Origin: Octopus sinensis | Lineage: Eukaryota | NCBI RefSeq assembly: GCF_006345805.1 | Contig: NC_043003.1 | Coordinates: forward strand, 9,548,001-9,612,000 | Length of the DNA stretch: 64,000 nt | Direction: 5' to 3' | Part shown: piece by piece, positions 1 through 64,000 of the stretch | Layout: each line of letters begins with the position of its first letter | Numbering within the stretch: position 1 is the first letter of the stretch | Position numbers and translations under genes: made by a program | Notes under the pieces: generated by a model | The model's database searches: none | Told to the model about the DNA's origin: nothing | What the model saw: only the letters and a program-made list of their open reading frames with translations

Positions 1-754
1 ACGTAATTGAAAAATAAAATAAAAGTTTGTACGTAACTTAGTTTAGTTATCAAATATTGTAAATTATTGTATGTATATTTTCTGATAATGACATTTTAGT
101 TAATTTTCAATAGTATGCTTGTCGATTACAAGCCGTGGTTTATTATTTATTGGAGACCCACATAAAATGGTTACTTTCTCAGAAGCCTGCTATAAGTTTA
201 TATACACAAATCATGCTCATACAAATAATAACCATATGTACAGGCACACACGTACACAAATGCACGTACGCCCACATACAACACACATGCACGCGCTAAA
301 GCATACACATATGATTGTGTGCACATAAAAGCACAGTATAAACATGTATGAATAATAAATAGATACATTTAAATTTTTATTAGAGTAACATTGTCGAAAA
401 TATATCATTTACCTTTCTCTGTGGATATCAATTCGTAGCAATTAATTAATTAACTGTTTTCTCATGTTAAAGTTTATAATAAATTCATCAAAAATCCGGA
501 ATATTTCATTATATCGCTGCTGTAAACCATGTTTAATTTCTATCCGTCTAGTTATCAATGCATAATTTATTTTTGTATGGTATAGGGTACATAAAACCAA
601 ACATACAAATGCAACAATATTCTTCTATCTGTCTAGTTAACTAACATTACGATAGAAGTAGCTATTACTTCATAATACGCTCTGACAGGTCAAATTGTGA
701 ATATATGATCGCCGTTGTTTGTTTACCGTCATCGGAGAACATCTCTTCTCTTCA

Positions 755-1015
755 GACAATGGCTAAGGTGTTGCGCTCACGATTCCCAGAATGGGCGGTG
801 TGTTCTTGAGCAAAGCTCTTCATTTCACATTGCTCGGTGATCATTTCGACACCTGTCCTGTGACTCCCAGTTGCACCTGTACAGGTAATGTCGATTTGAA
901 GGAGGGGTGAGCTCATGTCTGCACAAACATTTGATCACTATAAACAAATCATCTGTATTGGTTGCTCGATAAGAAATTGTCGAACCCTCATATGTCGTCT
1001 AACGACTGGAAAGTC
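755..1015 (+). mobile_element. Degenerate tRNA-derived SINE with CORE-like domain (family B)
   Basis: gtgttcttgagcaaagctcttcatttcacattgctc is similar to the 10124 copy. Confidence 0.6.
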
Positions 1016-1028
1016 AATCACAAACATC

Positions 1029-1031
<3 letters not shown>

Positions 1032-1119
<88 letters not shown>

Positions 1120-1120
1120 G

Positions 1121-1171
<51 letters not shown>

Positions 1172-1172
1172 G

Positions 1173-1222
<50 letters not shown>
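1032..1222. repeat. (TA)n/(TATG) microsatellite
   Basis: Direct inspection. Confidence 0.98.
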
Positions 1223-1223
<1 letters not shown>

Positions 1224-1413
1224 TATGTGAAATAGAAAGATGAATAATCTTGTAGTAGATTAATCAAAAGTTTAACCGATACCTTAGTAGCAAAAATCAC
1301 AGCAGTAAACACACGGTTGGAGGTACAACCATCTGGCGTTGCAACCGTGCGTTGGTGCGGATAATTGAAATTAAAACATTATTGGTGAATTGAAGAAATG
1401 GAGCTGAACGCAG

Positions 1414-1746
1414 ATTGAACAGAAATCGTTTTATTTCATTCTACACGTGTTTCGAAAGGCACAAATTACCAAAATCCGATTGAATATGGGACCATATTGT
1501 GTCTTTCTCTCAGGAAGAAAAAGGAAATCCGTTGGAAAAACAAAAACAGAACAGAGGCGGAGCATGGGCTCTTAGGAGCATAGTTCGATTTGTTTTTGCT
1601 CCGCCTCTGTTCTGTTTTTTTTTTCCAACGGATTTCCTTTTTCTTCCTGAAGAGAAAGACACAATATGGTCCCATTATTCAATCGGATTTTGGTATTTGT
1701 GCCTTCGAAACACGTGTAGAATGAAATAAAACGATTTCTGTTCAAT
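1414..1746. mobile_element. Fold-back element, probably a Penelope-like pLTR with an inverted copy
   Basis: ~150-bp inverted arms 1414-1563 and 1598-1746 with a 34-nt spacer, lying between (TA)n tracts. Contains a hammerhead motif. Confidence 0.7.
1640..1726 (+). ncRNA. Minimal type-I hammerhead ribozyme motif
   Basis: Stem I tttcttc/gaa(t)gaaa; core CUGAAGA 1647-1653; stem II gaa(a)gacaca/tgtgccttc; GAAAC-ACGU-GUA 1707-1718 with a palindromic loop. Predicted cleavage after 1718. Confidence 0.75.
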
Positions 1747-1767
1747 ATATGTATATATATATAGATG

Positions 1768-1816
<49 letters not shown>

Positions 1817-2035
1817 GTATATATATGTATATATATATATATATATATAGTATATCCATATATATGTATATCCATATATATATATATGTATATGCATATA
1901 TATATGTATGCATATATATATGTATATGCATATATATGTATATGCATATATATATATATATATATACATACATATATATATATATATATGTACAAATGCA
2001 CATACATACACACTCGCACATACACACATATATAA
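1747..2035. repeat. (TA)n-rich microsatellite
   Basis: Direct inspection. Confidence 0.95.
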
Positions 2036-2220
2036 TTTAGTTATATTCCGTTAGGATCGTGGTATAAATCTAGTCCACCTTCAAATTTGCCCAGTAATAT
2101 TGATAGTATTATTATATACTTCCAAGTTTAAATTTGGCCATTCAATGTATGTATGAGAATATAAAATTGAAGAAATTGGGGCCATGACGAATCAGTACGG
2201 TCGGACAATTATTCCTTATT

Positions 2221-2550
2221 CACTACAATTATTTCGACTCACCGTAGCTCTCCAAGAATACAGGCATTTGTTTATGCAATTGTTTGCTTGCATAATGAGA
2301 TCTTGTGTTTCCTCAGGCGATACATGAGTGTTCTCTCGCTTAGTTTAAAATCGTCGACCTCAAGGCCATCTCCTCTGTACGTCGTGATTTAAATTTAGAC
2401 CCATACTATGGGCCTATCAACCACTATTAAATTCATACCACGACAAACAGAGGATATGAACTTGAAGTCGATCTCATTATGCAAACAAACAGTTGCATAA
2501 TCAAATACTTGTTTGTTGGAGAACTACGTTGCGTCGAAACAATTGGAGTG
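2221..2550. mobile_element. Degenerate MITE-like element
   Basis: ~80-bp imperfect terminal inverted repeats: cactacaatt...gcataatgagatc (2221-2302) versus gatctcattatgc...aattggagtg (2469-2550). Confidence 0.55.
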
Positions 2551-2756
2551 CATTATAAATGAATGTCCAACCGTATTTCTTCTACATGACTCCAATTTCT
2601 TCAATTATATATATTCATATATATATACTTGCATATATTACGAGGTGAAATAAACAAAGGGAATCATTAAATTTTATGTACACATTTGTAATCGGTGTAC
2701 AATTGAAAAACGTATTCTTCATCGTGAGATGGCTCCGAGACGATAGGCGTGTGTGT

Positions 2757-2830
<74 letters not shown>

Positions 2831-5323
2831 AAATGTAAAACAGATTTCCCTTTATAAATAGCTAATGAATGTGAGTAAATACAAGTAAAGTTAAGTGTTT
2901 TGTGTGTATTAAAACGAAGTTAATATTTTTCATAATTTAGGCCCCAAAACAATATTTCGGATTTACAGATGAATTATTGATTATAAACTTCGAAATATGT
3001 AGAAAATTAAAATACTTACCGAAAAGGAAAAATACAAGCGCTGTTTCAAGAATGAACACCTGGGCAGAAATTAAAATTTTCTAAAGTTATATTTGCAATA
3101 CTTCTAGATATCATATTTTAAAAGGTTTTTTCTTCTAATTGCAATGTAATTTATAGTGACAATACATGTTCTATTTATTAGCGTTTACGGAAAGAAAAAA
3201 GTAACATTTAAATTAATAATATTTCTAGTCGAAACATATTTTTATATCGTGATATTCAGTATCATGTAAGCCATGTGTATCAACATCGTATGAGCCATGT
3301 ATATGACAATCTATTTTTTTAAATTTCCTTCATGCAACTAGGAATCATACTGCTAGGAGTCATATTGCTGTTTGATTCATACTGCCAGGTTTAAATATCA
3401 TATCATTTATATTTTCATCTCTGAATAGACTAGTTTATGAAACCCCTCATTTAAATACCATGTTGGTTGTGAATCCGAAAAATCCGAAAAATCTAAATAT
3501 TTGTTTGAATGTGAAGGTATTATATTTAGTTTTATTGGCTGCGAATTTCCTTCTGGTATAATTTCATTATCAAGTGTTATATTTATTTTTAATACGTATT
3601 ACAATAAGGAATGATTTTTTCCCTACAAACAATCAATAATGTCATTTACTTATAACGATAATCTATAAACCTTGTAATACGCTGAAGCATTCATGTATGA
3701 ACTTCAACAAAATTCAAATGTTTTAAGATAATTGTCATAACAATTAACACTTATTTGCTACACTACAGATAATGATAAAAATTAGAAAACATTACTGACA
3801 GAAAAAAGTATATCTTTAGGATAAGCTCTTTTGACTTAAATAATTTGTACTCCAACTATTTTAATACAGATCATAACATAGAGGATTTTACTTTTTCTTC
3901 AATTATAGTTCGATAAAAAAAGTGATGTCTATTCAATGTAATATACCGTTATCATATAATATAACATTTTGTCAACTGGAACGAGCAACATACAGTAATT
4001 TAATGCGAAGTCCCTCTATATAAAGAGCACCTGGATTAATACTCGCATTGAGGATAATCTGTTCATTTTTTTCTTATATCAGTCATACAGATAAACTTTG
4101 AAGGAATTTATGAAGGAATCTTAATAAGTTATTGTTTATTTAATTAATAGTAGTGCAATATTACTCAACGAAAAATGCTGTAGAACTTTTCGGCATCAAT
4201 GAATGTTAGCAAATATTGTCATATTAGAAATAACGTATAATTCTTATTTAATGAGAAAAGTTCCAAATGCTTGCTTGATGAATGAAAAGGGAAGGCTGCT
4301 TGAATAACCAAGAAAATAATTATCCAAGATTATATATCTAATAAACAACAAAAAATCCGTCATATGAGATGATTTCTGTGCCTATGTTTAGGACAAAATT
4401 ATATAATTATCGAACTGGCAAATGAATGAACAACATTTTCTTAATTAATTCTTTACTGGCAATGCAACTTTTATAAGGCTATTACTTACAACGTAGGTCG
4501 AACAGTCTTTTGCTATCATCTTTCCACACTAAGATCTCCTTCAGAAATGGAAATAATCGAAGAGATGATACTTTAAAAGACACACAGTTACGAAATCGAT
4601 AGTTATTTCTATAGAATATATTAGCAATTATAGCAGTATCCTAAAGGCTTCCCATCAATTTTTCGCTCAGGCATTGTCATTTTTAGCTGTGTGCTCCGGT
4701 AGCCTAAAGCTCAATGCATTCTTCCCCAAAAGATGATGCATCGAATTATATATTTAATATACAAAAATCAAATGCGAATAAGATCCTCTAAGAATTATCA
4801 ATAACATTCAATTCTCCTGAAATATATTTAACTCTGAAGAGTTCTTCCAATTCATTCTAGCAATATCCATTTTCTTTCTCTGTTAGAAGAATATGACTAA
4901 AATAATATAAAAAATGACATCACGTATGCCCGTAGGGGCGCTGCCCGAATATTAGTCAAGCTCACGTTTTGTTTTATTTTCAGAAACTTTATCCTTTCCT
5001 ATACATTGATATTGCTTAACCGGTCACTGTCTGGTCATCTTATATCACTTGTTTAATCAATTCTTTGAAATTCATGTTCATAATTTTTTATTAGTCCCCA
5101 AGCCATTGAGTCTTCGATTATATTATCAATTTTCACAAGATTTTAAATTGTATTTCCTTAATATCTTTCAAACTTCATTTCTGGTCATAGTATATGTGGA
5201 ACCTATTACAGGAATAGTCTTTAAGAGAAAGTCAGAGTCATGATAGGCTTGTTTCAGTCACTGCTGTATATAAACATATGTGCGCGCTTGCGTGTATGTT
5301 CATGTATGTATGTTAAACATATA

Positions 5324-5356
<33 letters not shown>

Positions 5357-5428
5357 ATATATATACATGCAAACATGTACGCACGCAAGTACCTATACTC
5401 TATATGCTGGAACGTAGTGGACACGCTT

Positions 5429-5461
<33 letters not shown>

Positions 5462-5527
5462 CATACACATTTAATATATATATTTTTAACATATATATAT
5501 GTATATATATATACATATATATGTATA

Positions 5528-5566
<39 letters not shown>

Positions 5567-5626
5567 TATATATATATTTGTATGTGTATATATATATATT
5601 TGTATGTGTGTATATATATCTGTATG

Positions 5627-5671
<45 letters not shown>

Positions 5672-5849
5672 ATGTTCGTACATATGACCAAAGTGATGTT
5701 CCGCCGTATCATCAATAACACAATTTATTTACCATTGTGCACTTTTGGAATTAGAACATTAAAATATCGAATTAGATAGCACAACGGATTTAAAATGCCG
5801 CAAAGCTTTTTATCGGATCTTCTTAGCAGTTTTTGAGAAGATGAAGAAA

Positions 5850-5994
5850 TCGATTACATTGACTAGTACATGACTGGCACGACTTTATTCCACCCTCGGA
5901 ACAATGAAAAGCAAAGTCGACGTCGTAACTCAGACGGTTGAAATTCCGCCAGGCATTTCGTCGGCATGCTAACGATACAGCCAGTTCGCTGCCT
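5850..5994 (-). mobile_element. tRNA-derived SINE, family A (degenerate)
   Basis: The minus strand has the ggcagcgaactggc head and the gtcgactttgcttttcat central motif. Confidence 0.7.
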
Positions 5995-6049
5995 TAATAA
6001 TAATGAGGGTTTCAAATTTCGACAAAAGAAAATCTACACATTTTCTTTG

Positions 6050-6480
6050 TCGGTGGGCAAGTTTGGCATCTGTTCATAAACTCATCTCTTTGGCGGAAAC
6101 GCAGTCCTGAGTAAAAAAATACATAAATTGGGTGCAAGACTTACTGCTTTTTACAAGTAGGGAAATGCAGTTGCTGGAAAATTCACCTTAAAATATATAT
6201 AGGGATCTGCCGGTGGGTAAGAGCAGTGATGTTCGCAGGGAAACTTTAGGGCGAACTAGTTGGCCTTTTCCGGGGAAATTTCGATCCGGTGACTACTATG
6301 GATAACTTCTAGAAATCCTTGGTCTGACACTAAGAGCAGTGCTTGTTCGAGATAAGGTCTACAGGCACCGAAGTGTTGCCAGGCAGGACTGCACAAGATG
6401 CGTGTAGACCAACGAAACCGTTGGTCTACATGCTTTTTAATTTCTCCTACTTAGGTTCGCTTTTCTGGTCTTACTATTAA
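6050..6480 (+). pseudogene. L1/Tx1-like LINE ORF2 C-terminal fragment
   Basis: Translated remnants MDNF*KSL, LVRDKVYRHRSVARQDCTRC..NETV.LHAF resemble the Tx1 zf-RVT CCHC region; stops and frameshifts present. Confidence 0.55.
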
Positions 6481-9354
6481 TGGTTACGTTAGCAGTTTGC
6501 CGTTCCTACTCTCACTCTATCTCATTCAAAATCTTTTCTTTTTACATGAAATAAAAACATGGTAACACAAAAATACTAAGAGACCAAAGCACACCAGTTC
6601 TGCTCAAGCGAAACACATCAAGCAAACTATATTAATATTAATAAAAACAATAATTACTAAATCATAACAAATACCTCAAGGTACCTCGACCATACAGTGT
6701 CAAAATCAATACTGACGTATGAATAGAGAAATCAGTAATGCAATGAGAAAATAATTACAACCAGCCATAAGAGAAATCTTTCCAAGGTTCACTGCTCCAT
6801 GTACTCTTTTGCATAATTCTGACATCATTTATACAAACTGTTGAATTAAACCGGTATTAATTATGGATGACTCGGATAAACTTTAAAGAATCTCTTCTAT
6901 ATGATTGAATTAAACTGTGTCTAAGACGGAACTTTTTCAAATGCGTATATAAAATTAAATACGTCATAAAATAAATATAAGTTTCGACAAATGTACCAAA
7001 GCTACTACTTAAAAATGCAAAGTAACTAAAACGAAGAGCATTAAATGAGATGCAGTCATCGAAATTCGAGTATTACTAAAGACGCACAAGTACACATTTA
7101 TACATATCACGGATATGATTTGATGCAGCACAGAAATGAAGGATGAAATTTGTGTAAAGAGCCTCTTCAACTTCTGAACAAAAGCTGGTGTTGACGAGGA
7201 GGGTTTTTTTGTTTGTTTCACTGATTTTGTTGTCGTTGTTGTGGCTGTTACTTTTGTTGAGCCTTTTGATGTTCGTTTGAAAGTTACTGCTTCTTTTTTT
7301 CCCCAAACTTGCTATGTTAGTTGTTGTGATTGCGGCTTTGGATATTGCTGTTTTGCCGCTGGTTCTAGTTATGCTAGTTTTGAAGGATTAGGTGGTTAGT
7401 TTTCTGAAACCCGTCGAGTTCCCTGGCTTTGGATACGGGTGGCCCTTTCAGTTTCTACGTTTTTCTTAGAGCGAAAAGCTACATTTATATGTTGTTGCCA
7501 ACCTAATTTCCATCTATTAATATATTATTTATATAATCTCACTATCTCATTCGTTGGCATTTCATTACCTCTTTTTCTACAATTACCCTCATGTTATCAA
7601 TTTCTCCCTCTTCCTAGTTTTCATTTTATATGAATATCCGAAACGATTTATGTATCGAAGTACCTGTTTTAAGTTAATTCTAAAATTCACTATCAGAAAA
7701 CAGCAACAATTCCGTTACGTGTTTAAGTGAATATGGTACGTGATATCTCGATGCAACTGCGTATATTTATTTTTATGGAATCATTTCCTTTCACACACCA
7801 TAAATCACATTAACAATGTTACTGCCAGAAGTTACTCAGAGAAAAACAACTTGTTAGGTAGTGTTGCTATATTTAATGCAAAAATCATCAAAATACCGTG
7901 ATTCTCTTGTTAGTGTTTTGTCAAATACAGTGAAGTTTGTACTTTGCTAAGATGCTTTGATAAGATTGAAACAGGTTCGAGTAAAAATGATCAAAACTAT
8001 ATTAACTGTTGAAATAATATATTTTTCGTCGCATAAAGGAATACCTTTTCTCATGATTACTGCATTAAATACATTAACAAAAGTAACTTATGTACACTTA
8101 TCCAATGTGCGTTCAGTTTTACTGATGTGGAAGGATATCATATGTGTGCCAGTAATATGATTATTTGTAAACTTTACAGAGATGTGCTTACGAATATATC
8201 TGCTAAAATAGTTGCGTTAAGTATAGAGACTATTTTTTTATGAATAAATCTATTACACGAGTTAAGGTGCAACAGTTCAATAACGCGTTATGTGCATGAG
8301 CTGTGTCATGTGACTTGATTATATTTCTCACAATGTATAACCGTGTGGTGTGTACACTATTTCCCATAGTATTATTTTGTAGGTGGCAGATTCTTTACAT
8401 TCCTCATGGTGTAATTTGCACGTTATGTCTACCGTTTCTATCTTAATCATATTATATAATTTCCTGATTATGACGTGAAGATTTTGAGAAGTGACTGTCG
8501 TTCGTCAATGCTTTTAGTTTCCCGAACGAGTTTTTTTTACTAAACTGAAAGAAGTTAATATTTTATCATCTAATTTATTTCGTTTCACTGTTTCTCCTGC
8601 TGCTATTCATAATGTTGCATCTGCTGTCACAAGTATTAAAGTTCTAGCATTTTGTAGATCATTCTCATGTCCCTCACATACTCTGAGTTCGATCAAGGAG
8701 AAGTTATACGTTTGCTTATACATGGCTACATATACAGTGTTATGTACACATGGTTAGTTCTATGACATAATTTACTATAGACAGTAGACTTCACATTGCT
8801 CTTCTCTTAACTTCCATAAAAATATTTAATTAAATTTGTGATTTTATTCGAAAATGGTTGCCTGAAATATTAAAGTATGTAGTTATAAATATTTAAAGAC
8901 GTATTTTTTGTGCAGGTGTAATTCTTATTAAGCGCTGTATTTTCTTCATATTTTCATTGTATGACGTTTGCATAACAAGACATCTACTTCCTATACCACT
9001 TGAATCACATTTGCAGGAATGACTAATGCACATTAGTTTCACTCAAGGATCGAATGACACACGCATCCATCTGATTGATCACTTGGCCACATTACCACAT
9101 TCTAATCCATTCATTACTGCTTTATCGTATAGTGTATAGTAGTCTACTGAATTTGGATTAAAATATTTGCTATATTATGTTATTTTTGTCTCTGTATTTG
9201 CGAAGTCGTTAACTGAACTTTGTACACGACAAATGTCTATTCAGTTGTTTGTTGTTAATAGTTTAGATAAAAGTGTTTCTATAAAGAAAAGAAATCAAGT
9301 AAGATTCATAGCAAATAGAGAATGAAATAAACCTAGAGAAAAATAATAAATATA

Positions 9355-9612
9355 CAATTGCAGCGTGGAAGGTGTTTGTAAGCCATTTAAAAAACACACA
9401 AAAGCCGTTCGATTCACTTCAACATTGTCAGTGAACAGGTCGCGGATTTTAGCGACGAAAATATTTTGACAAATAAAACTTAAATGTTGAAGTGAATCGA
9501 ACGGCTTTTGTGTGTTTCTTAAATGGCTTACAAACACCTTCCACGCTGCAATTGTTCTCGTTCCAGCACACGATCTCAGATCAAATCACTTGCTATGCGA
9601 GTACATCTCCGT
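9355..9612 (+). mobile_element. Asymmetric fold-back element (Penelope-like pLTR plus inverted segment), copy 1
   Basis: 72-bp inverted arms 9355-9426 and 9481-9552, a unique tail 9553-9612, and a 13-bp direct repeat AATAATAAATATA at 9342-9354 and 9613-9625. Confidence 0.75.
9425..9472 (+). ncRNA. Hammerhead-like motif with swapped G3-C8 core
   Basis: Stem I ttgtca/tgacaa; core GUGAACA 9431-9437 plus one extra G; stem II gtcgc/gcgac; GAAA-AUAU-UU 9457-9466. Confidence 0.6.
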
Positions 9613-10123
9613 AATAATAAATATAAAATCCCAAAACAAAGCAAATTAATAAATATGATTATAAAGATAGAAATTACCAAACAAGAGAGCAAAGAATAAA
9701 GGCGTCGTTAAAGAAGTGCATATATGGTATTGCATGCAGAGGTTTAAGCGGATAAAGATGAACGTGGGGAATAGAGAAGCAGTTTCTTGCTATTAAGGAT
9801 AATGATACGATACTGCCATTAAGGACATTGATATATATTTTCCTTAAATGAATTGCCGTTTGCAAGAATATATTATTAGTGCGGCATAAAGTTCAAACAT
9901 ATATCCTCACCTTCATCATTATATGTTGTACTAATTATTCTTCAACACACTCAGGTACGAAACAGCCGCCGACATGTCCATTTGTATCAGAGCCTTTGTG
10001 AAAAGAAACGAACTTTCAAAAACAATCTAAAGCAGCGAAGATCAGTTTAATTAATAACTTAGGAAAATAATTCGGTTGTAGTACCCATTGCTTTATTATT
10101 ATTATTATTACTATTATTAGTGA

Positions 10124-10460
10124 AGGCGCATGACTCAGTGGTAAGATCGTTGAGCTTACGATCGCGAGATTGTGAGTTCGAATCCCGGACCGGGCTGCGT
10201 GTTGTGTTCTTGAGCAAGACACTTTATTTCACATTGCTCCAGTTTACTCAGCTGTAGAAATGAGTTGCGACGTCACAGGTGCCAAGCTGTATCGGCTTTT
10301 GACTTTCCCTTGGATAACATCAGTGGTGGCGAGAGAGGAGGCTGGTATGCATGGGCGACTGCTGGTCTTCCCTAAACAACCTTGTCCGGACTTGTACCTG
10401 GGAGGGTAACTTTCTAGGTGGTGCAATCCCATGGTCATTCATGACCGAAGGGTGTCTCAG
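10124..10460 (+). mobile_element. tRNA-derived CORE-type SINE (family B)
   Basis: A box TGACTCAGTGG (10131), B box GTTCGAATCC (10176), CORE-like gtgttcttgagcaagacac...cagctgtagaaatgag, then an (ATT)n tail. Confidence 0.8.
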
Positions 10461-10524
<64 letters not shown>

Positions 10525-11040
10525 TATTATTATTATTATTTCACTAAGCAGTGTGTAATAAGTTTCTAATAATAGTATTGTATAAGGCTAAATATAGTAA
10601 AACATTTGGTTTTATAATTGACCTTTCAGTATTAAGATCTCCCTTGAACAATGAAATAGGAGTTAGATTTTAGAGTTCTTTCAGACATTTTGTCGTTTTT
10701 GTCTCAATGCATTATGGCTATTATCTATACAGAGAATGTACTGGCGTCATAGAAATAATAGACCACATACACTTTACGTTTTACAAAGTTTATAGTAATC
10801 ATTTTACATTCTGATCGCAAAATCTACTTCGGCCGACCTTTATCATTTTAGCATCAGCTGAATTTGAAAAACGCATGAATCTGATCAATGAAATCGCCAA
10901 CAATTTATCGCATTTTGCCAATTTAAGTAACTAATTTCATAGTTGTTCTAATAGTCCAACTAAGTAGTTTAGTTTTACTAATTATACTTGTAGTATTAGG
11001 CCTTCTATTATTCATTTATACTAATTTTACTTTTAAAATC

Positions 11041-11088
11041 ATGGCTCAGGAAAATCCCTTTTTCCATCAAGTTCAACAAAACATAGGT
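11041..11088 (+). CDS. Candidate first coding exon of the Hv channel gene (MAQENPFFHQVQQNI...)
   Basis: aaaatcATGG start context and 15 open codons, followed by possible donors ATAG|GTGTAG (exon end 11086, phase 1, fits an acceptor at 11962) or GGT|GTAGTC (end 11088, phase 0, fits the acceptor at 11952). No homology support. Confidence 0.3.
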
Positions 11089-11951
11089 GTAGTCATTTGA
11101 AAGAGTTTTAATTTATAATTTACCACTTGTATATAAGAGTGTATAGTTACCGATACTGATGCACTCATATTTTCACATTCCACTCATATGAAATAAATAT
11201 TATATATCACCAGCACATTTCCCTGGAAACACTTATAAAATCTTGGACAAATTCAAATTAAATGTATATCCAAGAATTTTATATCTCTTCTTTCAGTCGT
11301 TTGAGATTTTTCTAAAACACTCTTTTTAAAGAAAGCTAATTGGAAACAATAACAGTTATTGATTAGCTCGTCCTATTAATTCCATTTATGAGAAATGTAT
11401 ATTATGTGTTTACCTTTCGGCTACCATATATTTACTTCTGATAATATGAAAATGTAGTCTAAAATTCCTACTTATGAAGGAAAATAGGATTTTCGAATTA
11501 GTTTTTTTAGAAACAATACATTTAAAATATGTCAAGAGTTGACTATTTTTGAAGCTGTTTTATGCTATGCTCTGTAACATATTTTATGTAATATAATTTT
11601 GTTTTAAGATATATTTGACAGCTCAAGTAAGATTCACGATTAAATATTGTTATTACTAATTCAAAACTAAAATTTAAACACTTTTTTCAAAATAATAAAA
11701 ATAAGAGATGTGATTTTTCACAGTTGTAGTATCAATTTGCTGATTTTTTCAGTAATTACTAACACATAAATGCAATTTTCTTACACCGATAATATTTCAA
11801 ATGTGATTTGACTGTGTGTGATATGAATAAACACTGTTAGTTTTAAATCGTACGTTTTATCCCTGCTATTCATTTACTAATCAGTTTCTGCTTCATTTAT
11901 TTATTTTTTTTAATGTTTTACTCCATACCACCAAAACTAAAATATCTACAG

Positions 11952-12073
11952 GCGTTGGTAGCTGAGACTTTGATATTAGCGAAAACCCATGGCTACGCGG
12001 ATAAGATTGAAAATGAGTTGGAAGAAGAATTGCGTCGTGACAGTAAGGGGCCCCCAAAAGAAATTTCGGCGAG
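11952..12073 (+). CDS. HVCN1: Probable N-terminal cytosolic exon of the Hv channel (ALVAETLILAKTHGYADKIENELEEELRRDSKGPPKEISA-R)
   Basis: ctacAG acceptor, 122 nt open in one frame, strong GAG|GTAAGT donor. It ends in phase 2 (AG), which joins the first A of exon 53719 to give AGA (Arg) in frame with S1. Confidence 0.62.
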
Positions 12074-12406
12074 GTAAGTGTTCGGTTTGGCATATTTAGA
12101 AATTTATGTGGTATTAATTTCAAATGAACATCGAATATAAAGGGACTCTTTGCAGGTAGCATGAATTTGCTAATGTGGAGAATATCTACCGTATCAGTGT
12201 AGAATAATTGTTAGCTTAAAAAATATTTTAATGCAAACTGGTATTTCAAACTCCAAGAGTAAATTGCGTTTATAAATCGGATGATTTCTGACACGAATAA
12301 CTTCTTTGTTTTCGGGAAGGGAAACCGTTAATGGATTCTTCATTTCCCTTACACTTGCCTTTTTAATAATAGGAGAACCCTGTTTTTATTGATATATGAT
12401 TTATAT

Positions 12407-12440
<34 letters not shown>

Positions 12441-13575
12441 CACACAAACACACATCAATATATTGAAATTTAAATGAAAAAAAGCTTCGATTATTATTTG
12501 AAATAACCCGAACGCTGAGAACATACATATCATTTAAATTAATGTTCTATCAAAAACGTTTCCTTTCATTTCTCAAAATAACGTTCCCACATGAACGCTG
12601 GCTGGTTAAAAGTAAAAATAATATAACTGTGTAATGCAGCAAAACGATTTTTTTCCATCTGCGACAACTAAAAAGTTGATACATTTATAAAAAATTATTT
12701 CTGGATTATAAAATATTTGAAGTTAACTGCAAGACCTCACAACTATTAAAAGATTTAGAATATGTATAATAATATTATACCTAAAGAATTATGAACAATA
12801 TATTTTCATAAATAAATTTTCGTGTAAATTCTATGTGACAGTCATACAGTAATTTATATTAATTATATATTGCTAGACAACCTAATAAAACTTCAAGCTA
12901 TGCTTCGATAACCCTATTGAAGAGTTGTAGTCAATTATATAGCTTCGGGAAAGTTTATATGTAGCACAATTTTAACGATTTGTTTCATAACACCGCTAAG
13001 AAATACATAGGCCATTCATTTGTCAAACGCTGTGATCATAAAGTCAAACATAGAGACAAGTATATGCAGAAAATGATGCAAAGAGACACAAATGTAGTTA
13101 CACTCACAAACATGCATACAAAGACACACATAAATGTATTCATGCTTGTGTCTATACATGCATATACATGTATACATAGGCACATGCAAACACAGTTGTA
13201 GAGAGAATCTTTCTACGACGCTCAATATTTTCCTTGTCACTAAATCTCAACGTTTTCATGTCTGAAAGAGTAACCAATATATCTCGCTCAACTGTTCCCA
13301 TTTCATTTCGCTCACTTTTCTTTCAGCTTACTAATTACATAAATTGTTAGAAAGATAGAAAGACAGAAAGATAGATGATAAGTATAGAAGAAATCGATTT
13401 ATATATCGTTGCAGGAAAGGGATTCTCGATGTAGGACATACAGTGAGAACTTTTATGTAATGATTTAAAAGTACTAAAAGCATTCAGGTCGACATAATTT
13501 TCGTTGCGATTTTACTTTCCTGTACATACATACTTACAAAAGTGCATACATACAAAAATACTTAAGTGACCATAC

Positions 13576-13611
<36 letters not shown>

Positions 13612-14074
13612 ATGTGTGTGTGTGTGTGTGTGTGTATGTTTCCTCTGTCTCTCTCTGTCTCTCTCTCTATATATATATGTATGTATATATATATATATGC
13701 ATGTATATATGTATATATATATTTGTATGTATGCATGTATGTATGTATGTATTTATGCATGTATGAATGTATGTGTGTATGTATGCATGTATGCCCGTGT
13801 GTGTCTTTGTATTTGCGTTTGCCCACACCAGCGCTTGACAACCGGTAGAATACATACCAGGTTTTAAAATAAAATTAATGGAATCGATGCGTTCAATTAA
13901 AACTCTTACAGACGGTACCCCAGCATTTCCGCAGTATTAACAAGTAAGAGATAAAGCAGTACATATATACGTATAATATATACATATATAATACATGTAT
14001 GCAGGTATATATAGATGTTTGTATGTGTGCGTGTATAATAATAATAATAATAAAAAACTTTTTTTTAATAATAA

Positions 14075-14251
14075 CAAACTTTTTAAAAAAAATTTATGTA
14101 TTAGACATTCACTAGTACAACACCCAAAAAACCCAAATATATGGCACACTAGGCATAACAACAACGTGAACTTCCAACCTGTTGTCTCTTGAGGTATCTG
14201 GGTGAGACTTGGAGCCAACTTGTACAGACATAAAGCAAAAGTCAAACATAG
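14075..14251 (+). mobile_element. R4/Dong-like LINE, 3'UTR-only copy
   Basis: Near-identical to the 3'UTR at ~14850-14995. Ends aaacatag followed by (AAT)n, with (AAT)n upstream. Confidence 0.75.
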
Positions 14252-14277
14252 AATAATAATAATAATAATAATAATAA

Positions 14278-14995
14278 AATGAAACCATTGATCATGTTGT
14301 CTCCAAATGCAGTCTTCTAGAGCCTACAGAGTACCTCAACAGGCATGATAGAGCTGCACAATATATTCACTGGGTAATTTGCAAAAACCTGGATTTGCCC
14401 CATGAAAAAACTGGTGGGAACACAATCCACCTCCAGTGCTTGAAAATGACCACATCTCACTCCTCTGGAACTTCACCATTCAAACTGACAGAAAGATAGA
14501 TGCAAATAGGCCAGACATCATATTGAAAGACTTCAGACAAAGAACATGCTTCCTCATTGACATGACTGTCCCAATCGATATAAACGTATCTGTCAAGACC
14601 AACCAAAAACTGAGCAAATATAAAGATCTTGAAATAGAAATCAGCAAAATGTGGAAGGTGAAGACTAAAACAATACCTGTTGTCATAGGTGCCCTAGGAA
14701 TGATGGCGAAAGGGACTGATGCTACCTAACTCAGATACCAGGAAACCCCAAAATGGCAGAAATTCAAAAGATAGTGCTCATGGAAACTGCTCATATCCTA
14801 CGCAAAATACTCTCTATGTAATCCCGAGGTTTAAAACAAACTTTTTTTTTCACTAGTACAACACCGAAAAAAAAAAACAAATATATGGCACACTAGGCAT
14901 AACAACAACGTGAACTTCCAACCTGTTGTCTTTTGAGGTCTCTGGGTGAGACTTGGAGCCAACTTGTACAGACATAAAGCAAAATTCAAACATAG
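14278..14995 (+). mobile_element. R4/Dong-like non-LTR retrotransposon 3' fragment (CCHC plus RLE endonuclease, frameshifted)
   Basis: ETIDHVVSKC..RHD, NRPDI..LID..KYKDL..VIGALG..HILRKILSM* (stop at 14819-14821). Frameshifts near 14410 and 14725; flanked by (TAA)n. Confidence 0.9.
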
Positions 14996-16062
14996 AATAA
15001 TAATAATGATAAGACAAAAGAATCAAATTTCGATATTAGGTAAATAGAAGAATTTATATATGTATAGTTTAGGACAATCAGTAAGTTGTCAAAATAGGAC
15101 TCAGTGTTTCAAATGCCGAATCTAAGAGCTACGATGTATTCTCGTTGGCTATGTTATAATAGCCGATGAGAATGCATCGGAGCTCTTAGCAACGGCATTT
15201 GCAGCGCTCAGTCCTATTATGACAACTTACAGATAGTTCTAAACTATATATGTGTATGAATGTGTGTGTGTGTGAGTGTGTGTTTTATGCAATGTTTGAA
15301 TTTGTATTTCTAAATCAATATGAATTAACTAATTGTGTATGTTATGAATGCTTTAGGTGCTTTTTATATCTGCATGGTAGATTAAACGAAATAAGACTTT
15401 TTCAAAATTTGTTTCTGTGAACAAGACCAATTTGCTATCCGGTAGTGTGAATAATTTCCTTTTAATTATTATAATGATCTCCTTGCAAAGATCATTGCAA
15501 TATATAGGTTCTGGTGGAAATCAGACATTTTAAATGGGATAAAGGGAAATGAGCATCAGCCACAGAACGGAAGTATGATATCGGAAGATAATAGGTACGA
15601 ATGTTAGACGACATAAAGGTAAAATAAATGAAATATAGAAAGACAAAAAGAATAAAGTGTAAAAAAAAGCTTGGTTAGAGCAATAATATCAGCTGTCTGC
15701 CTGTATTGTGGCTCTAACTGGGTGATTCGCAAGTTTCTAAGTAGGTACGTTTCAATATGTCTGCATTTTTTAATTACCTATGATCTAAAGTTTATAAACG
15801 ATATTGTTTCCGTAGTCCACGAGAGATACTTCTTTTTTCTCTCTATTGTATAAAGATCATAACTTTCATTTCAAACCTTACAATATTGCAAGTATGTTAT
15901 ATATCTTACCTTGGCATGCACACCATGCTTAATCGAAGGAGAGATACCTGACAACATTTATGGACGAGTTATTCACCTTAACGGTGAATAATGTGCATCT
16001 TTTTATCAAGTACAATTCGGTATTATTTATAGTAATTAGCAAATATTGTACTAAATATATAT

Positions 16063-16115
<53 letters not shown>

Positions 16116-16173
16116 TTGTGAGTGTACGTGTATATATATATATATATCATACATACATGTACATATATATATA

Positions 16174-16217
<44 letters not shown>

Positions 16218-16220
<3 letters not shown>

Positions 16221-16645
16221 GAAATATGAAATATAAAATACACATGGAAATGTAAGGGTAAAATAGGAAAAATCAACGAAAATGCACATTGCAAATAAAA
16301 AAATCCTATTTATAACAGGTAACGAAAAATATATACATTTAGATTGACTGAGGTAGTAATACAAGTCATAAAAGCCATTATCATGAAATGATTATAAGAT
16401 GATAATAAAGTAAGAGAACAAAGCGAACCATGGTTTACGCAAAACTATTCATCGTTTTGATGAATAGCTTTGCGTAAACCATGGTTCGCTTTGTTCTCTT
16501 ACTTTATTATCATCTTATAATCATTTCATGATAATGACTTTTATGATTCGTATAACTACCTCAGTCAATCTAAATGTATATATTTGTCGTTACCTGTCAT
16601 AGATAGCATTTTTTTATTTGCAATGTGTATTTTCGTTGATTTTTC
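16218..16645 (-). mobile_element. Asymmetric fold-back element (Penelope-like) between (TA)n tracts
   Basis: ~187-bp inverted arms 16267-16453 and 16459-16645, a 5-nt loop, and a ~49-nt extension on one side only. Confidence 0.7.
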
Positions 16646-16683
16646 ATATAAATATATATTTACATATATATATAATATATATA

Positions 16684-16737
<54 letters not shown>

Positions 16738-17754
16738 GTATGTTGTACTGTTCAGTATATATTCAGTGTATTTGTGTGTGCGTGCATGTGTGTTTCGTTA
16801 TTGGTAGGATGGAAAACATGTACTCCATTGAGTGAGAGATAAATAGCATTTAATAAAAACGTGGTTTAAATGTGCACTACCATAAGTAACTTGCTCGTAT
16901 ACTGCCGTAATAAGACAGGATGGTATAGTGTGCCGTTTAGTATGCGTATCTTCTGTAGAAGTTAAGTTAAATAAATATGTAATGTATATATATAAATATA
17001 TACGTACTTACATGTATATATACATACATATAGACAGACAGACACACGCGAACAGACAGACATATGTTTGTGAATGGGTATATATATATATGTAAATACA
17101 TGTGATTGTGTGCTTATATGTGTGTGTGTTAATATTTTCATATGCATACAAATACACGCACAAAATTGTTTTCCGGTAATAATACTTTTCGTCGAACTCA
17201 CGGATTATTTTCCTCCTTATATCTTATAAAGTGAATCTTTCCCAAACCGTTATGGGCTATAAAACCATTAAAATATCGATGGAAGAAAATAAAACATGTC
17301 TTCATTTTAATTTATTTACATAAATTTAACTAATTTTCATTTTTGCATAACTTCTCACCTGCTTTGAAGGAATGTTTCTTTCAAATATATATTTTACACA
17401 TAGCAATGGTTTAAGCAAGCCTAAATATACTAATATAATACATATAGACGTGTGTGTACTCATATGGATGATTTTATAAAGGCACCTACTATGTTAAACT
17501 ATGTTTTTCGTGTAGTATAACGATTTCGAACAATGAAATGTTCCTAATTGATGACCAAAGTATGTTGTGAAACTTAATGCATTACACTACGTTCTTTTCA
17601 ATGTGCAGTTCTTTAGAGGTCCCAACTTCATTTTTCTACCTTTTCGCCTGAGAAAGTGCTTTCGCCTGAGTAGATTCGAATACAGGTTTATTACTAGAAG
17701 TGACTTTTTCTATCTTAAACAATTTTTTGATAATCCCAGGAGTATCACGTAAGA

Positions 17755-17853
17755 AACATATGTAGAGAAATGTCTAAATATGTAGACAAATGCCTAAATA
17801 TGTAGACAAATGTCTAAATATGTAGACAAATGTCTAAATATGTAGACAAATGT
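17755..17853. repeat. 20-bp minisatellite (aaatatgtagacaaatgtct) x~5
   Basis: Direct tandem copies without spacers. Confidence 0.9.
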
Positions 17854-18561
17854 ATTCTCAGCAATGAAAAGTTTATAAACGCCTGTGGCCATAAGCCTAT
17901 GTACGTGAGAGTTTCTTTTATCGTGTTTACTACTTTATACTAAACCTGTTAGAGTTTAGTGATAACGAGGAGACGGAAGAGGATATGTATTGATTGATAC
18001 ATTAATCTAATTAAAATGTAAAAGGAAGGAAATCGATAAAAACACTTCAGAGTGACGTTGGTTTGTTGTGAACAATAGAATTCAAATTCGTCTTGCATGT
18101 TTATCATATCAATCACCACTAATACCTCTAATTGCTATGCTCAAGAGATGATTCTTTAGTGGTACCTAAATACCGTTGCGTATAATTTTCCACAAATAAT
18201 AATCTTCTTTAGAAATATATGTATAAGCCATGCAGGCAGTCGGTCTGTATTTTATTGTTCAAAAATGACTATTTACATTTTAGTTTCATTTATTTTAGCG
18301 ATATCCATTTATCAAATTTAAAACCTAAAATATTACTTATGACTACTTTTAGGATTTCAAGTGTTATTTTAGTTAAATATCTTTATCGTATCGAAATATC
18401 TATGAATCCCGCTTAGTGTAAATGTGTTATTATTCCAAGGAAATCATATTGTGTCCGAGAGGCGTTCTTCTTAAACGTCAGAAAGTAACTTATAAACAGA
18501 TCCTTACATTGTTTTTGCCGCCTTTTTTAATTAATCCATACTTTATTATTTGTAGCAGTAA

Positions 18562-18770
18562 GGCGGTGAGCTGGCAGAGTTGTTAGTGCACCGGACAAAT
18601 TATTTGGCGGAATTTCACACATGCTTATGTTCTGAGTACAAGTCCTGCTGAGGTCCACCTATCATTTCGGGGTCGATAAAATAAGTACCAGTCGAGTAAT
18701 GGAGACAATGTCCTCGAATTACATCCCACCCGAACGTGTTGGGTTTGGGACAAAATTTAAAATCAATATT
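18562..18770 (+). mobile_element. tRNA-derived SINE, family A
   Basis: ggcggtgagctggcagag head and ttcggggtcgataaaataagtaccag central motif. Confidence 0.8.
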
Positions 18771-21700
18771 TAATAATAACCTGTATATTGTAAAACTACT
18801 TTGGGATTTCTTGTATTTTTATTTGTATTGACTAGACTCTTACTGCATAGTCATCGTCCAGTTCCTCTCCTGCTTGTGTTAATGATAATGTTTACTATAC
18901 ATTATAAAGAAAGAATATTGCAAACTACAGAATTCGTTTACTGCTGCCCACAAACATATAGAGTTCATTTAAATTATCATTTAATCTATGTATTTCATTG
19001 TCTCTTGTCTTTGCAGAGGCACTTTTAGTCATGATATGTATCTCTATAAATCGTGTGATAACAACCTACGTATAATATGTAACAGCTAATAGATTACTAA
19101 CGTATAAATAGCAGCTGGATTTTATTTGATTCCTCCAGTCATAGAAGAATGTAATGTTGTGTTATTCGTTGTCTGTACTGTGTTTGTGTTAGTGCAAACG
19201 TTCGATAATTATGTATCATCAAAGTCTGTTTAAGTTTTAAACATTAATATAAATTTAATATTCTGTAAGTCTATTCTGTCTTATTTCTATATTGATTGTA
19301 TGTGTTGTGGTTAACATGAGATATTTATTATATTGCTTTATTGTCTGTTGAAATCAGTTCATCTGCATGTTGAGGCCATATATATCTGCTGAAGTTTTAA
19401 ATGTCTAAATTGGCTTGTATCTCAGATTAAAGGTCACATAGGAAATTTTTGTTTGTATATCTGAAAAGTAAATTCATATGAATAACAAAAACCACAGTTG
19501 AATATAGAACTAAGAAATTGATAAAAGAATTTTAATATTACAGCATCATATAGACACATTAAAACATAATAGTAGAATGAAAAATTGATAATGCAGTGAC
19601 GAACTCCATCATATGTGAGCTGTTATGCCACAATAATGGAAGGACCTATATATAACAGAGAAGATCATAGCAATACTTAATCTGCAGCTGCAAGGTATAT
19701 TATTTGTAAATATGTTATTTAAAGCATGAGTCAACAAACTTTTATCAGAGAAGCTTTTATATCTTGGAGGAGTAATGATGCTTTTAAGCGACACATCTAA
19801 CACAGTCATGACACCACTACTTCAAATATATAATAAAAGTTTACATTACCGATGTAAATTTGTAAATTCCTAATATTTGGGATGGAGTGCACTTTATTTA
19901 TGAGGTTGTTTCCAGTCGAGTTATTTGTCACTGTGTCTACACTCTCTCACTGGGTTGGAGTTCTTTTCTTTACACGAATTCGTTTTTAGCGAAGCTGTTC
20001 AATGAATAAATTGTATTTTCAACTATACTTTCTGTATAGTTGATATTATTGCATTAAAGTAAAACTTTGATGAAAGTAAAAGATTTTGCGCAAGATGTCA
20101 ATAGTAGTGTAAACCAAAAAAAAACAAAAACATTTTCATCATGCGCACAAGTCTGCACTATTCTTCAAAAATTCTCTACGTGATACACGGACGCAAGCAT
20201 AAAAACGCATTCATACATATCCACACACACACGCGCGCACGCACATACTCGCACACACACAAATATATATATACGTCAGTGTGTTTAAGTGCAGTAATGT
20301 TTGGTTATATGTGCTCACATGTATATATGAATACACACGTATAAATAATGTAAGCAATTTGATAATTCATAATATCAGTTCTCTTCTTTCTAATAATCAT
20401 TTATAGCAATGGCTATCTGATTTCAACGAAAAATGTCAGTTATTATCCAACAGTATCTCTCAAGTTGTATCAGACAATGTAATCGCTACTAATTTTGTGG
20501 AATTTGTTCCTGGACAATAATTCGTTTTCACTCTTTTTCGCCATAATGATAGTTGGTAAATTACATATTTGTGCCTCTCTCTGATCACCATTCTTTTGTT
20601 GAAGTTGACATTTTTGGTTTCTTTTTTGTCGCAGTTTTCAAATTTATTTTCTCTCCTCACGTTCCTGTTACTTACGACTGCAAATATATCTGTTTTGATC
20701 TTATTTTTCTCACCCTCAGTTACACTATTACTATTCCTCCTAGATCTCGAAATAAACTTTTCAAAGACTGCAACATAAGTGTCGTGGAGGACTTTCAGCA
20801 TGATCTTTGAGAGTATTTTCTGCATTCCGCTATCAAGACCATGGTGAGAGTCTGCCGCAACAGTATTTTCAACTGTTTGTCTCCCAGCTCCATGCAAAGA
20901 AAAACAGACTTGTCCCTAGATAAGCTGGTAGTCTCTTAGCTATGTGTACTTTGAACAATACAACAATGTTTTTCGATGTTGTGAAGTTTCCGCAATTCAA
21001 TCATTGCATGGATACTGTAATTGAGTTGTATGTGTATAAAGACATGCGTATATATGTATGTATATATGTGCATATGGCAATAAGATTTTGTATGATTCCT
21101 AATATGACCTAATTCTAATAATTAATATGTGCGCGCGCAATTGGTGTATGCATTCTTTGTGCTTTGTGTACATAGCAATGTTTTTGTAGTGTACAAGTGT
21201 CTGATCACTATGCCTTATTCCAGGAAACATGTAATCATATTAAAGGATGTGTTCATTCGCTTATTGAAACAGAAACGGATTTGGTTAGCATCCACCGAGC
21301 AAAGAATATCTCAGGATAACTCGGATGAAACTGTGAAGTCACTAGAACTGCGATATATGCAAAGTCATCTGAAAAAGAATATTGCGCGAGTATTGTCCTC
21401 GTTTTTGAGGAATATTTTTCCTGCGCTCGGCAAATTACTGGAGCTGAAATCGATTTAGGCGTTTTGTATGCAGAATATTGCCAAGCGTTCACTAAACTTA
21501 ATCAGTTGGCCAACGTGATTGTTGGAGCATAAACTCTGACATTCTGTGGTGGAGTATATGAATGACAATAACCAGACAACAGGTCAATGCATCGGATGAA
21601 AGTTTAACACTTCAGCAGGACATTCATGTGCAAGGCTATGAAGAATTCAGCTTCAAAAAGACACAGTAAGTCTGTGATTGGGGGGGGGGGTTGCGGATGT

Positions 21701-22239
21701 AGACAAATAGACGGGTTGCAGTTGACATCAATCAATTCTATCCAAGTTGAATGTATCGCGAACCCATTCGGAGTATACATGTTTTGTGTCGGTTCAGTGA
21801 AAAAAGTCTATGGAACCATATCTTACAATTGGTGTCACATGTGGAGTGTATTGGACAATCAAGCGAGTGTATCTCGACGATGACTCATCTCTTTCCTTTG
21901 TAGAGAAAACCCCGTCAGTCTTTGTCTCTGACAAGAGACGATGGCGAACAAAGTTGGGTGGTGGAAGCAGTAAAAAACACTGAGAGTAGACACTTATCTC
22001 TCAACACAATAACTCACCAGTTTCCTGAAATATCACTTGAATGGTAAATATTATGTTGGAGAAATGCGAAAAGCCTACAATAACTATGTGGCTGTGAGAA
22101 ATTCTCAGCTAACACTTCCTTTTGGTGTGTCAATTTAATCTTGAATGTTATGTGGATAACCTCATTTCGGAAATACTTTCCAATTCTTATTTTGCTAATA
22201 GTCCTTTATTATTATTATTATTATTATTATTATCATTAT

Positions 22240-22620
22240 TGTTTATGATTCTCATTTTTATTTACTCATATTACTGAATTCACCATTTTTCTCAGTATAC
22301 TGTTTTTACCTTTTGTATTTGTACTATCCCCAGTAATAAATAATTAGTATCATTTTCCCATATCGTGTGCCTTCAGAGCCCTGCCGAGCGCATGCAGTGT
22401 TTGGTTTTGGATTTGTAGTAAGTGTGCAATGTCAATGGTTACTGTTACTCTGTGTTGTGTATAAATCCTGGTGTTTTGCTTATGTACTTTGCATGCTTCC
22501 ATTATTTCCCAAAGCATGATTGTTTTTGTTGTCACATCTCTTCATGTTGGTTATCTCTATCTCCAGATCTTTCGATAATTCTTCCATTTCATTTACAGAT
22601 ACATCCTCATCTGTTGGTAC
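22240..22620 (-). mobile_element. Old R4/Dong-like 3' fragment
   Basis: The minus strand gives EELSKDLEIEITNM (compare EKLSKYKDLEIEVTRM). Similar to the 26-27 kb copies; its 3' end lies at the (TTA)n tract 22204-22240. Confidence 0.55.
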
Positions 22621-24300
22621 TTATGATTTCAGACTCCTTTACTTCTGGGCCTAACAAATGACGGCCTTAATAATACTGTGTGTGTGTGAATTGACATATT
22701 TCCGATTATAGCCGTTTTGTCATTCTCTTCGGCAACTTATGGTTTACAATTATACATCCTTTTTTTCTCACAGTATTTAATAATACAATCACCAACGCTT
22801 TCATGCCTGCAAACATACTCTAGTAAAAATAAGTAGGCAGACAAAATGAGATAATTGTTTCTTTCCTGTTTGCTAGTCATTCACTGAATTCATTTTGCTT
22901 TATTAAATGCTTGTGGTAAATTTCTACTGGGGAAGATTTGAAGGTGTGCCGCAATTAAGAAGACTTTAATGTCATCTTTCGATCCTGCTCTCAACAAACG
23001 CTGCGATTTATTTTTGTCTTATTCCATCCTGTCCGCTGTTTTTGACTTTGCTGTCAGTAGCACATTTTAGAGTAGTTTTTAACCGTTTCGAATTGCTATT
23101 TTTGGTCTTCTTTCAATCGCATTTGGATGTTTTTAAGCAACTATTTTATATTTGTTCATTTCTTTGAAGACAAGAAAAGTTTTAATAGCTTTTAGTTTTC
23201 CATGAATTGTATTAGCTTGCCTTGGTTCTTCACAACATATTTTGTAGTTCGTCATTGAATATTTCTTAATAGTTTTCCAGTTAAATAAGGCCCCTTCTTG
23301 CAATCAATGTAAATATAATATTTTACGTCATATTTGGAGTAATGTATTCTAAATGCAGTTAGTTTTGAACGAGTTTTTTTAAATGAAATTTCTCAACTTG
23401 AAATATACCTATAAATGATAGTCCCAGATATATCTGATAAAACACCTATGGGCAGAAAATAGGGTGGGGACACCATCATAATTGATGACACACAACTGTC
23501 CAACATCAGACGGCTGTGATACCTATTACACTAGAGGGACCTTTCTAACTTTCAGCTGGCAAATTTGAAACTTTGTTTTTACAGACGACAAAGTCTTGTT
23601 TGAATATTTTTAAACATTAAGAAGTGTGGTAACAAGCTTTTTACCGAAGTTACTCGAACGCAAATTGTCTGCGGCGGACACGCGGTTCGATTCCTTTCAA
23701 TGACTCATTCAACACATTGTTTTCTTTTTTAAGGATATTTTATCCGATCTATCATAAATTATATTCCATAGCTATATTCAGTGGCTTCATATAAATCATA
23801 ATTTTCAATTGAATTATTTCTTCATATGTACGAATCAAAGTATTCTTTGTGCTTCAGTTTTTCTTTATAGATTCGCACATTCATTTTGCCTCAATGCAGT
23901 AATGGATAACCATAATTTATGTGTCTATGACAGCTAGGTTATTAATGCACTTAACTTTAATATGAGTATTAACTTTAACTTCAATCATCTCTCCTATCTA
24001 TTCCAAATCTCCACTTTCTGTGTACTTGTTGTATTCAATCTATTCTATTGGTTGCTAGGTGTTTTAGATCCACTAATAATTTAATTGATGTGCTTGCGAT
24101 TTTTTTATGAAGCAAGATATTAGAAGTTTTAATCAAATTTCTTTAATGGTCAGTTTTTTTTTCTAAACTTAATCTCAAAAGAGTTCTTTTAATTCTGCAG
24201 AAGTGTTTCTATATTCAGTGTAATAACTGCATTTGGCCACCACGTAAAAAATATTAATTGCTAACTCATCGAACTTTTACCAGTATGTATTCTAATATAA

Positions 24301-24508
24301 TCCTTTCGACTATAGACACATGGCCTGAAATTTGTGGGGAGGGCGTAAGTCGATTTCATCGACCCTAGTTTCTCACTAGTACTTAATTTATCGACCTCAA
24401 AACGATGAAAGGCAAAGTCGACGAAATTCGAACTCAGAACATAGCGGCAGACAAAATAACACTACGCAGTTCTCCCGGCGTGCTAACGATTCTGCCAGCT
24501 TGCCGCCT
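24301..24508 (-). mobile_element. tRNA-derived SINE, family A
   Basis: Full head, central domain and ggcc...aaatttg tail on the minus strand. Confidence 0.85.
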
Positions 24509-24707
24509 TAATGTATTCTAATATTAAAGGTTTTGGCACCAATGAAGAAGGAATGGATAGGGTAATGCAGTGAGAGTCTATTTCTTTCTTTTCTATCCGC
24601 TATTATTCACAAGTGAATTGAACTATGTCAATGTATTCCATGCTCATACTTCTTAACAGTATTCAGTTATAGATTTATTACTCAATAATTATCGCCATCT
24701 GAAGAGA

Positions 24708-25012
24708 AGGTGCGTGGCTAAGTGGTTACCCTCAATATTGTAAGGTCGTGCGTTCGATACTTGTGGGCGCGTTGTGTCGTTGAGCTAGATATTTTATTTC
24801 ATGTCGTTCCAGTCCACTCAGCTGCCAGAAATGATCTGTACCTGTATTTCAACAGGCCAGCCTTGTTTCATTCTGTGCCACACTGAATTTCCCTGGTAAC
24901 TACGTTAAGGGTACGCATGTCTGTGGAGAGCTCAGCCACTTTGAAGTTAATTTCACGGGCGGGCTCTTCCGTTGATGAGACCAGCTGGAACTCTTGTCAT
25001 CGTAACCGACGC
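24708..25012 (+). mobile_element. tRNA-derived CORE-type SINE (family B variant)
   Basis: tggctaagtgg A box, gttcgatac B box, CORE-like gtgtcgttgagctagatattttatttcatg. Confidence 0.65.
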
Positions 25013-25287
25013 CATATGAACTTTGCAGCATCCATTAGTTCTTCCCGAAAGAGGATGACTTACCCCTTCATATTAATAGTAATGCAACATTAATGCAGTT
25101 GAATCTTTGTTAGCTGTTGGACGGCAGATTATGTACTTGAAATGTGTAGTGTTTGCTGAAGATAAAGAAGGTTTCCTTAAAATTCAGAACACCTATCTCG
25201 CTTCTGTAGTATCTTATCGATCATTTTTGCTGTCATAGTGTGTGACTTGATCTTTACCACATTACATTGTACTAATGCCTTCAAGTT

Positions 25288-25371
<84 letters not shown>

Positions 25372-25506
25372 CATCATCATCATCATTATATATTTGTTTT
25401 GCAAGATTTTTGATGAGAAATCGTGTGTTGAAACAGATATTGTTGTATTTAGGAATGGTCATTTTATTGGCTAAACTTGCAACATGACCATTCCTAGGTA
25501 CAACAA

Positions 25507-25554
<48 letters not shown>

Positions 25555-25555
25555 C

Positions 25556-26030
25556 ATTGAGTGAGAGAGCAGTGCATACCATCAAAGTGACACTGGGGTA
25601 CAAATATACCCATCATGATTTACCGTCTGATAAGGGTATACCAGGCACATGCATCACAACCATATGTGCGCGACATGGTGATCTCATATCAAGATAAACA
25701 GCGCATGACCTTGCAGGTGGGGCTCAGATAGAATTTTCTTTGAGTCGTGTAGCCCACCCCACTCAAAAGGTCCCTGAATAAGGTTTGTTCAAGAGTGACG
25801 AATGAAACATCCATGTTCCCAGAGCTGAATTATTCAAACCTTAATGATTTCCTCTCAACACATGGCTGTGATGCTCCCCTACTACCATTTTTGCACGTGA
25901 TCAGAGAGGCACATATCGTCAGCCACTAAGCGACATACTCAACTGATTACGGTGAAGCAAATGACAAGTAAATCTGTGGTATTGAGCAGAGTATTTGCAG
26001 TAGCCTATCTTTTATACCAAAACAAAACAT
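25556..26030. mobile_element. Unclassified interspersed repeat ending at a (TTA)n tract
   Basis: GC-elevated ~470-bp block abutting (TTA)n; family not identified. Confidence 0.35.
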
Positions 26031-26089
26031 GTACATGATCAGACTTCTAAACCTCAGAGAGCCACTGCCTGGTGCTACATCGGGGCATA

Positions 26090-26128
<39 letters not shown>

Positions 26129-26135
26129 CATTATT

Positions 26136-26755
26136 CAGTAGTTTTATTTTTATAGCGTGCTTTCACTTCACTACCGAGCGCAGCTCTGTGTGCCTTGGGT
26201 ATGTGCTGTGATTTGTTGTGATGCTCCGATGGTTATTGTATGGAAAGTGTTCTGCGTAGGATGTGTGCAGTGCCTAGTAGTGCAATTTTCTGTATGTTAT
26301 ATGTGTTTGTAAGTCCTGGTGTTTTTGTTATGTATTTGTCTGAATATTTTTTTATCATGCCTAATGCACCTACTATGATAGGAATTGTTTCTGTTTTCAG
26401 ATTCCACATTCTAGTTACCTCTATATCCAGGTCTTTGTATTTTGAGAGTTTCTCCATTTCTTTTAGAGACACGTTGTCATCTGCCGGTATTGATACATCA
26501 ATTAGAAAGCATTTTTTTTCTTCATGATCTCTGACAACTATATCTGGTCTGTTGGCCTTAATTTCTCTATCTGTGTGTATCGGCATATCCCAGAGTATGG
26601 TTGCTTTCTCGTTTTCTGTGACCTTTTCTGGTGTGTGCCTATACCATCTTTTTTCTGTTGTTATTCCATAATGTTGGCATAGCTTCCAATGTATGTAGGT
26701 TCCAACTCTGTCATGTCTGTGAATATATCCTTCTTAGCCAGGACTGGGCAGCTAG
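26136..26755 (-). mobile_element. R4/Dong-like 3' fragment (RLE domain), copy 1 of a tandem pair
   Basis: ORF MPIHTDREIKANRPDIVV..LIDVSIP..KYKDL..IIVGALG; (TTA)n on both sides. Confidence 0.92.
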
Positions 26756-26756
26756 A

Positions 26757-26807
<51 letters not shown>

Positions 26808-26843
26808 TATTATTATTATATTATTATTATTATTATCATTATT

Positions 26844-27464
26844 CAGTAGTTTTATTTTTATAGCGTGCTTTCACTTCACTACCGAGCGCAGCTCTGTGTG
26901 CCTTGGGTATGTGCTGTGATTTGTTGTGATGCTCTGATGGTTATTGTATGGAAAGTGTTCTGCGTAGGATGTGTGCAGTGCCTAGTAGTGCAATTTTCTG
27001 TATGTTATATGTGTTTGTAAGTCCTGGTGTTTTTGTTATGTATTTGTCTGAATATTTTTTTATCATGCCTAATGCACCTACTATGATAGGAATTGTTTCT
27101 GTTTTCAGATTCCACATTCTAGTTACCTCTATTTCCAGGTCTTTGTATTTTGAGAGTTTCTCCATTTCTTTTAGAGACACGTTGTCATCTGCCGGTATTG
27201 ATACATCAATTAGAAAGCATTTTTTTTCTTCATGATCTCTGACAACTATATCTGGTCTGTTGGCCTTAATTTCTCTATCTGTGTGTATCGGCATATCCCA
27301 GAGTATGGTTGCTTTCTCGTTTTCTGTGACCTTTTCTGGTGTGTGCCTATACCATCTTTTTTCTGTTGTTATTCCATAATGTTGGCATAGCTTCCAATGT
27401 ATGTAGGTTCCAACTCTGTCATGTCTGTGAATATATTCCTTCTTAGCCAGGACTGGGCAGCTAG
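26844..27464 (-). mobile_element. R4/Dong-like 3' fragment (RLE domain), copy 2 of the tandem pair
   Basis: 708-bp offset from copy 1, same 5' truncation point. Reads SCPVLAKKEYIHRHDRVG...RPD...KYKDL in frame. Confidence 0.92.
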
Positions 27465-27474
27465 AGATTTGTTA

Positions 27475-27527
<53 letters not shown>

Positions 27528-27778
27528 GTTATTATTTCATTACACAAGTCTTGACTCGTTCCAATTTGGTCAAGTATTTTCGTGGATAAGGCGCACATTA
27601 AGTGGTCATTTTTTGTTATCCGAAATACTTGATTTTGAACTGTATTTTAGAAATAAATTTTACACGAAGATCGTTTTGGAATAAAAAAAAGAGAAATCCG
27701 TTATTCAGAAAACTTTTAGCCGTAATCTTTTTCAAATGGATTCTGATCTTACGATGAGATAGATTATAACGAATTCTG

Positions 27779-28163
27779 AGGCGTGGCTCTGTGGTGAGAA
27801 GCTTGCTTCCCAACCATATGGTTCCCTGTTCAGTCCCACTGTGTGGCACCTCTACAAAAGTCTCCTACTATAGCCTCGGCCCGACTAAAGCCTTCTGTGT
27901 GGATTTCGTAGACGGAAACTGAAAGAAGCCCGGGGTATATATATATATATGTATTCGTTGTTTGTGTCTGTGTTTATCCCCCCATCATCGCTTGACAACC
28001 GATGCTGGTGTATTTACAGCTCCGTAAAGTAGCGGTGTGGCAAAAGAGACTGATAGAATAAGAACTAGACTAGCAAAGAATAAGTCCTGGGGTCGATTTG
28101 TTCGACTAAAGGCGGAGCTTCAGCATGGTCGCAGTCATTTGACTGCAACAAGTAAAAGAATAA
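27779..28163 (+). mobile_element. tRNA-derived SINE, family C
   Basis: tggctctgtggtgagaagcttgcttcccaacc head and gacggaaactgaaagaagccc body; same family as 44603. Confidence 0.8.
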
Positions 28164-29100
28164 ATCTTTAAGTAAATTTTTGGGAATAATATGGGGGAGA
28201 GAAACATACTATTTTAGAGTTATGGAAGAAAATCAAGATTCATTATTGTGCAAAGAAGATTGAAATGCCAGTTCGTGAATTAAGAAAAGAATCGTAAATG
28301 TATGTGAGAAGGAAGGCTGTTTTCCCCAGATTAGTACTGAATGATTGTGATTCTAAATCAGAAGAATCTACACAGAGATATACTATTACCAGTTCTAAAG
28401 CAGTTAGTTGTCAAAGGCTTCGAAAAAATTTTCTGTAGTGAGTGGAAAGAAATGTGATTAACCATCACCATAAATCCAGCTGGCGAAAGCTAGTTCCATA
28501 TTTTGGGGCCAGACTCATTGTTTATTCCACAAATTTTAAATGATGGACTCCAAATGTCAAGAAGTTTAGAAAAAAAAATTGATGACTGGTATATCGACGT
28601 CCGAGCAATTTTACACTCATTTAAAACAATGTACGGTCAAAAATTGCACATTTTATGTAACAACTGTATTGAAAATAGAAGAAAGAACAGTGAGATAGTG
28701 TTACACAGAGATTTCAACTAATGAAAAACGAAAAGGTATAGTTTTATTAATCTTCAAGTGAAACGACAGTGAGTTATATAAACACAGCGGGAAAAAATAT
28801 TACGTCACCATATTATGTCACAGGTCTCAGCCGTTGGAATGCAGCCCTTCTGAGGCACTATCTTGAAATGTTTTAAGCTGTCATAAAAATGCACTTTTTA
28901 TTCAAGTTTGATAATTAATTATTTGTACCTTATTGGTGATTACAGGACACATAGATACATCAATATCAGAATAACTATATAACTATTTATATTGATGTAA
29001 CTTTAGCAAAAATTCAGGCTTACTCGCACACATACACATATATCTATGCATACGTTTACACGCAATCACACACACATACATACATACATACATACATACA

Positions 29101-29154
<54 letters not shown>

Positions 29155-30411
29155 GGTTATAAGAGATAATGGTGTCATTGAGACCCAAAGCTGTCAGGTA
29201 ATGCTGGATAAGTGCTATAGACAGACCATAGTTAAGTTCCAGATTCGGTAATATTGCAAATTAAGGGTTCAACGTTGGTTCTATGTCACCGTGTATATAT
29301 ATGAATTTTTTGCGTGCTCTAATATCTATACAGCCTTGATTTTTTTTATCTCATTACGCAATAAATTCATATATATATATGTATATATATATATATTATA
29401 TATATATATATATATACAAATATTAAATTTCGTAATATTAGTGTCCGTCCTAGAATCAGGTCAGCGTTAAGTATCAGTAAAGAATGCAACAGAGATATTT
29501 AGAAACGTAAAATTTGAGACTTGTATTGTTAACTATGAATGATTTATAGAACAGAATTGTTCAGAAAGAAAAATGTACATTGGTTCAGTTGATAGCGTTC
29601 GTTATGCACTCCGCTTCAAGGATTTTAATTAGAAATACAGTTACAAAATTGAATGAAGCATATTTTTTTTGTAATTGAATTCATCCAAGTGACTGGGTAA
29701 AGACGCTGTTTTTACGGTACACATAGTCCAAAATATTTCTCATGTATTTTCTTCGTGTTTTCAATTATATTCATGTGTACACCAGTAAAGGGTGCTATGA
29801 AATTCGGAGACTCATTAACAATGTTCATTATTTCAAATGTATCTTTCGTTAAGAAGAATGAATTGAGCAAGTTATTTTATTACAACAATTTGCAGTTGTT
29901 TCATATGATGATTTCTATATCATAAATATTACTATATTATGCAGCTAAGCAATTGTATATACATCGATTGATTCATGTGGTGTCGTTCTAATAAACATAC
30001 CTAGTTCGATTCTTCAGAATCATGCATAAAATTTATTGATAGGGTAAAATCCAAGGTTAAAACTCGAATGAAATTATATAATATACGAGTATATATATAT
30101 ATATGAAATATGACAGGGAATAGCAGTTATAGGTAATCAACTTGTACCCAGTCAGTAACACAATCTATATTACTGTAGCCTTCTCTCAAATCTCCTCTCT
30201 TTATCCTCTACATCAATTTTTCACTAAGTGTGCTCCTCTCACTAACGTATACAAGTGTATGGCAACCATTCGCCTTTTGATGTTTAATCTGAATTCATCT
30301 AAAAACAAATGAAATATTCACATGATTTCAAATCTGAGTGGACGACAGCTTTCGAAAGAGGAAATCATTATTGTTTATTATGAGACTTACCACACTTGTC
30401 AGATGATAATA

Positions 30412-30808
30412 TCCGTTTCTACTCTAGGCACAAGGCCCGAAATTTTGGGGGAGGGGGCAATCGATTACATCGACCCCACTACACAACTGGTACTTAATTT
30501 ATCGACCCCGAAAGGATGAAAGGCAAAGTCGACCTCGGCGGAATTTGAACTCAGAACGTAGCGGCAGACGAAATACCTATTTCTTTACTACCCACAAGGG
30601 GCTAAACACAGAGAGGACAAACAAGGACAGACAAACGGATTAAATCGATTATATCGACCCCAGTGCGTAACTGGTACTTATTTAATCGACCCCGAAAGGA
30701 TGAAAGGCAAAGTCGACCTCGGTGGAATTTGAACTCAGAACGTAGCGGCAGACGAAATACGGCTAAGCCTTTCGTCCGGCATGCTGACGAATCTGCTAGC
30801 TCACCACC
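30412..30808 (-). mobile_element. Family A SINE dimer
   Basis: Head-core-tail2 joined to headless core-tail1 at GAAATACCTATTTC (30570-30583). Confidence 0.85.
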
Positions 30809-31260
30809 TTGTCTGATGACAATATCAAACACCCTTGTCTTCGTGAAGAAGCCAATAACGATATAATTTTCCGACTGCCATGGAAGACTCTGTTATTTTT
30901 TAGGACCTTATATCTCTATCTTGAAGGCAACATTGATTATTGAATTTCCTTTGAGGACGTTGGACAGTAGATATGTTCTTTTTCTTCGTAAGGAATATCA
31001 AATATACAGAATATGGATGGAAATGCGACAGGAACATTGTATGATGTAGCACTTTCTGACATAATTTTATGGAGGGCATACCAACGCCATCTACAATGTT
31101 CTGTTTTCAAAAAAACATTATGAGCATAAAAGGAACATTGCAAAAGTGGGAAAAAAGAACTTGGGAGAAAATAGGTGTGTAAAAAGAGCATAAAAATAAG
31201 AAAATATATGAAAATAAAAAATAACGCTACGAAATGAGGAAGCAAGAAAAGAAAATAATA

Positions 31261-31670
31261 TTTATTTCTTTATTGCCCACAGAGGGCTAAACATAGAGGG
31301 GACAAACAGGAACAGACAAAGGGTTTACGTCGATTACATCGACGTCAGTGCGTAACTGGTACTTATTTAATCGACCCCAAAAGGCAAAGTCGACCTCGGC
31401 AGAATTTGAACTCAGAACGTAGTGGCAGACGAAATACGTATTTCTTTATTACCCACAGGGGGCTAAACACAGAGGGAACAAACAGGAACAGACAAAGGTA
31501 TTAAGTCGATTACATCGAGCCCAGTGCGTAACTGGTACTTAATTTATCGACCCCGAAAGGATGAAAGGCAAAGTCGACCTCGGCGGAATTTGAACTTACA
31601 ACGTAACAGCAGACGAAATGCCACTAAGCATTTCGCTCGGCATGCTAACGATTCTGCCAGCTCGCCGGCC
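31261..31670 (-). mobile_element. Family A SINE multimer
   Basis: Head-core-tail2 followed by headless core-tail2; junction GAAATACGTATTTC at 31431-31444. Confidence 0.85.
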
Positions 31671-31910
31671 TTAAGAGAAAAAATATTGAAGAGGTAAAAT
31701 GCAGAGGAGGATAAAATTGTAGAAATGGAGAAGTGCAAGAAAACGAAAAAGACAAAGAAATAAGATTACAGAAAGAAACAAGCATAAAAAGAAAGCTCAA
31801 GGAAGTGAAAGTCCAAAATTGGATAGCAGTCCTGGAGAGAAAATCTGTGGAAAAATTATTGACAGGTGAAATGACCACTGCTACGTTTAATTATGAATCT
31901 AATTATTACT

Positions 31911-32230
31911 ACGGAGATGTACTCGCATAGCAAGTGATTTGATCTGCGATCGTGTGCTGGAACGAAAACAATTGCAGCGTGGAAGGTGTGTGTAAGCTAT
32001 TTAAGAAACACACAAAAGCCGTTCGATTCACTTCAACATTTAAGTTTAATTTGTCAAAATATTTCCGTCGCTAAAATCCGCGACCTGTTCACTGACAAAA
32101 ATCCGAGATGCAGGTCGCGGATTTTAGCGACGAAAATATTTTGACAAATTAAACTTAAATGTTGAAGTGAATCGAACGGCTTTTGTGTGTTTCTTAAATG
32201 GTTTACAAACACCTTCCACGCACCAATTGA
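31911..32230 (-). mobile_element. Asymmetric fold-back element, copy 2 of the 9355 family
   Basis: Same tail as 9553-9612 in the opposite orientation, ~120-bp inverted arms, direct repeat TAATTATTACT at 31900-31910 and 32231-32241. Confidence 0.8.
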
Positions 32231-34069
32231 TAATTATTACTATTTTTCAGTAAAACTATATTCCTCTTCTCTGTGTATACACATTTGAAAACTTTGGTAC
32301 CTGTAAGTAACACAAGAGTAATTAGAAATGTATTTTTCAACAGTAAATTCTATTTGCCCGCAACTGAGCCACCAAATTTATAATGGATCATATTTTGGAT
32401 AAAACCTCTAAATCAAAAGCACTTTCTTGAAATCCTTGAATTATGCATTTCAAATATCATGTGAGGTAAAAAGGAAAATATCTGGTAAAGTGAGTTTGTT
32501 CCTCTTTGTACGAAGAAATATTTTTTTCGCAAAATTGGCTCTCTTAACCTTGTACACAATAAGGAGCTATACATGTTACAGATATTATAGGTGACGCTAA
32601 AAAGAATCACTATATCACAATAGAAATTGTCCAGGAACATGATTAATGAAATTCTGTTTTTCCCAGAATACACTCGTCATATTGATTCGACATATTTGCA
32701 AGTGATTTTTATCGCAAATTACTTTCCAAATTGATTGATCTTGCTAAAAATTGATGTATATTTCAGTTAGTCTGTTATCATATGGAGACAACTGATTTAC
32801 ATAAAAAAAAGGTTCCACATAATATGTCCCATAATTTGTACATTAATGAATTTCACGTTATTATGTCCACAACTCCAATCTTCACAACAGAGAAAGAAAC
32901 CGGTTTTATTTCAAATATTTTATATCATGATACTGTTTTAATTGGCCCTGTAAATTTTACCTTGTGACTACAGTATTCCTAGATAAATTATATGCTATTA
33001 ATTTGTTTCAAACCAATTCACAATGAAGTGATAGTATTGAAGCGTTATTGCACATTCGCTGTGAAGTACGTCACAAAGTATCAAAGAAATAATACTATTT
33101 AACCGCCATATAAATATTTGACGATTCGTTGCATCTGCTTTTCAAACATTCAGCAGTCTTTACGTCCTGATAGGGCTTAAGTTATATGTTAAGTGTGATG
33201 TATTTTGTTATTCATAAAATTTCCATCGTTATTCAAATTTCTGTGGAGTCAATTTCTATTTTTTAACTTAAAGCATTTTCTGTATTGTATAAGAATATAT
33301 TACAATGGCATCTATTGTAAGTGCATAGTGAAGCAACGAGAGCATGTCACACTTTTGTGCCCGATGCTGAACACCGTGAGTAATAACATTTATAACTGCC
33401 ATACTTACATAGAATTTTGCATAATGCGTTGGTTGTTTGAAATGCACTCGGTGTTTTGTGGTTTTGTGTTAGTGTGTAAGCCTTCCGTCTGGTGATTTTG
33501 CAGTGTATTCTGAATTTGAGCTTGAGGGCCAGGTGTAATATGTGTTACACTTCTTTTCATGGATTTTGATGACGTGTTCATCCATTTTGTAATAGGAGTG
33601 TATTTCGTTTTCTACAATATGTATGGTTTATTTGTATGCGCGTCAGTAATTTTGTCATTTTATTGTTGTAATTTGTCTGGACTACTAATTTACTAGAATA
33701 CTTATTATTAAACTCTAATAGTGCTAGATCACATTATTATAAACTCCTTTAGTAGATGAACATTTAAAAGCTACTCTAAGAGGGGATTCGACAAATAAAA
33801 TATTGTATATATGGCGACATTCTCTCATAGCGCGTTTATGTCATTCAAAAATTTGTATCCGTAATGAGAGTCTAAAATTCAGACGTTAAAGTATAGGGGT
33901 AGGTTCTGTTTTCAGAATGAAAGTCTTCTCGAGAAATAATCATTAAAATTATAATATATTTTACAAAGCATGGGATAGAGTGAAATAGAATAAAGTGAAA
34001 TTGGATTTTTTATACTTTTCCTGCATTACTGATTATCTATCGATATCTATAACTATCTCACAACGCTCA

Positions 34070-34127
<58 letters not shown>

Positions 34128-34477
34128 GTCCCTTACATTATCTATCTATAGATCGATCTATCCGTCTACTTATCTGGTTAGATATCAATCAATCCATCTC
34201 CAAGGATTAGCTCTATTCAACATGAATATGATTATCTAAGATATAATCAATCTCACCGTTACTACAGTTTCTGCGATAGTAATTATGGATGATTTGTTTA
34301 TATATACACGTAAAATATACTTTATAAATACACGTTTTCAAATACACATCAAATACACGTCTTTCTATTACACATCACTTTCAATCAATATGAGCAAGAA
34401 TGACTAGCAAGCCCTAGTTCGTAAAGGTGTTGTCAAATTTCCTGCTATATTCAGTTATCATGAACATTTTCAAATTT

Positions 34478-34664
34478 TGGTACAAGGCCAGAAATTTATG
34501 GTGAGAAGATAAATCGATTACATTGACACCCGTGCTCAACTGGTACTTATTCTATCGACTCCGAAAAGATGAAAGGCAGTCAGCCTCGGTGGAATTTGAA
34601 CTCAGAACATTAAGAGAGATGAAATGCCGCCAAGCATTTTACCCGATTTTGCCGGCTCGCCGAC
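34478..34664 (-). mobile_element. tRNA-derived SINE, family A
   Basis: Head, central and tail motifs on the minus strand. Confidence 0.75.
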
Positions 34665-34889
34665 TTACCATGAACACTAATATTAACACCACAAAGACTG
34701 AGTACTAATCATGGATTACAGCTCAAGCTGACTCCAAGTACAATTGACGAGCTACGAACCATCTGACATGCCTAATCAATTCATTTATAACACAATAACT
34801 TTCCTGTAGGATAAAATAAGTCGCACTCATTTATTTAGAACAAAACAAACATTGGGCAATAACAAACATTGTTATCATACTATTTCTAA

Positions 34890-35098
34890 GGCGGCGAGCT
34901 GGGAGAAACGTTAGCACGCCGGGCGAAATTCTTAGCGGTATTTCGTCTGTCTTTAAGTTCTGAGTTCAATTTCCGCTGAGGTCGACTTTACCTTTCGGGG
35001 TCTATAAATTAAGTACTAGTTGCGTACTGTGGTCGATCTAATTTCACTGCTCCCCTCCTCCAAAATTTCGGGCCTTGTGCCCAGAGTAGAAAACGTTA
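34890..35098 (+). mobile_element. tRNA-derived SINE, family A
   Basis: ggcggcgagctgggagaaacgttagc...gttctgagttcaatttcc...gggccttgtgcccagagtagaaa. Confidence 0.88.
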
Positions 35099-35904
35099 TA
35101 CTGTTTCTATATATACATTTACTTTCCTCAGTTAAATCTACAAATTACGAAATATAATATCCATCAATCCAGATTGTAACAGCTTACTAAATATATAAGC
35201 TTTGATAAGCACCCAGTCCGTAAACACAGACGACAGAACCAAAGCTGTGCTATTATCAAGTAATTACTAGTTTCGATACTTAATAATGTACCACAGTGCC
35301 AGACAACTAACGTACGAAACGTATATTATTTCTCCCTGCCTAAGGTCCTCTGTAATTATTCATGAAAGGCTGGTCCCAGTTCGATGTACCAAATGTTGTC
35401 AAGTTTCAATCTTTCAGCAAAATTTTTGTCGTTGAATCTTTCTCTATTCAAAATAAAGCCGGTAAATGACAATTTTTTGCTGTCTGTGTTTACACCGGAA
35501 ACAATACGTGCATGCACACACCTTTTGTTGACAAGATTTCTACTCGCCGGTGTCGTTAAAATGTCTGCGTTGTCTTTTAGTTGTTGTTTACTATAAATAT
35601 TTTACTTTACAATTAAAACTACTTTTTTTGCTTGTTTTGTGTATGTGTCAAAAGTACGATATTGTACATTTTCCATTGTGTTTTTGTGAAATACTGTGTG
35701 ATATTCATAACCTTTTTTTTTTGTCCATGACCTGAAGGCAAACCTAAGCTGTAAAAAATGTAACACAGACCTTATACTTCTTTTTTGTCAACCTCTGAAA
35801 GAGGAGAATTCAAACTGCAGAAAGTTCTTTGTATGTTAGTATTCTTTGTAAAAAATGTATTTCCGAGCGAGGTTTAAGAAAACGTATACATTTGTAAATG
35901 ATAA

Positions 35905-36130
35905 AAATAATAAGTCACAAACTCTGATGCAAGTCCAGCAATTTTGACGGTTTGGAGTAGGTCAATACCATGGACCCAAGTACTTGACAGGTACTTTATT
36001 TTATCGACCTCGAAAAGATGAAAGACAAAGTTGACCTCGGCGGAATTTGAACTGAAAACGTAATGTGGTGGAACAAATATTGTAAGGCATTTTTTATTCG
36101 ACGCTCTGGTGATTATGGCATCTGGCCACC
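35905..36130 (-). mobile_element. tRNA-derived SINE, family A (degenerate)
   Basis: atcgacctcgaaaagatgaaagacaaagttgacctcggcggaatttgaac central motif. Confidence 0.7.
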
Positions 36131-36348
36131 TTGTAATAATGCTTGATAACTTAGACACAAGGCCTCTAATTATGAATGGAGGGAGAGTCGTCGATACTAT
36201 CGAATCCGTTACTTGGCAGGTCTTGGAGGGGTAAAAAGTAAAGTTAACATCAGAGGAATTTAATATGAGTACATAAATGAGAAGAAATTAGCCATAGTAT
36301 CTTGCCCGACTCATGAATGAAAGCGCCAGCTTTAACATTCGCAATATC

Positions 36349-36393
<45 letters not shown>

Positions 36394-36399
36394 GTAATA

Positions 36400-37400
36400 G
36401 ATCGAAGATCAATAATGATAATAACCATGAACAAGTGCTTTCAATCATGTGGTAACCGTACCTCCCCCATAATGAAGGTGGAAGCGGGTTAATTGGTGTA
36501 GAAGAATGTGTGAGATTTGAGCGCATTTCATTGTATGAGTTTTTACAGTCATGTAATAAATGGATGCTGAAGGCAGCGCTGAATGAGAGATTTCTAGTAG
36601 AGATAGAATATTTAGTTGATTTTAAGAATCGGGTATATGAAGAGATGGTAGGATTGTGGAAAGGGAAACCATTGCGCGGAGCGTTTTCACAAGAAATACT
36701 GAGGCTGAAATGGACCCAAGTCAGGGAGATGGTTGAAGAATGCTTATCTGAAGAGAGAGACCGAAGGAATAATCTTTGCTGCCCAAGAGTAGGCTTTGAG
36801 AACGAAGCTCTCATTTGTCCACACATCAGTCACCACTGGTCACAAATTATGGGTAGGAGATTGAAACTGTACGTTACAATTTCAGTGGCTGCTCATAATT
36901 AGCACAGGAGAAGTACTGGCGTCGCTATAAGATCGTTCTTAGGGTGTACTGGAAACTCTGTATGAAATGCTTTCTTCGTGTACATTTAATTGCTATGATC
37001 ATGTCCCGCAGTTTTTGGTTAAGAATGCGCGATAAAGTACCTGTGGGATATGACCATCTTTACTAACAGGTGCGTAGAACATAATCGCTTTGACGTCACG
37101 ACTGTGCACACATGAATGAATCATTGTAAAAGTCGGTGTTTCTGCTGACCAGAATGTTTAAATTACCGAGGGAGTGAAGGTAGACAAATACCAAGATTTG
37201 GCAAGCCAGGCACGAGAAATACATCAAGCAACAGTCAAAATTGCCCCTTTTGTTATCTGTGCACCCGGAACAATTTCAAAGAATCTGGATGCAGTACCTG
37301 AGATCTTCGGCTTACATATTTTATGGAAATGTAGAAATGAGTGCGTTGTTTTCAGCAGCTCCTGTGGGGAAGAAAGTGTTGAGTCTTGGAGCTGTTGGCG
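36400..37400 (+). mobile_element. Old R4/Dong-like ORF fragment after (TAA)n
   Basis: LWKGKPLRGAF (compare W..KPLHG.F) and KVDKYQDLA...IAPFVICAPG RLE remnants. Confidence 0.6.
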
Positions 37401-38405
37401 GGAGCTGAGGCATAATTACACAAAATCCGACTGTGAAACGTCTAAGTGTTGGGAAAACAACGAAGATATGTTTCTTTTAATCGACCCCAGTACTTCACTG
37501 AACTTCAGAATGACGAAAGATAAAATAAGAGTTCCAAGAACACATACTCAGTGTCTGTAGAGACCCCAATATACGTAAATAAATTAAAAGGTCGCCGAGA
37601 AGTATGCGCAACTAGATGAAACAGAAGAATTCATTGTGGAAGAAAAACAAAGAAAAGCAGAAACCAAATCGAACGAAATCTCAGAGCAGTTTAATAGCAA
37701 CAAGAAAAAAGAGAAAACAAGTCTCGAGGAAAAAATCAGGTAAAAACTAAACACTAAATGTCAACAAATACTATATGAGAATCTTCAAAAGCTCTTCAGA
37801 AACAATATTAGGAAATTTTACTAATAGCTGAGCCATGAGAATTAACACCAAGGGAATGATTTAGCAAATACTGAAGTATTTGTTATGTCATACGATCAAA
37901 TATTTGGAGCAAAGCGGTTCAATACACTTGTGAGTTGAACTGGTTATAGAAGTTTAAAATTGAAATGGCCTAACGATAAAATGTTTACAAATATACCAAA
38001 TACAGTAAAAGCTTCTCGATCCTATGTTGTTAGTGGATTCTGCTTTTAAAATCTTACAACACTGCGCAACTACATAGATTGTTTCTTACAAACTTTAAAG
38101 AATGTGGAACGCCGACATGTGTGGCAAGCAAAAGAACTGTTCATACAGAAGGACAGGTAATAGGGCGGAGCGTAAATTAGAAATTATAGGCCTGTGACAT
38201 GTTCAGCATCATTATGAAAGGTACTGTCTTCAGATCAGAAAAAACTGAACTGTTTTCCGGTGAAAAATATTGTGAAACCAGAAGAGCAAATAAAATGTAG
38301 AAATAGATAAATGGTTGATTGATACTACGAGAAGAACGAATAAGAACGGAGTACTTATCTGTTGGCTTATATAGACTACAGGAAAGCATACGATAATGCC
38401 CAATA

Positions 38406-39900
38406 CACTGCGTCCCAAGTTTTTAGGCAAATCATCCTTCTCTCAATAAATAAATATATATTCGTTCAAAACCAGTTGTTTCCCCACTGATTGTTGGCAA
38501 CACCAATGTGCGCACGTTCTGTTAAAATAAATCGGATCTGCGCAGACGCCAATAAATGGCGGCCATTTTTGTGATTGGGAAACATTTTCACCGTCACAAA
38601 TTATTAGGCAAGTATAATAAAAATGATAATTGTGTCAGAACAAATATTTAATTCAGCAGTAAAGGTTCAACAATAAAATTATCCATAAAGGACTTAATGG
38701 CGAACATAATACTACGTTCGAATGAAAATAATCATGGGATTATGATGTCATACAGCTCCTAATGTTTGATGTATGATTCTCCACATGCAATAACATTCCT
38801 TATGCACTGATCCATTGAATTTATTATGGTGATGATATCTTCTTTTGTCATGCTTTGAGCAGCATCTACAATAGCACCCCAGAGGGAGATTTTACTTGAA
38901 AACTGCCGTCCATCTTGGTAAACGCGACTCTTCAGGACATTCCACAATTTCTCGATCGGGTTTAAGTCAGGGGAACAAGGTGGTCATCAAACGACCGACA
39001 GAGAAGCTCATTTGCTGCAGGTATTACTTAGAATTCTTCGATGCATGAGATGGGGTATTATCTTGTATGAAGACCAGCTTTCTCTTGAATGAAAGTTTTT
39101 GCTTTTTGAACCACGGTTGGGAATTGTCCTTTAAGGAGGTAACATGTGTTTTTGATGACATCTTAATGCCACCCGAGACTTCGCTGATTGATACCCAATC
39201 TTTACACCAGCCATCTGGTCCGTCATGGGTAGCACAGCATTCGTCAGTGAACAGAAATGTTGAAAAATATATCTTCATGTATTCTTCTGCCCATTTCAAT
39301 CTCTTCTGCTTATGAACAGCCTTCAGAGGGGTCCTTGTAGCAGGTTTAACATTCCTGTCTACCTGCTTCAAGAAGTGACACCTGGCAGTTTTAGATACCT
39401 CCTCCCTGTCACGACGTTTGAAGACTTCTCTACTTGTCAGATATGAGTTCTGCACAACTTCCCTTTTAAACCGTGATAAAATACGATTCGAAGCAACCCT
39501 CGAATGGCCCTTATCTGCCCTCGATCGGACAGAAATAGGAGACTGCAAAAATTTCTTCATTGTTCAGTGATCCCTTCCCAGTATTTTGGATACTTCTATG
39601 GTTATTTTCCTCTTCCAAGCTTTGACACGATGGTAGACCTCTCATTTGAGGTAAGATCACATTTCTGACCCTTAATGACACTTAAACTGGGTATCTGCCA
39701 AATAATTTAGGATAGCAGAAATGTTGTTGTTACACGATAATGGCTGCCGTTTGTTTTCGTCTGCGCAGATCCAATTTATTTCAACAGAAGTTGCGCAGGT
39801 AGGGGCTGCCAATAATCAGTGAGAAAACAACTGATTTTGAACGCATATACACTTATTTATTGAGAGAAAGTTGATTTGCTTAACAATACGGGACGCAGTG
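38406..39900 (-). mobile_element. Tc1-family DNA transposon, full length but inactivated
   Basis: TA at 38404-38405 and 39901-39902; ~165-bp TIRs starting CACTGCGTCC; transposase remnants FLFTDE, FIQDNTPSH, PPCSPDLNPIE. Start codon mutated; stops and frameshifts present. Confidence 0.93.
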
Positions 39901-40559
39901 TATTATCTTTCATAGTCATGCTATTGCGGTTTCTATATATTCATTTATTTAATATTTATTTATCTACTTGCTATTAAGTATCCTCTGTTATATCCTTTAA
40001 TGTGGTAGCATCTCCCCTAGAATGATGTTAACCGCACATGAATTTGAAGTTTTTGTAATTTTTATGCGCAATAATTTGTCCTTCGATATTTTACTCCATG
40101 TCTTGGTCCCTTGCGGCCAATAAAAGAAGCCATCATCTTTTATTGTCACCGAGAACGCTCGTGGTTAATGAGAAGATGAACAATTTATTAGAGAAGGTGA
40201 CGAGATCTTAAGAAACAAAACTAAACTGCAGAAGTGAATTATTAGAAAATGTGAAAGCGTGGAGAATAATATCCCAAGAGGACTCTCTGTCTCATATAAT
40301 GAGGAAAGTCACACCTGCAAAAAGAGATTGCTAAAACCAGGGCCAAAATAAATATTCTGCCATTCTTTGATAATCCGTACAGAAAGACTGAAAAATACAT
40401 GGAATCATTAGTTCAATCCGTAAGAATATTTGTTTATAGGTATGAGTCTTGGGCTGAATAAGTCTGCAGTTATTACAGAAACATAACTCAAGATGATATC
40501 ATTAGATTACCGGGAGATAATGAAGGATACAGTTACCTAGGAGGTAAGGACAAACTTTA

Positions 40560-41190
40560 ACAATGAGCAAGTATCTCCACTGTACCTCTTCTGTAATAGA
40601 GAAGAAGAAACATTTGCCTGTATAGAGAACGAATGCCCTAGACTTACCCACAACCATTACAAGCTGTGGTAACACGACGAGGAAGCGAAAGTGCTATATT
40701 GGAATCTGTGCGAAAAGCGGGGTCTAGGGAGAAGCTAGATGTGGTATGAGTACAAACCGTAGAGAATGGCAGAGTTGAAGACCTTCAAAATCCTGTAGGA
40801 TTTCGCAATCCAAATGGACCAGGTACTAGAGCATAACAGACCATCCCTAGTGGTGGTGGAAGGAAGGCAAGAAAATAGAAAAAATATATAAAGTATAATC
40901 CTCTTAAGTAGGAAATAACCCGGATATGGGAAATGAAGAAAGTGAAAATAGTGTCAATTAATGCTGGTTCCTTGGGGACAGCATCAGACGGCATCAAGAG
41001 GAATATAAAGGAAATTGGAATAGAGTGACCAGTAGAACTGTTACTAAAGGCTTGCCTCCTTGTCACGGCCAGAATAATCATGAAATTATTAGATAGAGGA
41101 AAAACACATAACAGGCAAAAATCCCACTATACATGCAAAACTTTGGGAGTTCCAACAAATCTTGAATTAACAAATAATAATAATAAGTTG
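40560..41190 (+). mobile_element. Degenerate R4/Dong-like 3' fragment
   Basis: RHDEEAKVLYWNLC, HNRPSLVVV, EITRIWEMKKVKIVSINAGSLG, LLVTARII remnants; ends near aataataataat. Confidence 0.7.
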
Positions 41191-41239
41191 CTCATAGATA
41201 AAATGGTAATGAAGATTGTTAATGAAGAAGGACAAATTT

Positions 41240-41470
41240 ATCAATGGCCTGGACATGCTATCGCAAGACCTATGACATGATTCCACATCTTTGGATCAGA
41301 AAATGCTTGGATATGTCTGTGATTGCAAAGAACGTCAATAATATTTCTCAGAAAAAGCATGGAAAGTTGGAGGACAGAACTAACATCATAAAGACTGCAC
41401 CAAGCAACGTAATAATTCAAGCAGAGTATTTTTTCAGGGTGACAGTGTCTCCTTCCCTATTCGTTAAGAA
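41240..41470 (+). mobile_element. Non-LTR reverse transcriptase fragment (R4/Dong-like)
   Basis: MAWTCYRKTYDMIPHLWI (compare AWIDYKKAYDSVPHSWI) and FFQGDSVS (compare IFQGDSLS). Confidence 0.7.
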
Positions 41471-43049
41471 ATATAGAAAATAATCCGCTGACATGAAATC
41501 AGGACTTGAATCAGGAAGTTAAATCAACATTAGGAAATCCTAAGAAAAGAGAGGTGGTTAAAGTATAAACCAGATCGGGTTCCATAGAATGACAAAGCAG
41601 CCATACTATGAGATATATTAATGCATGCAATATTGTTGCCAGAGGTCAATTGGAAAATGTGTGGATTCTAATCGACTTAACATTCTCAACGAGTGATAAT
41701 ATTTTTCCTAGAGAAATGGAGAAATTACTGAGATATGTAAATGTTAGGATTCAATGCAGAAACACTCTCTATGATAAGCGATAAGTGACTTCGAAATGGT
41801 GAAAAAAACTTTAAGCAAATACTTAGTCAAACATCAATAACTTACAAACTTGCACCTCATGCAGAAATTAACACACATATGTACTGCATATATATCAAGT
41901 AGAACACTTAAATACTATGAAATTTGGAAACCTCAACAAAACACTTCTACTGAAGGTACGCAGAGATGTGTCTCAAAAGTGCAGTTAAATGATGCAGTAT
42001 ATTTCAGACTGCAAAATAATAATAATAAGATGGTTTCACTTGCTGCAAAATTTTAACTACAATATACAGTGCAAAAATTTAACTGAGACATTCTAGTTAA
42101 ATTTTTACATTTCCGTAACAGCTTCACAAAAAAAAACTATGGTTTTAATTCCAATATATGAAAAACCCAAGTCATTCAAATTTGTTGTTGACTGTTTGGA
42201 AGTTAAGTTTTCAGAAAGCCGCGTAGGATAGTGATGCAGTTCTATTGCAAACCCACCTCATCCCACATTTACCGCCAGCACCACTCTGATCGCTCACACC
42301 CTACAAATAAGTCTAGTCCAAAGTCCAAATGTTTGAGAATAAACGGATTTGTACTAAAACAGGATATTATTGCTTACTTGAAATGATTTTATGAGCAATT
42401 ATGTCAACTACGGTTGTACTGAATGACACCTGAAGTTACATGGCAAATGACAATTCGAAAATTGAATACGAACGACAAACTTTCAAAGCAAAATTACTGA
42501 CCAAATTCCTTTTGGAAATAATTGCCCGCGAAATTTCACTGACATTTCAAAAACGTTCATGACAGTTATCAGTGTATTTTGTAAAAATAAGGTTGTTTCA
42601 AATTAATATCCGTTTATTGTGGATTAAAGACGTTACAAAAATGTAAAACAAATTCTAACTAGTATGTCTAACCCTGATGAAAACCGCTTTGGTATTTCTG
42701 AACGCCGTACCTCTAAAAAATAGTTAAGAGACAGGTAAGAATTGTTCATTGTATAACTGAAAGAGGCAGGTCAATTCTATCACAAGTGTCATGAGTAATG
42801 TTATGATTTATACAGATAATATGACGTGTAACGATTAGGCATTTGGTCAATCACTTGACTCGTATTTTACGTTATTGACTCCGAAATTCGCGGAATTTGG
42901 CGTATAGAGTCGAGAAAAAAGTTATGCAAGTTGTCCAACTTCGCAGAAAGAGTACAAACGCAGACATGACAAAATTGCCCAAAACCTTCACTGGCTAATA
43001 TACCACAAGTATGGATACGAGTTAACGAATGCTTGGTACCAACATACAA

Positions 43050-43523
43050 GGTAGAGAAAAGAGGAAGGCAAAGATCGTCTGGGAATTTGACGTCCAGACA
43101 TACAAGGTGTTAGAGCACTGAAGGCCCGATATAGTAACCTTTTGGTGGGACAAACAAGAGTGCCTAATAATCGACGTGGCAGTGCCAGGAGATCAATATA
43201 TTATCATGAAAGAAAGATAGATAAATATGGAGATCTGACATGATGTGGCAGCTACGCGAGTCAAACATAAAGGTTGTGGCTCTTGTCATCGGAGCATTGG
43301 GTTCAATACCACAAAATCTGAAGAAACATCTGGAAACTTTAGAAATACCATACAATCTAGGTGTATTGCAAAACCTGGCTTTACTTGCAACTGCACGCAT
43401 ATTGCGTAAAATCATGTCTAACTGAAGTCCTTGTTGTGACTTAACAGACTATACAATACCCCTGGCAGACACGATATCTACAATCAACAACATAACGATA
43501 TTGGATGCTGTGCGACGAATTCA
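43050..43523 (+). mobile_element. R4/Dong-like 3' fragment
   Basis: IVWEFDVQT..RPDIV..LIIDVAVPGD..VVALVIGALG..TARILRKIMSN*, then a 3'UTR ending in (TAA)n. Confidence 0.85.
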
Positions 43524-43537
43524 ATAATAATAATAAT

Positions 43538-43570
<33 letters not shown>

Positions 43571-43579
43571 TAATAATAC

Positions 43580-43949
43580 GTGATTGTGTCATGCAACACA
43601 TCCTACGCAAGAAACTATCAATTCAAGCCAAACAAAACACACCACAAACAAAAGACACACTCTATACGGTAAGTACCCCATAAAAAAAAAACAAAGAAAA
43701 CACCACAACGTGTTCTCTACAGGCTGGACACCCAACAGAAGAACGCAACTCGTATTAAACACACAATACACCATACAACAAAATACTTCAAACAGACAGT
43801 ATAGCAAAACTTACTGACGAAATACAACACCGGAAAAGAGTTTGTACTTCCCCAACAAGCAAAAAGATCACACAGTGATGCACACACTCCAGCAACTAGT
43901 AGGTGCAGCAGTGGCGCAGTAGAAATTTGCCTGAAACTATCAAAAGTTC

Positions 43950-43950
<1 letters not shown>
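43580..43950 (+). mobile_element. Extreme 3' end of a different R4/Dong-like subfamily
   Basis: Starts with HILRKKLSI; a long CA-rich 3'UTR ends in (TAA)n at 43951-43987. Confidence 0.55.
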
Positions 43951-43989
<39 letters not shown>

Positions 43990-44165
43990 CTTTCTACAAT
44001 AAGCACAAATTCTGAAATTTGCGCGGAGAGGGACTAGTCGATTAGATCGGCCCCAGTGTTTCACGGGTACTTATTTTATCGACACGGGAAGAAAGAAAGA
44101 TAAAGCCAACCTTTGCGTAATTTGAACTCAGAACGTAGCAACGGGCGAAATACCGCTAAGCATTT
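43990..44165 (-). mobile_element. tRNA-derived SINE, family A (5' part lost)
   Basis: Tail and central motif plus tttgaactcagaacgtagc. Confidence 0.7.
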
Positions 44166-44602
44166 CGCTAAGCATCAGTACCAGGTACTAATGCATAACT
44201 GGTACTTAAAGGTACAAGGGTCTCTCATATGAAACGTTTTTTGAAAATAGGAAGATTTATATAATCATATTTTTTGCACATAATTAGCAGTATTAATTTA
44301 ATCGTTATTAAACTGCAGTCATTATTTTGAAATAATTTTATCGGAATCGGAATATAGAAGACATATTCTGCGGAATATAGATGACATATTCTGTGACCTA
44401 GCAGACCGCTCAGACATATTTTAGTACTTATGTAGAGACACAAGTCTGTTACGATCATCTGTCTGTGTAGTAACGGCATTCTAAATAGTAGTCTTTATTA
44501 CGAAGCTACAATAAGAAAATTATGACTTCAGTGAAACTACTGATGATGTAGTTCTATATACACGATATTGTGTATATATGATCTTATATATAACTATATA
44601 TA

Positions 44603-45012
44603 GGCGCAGGTGTGGCTGTGTGGTAACAAGCTTGATTCCCAACCATATGGCTCCAGGTTTAATCCCACTGCGTGTTAACTTGAGTAAACGTCTTTTATTA
44701 TAACCGCTTGCCGACCAGGGCCTTGAGAGGGGATTTGGGAGACGGAAACTGAAAGAAGCCCGTCATACATGTAAATATGCATATATTTGTATATTTCTTT
44801 GTGTCTGTGTTTGTCTCCCCTCCCCATCCCCGATTGACAACCGGTGTTTGTGTATTTATGTGGTCATAATTTAGCGGTTCGGCGAACGAGTAAATATTTG
44901 ACTTAACAAAATAAGTTCTGTAGTCGATTTGTTCTACGAAAAAGACTCTTCAAGGCGGTGGTCCAGCATGGCCGCAGTCAAGTGACCGAAACAAATGAAA
45001 GAAGAGAATAAA
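44603..45012 (+). mobile_element. tRNA-derived SINE, family C
   Basis: ggcgcaggtgtggctgtgtggtaacaagcttgattcccaacc head; gacggaaactgaaagaagcccg body. Confidence 0.82.
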
Positions 45013-45044
45013 AGATATATATATATATACACACATATATATAT

Positions 45045-45084
<40 letters not shown>

Positions 45085-45086
<2 letters not shown>

Positions 45087-46855
45087 AATATATACATCCA
45101 TACATACATATCACATAAACATATATATATATATATGCATTTTATTGTTGTTATTATCATTATTGCCAACAGTTTGATTTCAACACATTCCGAATATACG
45201 TGTTACAACACACACGCGCACGTACATACATGTGTGTGTTTACAGTATACACACATACATACCCAAAAACATACACACTTACTCGCACATATATTGCTAT
45301 TGAAATAATCACCAAAAAGAGCGAATAAGATTATGAGGCAGCGAGGAGTACAATGCACAGATAATCCATGAAGTCAAACCAGAAAAATATGTACCAGAAA
45401 ATGCATAGAAATACGAAACGAAGCGTATATTAAAGAATGTGTAACCTGACAAATAATACATCAACGAATGAAATAGAAAAGACTCTAACGTTCCAGTTTA
45501 TATTCTCAATAAAAGAGAAAGAACAATAATGAGAAAGTGAAGTGGAAAGGAAATAGTAACGAAACCAAATTTACAGCGTCTCTGTTATATTGTCGAATAC
45601 CTTCGGGACAGAATAACAAAGCTTCAAATGACACAAAGCATATAACATTTATTATTCCGCCGAAACAAATCAGTGTTGCTAATTCGTGGATTAACCATAG
45701 CAACAGAATCCATTCTGTAGATATTCAAATATCAAATCCAATATAAACGGTACATCAATCTCTGGGGTGGGTCCTTATATATATATATATAATGAGCTTT
45801 GCTGTGTTAAGTACTGGTTATCACAAAAGTATTAAGGTAAATATATACATTCTTTCAGAATAATAAGGAAATGTTAAAAACAGTTTACAAGAAAGTATTT
45901 AAGAAAGTAAAAACTATTTTGAATTCAATAAAAATCATGTTTGTTTGATAGTATATATATATATATTATATATATATATATATATAGGAATATATACATC
46001 CATACATACATATCACATAAACATATATATATATATATATGCATTTTATTGTTGTTATTATCATTATTGCCAACAGTTTGATTTCAACACATTCCGAATA
46101 TACGTGTTACAACACACACGCGCACGTACATACATGTGTGTGTTTACAGTATACACACATACATACCCAAAAACATACACACTTACTCGCACATATATTG
46201 CTATTGAAATAATCACCAAAAAGAGCGAATAAGATTATGAGGCAGCGGGGAGTACAATGCACAGATAATCTATGAAGTCAAACCAGAAAAATATGTACCA
46301 GAAAATGCATAGAAATACGAAACGAAGCGTATATTAAAGAATGTGTAACCTGACAAATAATACATCAACGAATGAAATAGAAAAGACTCTAACGTTCCAG
46401 TTTATATTCTCAATAAAAGAGAAAGAACAATAATGAGAAAGTGAAGTGGAAAGGAAATAGTAACGAAACCAAATTTACAGCGTCTCTGTTATATTGTCGA
46501 ATACCTTCGGGACAGAATAACAAAGCTTCAAATGACACAAAACATATAACATTTATTATTCCGCCGAAACAAATCAGTGTTGCTAATTCGTGGATTAACC
46601 ATAGCAACAGAATCCATTCTGTAGATATTCAAATATCAAATCCAATATAAACGGTACATCAATCTCTGGGGTGGGTCCTTATATATATATATATAATGAG
46701 CTTTGCTGTGTTAAGTACTGGTTATCACAAAAGTATTAAGGTAAATATATACATTCTTTCAGAATAATAAGGAAATGTTAAAAACAGTTTACAAGAAAGT
46801 ATTTAAGAAAGTAAAAACTATTTTGAATTCAATAAAAATCATGTTTGTTTGATAG

Positions 46856-46859
<4 letters not shown>
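45085..46859. repeat. Tandem duplication of a ~0.9-kb unique unit
   Basis: 45085-45955 versus 45987-46859 are nearly identical (about three substitutions seen); the boundaries lie in (TA)n. Confidence 0.95.
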
Positions 46860-46895
<36 letters not shown>

Positions 46896-47169
46896 AGTAC
46901 ACATATATATATGTATGTGTGTATATATATGTATGTATGTATCACCTGAACACGTGGTCAACCAGGTTGACAGATGCTGTTATAATACATCGCTGAGTAC
47001 ATTGACACTTTGCATCGTTTTAGCCATCGAATGATGCCACCTCGCTGGGTAGGCGTACAAGCCAACATTCCCAGCAACATGTAATGAAGCGTTTTGCTCG
47101 AGACTGGGAATCACAGCTACAATCTAGTGATTGTGTGTGCAACAACATAACCACTAACTCACGCGCCTC

Positions 47170-47201
<32 letters not shown>

Positions 47202-48154
47202 TATATATACATATATATGCGCGCGTGTGTGTGTATGTAGGTGTGTGCGTGCTTTTCTTTATGTTCACTTGGAACTGCATTGCCCGAAAAAAGTGTTACT
47301 TAATTCTAAATATTACACGATGCATCGGTTGGTTTCGTTAAAATCTGACGATGTGAAAAACACATTTCATCCTTGGATGTGTGGGTTTTGTGATGTGGTC
47401 TGGTGGTGTTCCGGCGTTTAGTGAAAGCGAATGATTATCCATATTCCATACTTTAGAAATACCATGTACTATCAACTGTAATTTGGAATTTTAAAATTTT
47501 AGCTTTATTTATGTAAAAACATTTAAAACATGCACACACACATACACATAAATACACACACACACGTGTGATCTATTTACTATTGAAGTCTGGTATAAAA
47601 TTCTAGTCACCTGCCACTGTATTAATAATAACATTTACGATGCGTACTTGTTTGTTCTATAAGGACGTCATTAACCCAAATTATTGATATATACACCCGA
47701 TTTATTTCGCTCCAGTAGCTTCCGGACTTTAAGGTTGCAATACATGTACCTATCGTGTGACATAGAATTCGGTAAACAAGAATGGTAAAAATGATGCAAT
47801 CTGTTAAGTGGGAAGAAGCTACCTATTACATCTGGTAGTCCAGTCTCTATCGACTCTTTTAACTCTGACTTTCGATATATTAAGTTCAAATAAGAAACGA
47901 CATATATCTGTTAATGAAAGAGATGGCATAATAATTAGTGTGATTGATATATAGACAGAAACAAAGAAAATCGTTTGTCGGTGAGCGTGTGTTTTTGTGT
48001 TTATGTTAATGAAATCTATTAAAAGCTTCATCGTTAATACTTCATTATGTAATCTAAACTCTAACGAAATTACACTTTCAATCACATTAAACGAATTCTT
48101 GTGACAATGGATTTAATTTATATTCTGTATTGTTATGTATGTTTTAACTTATAT

Positions 48155-48230
48155 CAGCGGTTCTCAACCGGGGTCTATATGGCACTTGAGAGTTCATATC
48201 AGATTTTGTTGCAAATTTTAATGTGTAATA
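48155..48230 (+). mobile_element. Possible hAT-type terminal fragment
   Basis: TA-TA-T followed by CAGCGGTTCTCAACCGGGG, a typical hAT/Charlie terminus; the partner end was not found. Confidence 0.35.
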
Positions 48231-48562
48231 AATTGGCTACAAAATTATTTAAAAATTTATAAATTGCTACAAAAAAATAGGTGCTAGCCCTAGGTGATGG
48301 TGGTGGTGGGGGTGCTTGCCTCCCCTTCGCAAATATAAGGACACAGGAAATGTGTCAAAGCCGACAGGAAGCGTCGACGCTTCCTAGGGCTAAATAGCGG
48401 TGGCGTGATTCCCTTTACGGGACTGTCACGTTAAGTTGACCGTATACAACCACTCTATCGCTCGAGCACCGCTCATGTCTCTCTGAGACATTTAGAACTG
48501 CAATATTTCTAATATTAAAAAAAATAGTTTTAAATATACACTAACGATTAAATGTTATAAAA

Positions 48563-49556
48563 TATTTATAATCATGTCATTATACAATAGGAACAATTAA
48601 CAGGATGAGAACAAATAAGATGCTACACCAAGTATGGCAAATGTTAAAGGACACAAAGTCAGCAATTTTGGGGAAGGTGGGTAGTCGATAAAATTGCCCG
48701 CAGCACTCACCTGGTACATATTTTATCGCCCCCCCCCAGTGATAACGGAAAAGTCGACCTCGGTGGATTTGAACTCAGAACGTAAAGACAGACTAAATGC
48801 CAGTTATCAGTTTGCCCGTCGTGCTAACGACTCAGCCAGTTCGTCGTTTTCTAACGGAAAAGTATTGGTTTGAAATTTTGGGGGAGGTACCAATTAGATT
48901 AAATCAATCTCAATGCTCCACTGCGGAATTTGAACTCAAAACTTAGAGACGAAATGCCGCCAAGCATCTTGCACGGCATGCCAACGATTCTGCCAGCTCA
49001 CCGCCTTCTAACGATAAAATATCCTTTTCTACTCTAGGCACAAGATCCGAAATTTTTGGGGAGGGTGCTCAATCAATTAGATCAACCTCAGTACACAACT
49101 GGTACTTAATTTATTGACCCAGAAAGGTTGAAAGGCAAAGTCGACCTCGGCGGAATTTGAACTCAGAACGTAGCAGCAGACGAAATACCTATTTCTTTAC
49201 TACCCACAAGGGGCTCAACACAGAGAGGACAAACAAGGACAGACAAACGGATTAAGTCGATTAGTTCGACCCCGAAAGGATGAAAGGCAAAGTCGACTTC
49301 GGCGGAATTTGAACTCAGAACTTAAAGACAGACAAAATACCTCTAAGCATTTCGCCCGGCATGCTAACGTTTCCGTCAGCTTGCCGCCTTCTTCTAACGA
49401 TAAAATATTGATACAATACTCCTTCGATTAGTAGCACAAAACATAATCCACATTAAAAGCCTATTGCTCCTTTAACATTTGTCATACATGGTTTAATATT
49501 ACATTAGTTCTCATCCTGTTAATTGTCCATATTATATATAGCCATGGTTATAAATA
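48563..49556. mobile_element. Inverted-repeat element (arms 48563-48651 and 49468-49556) containing a cluster of family A SINEs
   Basis: The arms are diverged reverse complements. At least four SINE units on the minus strand lie between 48655 and 49390. Confidence 0.7.
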
Positions 49557-51776
49557 TACGTACCTATTAGCCAGAATACTGACAATGTATCCCAAATGAT
49601 CCTCATAAAGCAAGCTGAACGTTTCGACTTCCAATTTAAATCGCAAATTAAATATACTTAAAAATGTATTCGCTCATAATTTGTCGGAAGTTTTTATTAC
49701 CTTGTGAAAGACAACTTAAAATTCATGCATAATAGTTGTTTTATTCTCCTTTGTCAGAATCCATGATTACATGTTAAGAACGACAATAATGAATTGAATG
49801 CTTAATGTTGCGATTCTAAAATTTAAAACTAGTTAAATTTATTGGGCAAATTGAGGATAAAATAAGAAATCATTGACGAAGCAGAAAACTAATACAAAAC
49901 AGGAAATTGTCTTGGAATTCAAATTGTCGAAAGAATTGCCTTCAAAGAATACCGACATTTAAAATAATCTGCAATATATAGAAGAAAACAAAAATTTGGT
50001 AATACTGAGCTGTACCAATATAACAGATATAGGAAAGTAATATGATGCTTCGTCATTTTGTCAAATTCTAAGCGTAAATGCTGAAAGAAGTTTATTTTCA
50101 CTAAATTGCAATGCATTTGCATATTTTTGTAAAGAAATGTTCAGATCGCGTTGATTAAGAACTCAATATGCAAGATCTGAGTGTCAATAGACATCTTTGT
50201 CCGGAAACGTGTCAGATATCGGAAATAGATAACGCTCTACTATATACAGAAACCTAGACTGAAAGACACATACACAGAAGAGTAGAAAGATAGCTATATC
50301 GATGAGTACAAATAAAGTGGTGGAAAACGGGACTTTATTTGGTAATAGAGGCTATGATTTTGATGATAGTGATGCTGCAGATGAAGATAATTGTGATGTT
50401 GTTGAAAATGGAGATACGAAAAAATGGTTGTATTGATTATGATAAGTCCTTCAATTTCACTCATAACATAATCTATAGTAGTCCCATCATCATCATCAAC
50501 ATCATATCCATAAACCCTACTACCTCATAATGTTATCTTAAACGAATATTCAAATGTCGACAGAATAAACGAACACTGTTTTAAGAGTTACTGAAAATGT
50601 TGTACGTTAAAATTCTCACACCGGTAGCTATTACTGTAAATTATACATGCGAATATTATATACGTAAATACTTTTATTGCCATAGAATATACTCACTGCT
50701 GGATAATCTGTTAGAAGATCACTCTAATAACAGCCCTAGGGGACTGATTTTACTTTGCAAACATATCCAATGTCTTTAAGTTTTTATATTTCTGTCCAAC
50801 AAGCTGTAAGAAAATAATATCTGTGTCGGTTGTATAAAGGACATAGCATTCATTGACCATAACTTCATTCACTTGAAGTCTACATTCATGAGATACTTTG
50901 CCTAGTTTGGAATCACATTTCTGTAATCAGACTATAAAGCATCGTATAAAAGAAATCAGTGCCTCGTTTTATCACTGGACATATATTATATTAGTTAGGT
51001 GCATCATGACTATGATTTTACAGTAATTTCTGCTTTAAATTTGATATGAAATTTGATCCATATATGTTTCGCCCGTGTATGACAAACAGTTCTAGCGCTG
51101 GTGTTAGCGTTAGGGCTAGGGTTATTATTTTCAATGCCATACGACAATACTTTTGTTGTAACAACATATTTACACTTATTTGCATAAAACAAAGTATTGT
51201 ATCGAAGAACTGCTTACAGTTTTATGCAATTCCATGAAAAGCATAGTATCGTAGACATTACTGATCCAAAATATTTTTAGGCAAGCCAGATACGGCGTTC
51301 CTTTGTGTATATTCCTGTTACCAGATCCATGTGTATATTACTTATGTAAACTTGAATGATGAACTTTGATCAAATGATTGTATATGCTTATGAAACATAA
51401 AAATGAAAGGAAATGCTGAGGGTTGGGTGAAGTTAATCTATTTCAACGACACGGCATACACTCCTTTCTATAGTGCTAAGTGCTATCATTTGTGTGCCAT
51501 AAGGTTTAATGTTTCCAAATACAAATAAAAATGGTCGGATATCAGACCGGCACAAATTCCGTCACCTAACGATGGAACAATTTGCTCCTTTTTCTGATTT
51601 TTTGTATATATTCGAAATTTTATTAACATCTCTTCAAAGATCGTTCACATATTCCAGTCTAAGCAGGGCAATAGGTTTACTTTAGTCTCATTGTATACGT
51701 TTTTATTACAAACTTATCAATTCATTTCTATCAGCTGCCCTTCATACACCTACAAGAATATTCATATGTATATTAT

Positions 51777-51853
<77 letters not shown>

Positions 51854-52266
51854 TGGCAATATTGCGAATAAGGATTACTTCGAAGTAGCAACAGCATTAC
51901 CTTTAATTCTATAATCATATACTGCTTTTAACCGTTGCAATTGCAAACCTCGTATAATACGGTGCAGTTTCTTCAGGTTTTTAACTTGATGTTTCTGTGT
52001 TGTATAATGTAGAGTTGCCCGTTCTTATTGGCTAATCATTTTTAGTTCATCATTTGAAAACCTTGTATAATTTAAATGATAATCACTAATTAATATTTGG
52101 CAAATATAAATTCCACATGTCCAAGCATCTCAGTGCTTGCTCATGTCTAGAACTTATTGCATTAACCTTGGATGTGAGAATTCTATAAAATCTTTCTACA
52201 CGTAGGTCACATCTCTCTCTCTCTCTCTCTCCTTCTCTCTATGTATATATATATATATTATATATA

Positions 52267-52361
<95 letters not shown>

Positions 52362-52994
52362 GCATATATGTATACGTATATGTACATATTTACATATATA
52401 CGTATATACATCAGTGGGCACAGGACGTCACAGAACGTAAAAAGCATAAAATACGACACGACAATACTAAATACGAATACATGGAATATGAACTTTTTTT
52501 ACGAATAACGAAAGAAACAAATGGAAAACAAGGAAAGCAACATAAACAAAAGTTGTCGGCTGTTTTCTAAATCATTATCTCGAACAATTAACCAGATAGG
52601 CCTTCGATAAATCAGTTGCACCCGCAAAGCAAATTAAATGAAATTTGGGATTTTGCGGAGGGTCAAAATTGGTAAGAAAAACAAGACAGTGAAAAGAAAC
52701 AGGAAGGGCTGCTAAGCCTAAACGAGTTTAGGTGGCGAATGCGGAGGGGTAAGCTTGGATAGGTGTCAGACAAGAATGCGTCTGATCCCTCCAGCTATGT
52801 CAGAAGGGAAGAGAGAAACACAACTTAGGAAACGAAAGATGGCCGATGGTTATGTGGGAGCAACAAGAGAGCAAAGGAGAAAGAGTGAGGGAGTGACAGG
52901 CAGAGAACGGTGAAGGGGAGAAGGAGAGATAAAAGAATTAGAGAAAGGAAGAGAGAAAACGGAAGAGTAGCAGAATATATATATATATATGGTG

Positions 52995-53051
<57 letters not shown>

Positions 53052-53718
53052 ATATGCGTGTACGTTCATATATATATTATATTGTGAGAACAAAAATGGC
53101 GGCGATGGTATTATTTTTAATCTTTCATATACTTATATGCTCACACAAAAACCAACAGAGACAGACAAACTAACTGACCTCTGCATATACGCACTAGCTA
53201 ATACATGCACGTATATTCTCGGCATCATTTGTCGCTCTGTCACTATACTCAAATTCACACATATACACTCATGCGCACCATATATTTACAAACATGCAGA
53301 CATAAGTACAGACAAGCAGACAACACACACACACACTCACACATACAAACACACATGGACATTCGTATGAGCACACACACATATTTCTCAGTGAGTAGAC
53401 TCATAGAAGAAAAGAGAAACTGGAAGTTTTCATGCAATTTGATATCTGGTAGCAATATTCGTGTTATAGAACACTTCTAATGATTATATAATCCGAACTC
53501 TTTATGTAAACATTTGCGTTTTTCGATAAAGCACTAGCGTGGTATTTTAATGTTTTATTTGCGATGTAGGGTTATTCATTGCCCCCTTCTATTTCTATGT
53601 CAGTCCAGTTGAAAAAGTGACAATAACAAAGAAATCATTATAAAAATGGAACACTTCTTCACAATTACTGATTAATTGTATCTACACTTTTAATTATAAT
53701 TCATTTTAATTATTTCAG

Positions 53719-53843
53719 ATTACGTCGAAAAGGAGAGATGTTTTTCCATAGCCGCTTTGTGATTTTAACCGTTGTTATTTTGTGCGTTCTTGACTGCGCC
53801 TTGGTCCTGGGAGAACTTATTTTGGACTTGCACAGTGTTAGAG
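53719..53843 (+). CDS. HVCN1: Voltage-gated proton channel exon encoding S0-S1 (LRRKGEMFFHSRFVILTVVILCVLDCALVLGELILDLHSVR)
   Basis: tatttcAG acceptor and GAG|GTAAGT donor. The translation matches human Hv1 S1 ([25 protein letters not shown]), with the D112-equivalent Asp codon at 53792-53794. Confidence 0.92.
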
Positions 53844-55681
53844 GTAAGTGATTTGCTTTACCCTAATTATTGTAATCGGTAGAATAATGTTTTATGAGAA
53901 ACTAAAATATATTTTCTTAGAAAAGATATATAAATCTTGTTACCAAATTGCCAAATATTTCTTAGGTTACTTTTCTTTGGAAAAAAATATGAGGCACTTA
54001 GTCTTTGATATAAACAAAGAACCATTCCTTTTCTTTTTGTATATCAATATGAGAACATGATACATAAAAATCCCAAACATATCTAAATTTATCAATGCAA
54101 GCGTTTTATTTAAGAATTTGAGTCTGCGATTATCTGTCCTATAATTTAAATTCCTTAGTCTTATGACCGCCATGCATTATCTATTTAATCTTTGTATTAT
54201 TTGATACATAGGTCAGTAATTAATAGATCACTAATAATAAGTCATAGATTGTTGGCCGTCTATCATTGTATTAATATCGCTCGTCTACATACCATTGATG
54301 AAAAGTCAGAGCTCTTTGTTACACAGTTTGTTGGTTTCATACCTCTTTACTAATAACTATTTTTCTAATCATCTTCAAAGTATATTTCATTGTTCTGTAG
54401 CCGTGATTGTTATAACATTGATACTGTTCCTCAAAGGAATATAAAAGGATTGAGATTTATATTCACTAAACCACCCGTGCGCCAGCCTAAAGCAGAGACA
54501 CATGAAGCACCACATGGAACGAAATCATTTACATTAGTTTGTAATAAGACGGATTATACGAATACTTAGCAGAATAACCTTTTGTTTTGATTACAGTAGT
54601 AATCCCTCTGGCCAGGGAAGTGATAAGATTCTTTAACTCCTGCGATTTATGATTATACAAGCATTCATCTTTCTTACAATAAATTGAGTTCAGCACTGTC
54701 TGATACTTGAACAGAAATTCTTGTTAGTCTCTCTCTTGCTAAGTTCAGGGATGTTTCCAGGCTATTGTTAAGTGTTCACTTTATAGGTTTTCAACAAGTT
54801 TAACTAGATTTAGCTGTAGGGCCTTGAGAATAATCTGGTTGAAAAATTACTTCCTGTGAATGACACGTAAAATGGCAATGACAGAGAAATAAGTTCGCTT
54901 CCAAAAAATTTCTGTTTTGTTTTTTAGCGTTCTCTCAATAATTTAAAGGCAGATAACAATCCTAAAACTGATAGTATTCTTCATTGTTTCTCTAACACAG
55001 TTAGAAAGAAATGTTCTCACGATTTGTATTTCACATATTTCAATCAATCGTTTCCAAAGATTGAGCTTTTTCGCCTCATTTCTCGATGACTTTGTGCTAA
55101 ACTTCTGCTCTCTGTCTCTAACCAATAAAAAAAGATTTTCCGATTCTCAAGAACATTCCTGCGTGGTCCATTTTTACGTCATATTCATACTCTAAATCCA
55201 ATTCCAAAATGCTTCTGTATCTTATATCTATGTTGCTTTAACTAAACCCACCATCTGCTAGCATTTGAGGTATTTCCTTTTACGTATATGGCAATCAAAA
55301 AGAACGAAGTAAATGTTAAGTCACTTACCATGCTCTCTTGTGTTTCTTCTGTTCTTGTGAATTTAACCCTAATCGTCGTCTCATCTCTCCTATACTGGAT
55401 TTTGTTGCACCTTCTCACTGTCTTTTAGCTAATTGTTAAAAGAATAAAACAAGGTATTGCACATTACTTAATCATCGTTATATGTTTTATCTTATATTTA
55501 AGCTTTCTATAATATGTAATTTTCTAGATTGTATAATTTAATTTTTCATTATTGAATTGATAAAATGTGTTTTTTTTCTAATTTATATATATATTATATT
55601 TTGTGAAATTTGATTTAGTATTTCTAGATTGAATTTTTCCCTGTAAGTTTGGAATAATATTCCCTCATATTATATATATAT

Positions 55682-55719
<38 letters not shown>

Positions 55720-55946
55720 CTTTATTTAAAGTAGCAGAAAATTCAACAAAACCTGTTACTCTGAGTTTCCCGTTGCCGCTCATCGGACAGTTTTTGCTAG
55801 CAAAACTGTCCGATGAACGGCAAAGGGAAACTCAGAGTAACAGGTTTTGTTGAATTTTCTGCTGCTTTAAATAAAGCATATTACTCTACCACTGGTATTT
55901 GAGTACTCTTTTTCCACCCTGTTTCACATTTATGTGTTTACTCCGG
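55720..55946 (+). mobile_element. Asymmetric fold-back element (Penelope-like) between (TA)n tracts
   Basis: 157-bp near-perfect palindrome 55720-55876 centred on GCTAGC, plus a 70-nt one-sided tail. Confidence 0.78.
55802..55848 (+). ncRNA. Hammerhead-like motif with CCGAUGA core
   Basis: Stem I aaaactgt/acag(g)tttt; CCGATGA 55810-55816; GAAAC-TCAGA-GTA 55827-55839. Stem II is damaged on this arm; the mirror arm has CG-GCAA-CG. Confidence 0.5.
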
Positions 55947-58354
55947 TATATATATATATATATATAATATATATATATATATACAGGTGTGTGTGTATAT
56001 ATATATATACACAGGTGTGTGTGTGTGTGTATGTGTGTGTGTGTGTGTGTGTGCGTGTGTTTGTGGCCGTCGTTTCTGATTTTCATATTTTGAGATTTCG
56101 AGGTAATGATGTACAACATTTTAAAAGTAGTTTTACTAAAGAAGTCGGAATATGTCAACTTACACAATAGGCTCGATACATTTTACATTCTGTGAATACA
56201 TTAATCCCTCGGCTATCATGAGTCTTACGTCCCAGAAACTCCTGTGATAGGTGAACATCTGCGAAGTAGAAACAATACTGTACCGTTTATTTTCTTTTAT
56301 TATTTTTACAATTTGTATATATTTATTGCATTACAAAAGCAAAACTACACCACGGAGGAATCGTCGTAAGCTTAAATAATAAACTGCGATAGGTGAACCG
56401 AGTTATGGCGAAGGATTACTGTATGTATAATATCTGTTTGAAGCTGTATGAAATAATAAATGTGTATGAAAATTGTATTTTCTGACAACTTAGCGGAAGT
56501 TACGTAAATAAATCCGTAATAGCTTGATATACACAGAGACACAGAGGTTGAAACAGTCACGTGAGTGTATGTGCGTGTGGATGTTAATATATTTACACAC
56601 ACACACACACACACACCCATTTGTACGAGTGGTTGTATGTTTGTGTATATGCATGCATGTATGTGATAATGTTTGCTTAATAAATATATAAGCGTACATC
56701 CAAGAAACATTTATTTAACTAATACGCGTTACTCTCGACACTTCTCTCATGTAAATAAGTAAAAAGTATGCACATTGTTCATCGTATGTTTGAGTTGTTC
56801 TGAGCTACTCCATATCTGTTTACAACACGCAAATATTTCTGATGAACCAGAGATCAAACAAACCTAGTCTAGTTATTCAATCTCTCTTTTCGAAAAAGCT
56901 CTGCAGTTTAACCGCATTATCTGTTTACATGTCGAATCGAAACGTATTGTTACCCGCCGACATGTTAATTTTAAAAAAAAATTGAAAAGTTTGTCCCAGT
57001 AATGACTATGCACTCCACAAATAGACATGTATTCTTATATTCTATTTGTAATTAAAATCCATTGAGAAATGCAGTTATATAGTACTGTAGTTATTCTTAT
57101 ATAGTACTTTAGTTTATCTTATATTTACTCTTATATAGTACTGTGTTTACTCATATATTGTAGTGTAGTTACTCTTATTTGAAAATGCAGCTTCATTTAT
57201 AGAGTAATTTCATTAATTTGGAATCTAGGTATCGTCTTTGTATATATTAAATTTTTTCGGTATAGGTTATCAATTATTTATTAATATTTTCATTTATTTG
57301 TGCGTCACAATATATATATATTTTTAATAAATATCTTCAACTTAGCGATCCAGTTGTTCTATATTCCTGCAAACTTATCGTTTGAATTAACCTTTTCCAG
57401 TTGTTATACTATCCACAGGTGTATAGAATGGCATTTATAATTTTATGGAAAACTAATGCATTGTGTATATTTATTATATTCAGGCGATGCACATTTTCCA
57501 TGCAACATTACTTTCAAAATTCTGAAAGAGTATTATTTCTGAGTAAATGAAATAGTATATGATAGTGATTCGTGCATGTTTAATATCAGTGGTGTTTCAT
57601 TATAAATGTTGCTTGTTCTCAGCATCAGAGGAGCTTCAAATTTACAAGCAGTTCTTATGCGAAAGACATTCCATGTCCCATCTATTTAGAAATCGAATGT
57701 TCTGAAAGCAAGGCAGCTGGCGTCAGTGACGCGGAAACTGATTTACTATCAGGAGTTGTCATACACGAGAAAAATTATATAGAAAATTTTATCAAAACAC
57801 ATATTATTGTAGAGACTCTTATTTCAGAAACACTTTTCAGCTCATCTGAAGCAACTATTTGGTTATTTCCAAGAAGTATATGTAACCATTTACAACGCAT
57901 GAAAAAGTTGATGAAATATATTTATAACGAGAGAGATAGATAGAGAGAGGGAGAGAGAGATAGTGGGTGTGTGATAACGTATCAAGTCAAATGGAAATTT
58001 TCATTTCAACAGCAAATACTGGTGCCAATTTCACCAACAATTGCACTTAACCATGCAAACAAAAATGCACATTTTGGCAAGCAGATATTATTTATGTTTG
58101 TCTATATGTGCGTAGTCGTATGAATATAAAAATCACCACAGGAAAACACAAGCAGGCGCTCTCTCGCTCTCTCACTCTCTTACTCTCATGCATAGGCGCT
58201 CACACCCACATATAGACCTCTATATATATGTGTAGATACACGCGCACATGCGTTCACATGACCTACACACATATGAATATAAATGTACATATGCAAGCAT
58301 ATATATATATAATTCAATACCCATATATATATGCATGTATGTGTATATGTATGA

Positions 58355-58438
<84 letters not shown>

Positions 58439-59327
58439 CACACACGCACACAAATACACACACATATCTATCAATTTATATATATATATATATATATATA
58501 ATTGGTTTTGCCGTCGCAATTGCGAAATATTTTTCTCATACCCGTAGCAATTTTGAAATATACGTAAATGATAACTTTAAGTTTCCAAGTCATATTTTTG
58601 TACATACGAAAGGATAGCCATATTTTATATTTGAAATTACTTTTGAAATAGTTTGTAATTATGCAGCTCACTCTAAAGAGCTACGCTTAGAAAATAATTT
58701 TGTTTCTATCAGAGAAAGCAGTTAAACTTGTCCATGTATTCTTAAGTTTAGGGTCTATATTTCTCCAGCTCAGTAGTTTCTCCGTGCAAATGTCTAGGAA
58801 TTGGACGTACATAAATACATACATACATACATACATACATACATACATACATACATACATCAATATCTTAGCATAAAGTTCCATCAAATTTATGACATCA
58901 CACTTGGAATGCTACATCCATACAATCCAAGAACATAAGATCCCCACCAAGTACCTAAAACATAAAAAGGAAACAAACGGTGACAGAGAACGTAGGCTGT
59001 AAAGGTACATTATTAACAACTATGAAAATATGTTTTCGAGTTTTTTTGCTGGTCAGAATGTTCTGGAATAGGATAACAAAAAAAAAAGGCTACCTGAAAA
59101 GGAAGCTGACCATATTGAATTGATGGGTCAAAAGAATACTGGTAGAACTTGGAAATTAAAGCAACTACTAAGTTAAAACAAAACCAGCCAGATATTGTTA
59201 TGTAGAACTACAATTTCTCTTGGATTATTTGTGGAAAATAACGTGTTGTTACCTGAAATTCATTAAAACAATGTAGTGTGTACTATTTTGAGGACGACTG
59301 CAAATGTAGTAATATTGTTTTGAGGGT

Positions 59328-59672
59328 AGGAGCTAGTCGATTACATCGAACCCCAATACTTTGCAGGTAGTTAGTTTATCGACTCCGAAAGGATCAAAGG
59401 CAAATTCGATCACAGCGGAATTTGAACTCAGAACATAAAGACGGATGAAATGCCGTTAGGCATATTTTTCTCTTGTACTCTAGGCACAAGGCCCGAAATT
59501 TTTGGAGTGGGGTCAGTGAATTAGATCAGCCCAGTACACAACTGGTACTTAATTTATAGACCCCGAAAGTATGAAAGGCAAAGTCGACTTCGGCGGAGTT
59601 TGAACTAAGAACGTAAAGACAGAAGTATCGCTAAGAATTTCGCCGGTGTGCTAACGTTTCTGCCAGCTCGCA
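59328..59672 (-). mobile_element. Two adjacent family A SINE units
   Basis: Two copies of the gaaaggcaaa(g)tcga...gaactcagaac motif, one with a full head. Confidence 0.8.
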
Positions 59673-60929
59673 GGATTAAGCCAGTAGTAATATTGATTAA
59701 ACAACGTTTAGAAAGCCTCATTGTTATAATGTCAACAAAGAGAAGAGAAATATGTTATTATCTGGTTATAAATGTTCTAAATTTCACATTATAAGGGAGC
59801 TATCTTTCAAATTTTCAGAAGAGAATCTCGTTACTATCATAAAATATAAAACAAACATTATGACTAAGAAGTTGTTTAATGTGTTTTTATGCTACAGTAA
59901 CTTTTATGACTGAATAAAGAGTCGTTATATATATATTAATCTACATAGTCACATGAATTTTATTTGAACTGATCCCTTCGTAAATATAAAAGAAACAAGT
60001 AAAACCCCAAAACTCGATTTTATGTCAATCAAATACTGTGAATGAAGTAAATAGTATAACAACATTCTCTCAACTCATTTCGAATAGGTATTTGCTTGAA
60101 TAGGTAATTTTAGCAATGGATAATGTAAAAACTGGTGTTTCCAAATACGATTACGCATTTTGAGCAATAAGCTAACGATTTACTCCCAGTCGCTCCATTC
60201 TCTCGTTACGTTCGAAATTGTTAATCGGTACAGATGTAAAACCATTGACAAAAATGTATGTATATGGCTTCTTTTCGTACACAACATCACATACATATAG
60301 AGGTTCATACAGGTTTAAACACAAAAGCTGCCCTGCGCATATTATTTTTTCTAGCTTGGAGTAGTGCTTTTCAAATGACCAATTTAATGTATATAATAGG
60401 AAATCCAAACAATATGATTTATCATCTGCTACTAATATACATACAAATGTACCCTCAAATATGTATATATATATAAATATATATATCTGTGTGTGTGTTT
60501 TTGAGTATGTGTGTGAATTCGTTTGTGAATGTGTTTGTGTGTGCGTATCTTTGTGGCTGTGTGCGTGTGTGTGAAATTATATCATCGAATAACAGACTAT
60601 ATGATTTTGTGTGTTTTATGTGCATTCAAATGTTATGATAAAAGAAAGTTGGTACATCAAGATGTAGAAATGCAATGAAAGGCAAATAGAATAATATGAA
60701 CAAATTAATAGTCATGTTTTAGCAGATTTCTTTGGCTGTATTGATTTTTGATACCTTGGTCTCTAAATTTCCTTTCACTCTGTACGCTTTGACTTATTAC
60801 ACAGTTTTGTCTCTTTCTCTCTCCGATTTTATTGAACACTCTTGCATATACGCAAATTATATTTGCCTGTGTCTATGTATGTTCGTATCTGAGTTGCCAA
60901 TCCAAATGCGACAATGATATACATTTCAT

Positions 60930-61570
60930 TAACAATGTGGTCTTCCAAGGTTGAACAGCCACTTTTGGGTTCACACAACAATCACCGTATGAAAGTGGAC
61001 GATGCCAATGTGATTATTATGGCAATGGTATTGGCGACGAGCATATCTCCTGATTATGTACTGATCTCGTCTGGTTGCCATCTACATTTTCAGTATACCA
61101 ACATCATCTTTACACAGCCGACACTAAAGAGTATGGTCAAAATTAGCATCCTACAACTCCATGCTTCTGGTCTCGTAATTCATCTCTGCTGAGCAGCATC
61201 CATATCATCGCCCCAGCCATTGCTGTAACTGGCCTGAAATCTTTGCAGTTGCTTTATGAAAATATTCTAGTGTGACCTACACACACACGAGTAATTCTCC
61301 CGTCGTTCTGAAAGTAACTCATTGCGATGCTATCCAAGGACTTGGTTCCATGACTACGGGCTGCTATGCCTTAAATTTGGAGAGTTCTATGTTGATATAG
61401 ATTGATTCTATACAGTGACCTTTGTCCACTGCCTCTATGCAGCAGTAGACGTTCAGTGACTTTATCCTCACATATAATGGTACGCCAATACGTTAAAAAT
61501 AGATGCTGATCGTCAACAGCATTGAAGGTAGGACAGAATGGTTGAAGTTGGCATTCGATTAACAGATACT
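60930..61570 (-). pseudogene. Highly degenerate CR1/L2-like RT fragment
   Basis: Minus-strand remnants KSLNVYCCIEAVDKGHCIESIYI and KWLFNLG resemble CR1 RT motifs; many stops. Confidence 0.4.
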
Positions 61571-62477
61571 CACATGCATACATTTGTATCTGTACATGTA
61601 TATATGGGTGTGCGACCCTGTGTTTATGTATGCAAGTGAGTTCGTATTTGTTTCCAGGGATATGTATGAGTGTGTGCGTGGCTATGTATGTCTGTGTGTA
61701 CGTGGACGTGTATGTGTGTGTGCATAAACTGATTTTAAACTCTTCAATTCTTTATACATATTTCCGTCCTAGCTATCTTCTATTTTCATCTATCTAATGT
61801 TTGTAATAATCTTTCCCTTCTTCGTTAACTTCTACCTTCTGTCTGCATCTCTCTTTCATTATCCACTTCTGTTTTGACATCTTATTCTGTATCTCATGCT
61901 ACTTTTCTCTCTCTAACGCATATTTTATCCATTTTATCCAATATCGCAAACAAGTATATCTCATGAAATATTTGTAAATTTATTTTACAGCAGCTCTTGA
62001 GCTTATTAGTCGATAATACTTTGTACTTCATGTGCAAATGAATACGTTGAATATTTATCATAGCTGTTTTGCGAAGTTTTCTCGAATGTATTTAGATTAA
62101 GATCTACAATTTAGAATTTGAAAGAAAAACGTGATGGTTGTAGTCCCCACACACACACACACATCATATATGTGTGTGTATGTGTGTCTTATGCTTATAT
62201 GTTTCTGTACATCAAGCTATAATTATTCCTTCCAGAAATAATTAATATTGAAATAGATGATAACCAATCTGGTATTTTATTGTATGTATGTAACTTTTTT
62301 TTAATACGAAGTTAGATGTAAGAGCATATTAGCTTTGAAAAAACGTTTAATCATAATTAATTTAATATAAATTGATTATTTTACCATGTTTACATAATAT
62401 TTACTGTTTCAATGAGCCAAATATTCTAAACATTATACTTGGAAAATCTCATTTTGTATTTTTTGCTTACATTTCAG

Positions 62478-62803
62478 ACACGCTGCAAGAAACAGAAAAA
62501 CTTAGTGATTCATTTATAAATAAACTCAGGAAAAAATACCCAGCAGACATGGAAGGCATGCAGGAGCACTTGATCTATGTTTATGAAAAAGTTCTAGACT
62601 CCGTAATGACGTGGCCCAAGAATAGCTCGGTGCCCAACACAACCCGTCCAATACACCGCTCGCGACGTGCAGCCGACGTCGACCCTATAATGGAAAAGTG
62701 GAATGTTCATGTGCGGTTACCCGGCTCTCATACGCTCGAAGAAGAGATAGGGCACGCCTTCCATTTGGCCAGTATCTCCATACTTGCAGTCTTAGTCGCT
62801 GGT
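62478..62803 (+). CDS. HVCN1: Hv channel exon encoding the long S1-S2 loop and S2 (DTLQETEK...RSRR...EEEIGHAFHLASISILAVLVA-G/E)
   Basis: atttcAG acceptor; phase 1 continues the S1 exon (G+AC = Asp). The C-terminal part matches human S2 FHYMSITILVFFMME. The donor is at 62802 (phase 1) or 62804 (phase 0). Confidence 0.88.
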
Positions 62804-63289
62804 GTAAATATGCACTTTTATTTTTCCATTATTCATTATGTTCTTAAGAAAAAAAAATGGTAAACGATAAAATGCACTTCACATAAATAACCATCAATTG
62901 TGTAAACAAAATATATCTGAGGGTTTATGTGCATATGTGGGTTGTGCGCGTGATGCTTTGCGTGTATGTATATATGTATATATACTTTCATTGTTTAATT
63001 GGCAGGTAGTTATAAAAGTGAGCGGAGGCTCGAGAGATTTTGATATGGCGTTTATCTTTATTTACGCATACACACGCAAACACAAAAACACGGGTCCGTG
63101 CGCTCACACACACACACACACAGGCTTACAGGTTTGGTAGAACAAACAAATTAGTTAAAGTGCCATGGTATAAAATCCTTCGCTGTTTATTCGCTTATAT
63201 AATTTATAGGCGATATTCTTAGACGTATCCATATGTAGACATGCATAAATATGTATATGCATATGCTGGTATATTAATTTATTATTAAT

Positions 63290-63565
<276 letters not shown>

Positions 63566-64000
63566 TAATTTGTCACAAATCATTCTCTTACATTTTATGT
63601 TATTAATCCCCTTCTTACCTGAGTTAGTTTTAAATATTTATCATTATTGAACATGGTAGGTTTTATTCTAGCATTTTCCAGATTGTTTTATTAATCTATT
63701 TGCTTACCTATTTAGGTTTCAAAAAATGCAACTTGAACTGTAAGCTTACAAAATATAATACAGAATGGAGTTATCATCCAATATCTGACAAGTCTTCTTG
63801 TCATCATTTCAAAATTATCTTTCCGCTCCATCTTGTCATGTGACAAAATTTTGTAGAATGAAAGTCATTTTGGAAAGTAAAAAATTAGTTTTATGTAATA
63901 ATGAAGGACAATCCGCTGACTGTATCATGTTCTCTTCTCTCCACTTATGATAATATATTAAAGTGATTTTGTTGCATCTGTCAAGTTGAAGTAGACACGG

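What the first reader, a model, noticed from the sequence alone, without database searches (positions are those of the whole stretch)
62478..62760. Hv channel with a ~98-aa extracellular S1-S2 loop containing a furin-type site and two N-glycan sequons
Seen: 98 residues between LDL and FH (human has ~14), with NSS (62621) and NTT (62636) sequons followed by RSRR|AA (62657-62668) and five extra His. Established: S1-S2 is extracellular/luminal, R-X-R-R is the furin consensus, and proprotein-convertase cleavage regulates other channels such as ENaC. Inference: this proton channel may be matured or activated by cleavage into a two-chain voltage sensor, with a glycosylated ectodomain and possibly extra Zn2+ or pH sensing. 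I know of no such mechanism for Hv1-type channels, but cannot search.
Basis: partly seen in the sequence, partly recalled or inferred. Interest (0 to 1): 0.8.

Follow-up and report, generated by a model that had tools for sequence, protein, structure and literature searches.

The report
Conserved furin-type site in octopus proton channel
This octopus gene encodes a mollusc-type voltage-gated proton channel whose long outer loop carries a furin-type cutting motif that is kept across octopuses, snails and bivalves, so the channel may be cut into two chains as it matures, which has never been tested.

Summary
Window 62478-62803 is one exon, spliced in frame to the S1 exon (53719-53845). It encodes a 98-residue S1-S2 loop with NSS (62621), NTT (62636) and RSRR|AA (62657-62668).

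The three window exons are 100% identical to Octopus sinensis LOC115214246 and O. vulgaris proteins. The S4 of that protein, LLPWRVIRV, places it in the published molluscan HV3 class, typified by Aplysia AcHv3. Very long, His-rich S1-S2 loops are already described for that class, so the loop is not new.

What appears new is the basic site. In the window alone it is near chance (5% of shuffles). In the family, 29 of 65 non-redundant loops carry R-x-[KR]-R, against 1.6 ± 1.2 expected. In the octopus orthologue group it fills one aligned column in 19 of 20 sequences, within otherwise unalignable sequence. AlphaFold puts RSRRA in the least confident stretch of the loop. All 18 O. sinensis isoforms and the assembled transcripts of another octopod keep the whole loop.

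The first sequon is conserved among octopods and the second is not. Cleavage, and any effect on gating, are untested. No squid, cuttlefish or Nautilus sequence could be identified.

The parts
11952..12073 (+). Coding exon for the cytosolic N-terminal helix (ALVAETLILAKTHGYADKIENELEEELRRDSKGPPKEISA + AG of the Arg codon). It is followed by a 41.6-kb intron.
   Evidence: tblastn of P0016 against the window. Splice sites read directly: ctacag|GCG and GAG|gtaagt.
53719..53845 (+). S1 exon: (R)LRRKGEMFFHSRFVILTVVILCVLDCALVLGELILDLHSVR. It contains the selectivity-filter Asp (VLDCA) and the E and D of ELILDL. The donor is in phase 1.
   Evidence: 100% identical to O. sinensis and O. vulgaris proteins. 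Aligns to human Hv1 S1.
62478..62803 (+). Exon encoding the whole extracellular S1-S2 loop plus the first half of S2 (FHLASISILAVLVAG).
   Evidence: The exon is 96.0% identical to a congener, against 71.8% and 81.6% for the flanking introns. In a more distant octopod only 62472-62810 is alignable.
62478..62620 (+). Conserved structured module of the loop. It consists of a helical extension of S1 (DTLQETEKLSDSFINKLRKKY), then YP, a second helix, and a near-invariant Trp (MTW).
   Evidence: AF2 full-length model: continuous helix 74-123 with pLDDT about 88-90, and helix 135-144. Trp sits at loop position about 50 in 70 of 72 family members.
62621..62629 (+). N-glycosylation sequon NSS (N152 of P0016).
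   Evidence: Read directly. Kept as NSS or NTS in all octopod sequences seen. All 72 family loops have at least one sequon.
62636..62644 (+). Second sequon NTT (N157), not conserved.
   Evidence: It is TTT in L001 and STP in Argonauta.
62657..62668 (+). R-S-R-R, followed by A-A. This is the candidate proprotein-convertase (furin-type) cleavage site, R164-R167 of P0016.
   Evidence: Conservation. It lies in the lowest-pLDDT segment of the model, residues 164-168.
62669..62759 (+). Variable spacer (AADVDPIMEKWNVHVRLPGS) and the conserved pre-S2 motif HTLEEEIGHA.
   Evidence: Alignments. The family consensus is HSxEExIAHxFH.
62760..62803 (+). Start of S2. It carries the conserved His (human H140 equivalent) and ends in Gly at the position of human E153.

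Best explanation
The window holds the first part of Octopus sinensis/vulgaris LOC115214246. This is a molluscan HV3-type voltage-gated proton channel: four helices S1-S4, no pore domain, S4 = xPWRxxR. The rest of the gene (the remainder of S2, S3, S4 and the C-terminal coiled coil) lies beyond base 64000.

Shown: one constitutive exon encodes a modular extracellular S1-S2 loop.
1. A fixed-length module of about 50 residues: a helical extension of S1, a second helix and a near-invariant Trp.
2. One or more N-glycan sequons just after the Trp.
3. A basic site R-x-[R/K]-R followed by a small or acidic residue.
4. A variable, often His-rich spacer.
5. The conserved HS/T-L-E-E-x-I-A/G-H-x-F-H entry into S2.

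Inferred: the basic site is cut by a furin-like proprotein convertase in the late secretory pathway. Cutting would give chain A (N-terminus, S1, glycosylated helical ectodomain) and chain B (short free tail, S2-S4, coiled coil). The two chains would stay together without a covalent link through packing of the four-helix bundle, because the octopus loop contains no cysteine. Cutting would free the outer end of S2 from the S1 extension and could set voltage or pH dependence. The direction of any such effect is unknown.
For: Gene identity:
- Exons are 100% identical to P0016, P0022 and P0025.
- The S4 is LLPWRVIRV.
- The family profile matches solved Hv1 structures 5OQK (E = 7e-19) and 3WKV (E = 9e-14) in two stretches, on either side of the loop.
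- The HV3 class and its large loops are described in PMC10377628 and PMC10911540.

The exon is real and constitutive:
- The exon is 96% identical to a congener, against 72-82% for the introns.
- The conserved island in a more distant octopod matches the exon edges.
- All 18 O. sinensis isoforms, the O. vulgaris and O. bimaculoides models, and at least 10 transcript-derived protein variants (Logan clusters of P0026 and P0027) from another octopod keep the whole loop.

Selection on the site:
- Octopods vary at P3, P5 and P6 and even carry an indel (HRSRR, I-RLRR, RRNRR, HRNRR, ERKRR), yet keep Arg at P4, P2 and P1.
- 29 of 65 non-redundant loops have R.[KR]R, against 1.6 ± 1.2 in composition-preserving shuffles (maximum 7 in 2000 shuffles).
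- Motif density is 3.6 per 1000 residues in loops and 0.65 per 1000 in the more basic cytosolic tails.
- In the orthologue-group alignment the site is a single column in 19 of 20 sequences spanning three molluscan classes. It is the only conserved element between the Trp and the pre-S2 motif.
- Of 72 family members, 35 have the full motif, 10 have RxxR, 13 have a dibasic site and 14 have none.
- P1' is A, S, T, E or N.

Accessibility: residues 164-168 (RSRRA) are the only loop stretch with pLDDT below 50.

Luminal side: this follows from the standard topology of voltage-sensor domains, and every one of 72 loops has at least one sequon.
Against: - There is no protein-level evidence of cleavage in any member.
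- The only electrophysiologically characterised HV3 channel, AcHv3, could not be retrieved. Its heterobranch relatives here (Bulinus, Biomphalaria) lack the site, and 14 of 72 members lack any basic site. Cleavage therefore cannot be essential to the fold or to conduction in general.
- Oysters have Pro at P2 (RNPR, RRPR), which by general knowledge makes a poor furin substrate.
- The sequences are phylogenetically related, so shuffle statistics overstate independence.
- A glycan at N157, ten residues upstream, could hinder access.
- The same R-x-R-R pattern occurs on the cytosolic side before S1 (RLRRKG), so basic clusters arise in this family for other reasons too.
Confidence: 0.6

Rival explanations
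1. The basic cluster is conserved but is not a cleavage site. It acts as an extracellular charged patch. It could pair with the acidic pre-S2 EEE motif, bind sulfated glycans or lipid head groups, or shape local surface potential, pH sensing or Zn2+ sensing.
For: The loops are His- and acid-rich and lie next to the known Zn2+/pH-sensing His of S2. All three Aplysia Hv channels are Zn2+-sensitive. A cytosolic RxRRKG cluster is also conserved in this family without being a convertase site.
Against: The conserved pattern is specifically Arg at P4 and P1, a basic residue at P2, and a small or acidic P1'. P3 is free and the distance to S2 is very variable. That is the signature of a protease recognition site rather than of a positioned charge patch. 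The site also sits in the least ordered stretch of the loop.
Confidence: 0.2
2. The site is cut, but as regulated or degradative processing rather than as maturation. Examples are cutting at the surface by extracellular trypsin-like proteases, or shedding of chain A that inactivates the channel. Uncut channels would then be the working form.
For: Thirteen family members have only a dibasic KR or RR site and ten have only RxxR, which fits other serine proteases as well. Mytilus models differ by a 20-residue segment that contains RVKR, which hints that the site can be optional.
Against: The full R-x-[KR]-R motif with basic P2 in 35 of 72 members is the constitutive furin consensus. There is no second site to release a fragment in octopus.
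Confidence: 0.12
3. The motif and the sequons are chance features of a fast-evolving, unconstrained linker.
For: In the single octopus loop, shuffles give R.[KR]R 5.2% of the time and two or more sequons 8.5% of the time. The second sequon is not conserved.
Against: Family-wide enrichment is about 18-fold over shuffles, and the site keeps one aligned column across three molluscan classes.
Confidence: 0.04
4. Most of the loop is removed from mature transcripts by an internal splice acceptor or by exon skipping.
For: None found.
Against: All 18 O. sinensis isoforms, 3 O. vulgaris models and 4 O. bimaculoides isoforms carry the complete loop. So do the transcript-derived proteins of another octopod, for example L007 and L008, contigs of 1.6-2.0 kb with an uninterrupted 478-residue reading frame.
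Confidence: 0.02

Closest known systems
Molluscan 'unconventional' HV3 proton channels, type member Aplysia californica AcHv3 (Chaves et al., FEBS J 2022, PMC10911540; review PMC10377628)
   Same: S4 motif xPWRxxR with the first Arg missing and Pro before Trp. S1 Asp selectivity filter. [quoted passage not shown] Helical post-S4 region. Molluscan distribution with many paralogues.
   Different: The octopus protein is much smaller (437 against 980 residues; loop 98 against 299; C-terminus about 160 against 535). The papers describe the loop as lacking obvious organisation. Here the family shows a fixed module of about 50 helical residues, a near-invariant Trp, sequons and a basic processing-type site. 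The papers read mention neither cleavage nor glycosylation of the loop.
AcHv2 (Aplysia), a conventional RxWRxxR channel with a 79-residue, 14-His S1-S2 loop
   Same: The loop length is comparable and rich in His.
   Different: AcHv2 keeps the canonical S4 signature, and the octopus gene does not.
Hv1Sper, post-translational cleavage of human Hv1 in sperm (Berger et al. 2017, cited in PMC10911540)
   Same: [quoted passage not shown]
   Different: That cut removes part of the cytosolic N-terminus. It does not split the voltage-sensor bundle and it is not a luminal convertase site.
ENaC alpha and gamma subunits, activated by furin
   Same: An R-x-R-R type site in an extracellular region of an ion channel, cut in the secretory pathway.
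   Different: ENaC activation needs two cuts that release an inhibitory tract. Octopus has a single site, and a cut there would separate transmembrane helices of one domain.
Furin-matured two-chain membrane proteins held together after cleavage, for example Notch S1 cleavage (general knowledge)
   Same: A single convertase cut yields two chains that remain associated as the functional unit.
   Different: Those are single-pass receptors whose ectodomains hold the chains together. Here the association would be helix packing within a four-helix voltage sensor.

Membership tests
Voltage-gated proton channel (Hv / HVCN1) family | Sequence homology to Hv1 voltage-sensor domains | tested here: met
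   The family profile (A5) hits human Hv1 5OQK at E = 7.4e-19 and mouse Hv1 chimera 3WKV at E = 9e-14. These were the only two PDB sequences with E of 0.01 or lower.
Voltage-gated proton channel (Hv / HVCN1) family | Asp selectivity filter in S1 (human D112) | tested here: met
   The window's S1 exon encodes VLDCALVLGELILDL, aligned to human VVLDALLVLAELILDL. The Asp is invariant in 64 of 64 sequences.
Voltage-gated proton channel (Hv / HVCN1) family | Canonical S4 signature RxWRxxR | tested here: not met
   S4 lies outside the window. In the identical-exon protein P0016 it is LLPWRVIRV, so the first Arg is absent and Pro precedes Trp. This is the published HV3 variant, which still conducts protons in AcHv3.
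Voltage-gated proton channel (Hv / HVCN1) family | Four-helix voltage sensor with no pore domain (no S5-S6) | tested here: met
   P0016 is 437 residues. The AF2 model of isoform P0024 shows helices S1 to S4, and S4 continues into one long C-terminal helix (256-327). There are no further transmembrane segments.
Voltage-gated proton channel (Hv / HVCN1) family | Voltage-gated, proton-selective current | not testable with these tools
   This needs heterologous expression and patch clamp. Only AcHv3 of this class has been recorded.
Molluscan HV3 ('unconventional') subfamily | xPWRxxR in S4 | tested here: met
   Of the 72 family members analysed, 66 have PWR and 6 have PWG. Octopus has LPWRVIR.
Molluscan HV3 ('unconventional') subfamily | [quoted passage not shown] | tested here: met
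   98 residues in the window. The family range is 92-248.
Molluscan HV3 ('unconventional') subfamily | Much enlarged intracellular domains | tested here: inconclusive
   The octopus N-terminus is about 73 residues and the C-terminus about 160, far smaller than the 535 of AcHv3.
Proprotein-convertase (furin-type) substrates | R-x-[K/R]-R consensus with a permissive P1' residue | tested here: met
   RSRR|AA at 62657-62668. Across the family, P1' is A, S, T, E or N.
Proprotein-convertase (furin-type) substrates | Site exposed to the secretory-pathway lumen or the extracellular side | tested here: met
   This follows from homology-based topology: the S1-S2 loop of voltage sensors is extracellular. 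It is supported by at least one N-glycan sequon in 72 of 72 loops. It has not been shown experimentally.
Proprotein-convertase (furin-type) substrates | Site in a flexible, accessible segment | tested here: met
   Residues 164-168 (RSRRA) are the only loop stretch with pLDDT below 50 in the full-length AF2 model. The exon-only model agrees, but at low confidence.
Proprotein-convertase (furin-type) substrates | Evolutionary conservation of the motif | tested here: met
   29 of 65 loops against 1.6 expected. The site occupies one aligned column in 19 of 20 orthologue-group sequences.
Proprotein-convertase (furin-type) substrates | Actual cleavage that depends on the motif and on a convertase | not testable with these tools
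   This needs western blot or mass spectrometry with an inhibitor, a mutant or a furin-deficient cell line.
ENaC-type activation by excision of an inhibitory tract | Two convertase sites flanking a releasable peptide | tested here: not met
   There is only one R.[KR]R in the octopus loop. O. bimaculoides has an overlapping RPTR/RSRR, not a second distant site.

The most novel reading that the evidence does not exclude
Convertase cleavage inside the S1-S2 loop is an ancestral maturation step of molluscan HV3 proton channels. It would produce the first known naturally two-chain voltage-sensor domain: S1 on one polypeptide and S2-S4 on another, held together only by helix packing. The cut would set the channel's voltage or pH dependence. 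Lineages that lost the site (heterodont bivalves, heterobranch snails) would then have a different gating set-point.
Probability: 0.3. Interest if true: 0.8.

Novelty: new variant of a known kind. Interest (0 to 1): 0.6.

Why it matters
Hv channels are the minimal voltage sensor, a four-helix bundle that is also the conduction pathway. If a large animal clade routinely cuts that bundle between S1 and S2, nature has run the 'split voltage sensor' experiment. S1 would be mechanically uncoupled from S2 on the outside, which bears on how S1 moves during gating and on the role of the S1-S2 loop.

The finding also gives the so far 'unorganised' HV3 loops a defined architecture: a helical module, glycans, a processing site, a spacer and a pre-S2 motif. 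It makes a cheap, decisive experiment possible. Finally, published or future recordings of HV3 channels in mammalian cell lines could come from cleaved, uncleaved or mixed populations.

Tried and rejected
1. The first word-indexed protein search with the joined S1+loop peptide found only three exon-sized ORF fragments and no spliced protein.
2. I first treated L002 as a possible distant cephalopod orthologue without the site. Its S1 and S4 match the heterodont-bivalve HHVKD.L paralogue group (Mya, Mercenaria, Mactra). It therefore says nothing about cephalopods.
3. A look-up of the window's own exon ORF to extend beyond base 64000 found nothing. S2b to S4 were taken from identical-exon proteins instead.
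5. tblastx of the window against the loci was swamped by microsatellite translations.
6. The AF2 model of the exon alone had mean pLDDT 52.7, so I used it only as weak support.
7. A Foldseek search of the full-length model against the PDB gave no hit below E = 0.7. The long helices dominate, so the result is uninformative.
8. Pfam found nothing significant in P0016. PF00520 is recorded for only some relatives.
9. The profile search did not retrieve Aplysia AcHv3 or any named squid, cuttlefish or Nautilus protein.
11. The supplement of PMC10377628 lists four O. bimaculoides XM accessions without sequences. I could not tell whether this gene is among them.

Full report
**1. What is in the window**

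The DNA is AT-rich (67%) and full of microsatellites, so it is eukaryotic.

A tblastn search with human Hv1 (sequence recalled from memory) found an S1-like exon at 53719-53845. It encodes LRRKGEMFFHSRFVILTVVILCVLDCALVLGELILDLHSVR and ends in AGA G|gtaagt. The finding lies in the next coding exon, 62478-62803. Its acceptor is tttcag|AC and its donor is GGT|GTAAAT. The phases fit, since G + AC gives Asp.

The joined peptide has exactly 98 residues between LDL and FH. A third, upstream exon (11952-12073) encodes a cytosolic N-terminal helix and is followed by a 41.6-kb intron. The rest of S2, together with S3, S4 and the C-terminus, lies beyond base 64000.

**2. Whose gene it is and whether the exon is real**

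A full HMMER scan of 1.8 billion representative proteins with the exon peptide returned P0004. This is a 436-residue spliced protein, Octopus bimaculoides LOC106869300. Cluster members include O. sinensis LOC115214246 and O. vulgaris models. The three window exons are 100% identical to these. The window is therefore O. sinensis or O. vulgaris.

The annotated proteins join S1 to the loop exon exactly as inferred. Three lines of evidence support the exon:
- The exon is 96.0% identical to a congener's genomic contig, while the flanking introns are 71.8% and 81.6% identical.
- In a more distant octopod only 62472-62810 can be aligned at all.
- All 18 O. sinensis isoforms, 3 O. vulgaris models and 4 O. 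bimaculoides isoforms contain the complete loop. So do at least ten transcript-derived protein variants from another octopod, for example contigs of 1.6-2.0 kb with an uninterrupted 478-residue reading frame.

**3. Family**

The S4 of the octopus protein reads FLLPWRVIRVVNS. The motif xPWRxxR, together with a very large S1-S2 loop, defines the 'unconventional' molluscan HV3 channels of Chaves and co-workers. Its type member AcHv3 conducts protons (PMC10911540, PMC10377628). Those papers already report a 79-residue, 14-His loop in AcHv2 and a 299-residue, 13-His loop in AcHv3. They also mention four putative Hv genes in O. bimaculoides. A long, His-rich loop is therefore a known family trait.

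A profile of 64 family members matches only two PDB sequences: human Hv1 (5OQK, E = 7e-19) and the mouse Hv1 chimera (3WKV, E = 9e-14). Each match comes as two stretches, on either side of the loop. The S1 Asp is invariant.

**4. The basic site**

In the single octopus loop the motif is unremarkable. R.[KR]R appears in 5.2% of shuffles. Conservation changes the picture.

Among octopods the flanks drift, and there is even a one-codon deletion. The variants are PIHRSRR|AA, PT-RSRR|AA, PI-RLRR|AA, PLRRNRR|AS, PLHRNRR|AS and PVERKRR|AA. Arg at P4, P2 and P1 is kept in all of them.

Two word-indexed searches gave about 115 molluscan relatives. The results on their loops are as follows.
- Among 65 non-redundant S1-S2 loops, 29 contain R.[KR]R. 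Composition-preserving shuffles give 1.6 ± 1.2, with a maximum of 7 in 2000 shuffles.
- RxxR occurs in 43 loops, against 13.6 ± 3.0 expected.
- The motif is 5.6 times denser in the loops than in the same proteins' cytosolic tails, which are richer in Arg and Lys.
- In an alignment of the octopus orthologue group the site falls in a single column in 19 of 20 sequences. It is the only conserved feature between the near-invariant Trp and the pre-S2 motif. The group comprises four octopods plus Haliotis, Patella, Gigantopelta, Babylonia, Nucella, three scallops, three oysters, mytilids and Solemya.
- Mapped on a neighbour-joining tree of the transmembrane core, 35 of 72 members have the full motif, 10 have RxxR followed by a small or acidic residue, 13 have a dibasic site and 14 have none.
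- The members without a site form a few clades: two heterodont-bivalve groups, Bulinus, and scattered single sequences.

These counts are not phylogenetically independent. The spread across three classes, amid otherwise unalignable sequence, is still hard to explain without selection on the motif.

**5. Architecture of the loop**

The full-length AlphaFold model used 64 aligned sequences and reached mean pLDDT 75.9.
- S1 is one continuous helix from residue 74 to 123. It therefore extends about 24 residues beyond LDL, with pLDDT about 88-90.
- A second helix spans residues 135-144.
- A disordered stretch spans residues 145-189 and holds both sequons. Its only sub-50 pLDDT segment is 164-168, which is RSRRA.
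- S2 begins at about residue 190, in HTLEEEIGHAFH.

The Trp that ends the structured module sits at loop position about 50 in 70 of 72 members. Every loop has at least one sequon, with a median of 4. The first octopus sequon is kept among octopods. The second is lost in L001 and in Argonauta.

**6. Mechanism**

Shown:
- Gene identity and constitutive inclusion of the exon.
- The modular loop architecture.
- A conserved furin-consensus site in a flexible region.
- Placement of that region on the luminal side. This last point rests on homology-based topology and on the sequons.

Inferred: a furin-like convertase cuts after R167 in the late secretory pathway. This would give chain A (N-terminus, S1 and the glycosylated helical ectodomain) and chain B (S2-S4 and the coiled coil). 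The chains would be held together by bundle packing, because the octopus loop has no cysteine.

What the cut does to gating is unknown. The ENaC model of releasing an inhibitory tract does not fit, because there is only one site. Clades without the site exist, including the heterobranch relatives of AcHv3. Cleavage therefore cannot be universally required for function.

I put about 0.6 on real convertase cleavage in vivo. I put about 0.2 on a conserved charge patch that is not cleaved, about 0.12 on regulated or degradative cutting by other proteases, and little on chance or splicing.

**7. Novelty**

No paper in the searchable library links Hv channels with furin or proprotein convertases. 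The two HV3 papers mention neither glycosylation nor cleavage of the loop. The known proteolytic Hv isoform, Hv1Sper, is cut in the cytosolic N-terminus.

The gene and its long loop are known kinds. The conserved processing-type site, and the two-chain voltage sensor it implies, would be a new variant.

**8. Limits**

- There is no protein-level evidence.
- AcHv3 itself and named squid, cuttlefish or Nautilus sequences could not be retrieved.
- The statistics ignore phylogeny.
- The S2b-S4 features come from proteins whose exons are identical to the window, not from the window itself.

Noticed in passing
window 62801-62803 (last codon of the exon, GGT): The S2 position equivalent to human Hv1 E153 is Gly in octopods (VLVAG|TLLK). 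It is Glu in 59 of 72 family members and Gly only in the four octopod sequences. A conserved countercharge of the voltage sensor is therefore missing in this lineage.
   Followed up: partly
window 53720-53737: The cytosolic pre-S1 segment RLRRKG is also an R-x-R-R motif. It is conserved family-wide (consensus RxRRKG). Because it is on the cytosolic side, it is not a convertase site. It shows that basic clusters are conserved in this family for other reasons too.
   Followed up: partly
P0039 versus P0041 and P0064 (Mytilus galloprovincialis and M. edulis proteins): The M. galloprovincialis model lacks a 20-residue segment (SSIQYKVRVKRTLPMSTILPV) that holds the RVKR site in M. edulis. This is either an optional cassette carrying the processing site or a gene-model error.
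   Followed up: no
L002:10028-20150: This ENA contig carries a paralogous HV3-type gene, apparently of the heterodont-bivalve kind. S1 lies at 10028-10150, a loop exon of about 150 residues with many sequons and no basic site at 11075-11540, and S3-S4 with PWRVIRV at about 19990-20100. An RVT_1/RNase_H retroelement sits in the intron.
   Followed up: partly
window 12074-53718: A 41.6-kb intron separates the N-terminal exon from the S1 exon. It contains repeated segments, for example near-identical peptide matches 904 bases apart at 45315 and 46219 and again at 45646 and 46550, and similar fragments at 30485 and 49079. These are presumably transposon copies.
   Followed up: no
window 63290-63570: A long compound (TA)n/(TATC)n/(CA)n microsatellite lies about 500 bases downstream of the exon. 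Similar simple repeats in L001 and L002 produced many spurious BLAST matches.
   Followed up: no
P0056, P0094 and four other family members: Six of 72 family members have PWG instead of PWR in S4, so a second gating Arg is lost. These may no longer be voltage-gated proton channels.
   Followed up: no
P0016, P0004 (database names): RefSeq names the octopus gene 'uncharacterized protein', while UniRef labels the O. vulgaris copy 'Voltage-gated hydrogen channel 1'. I could not tell whether it is one of the four O. bimaculoides Hv genes listed by accession in the supplement of PMC10377628.
   Followed up: partly
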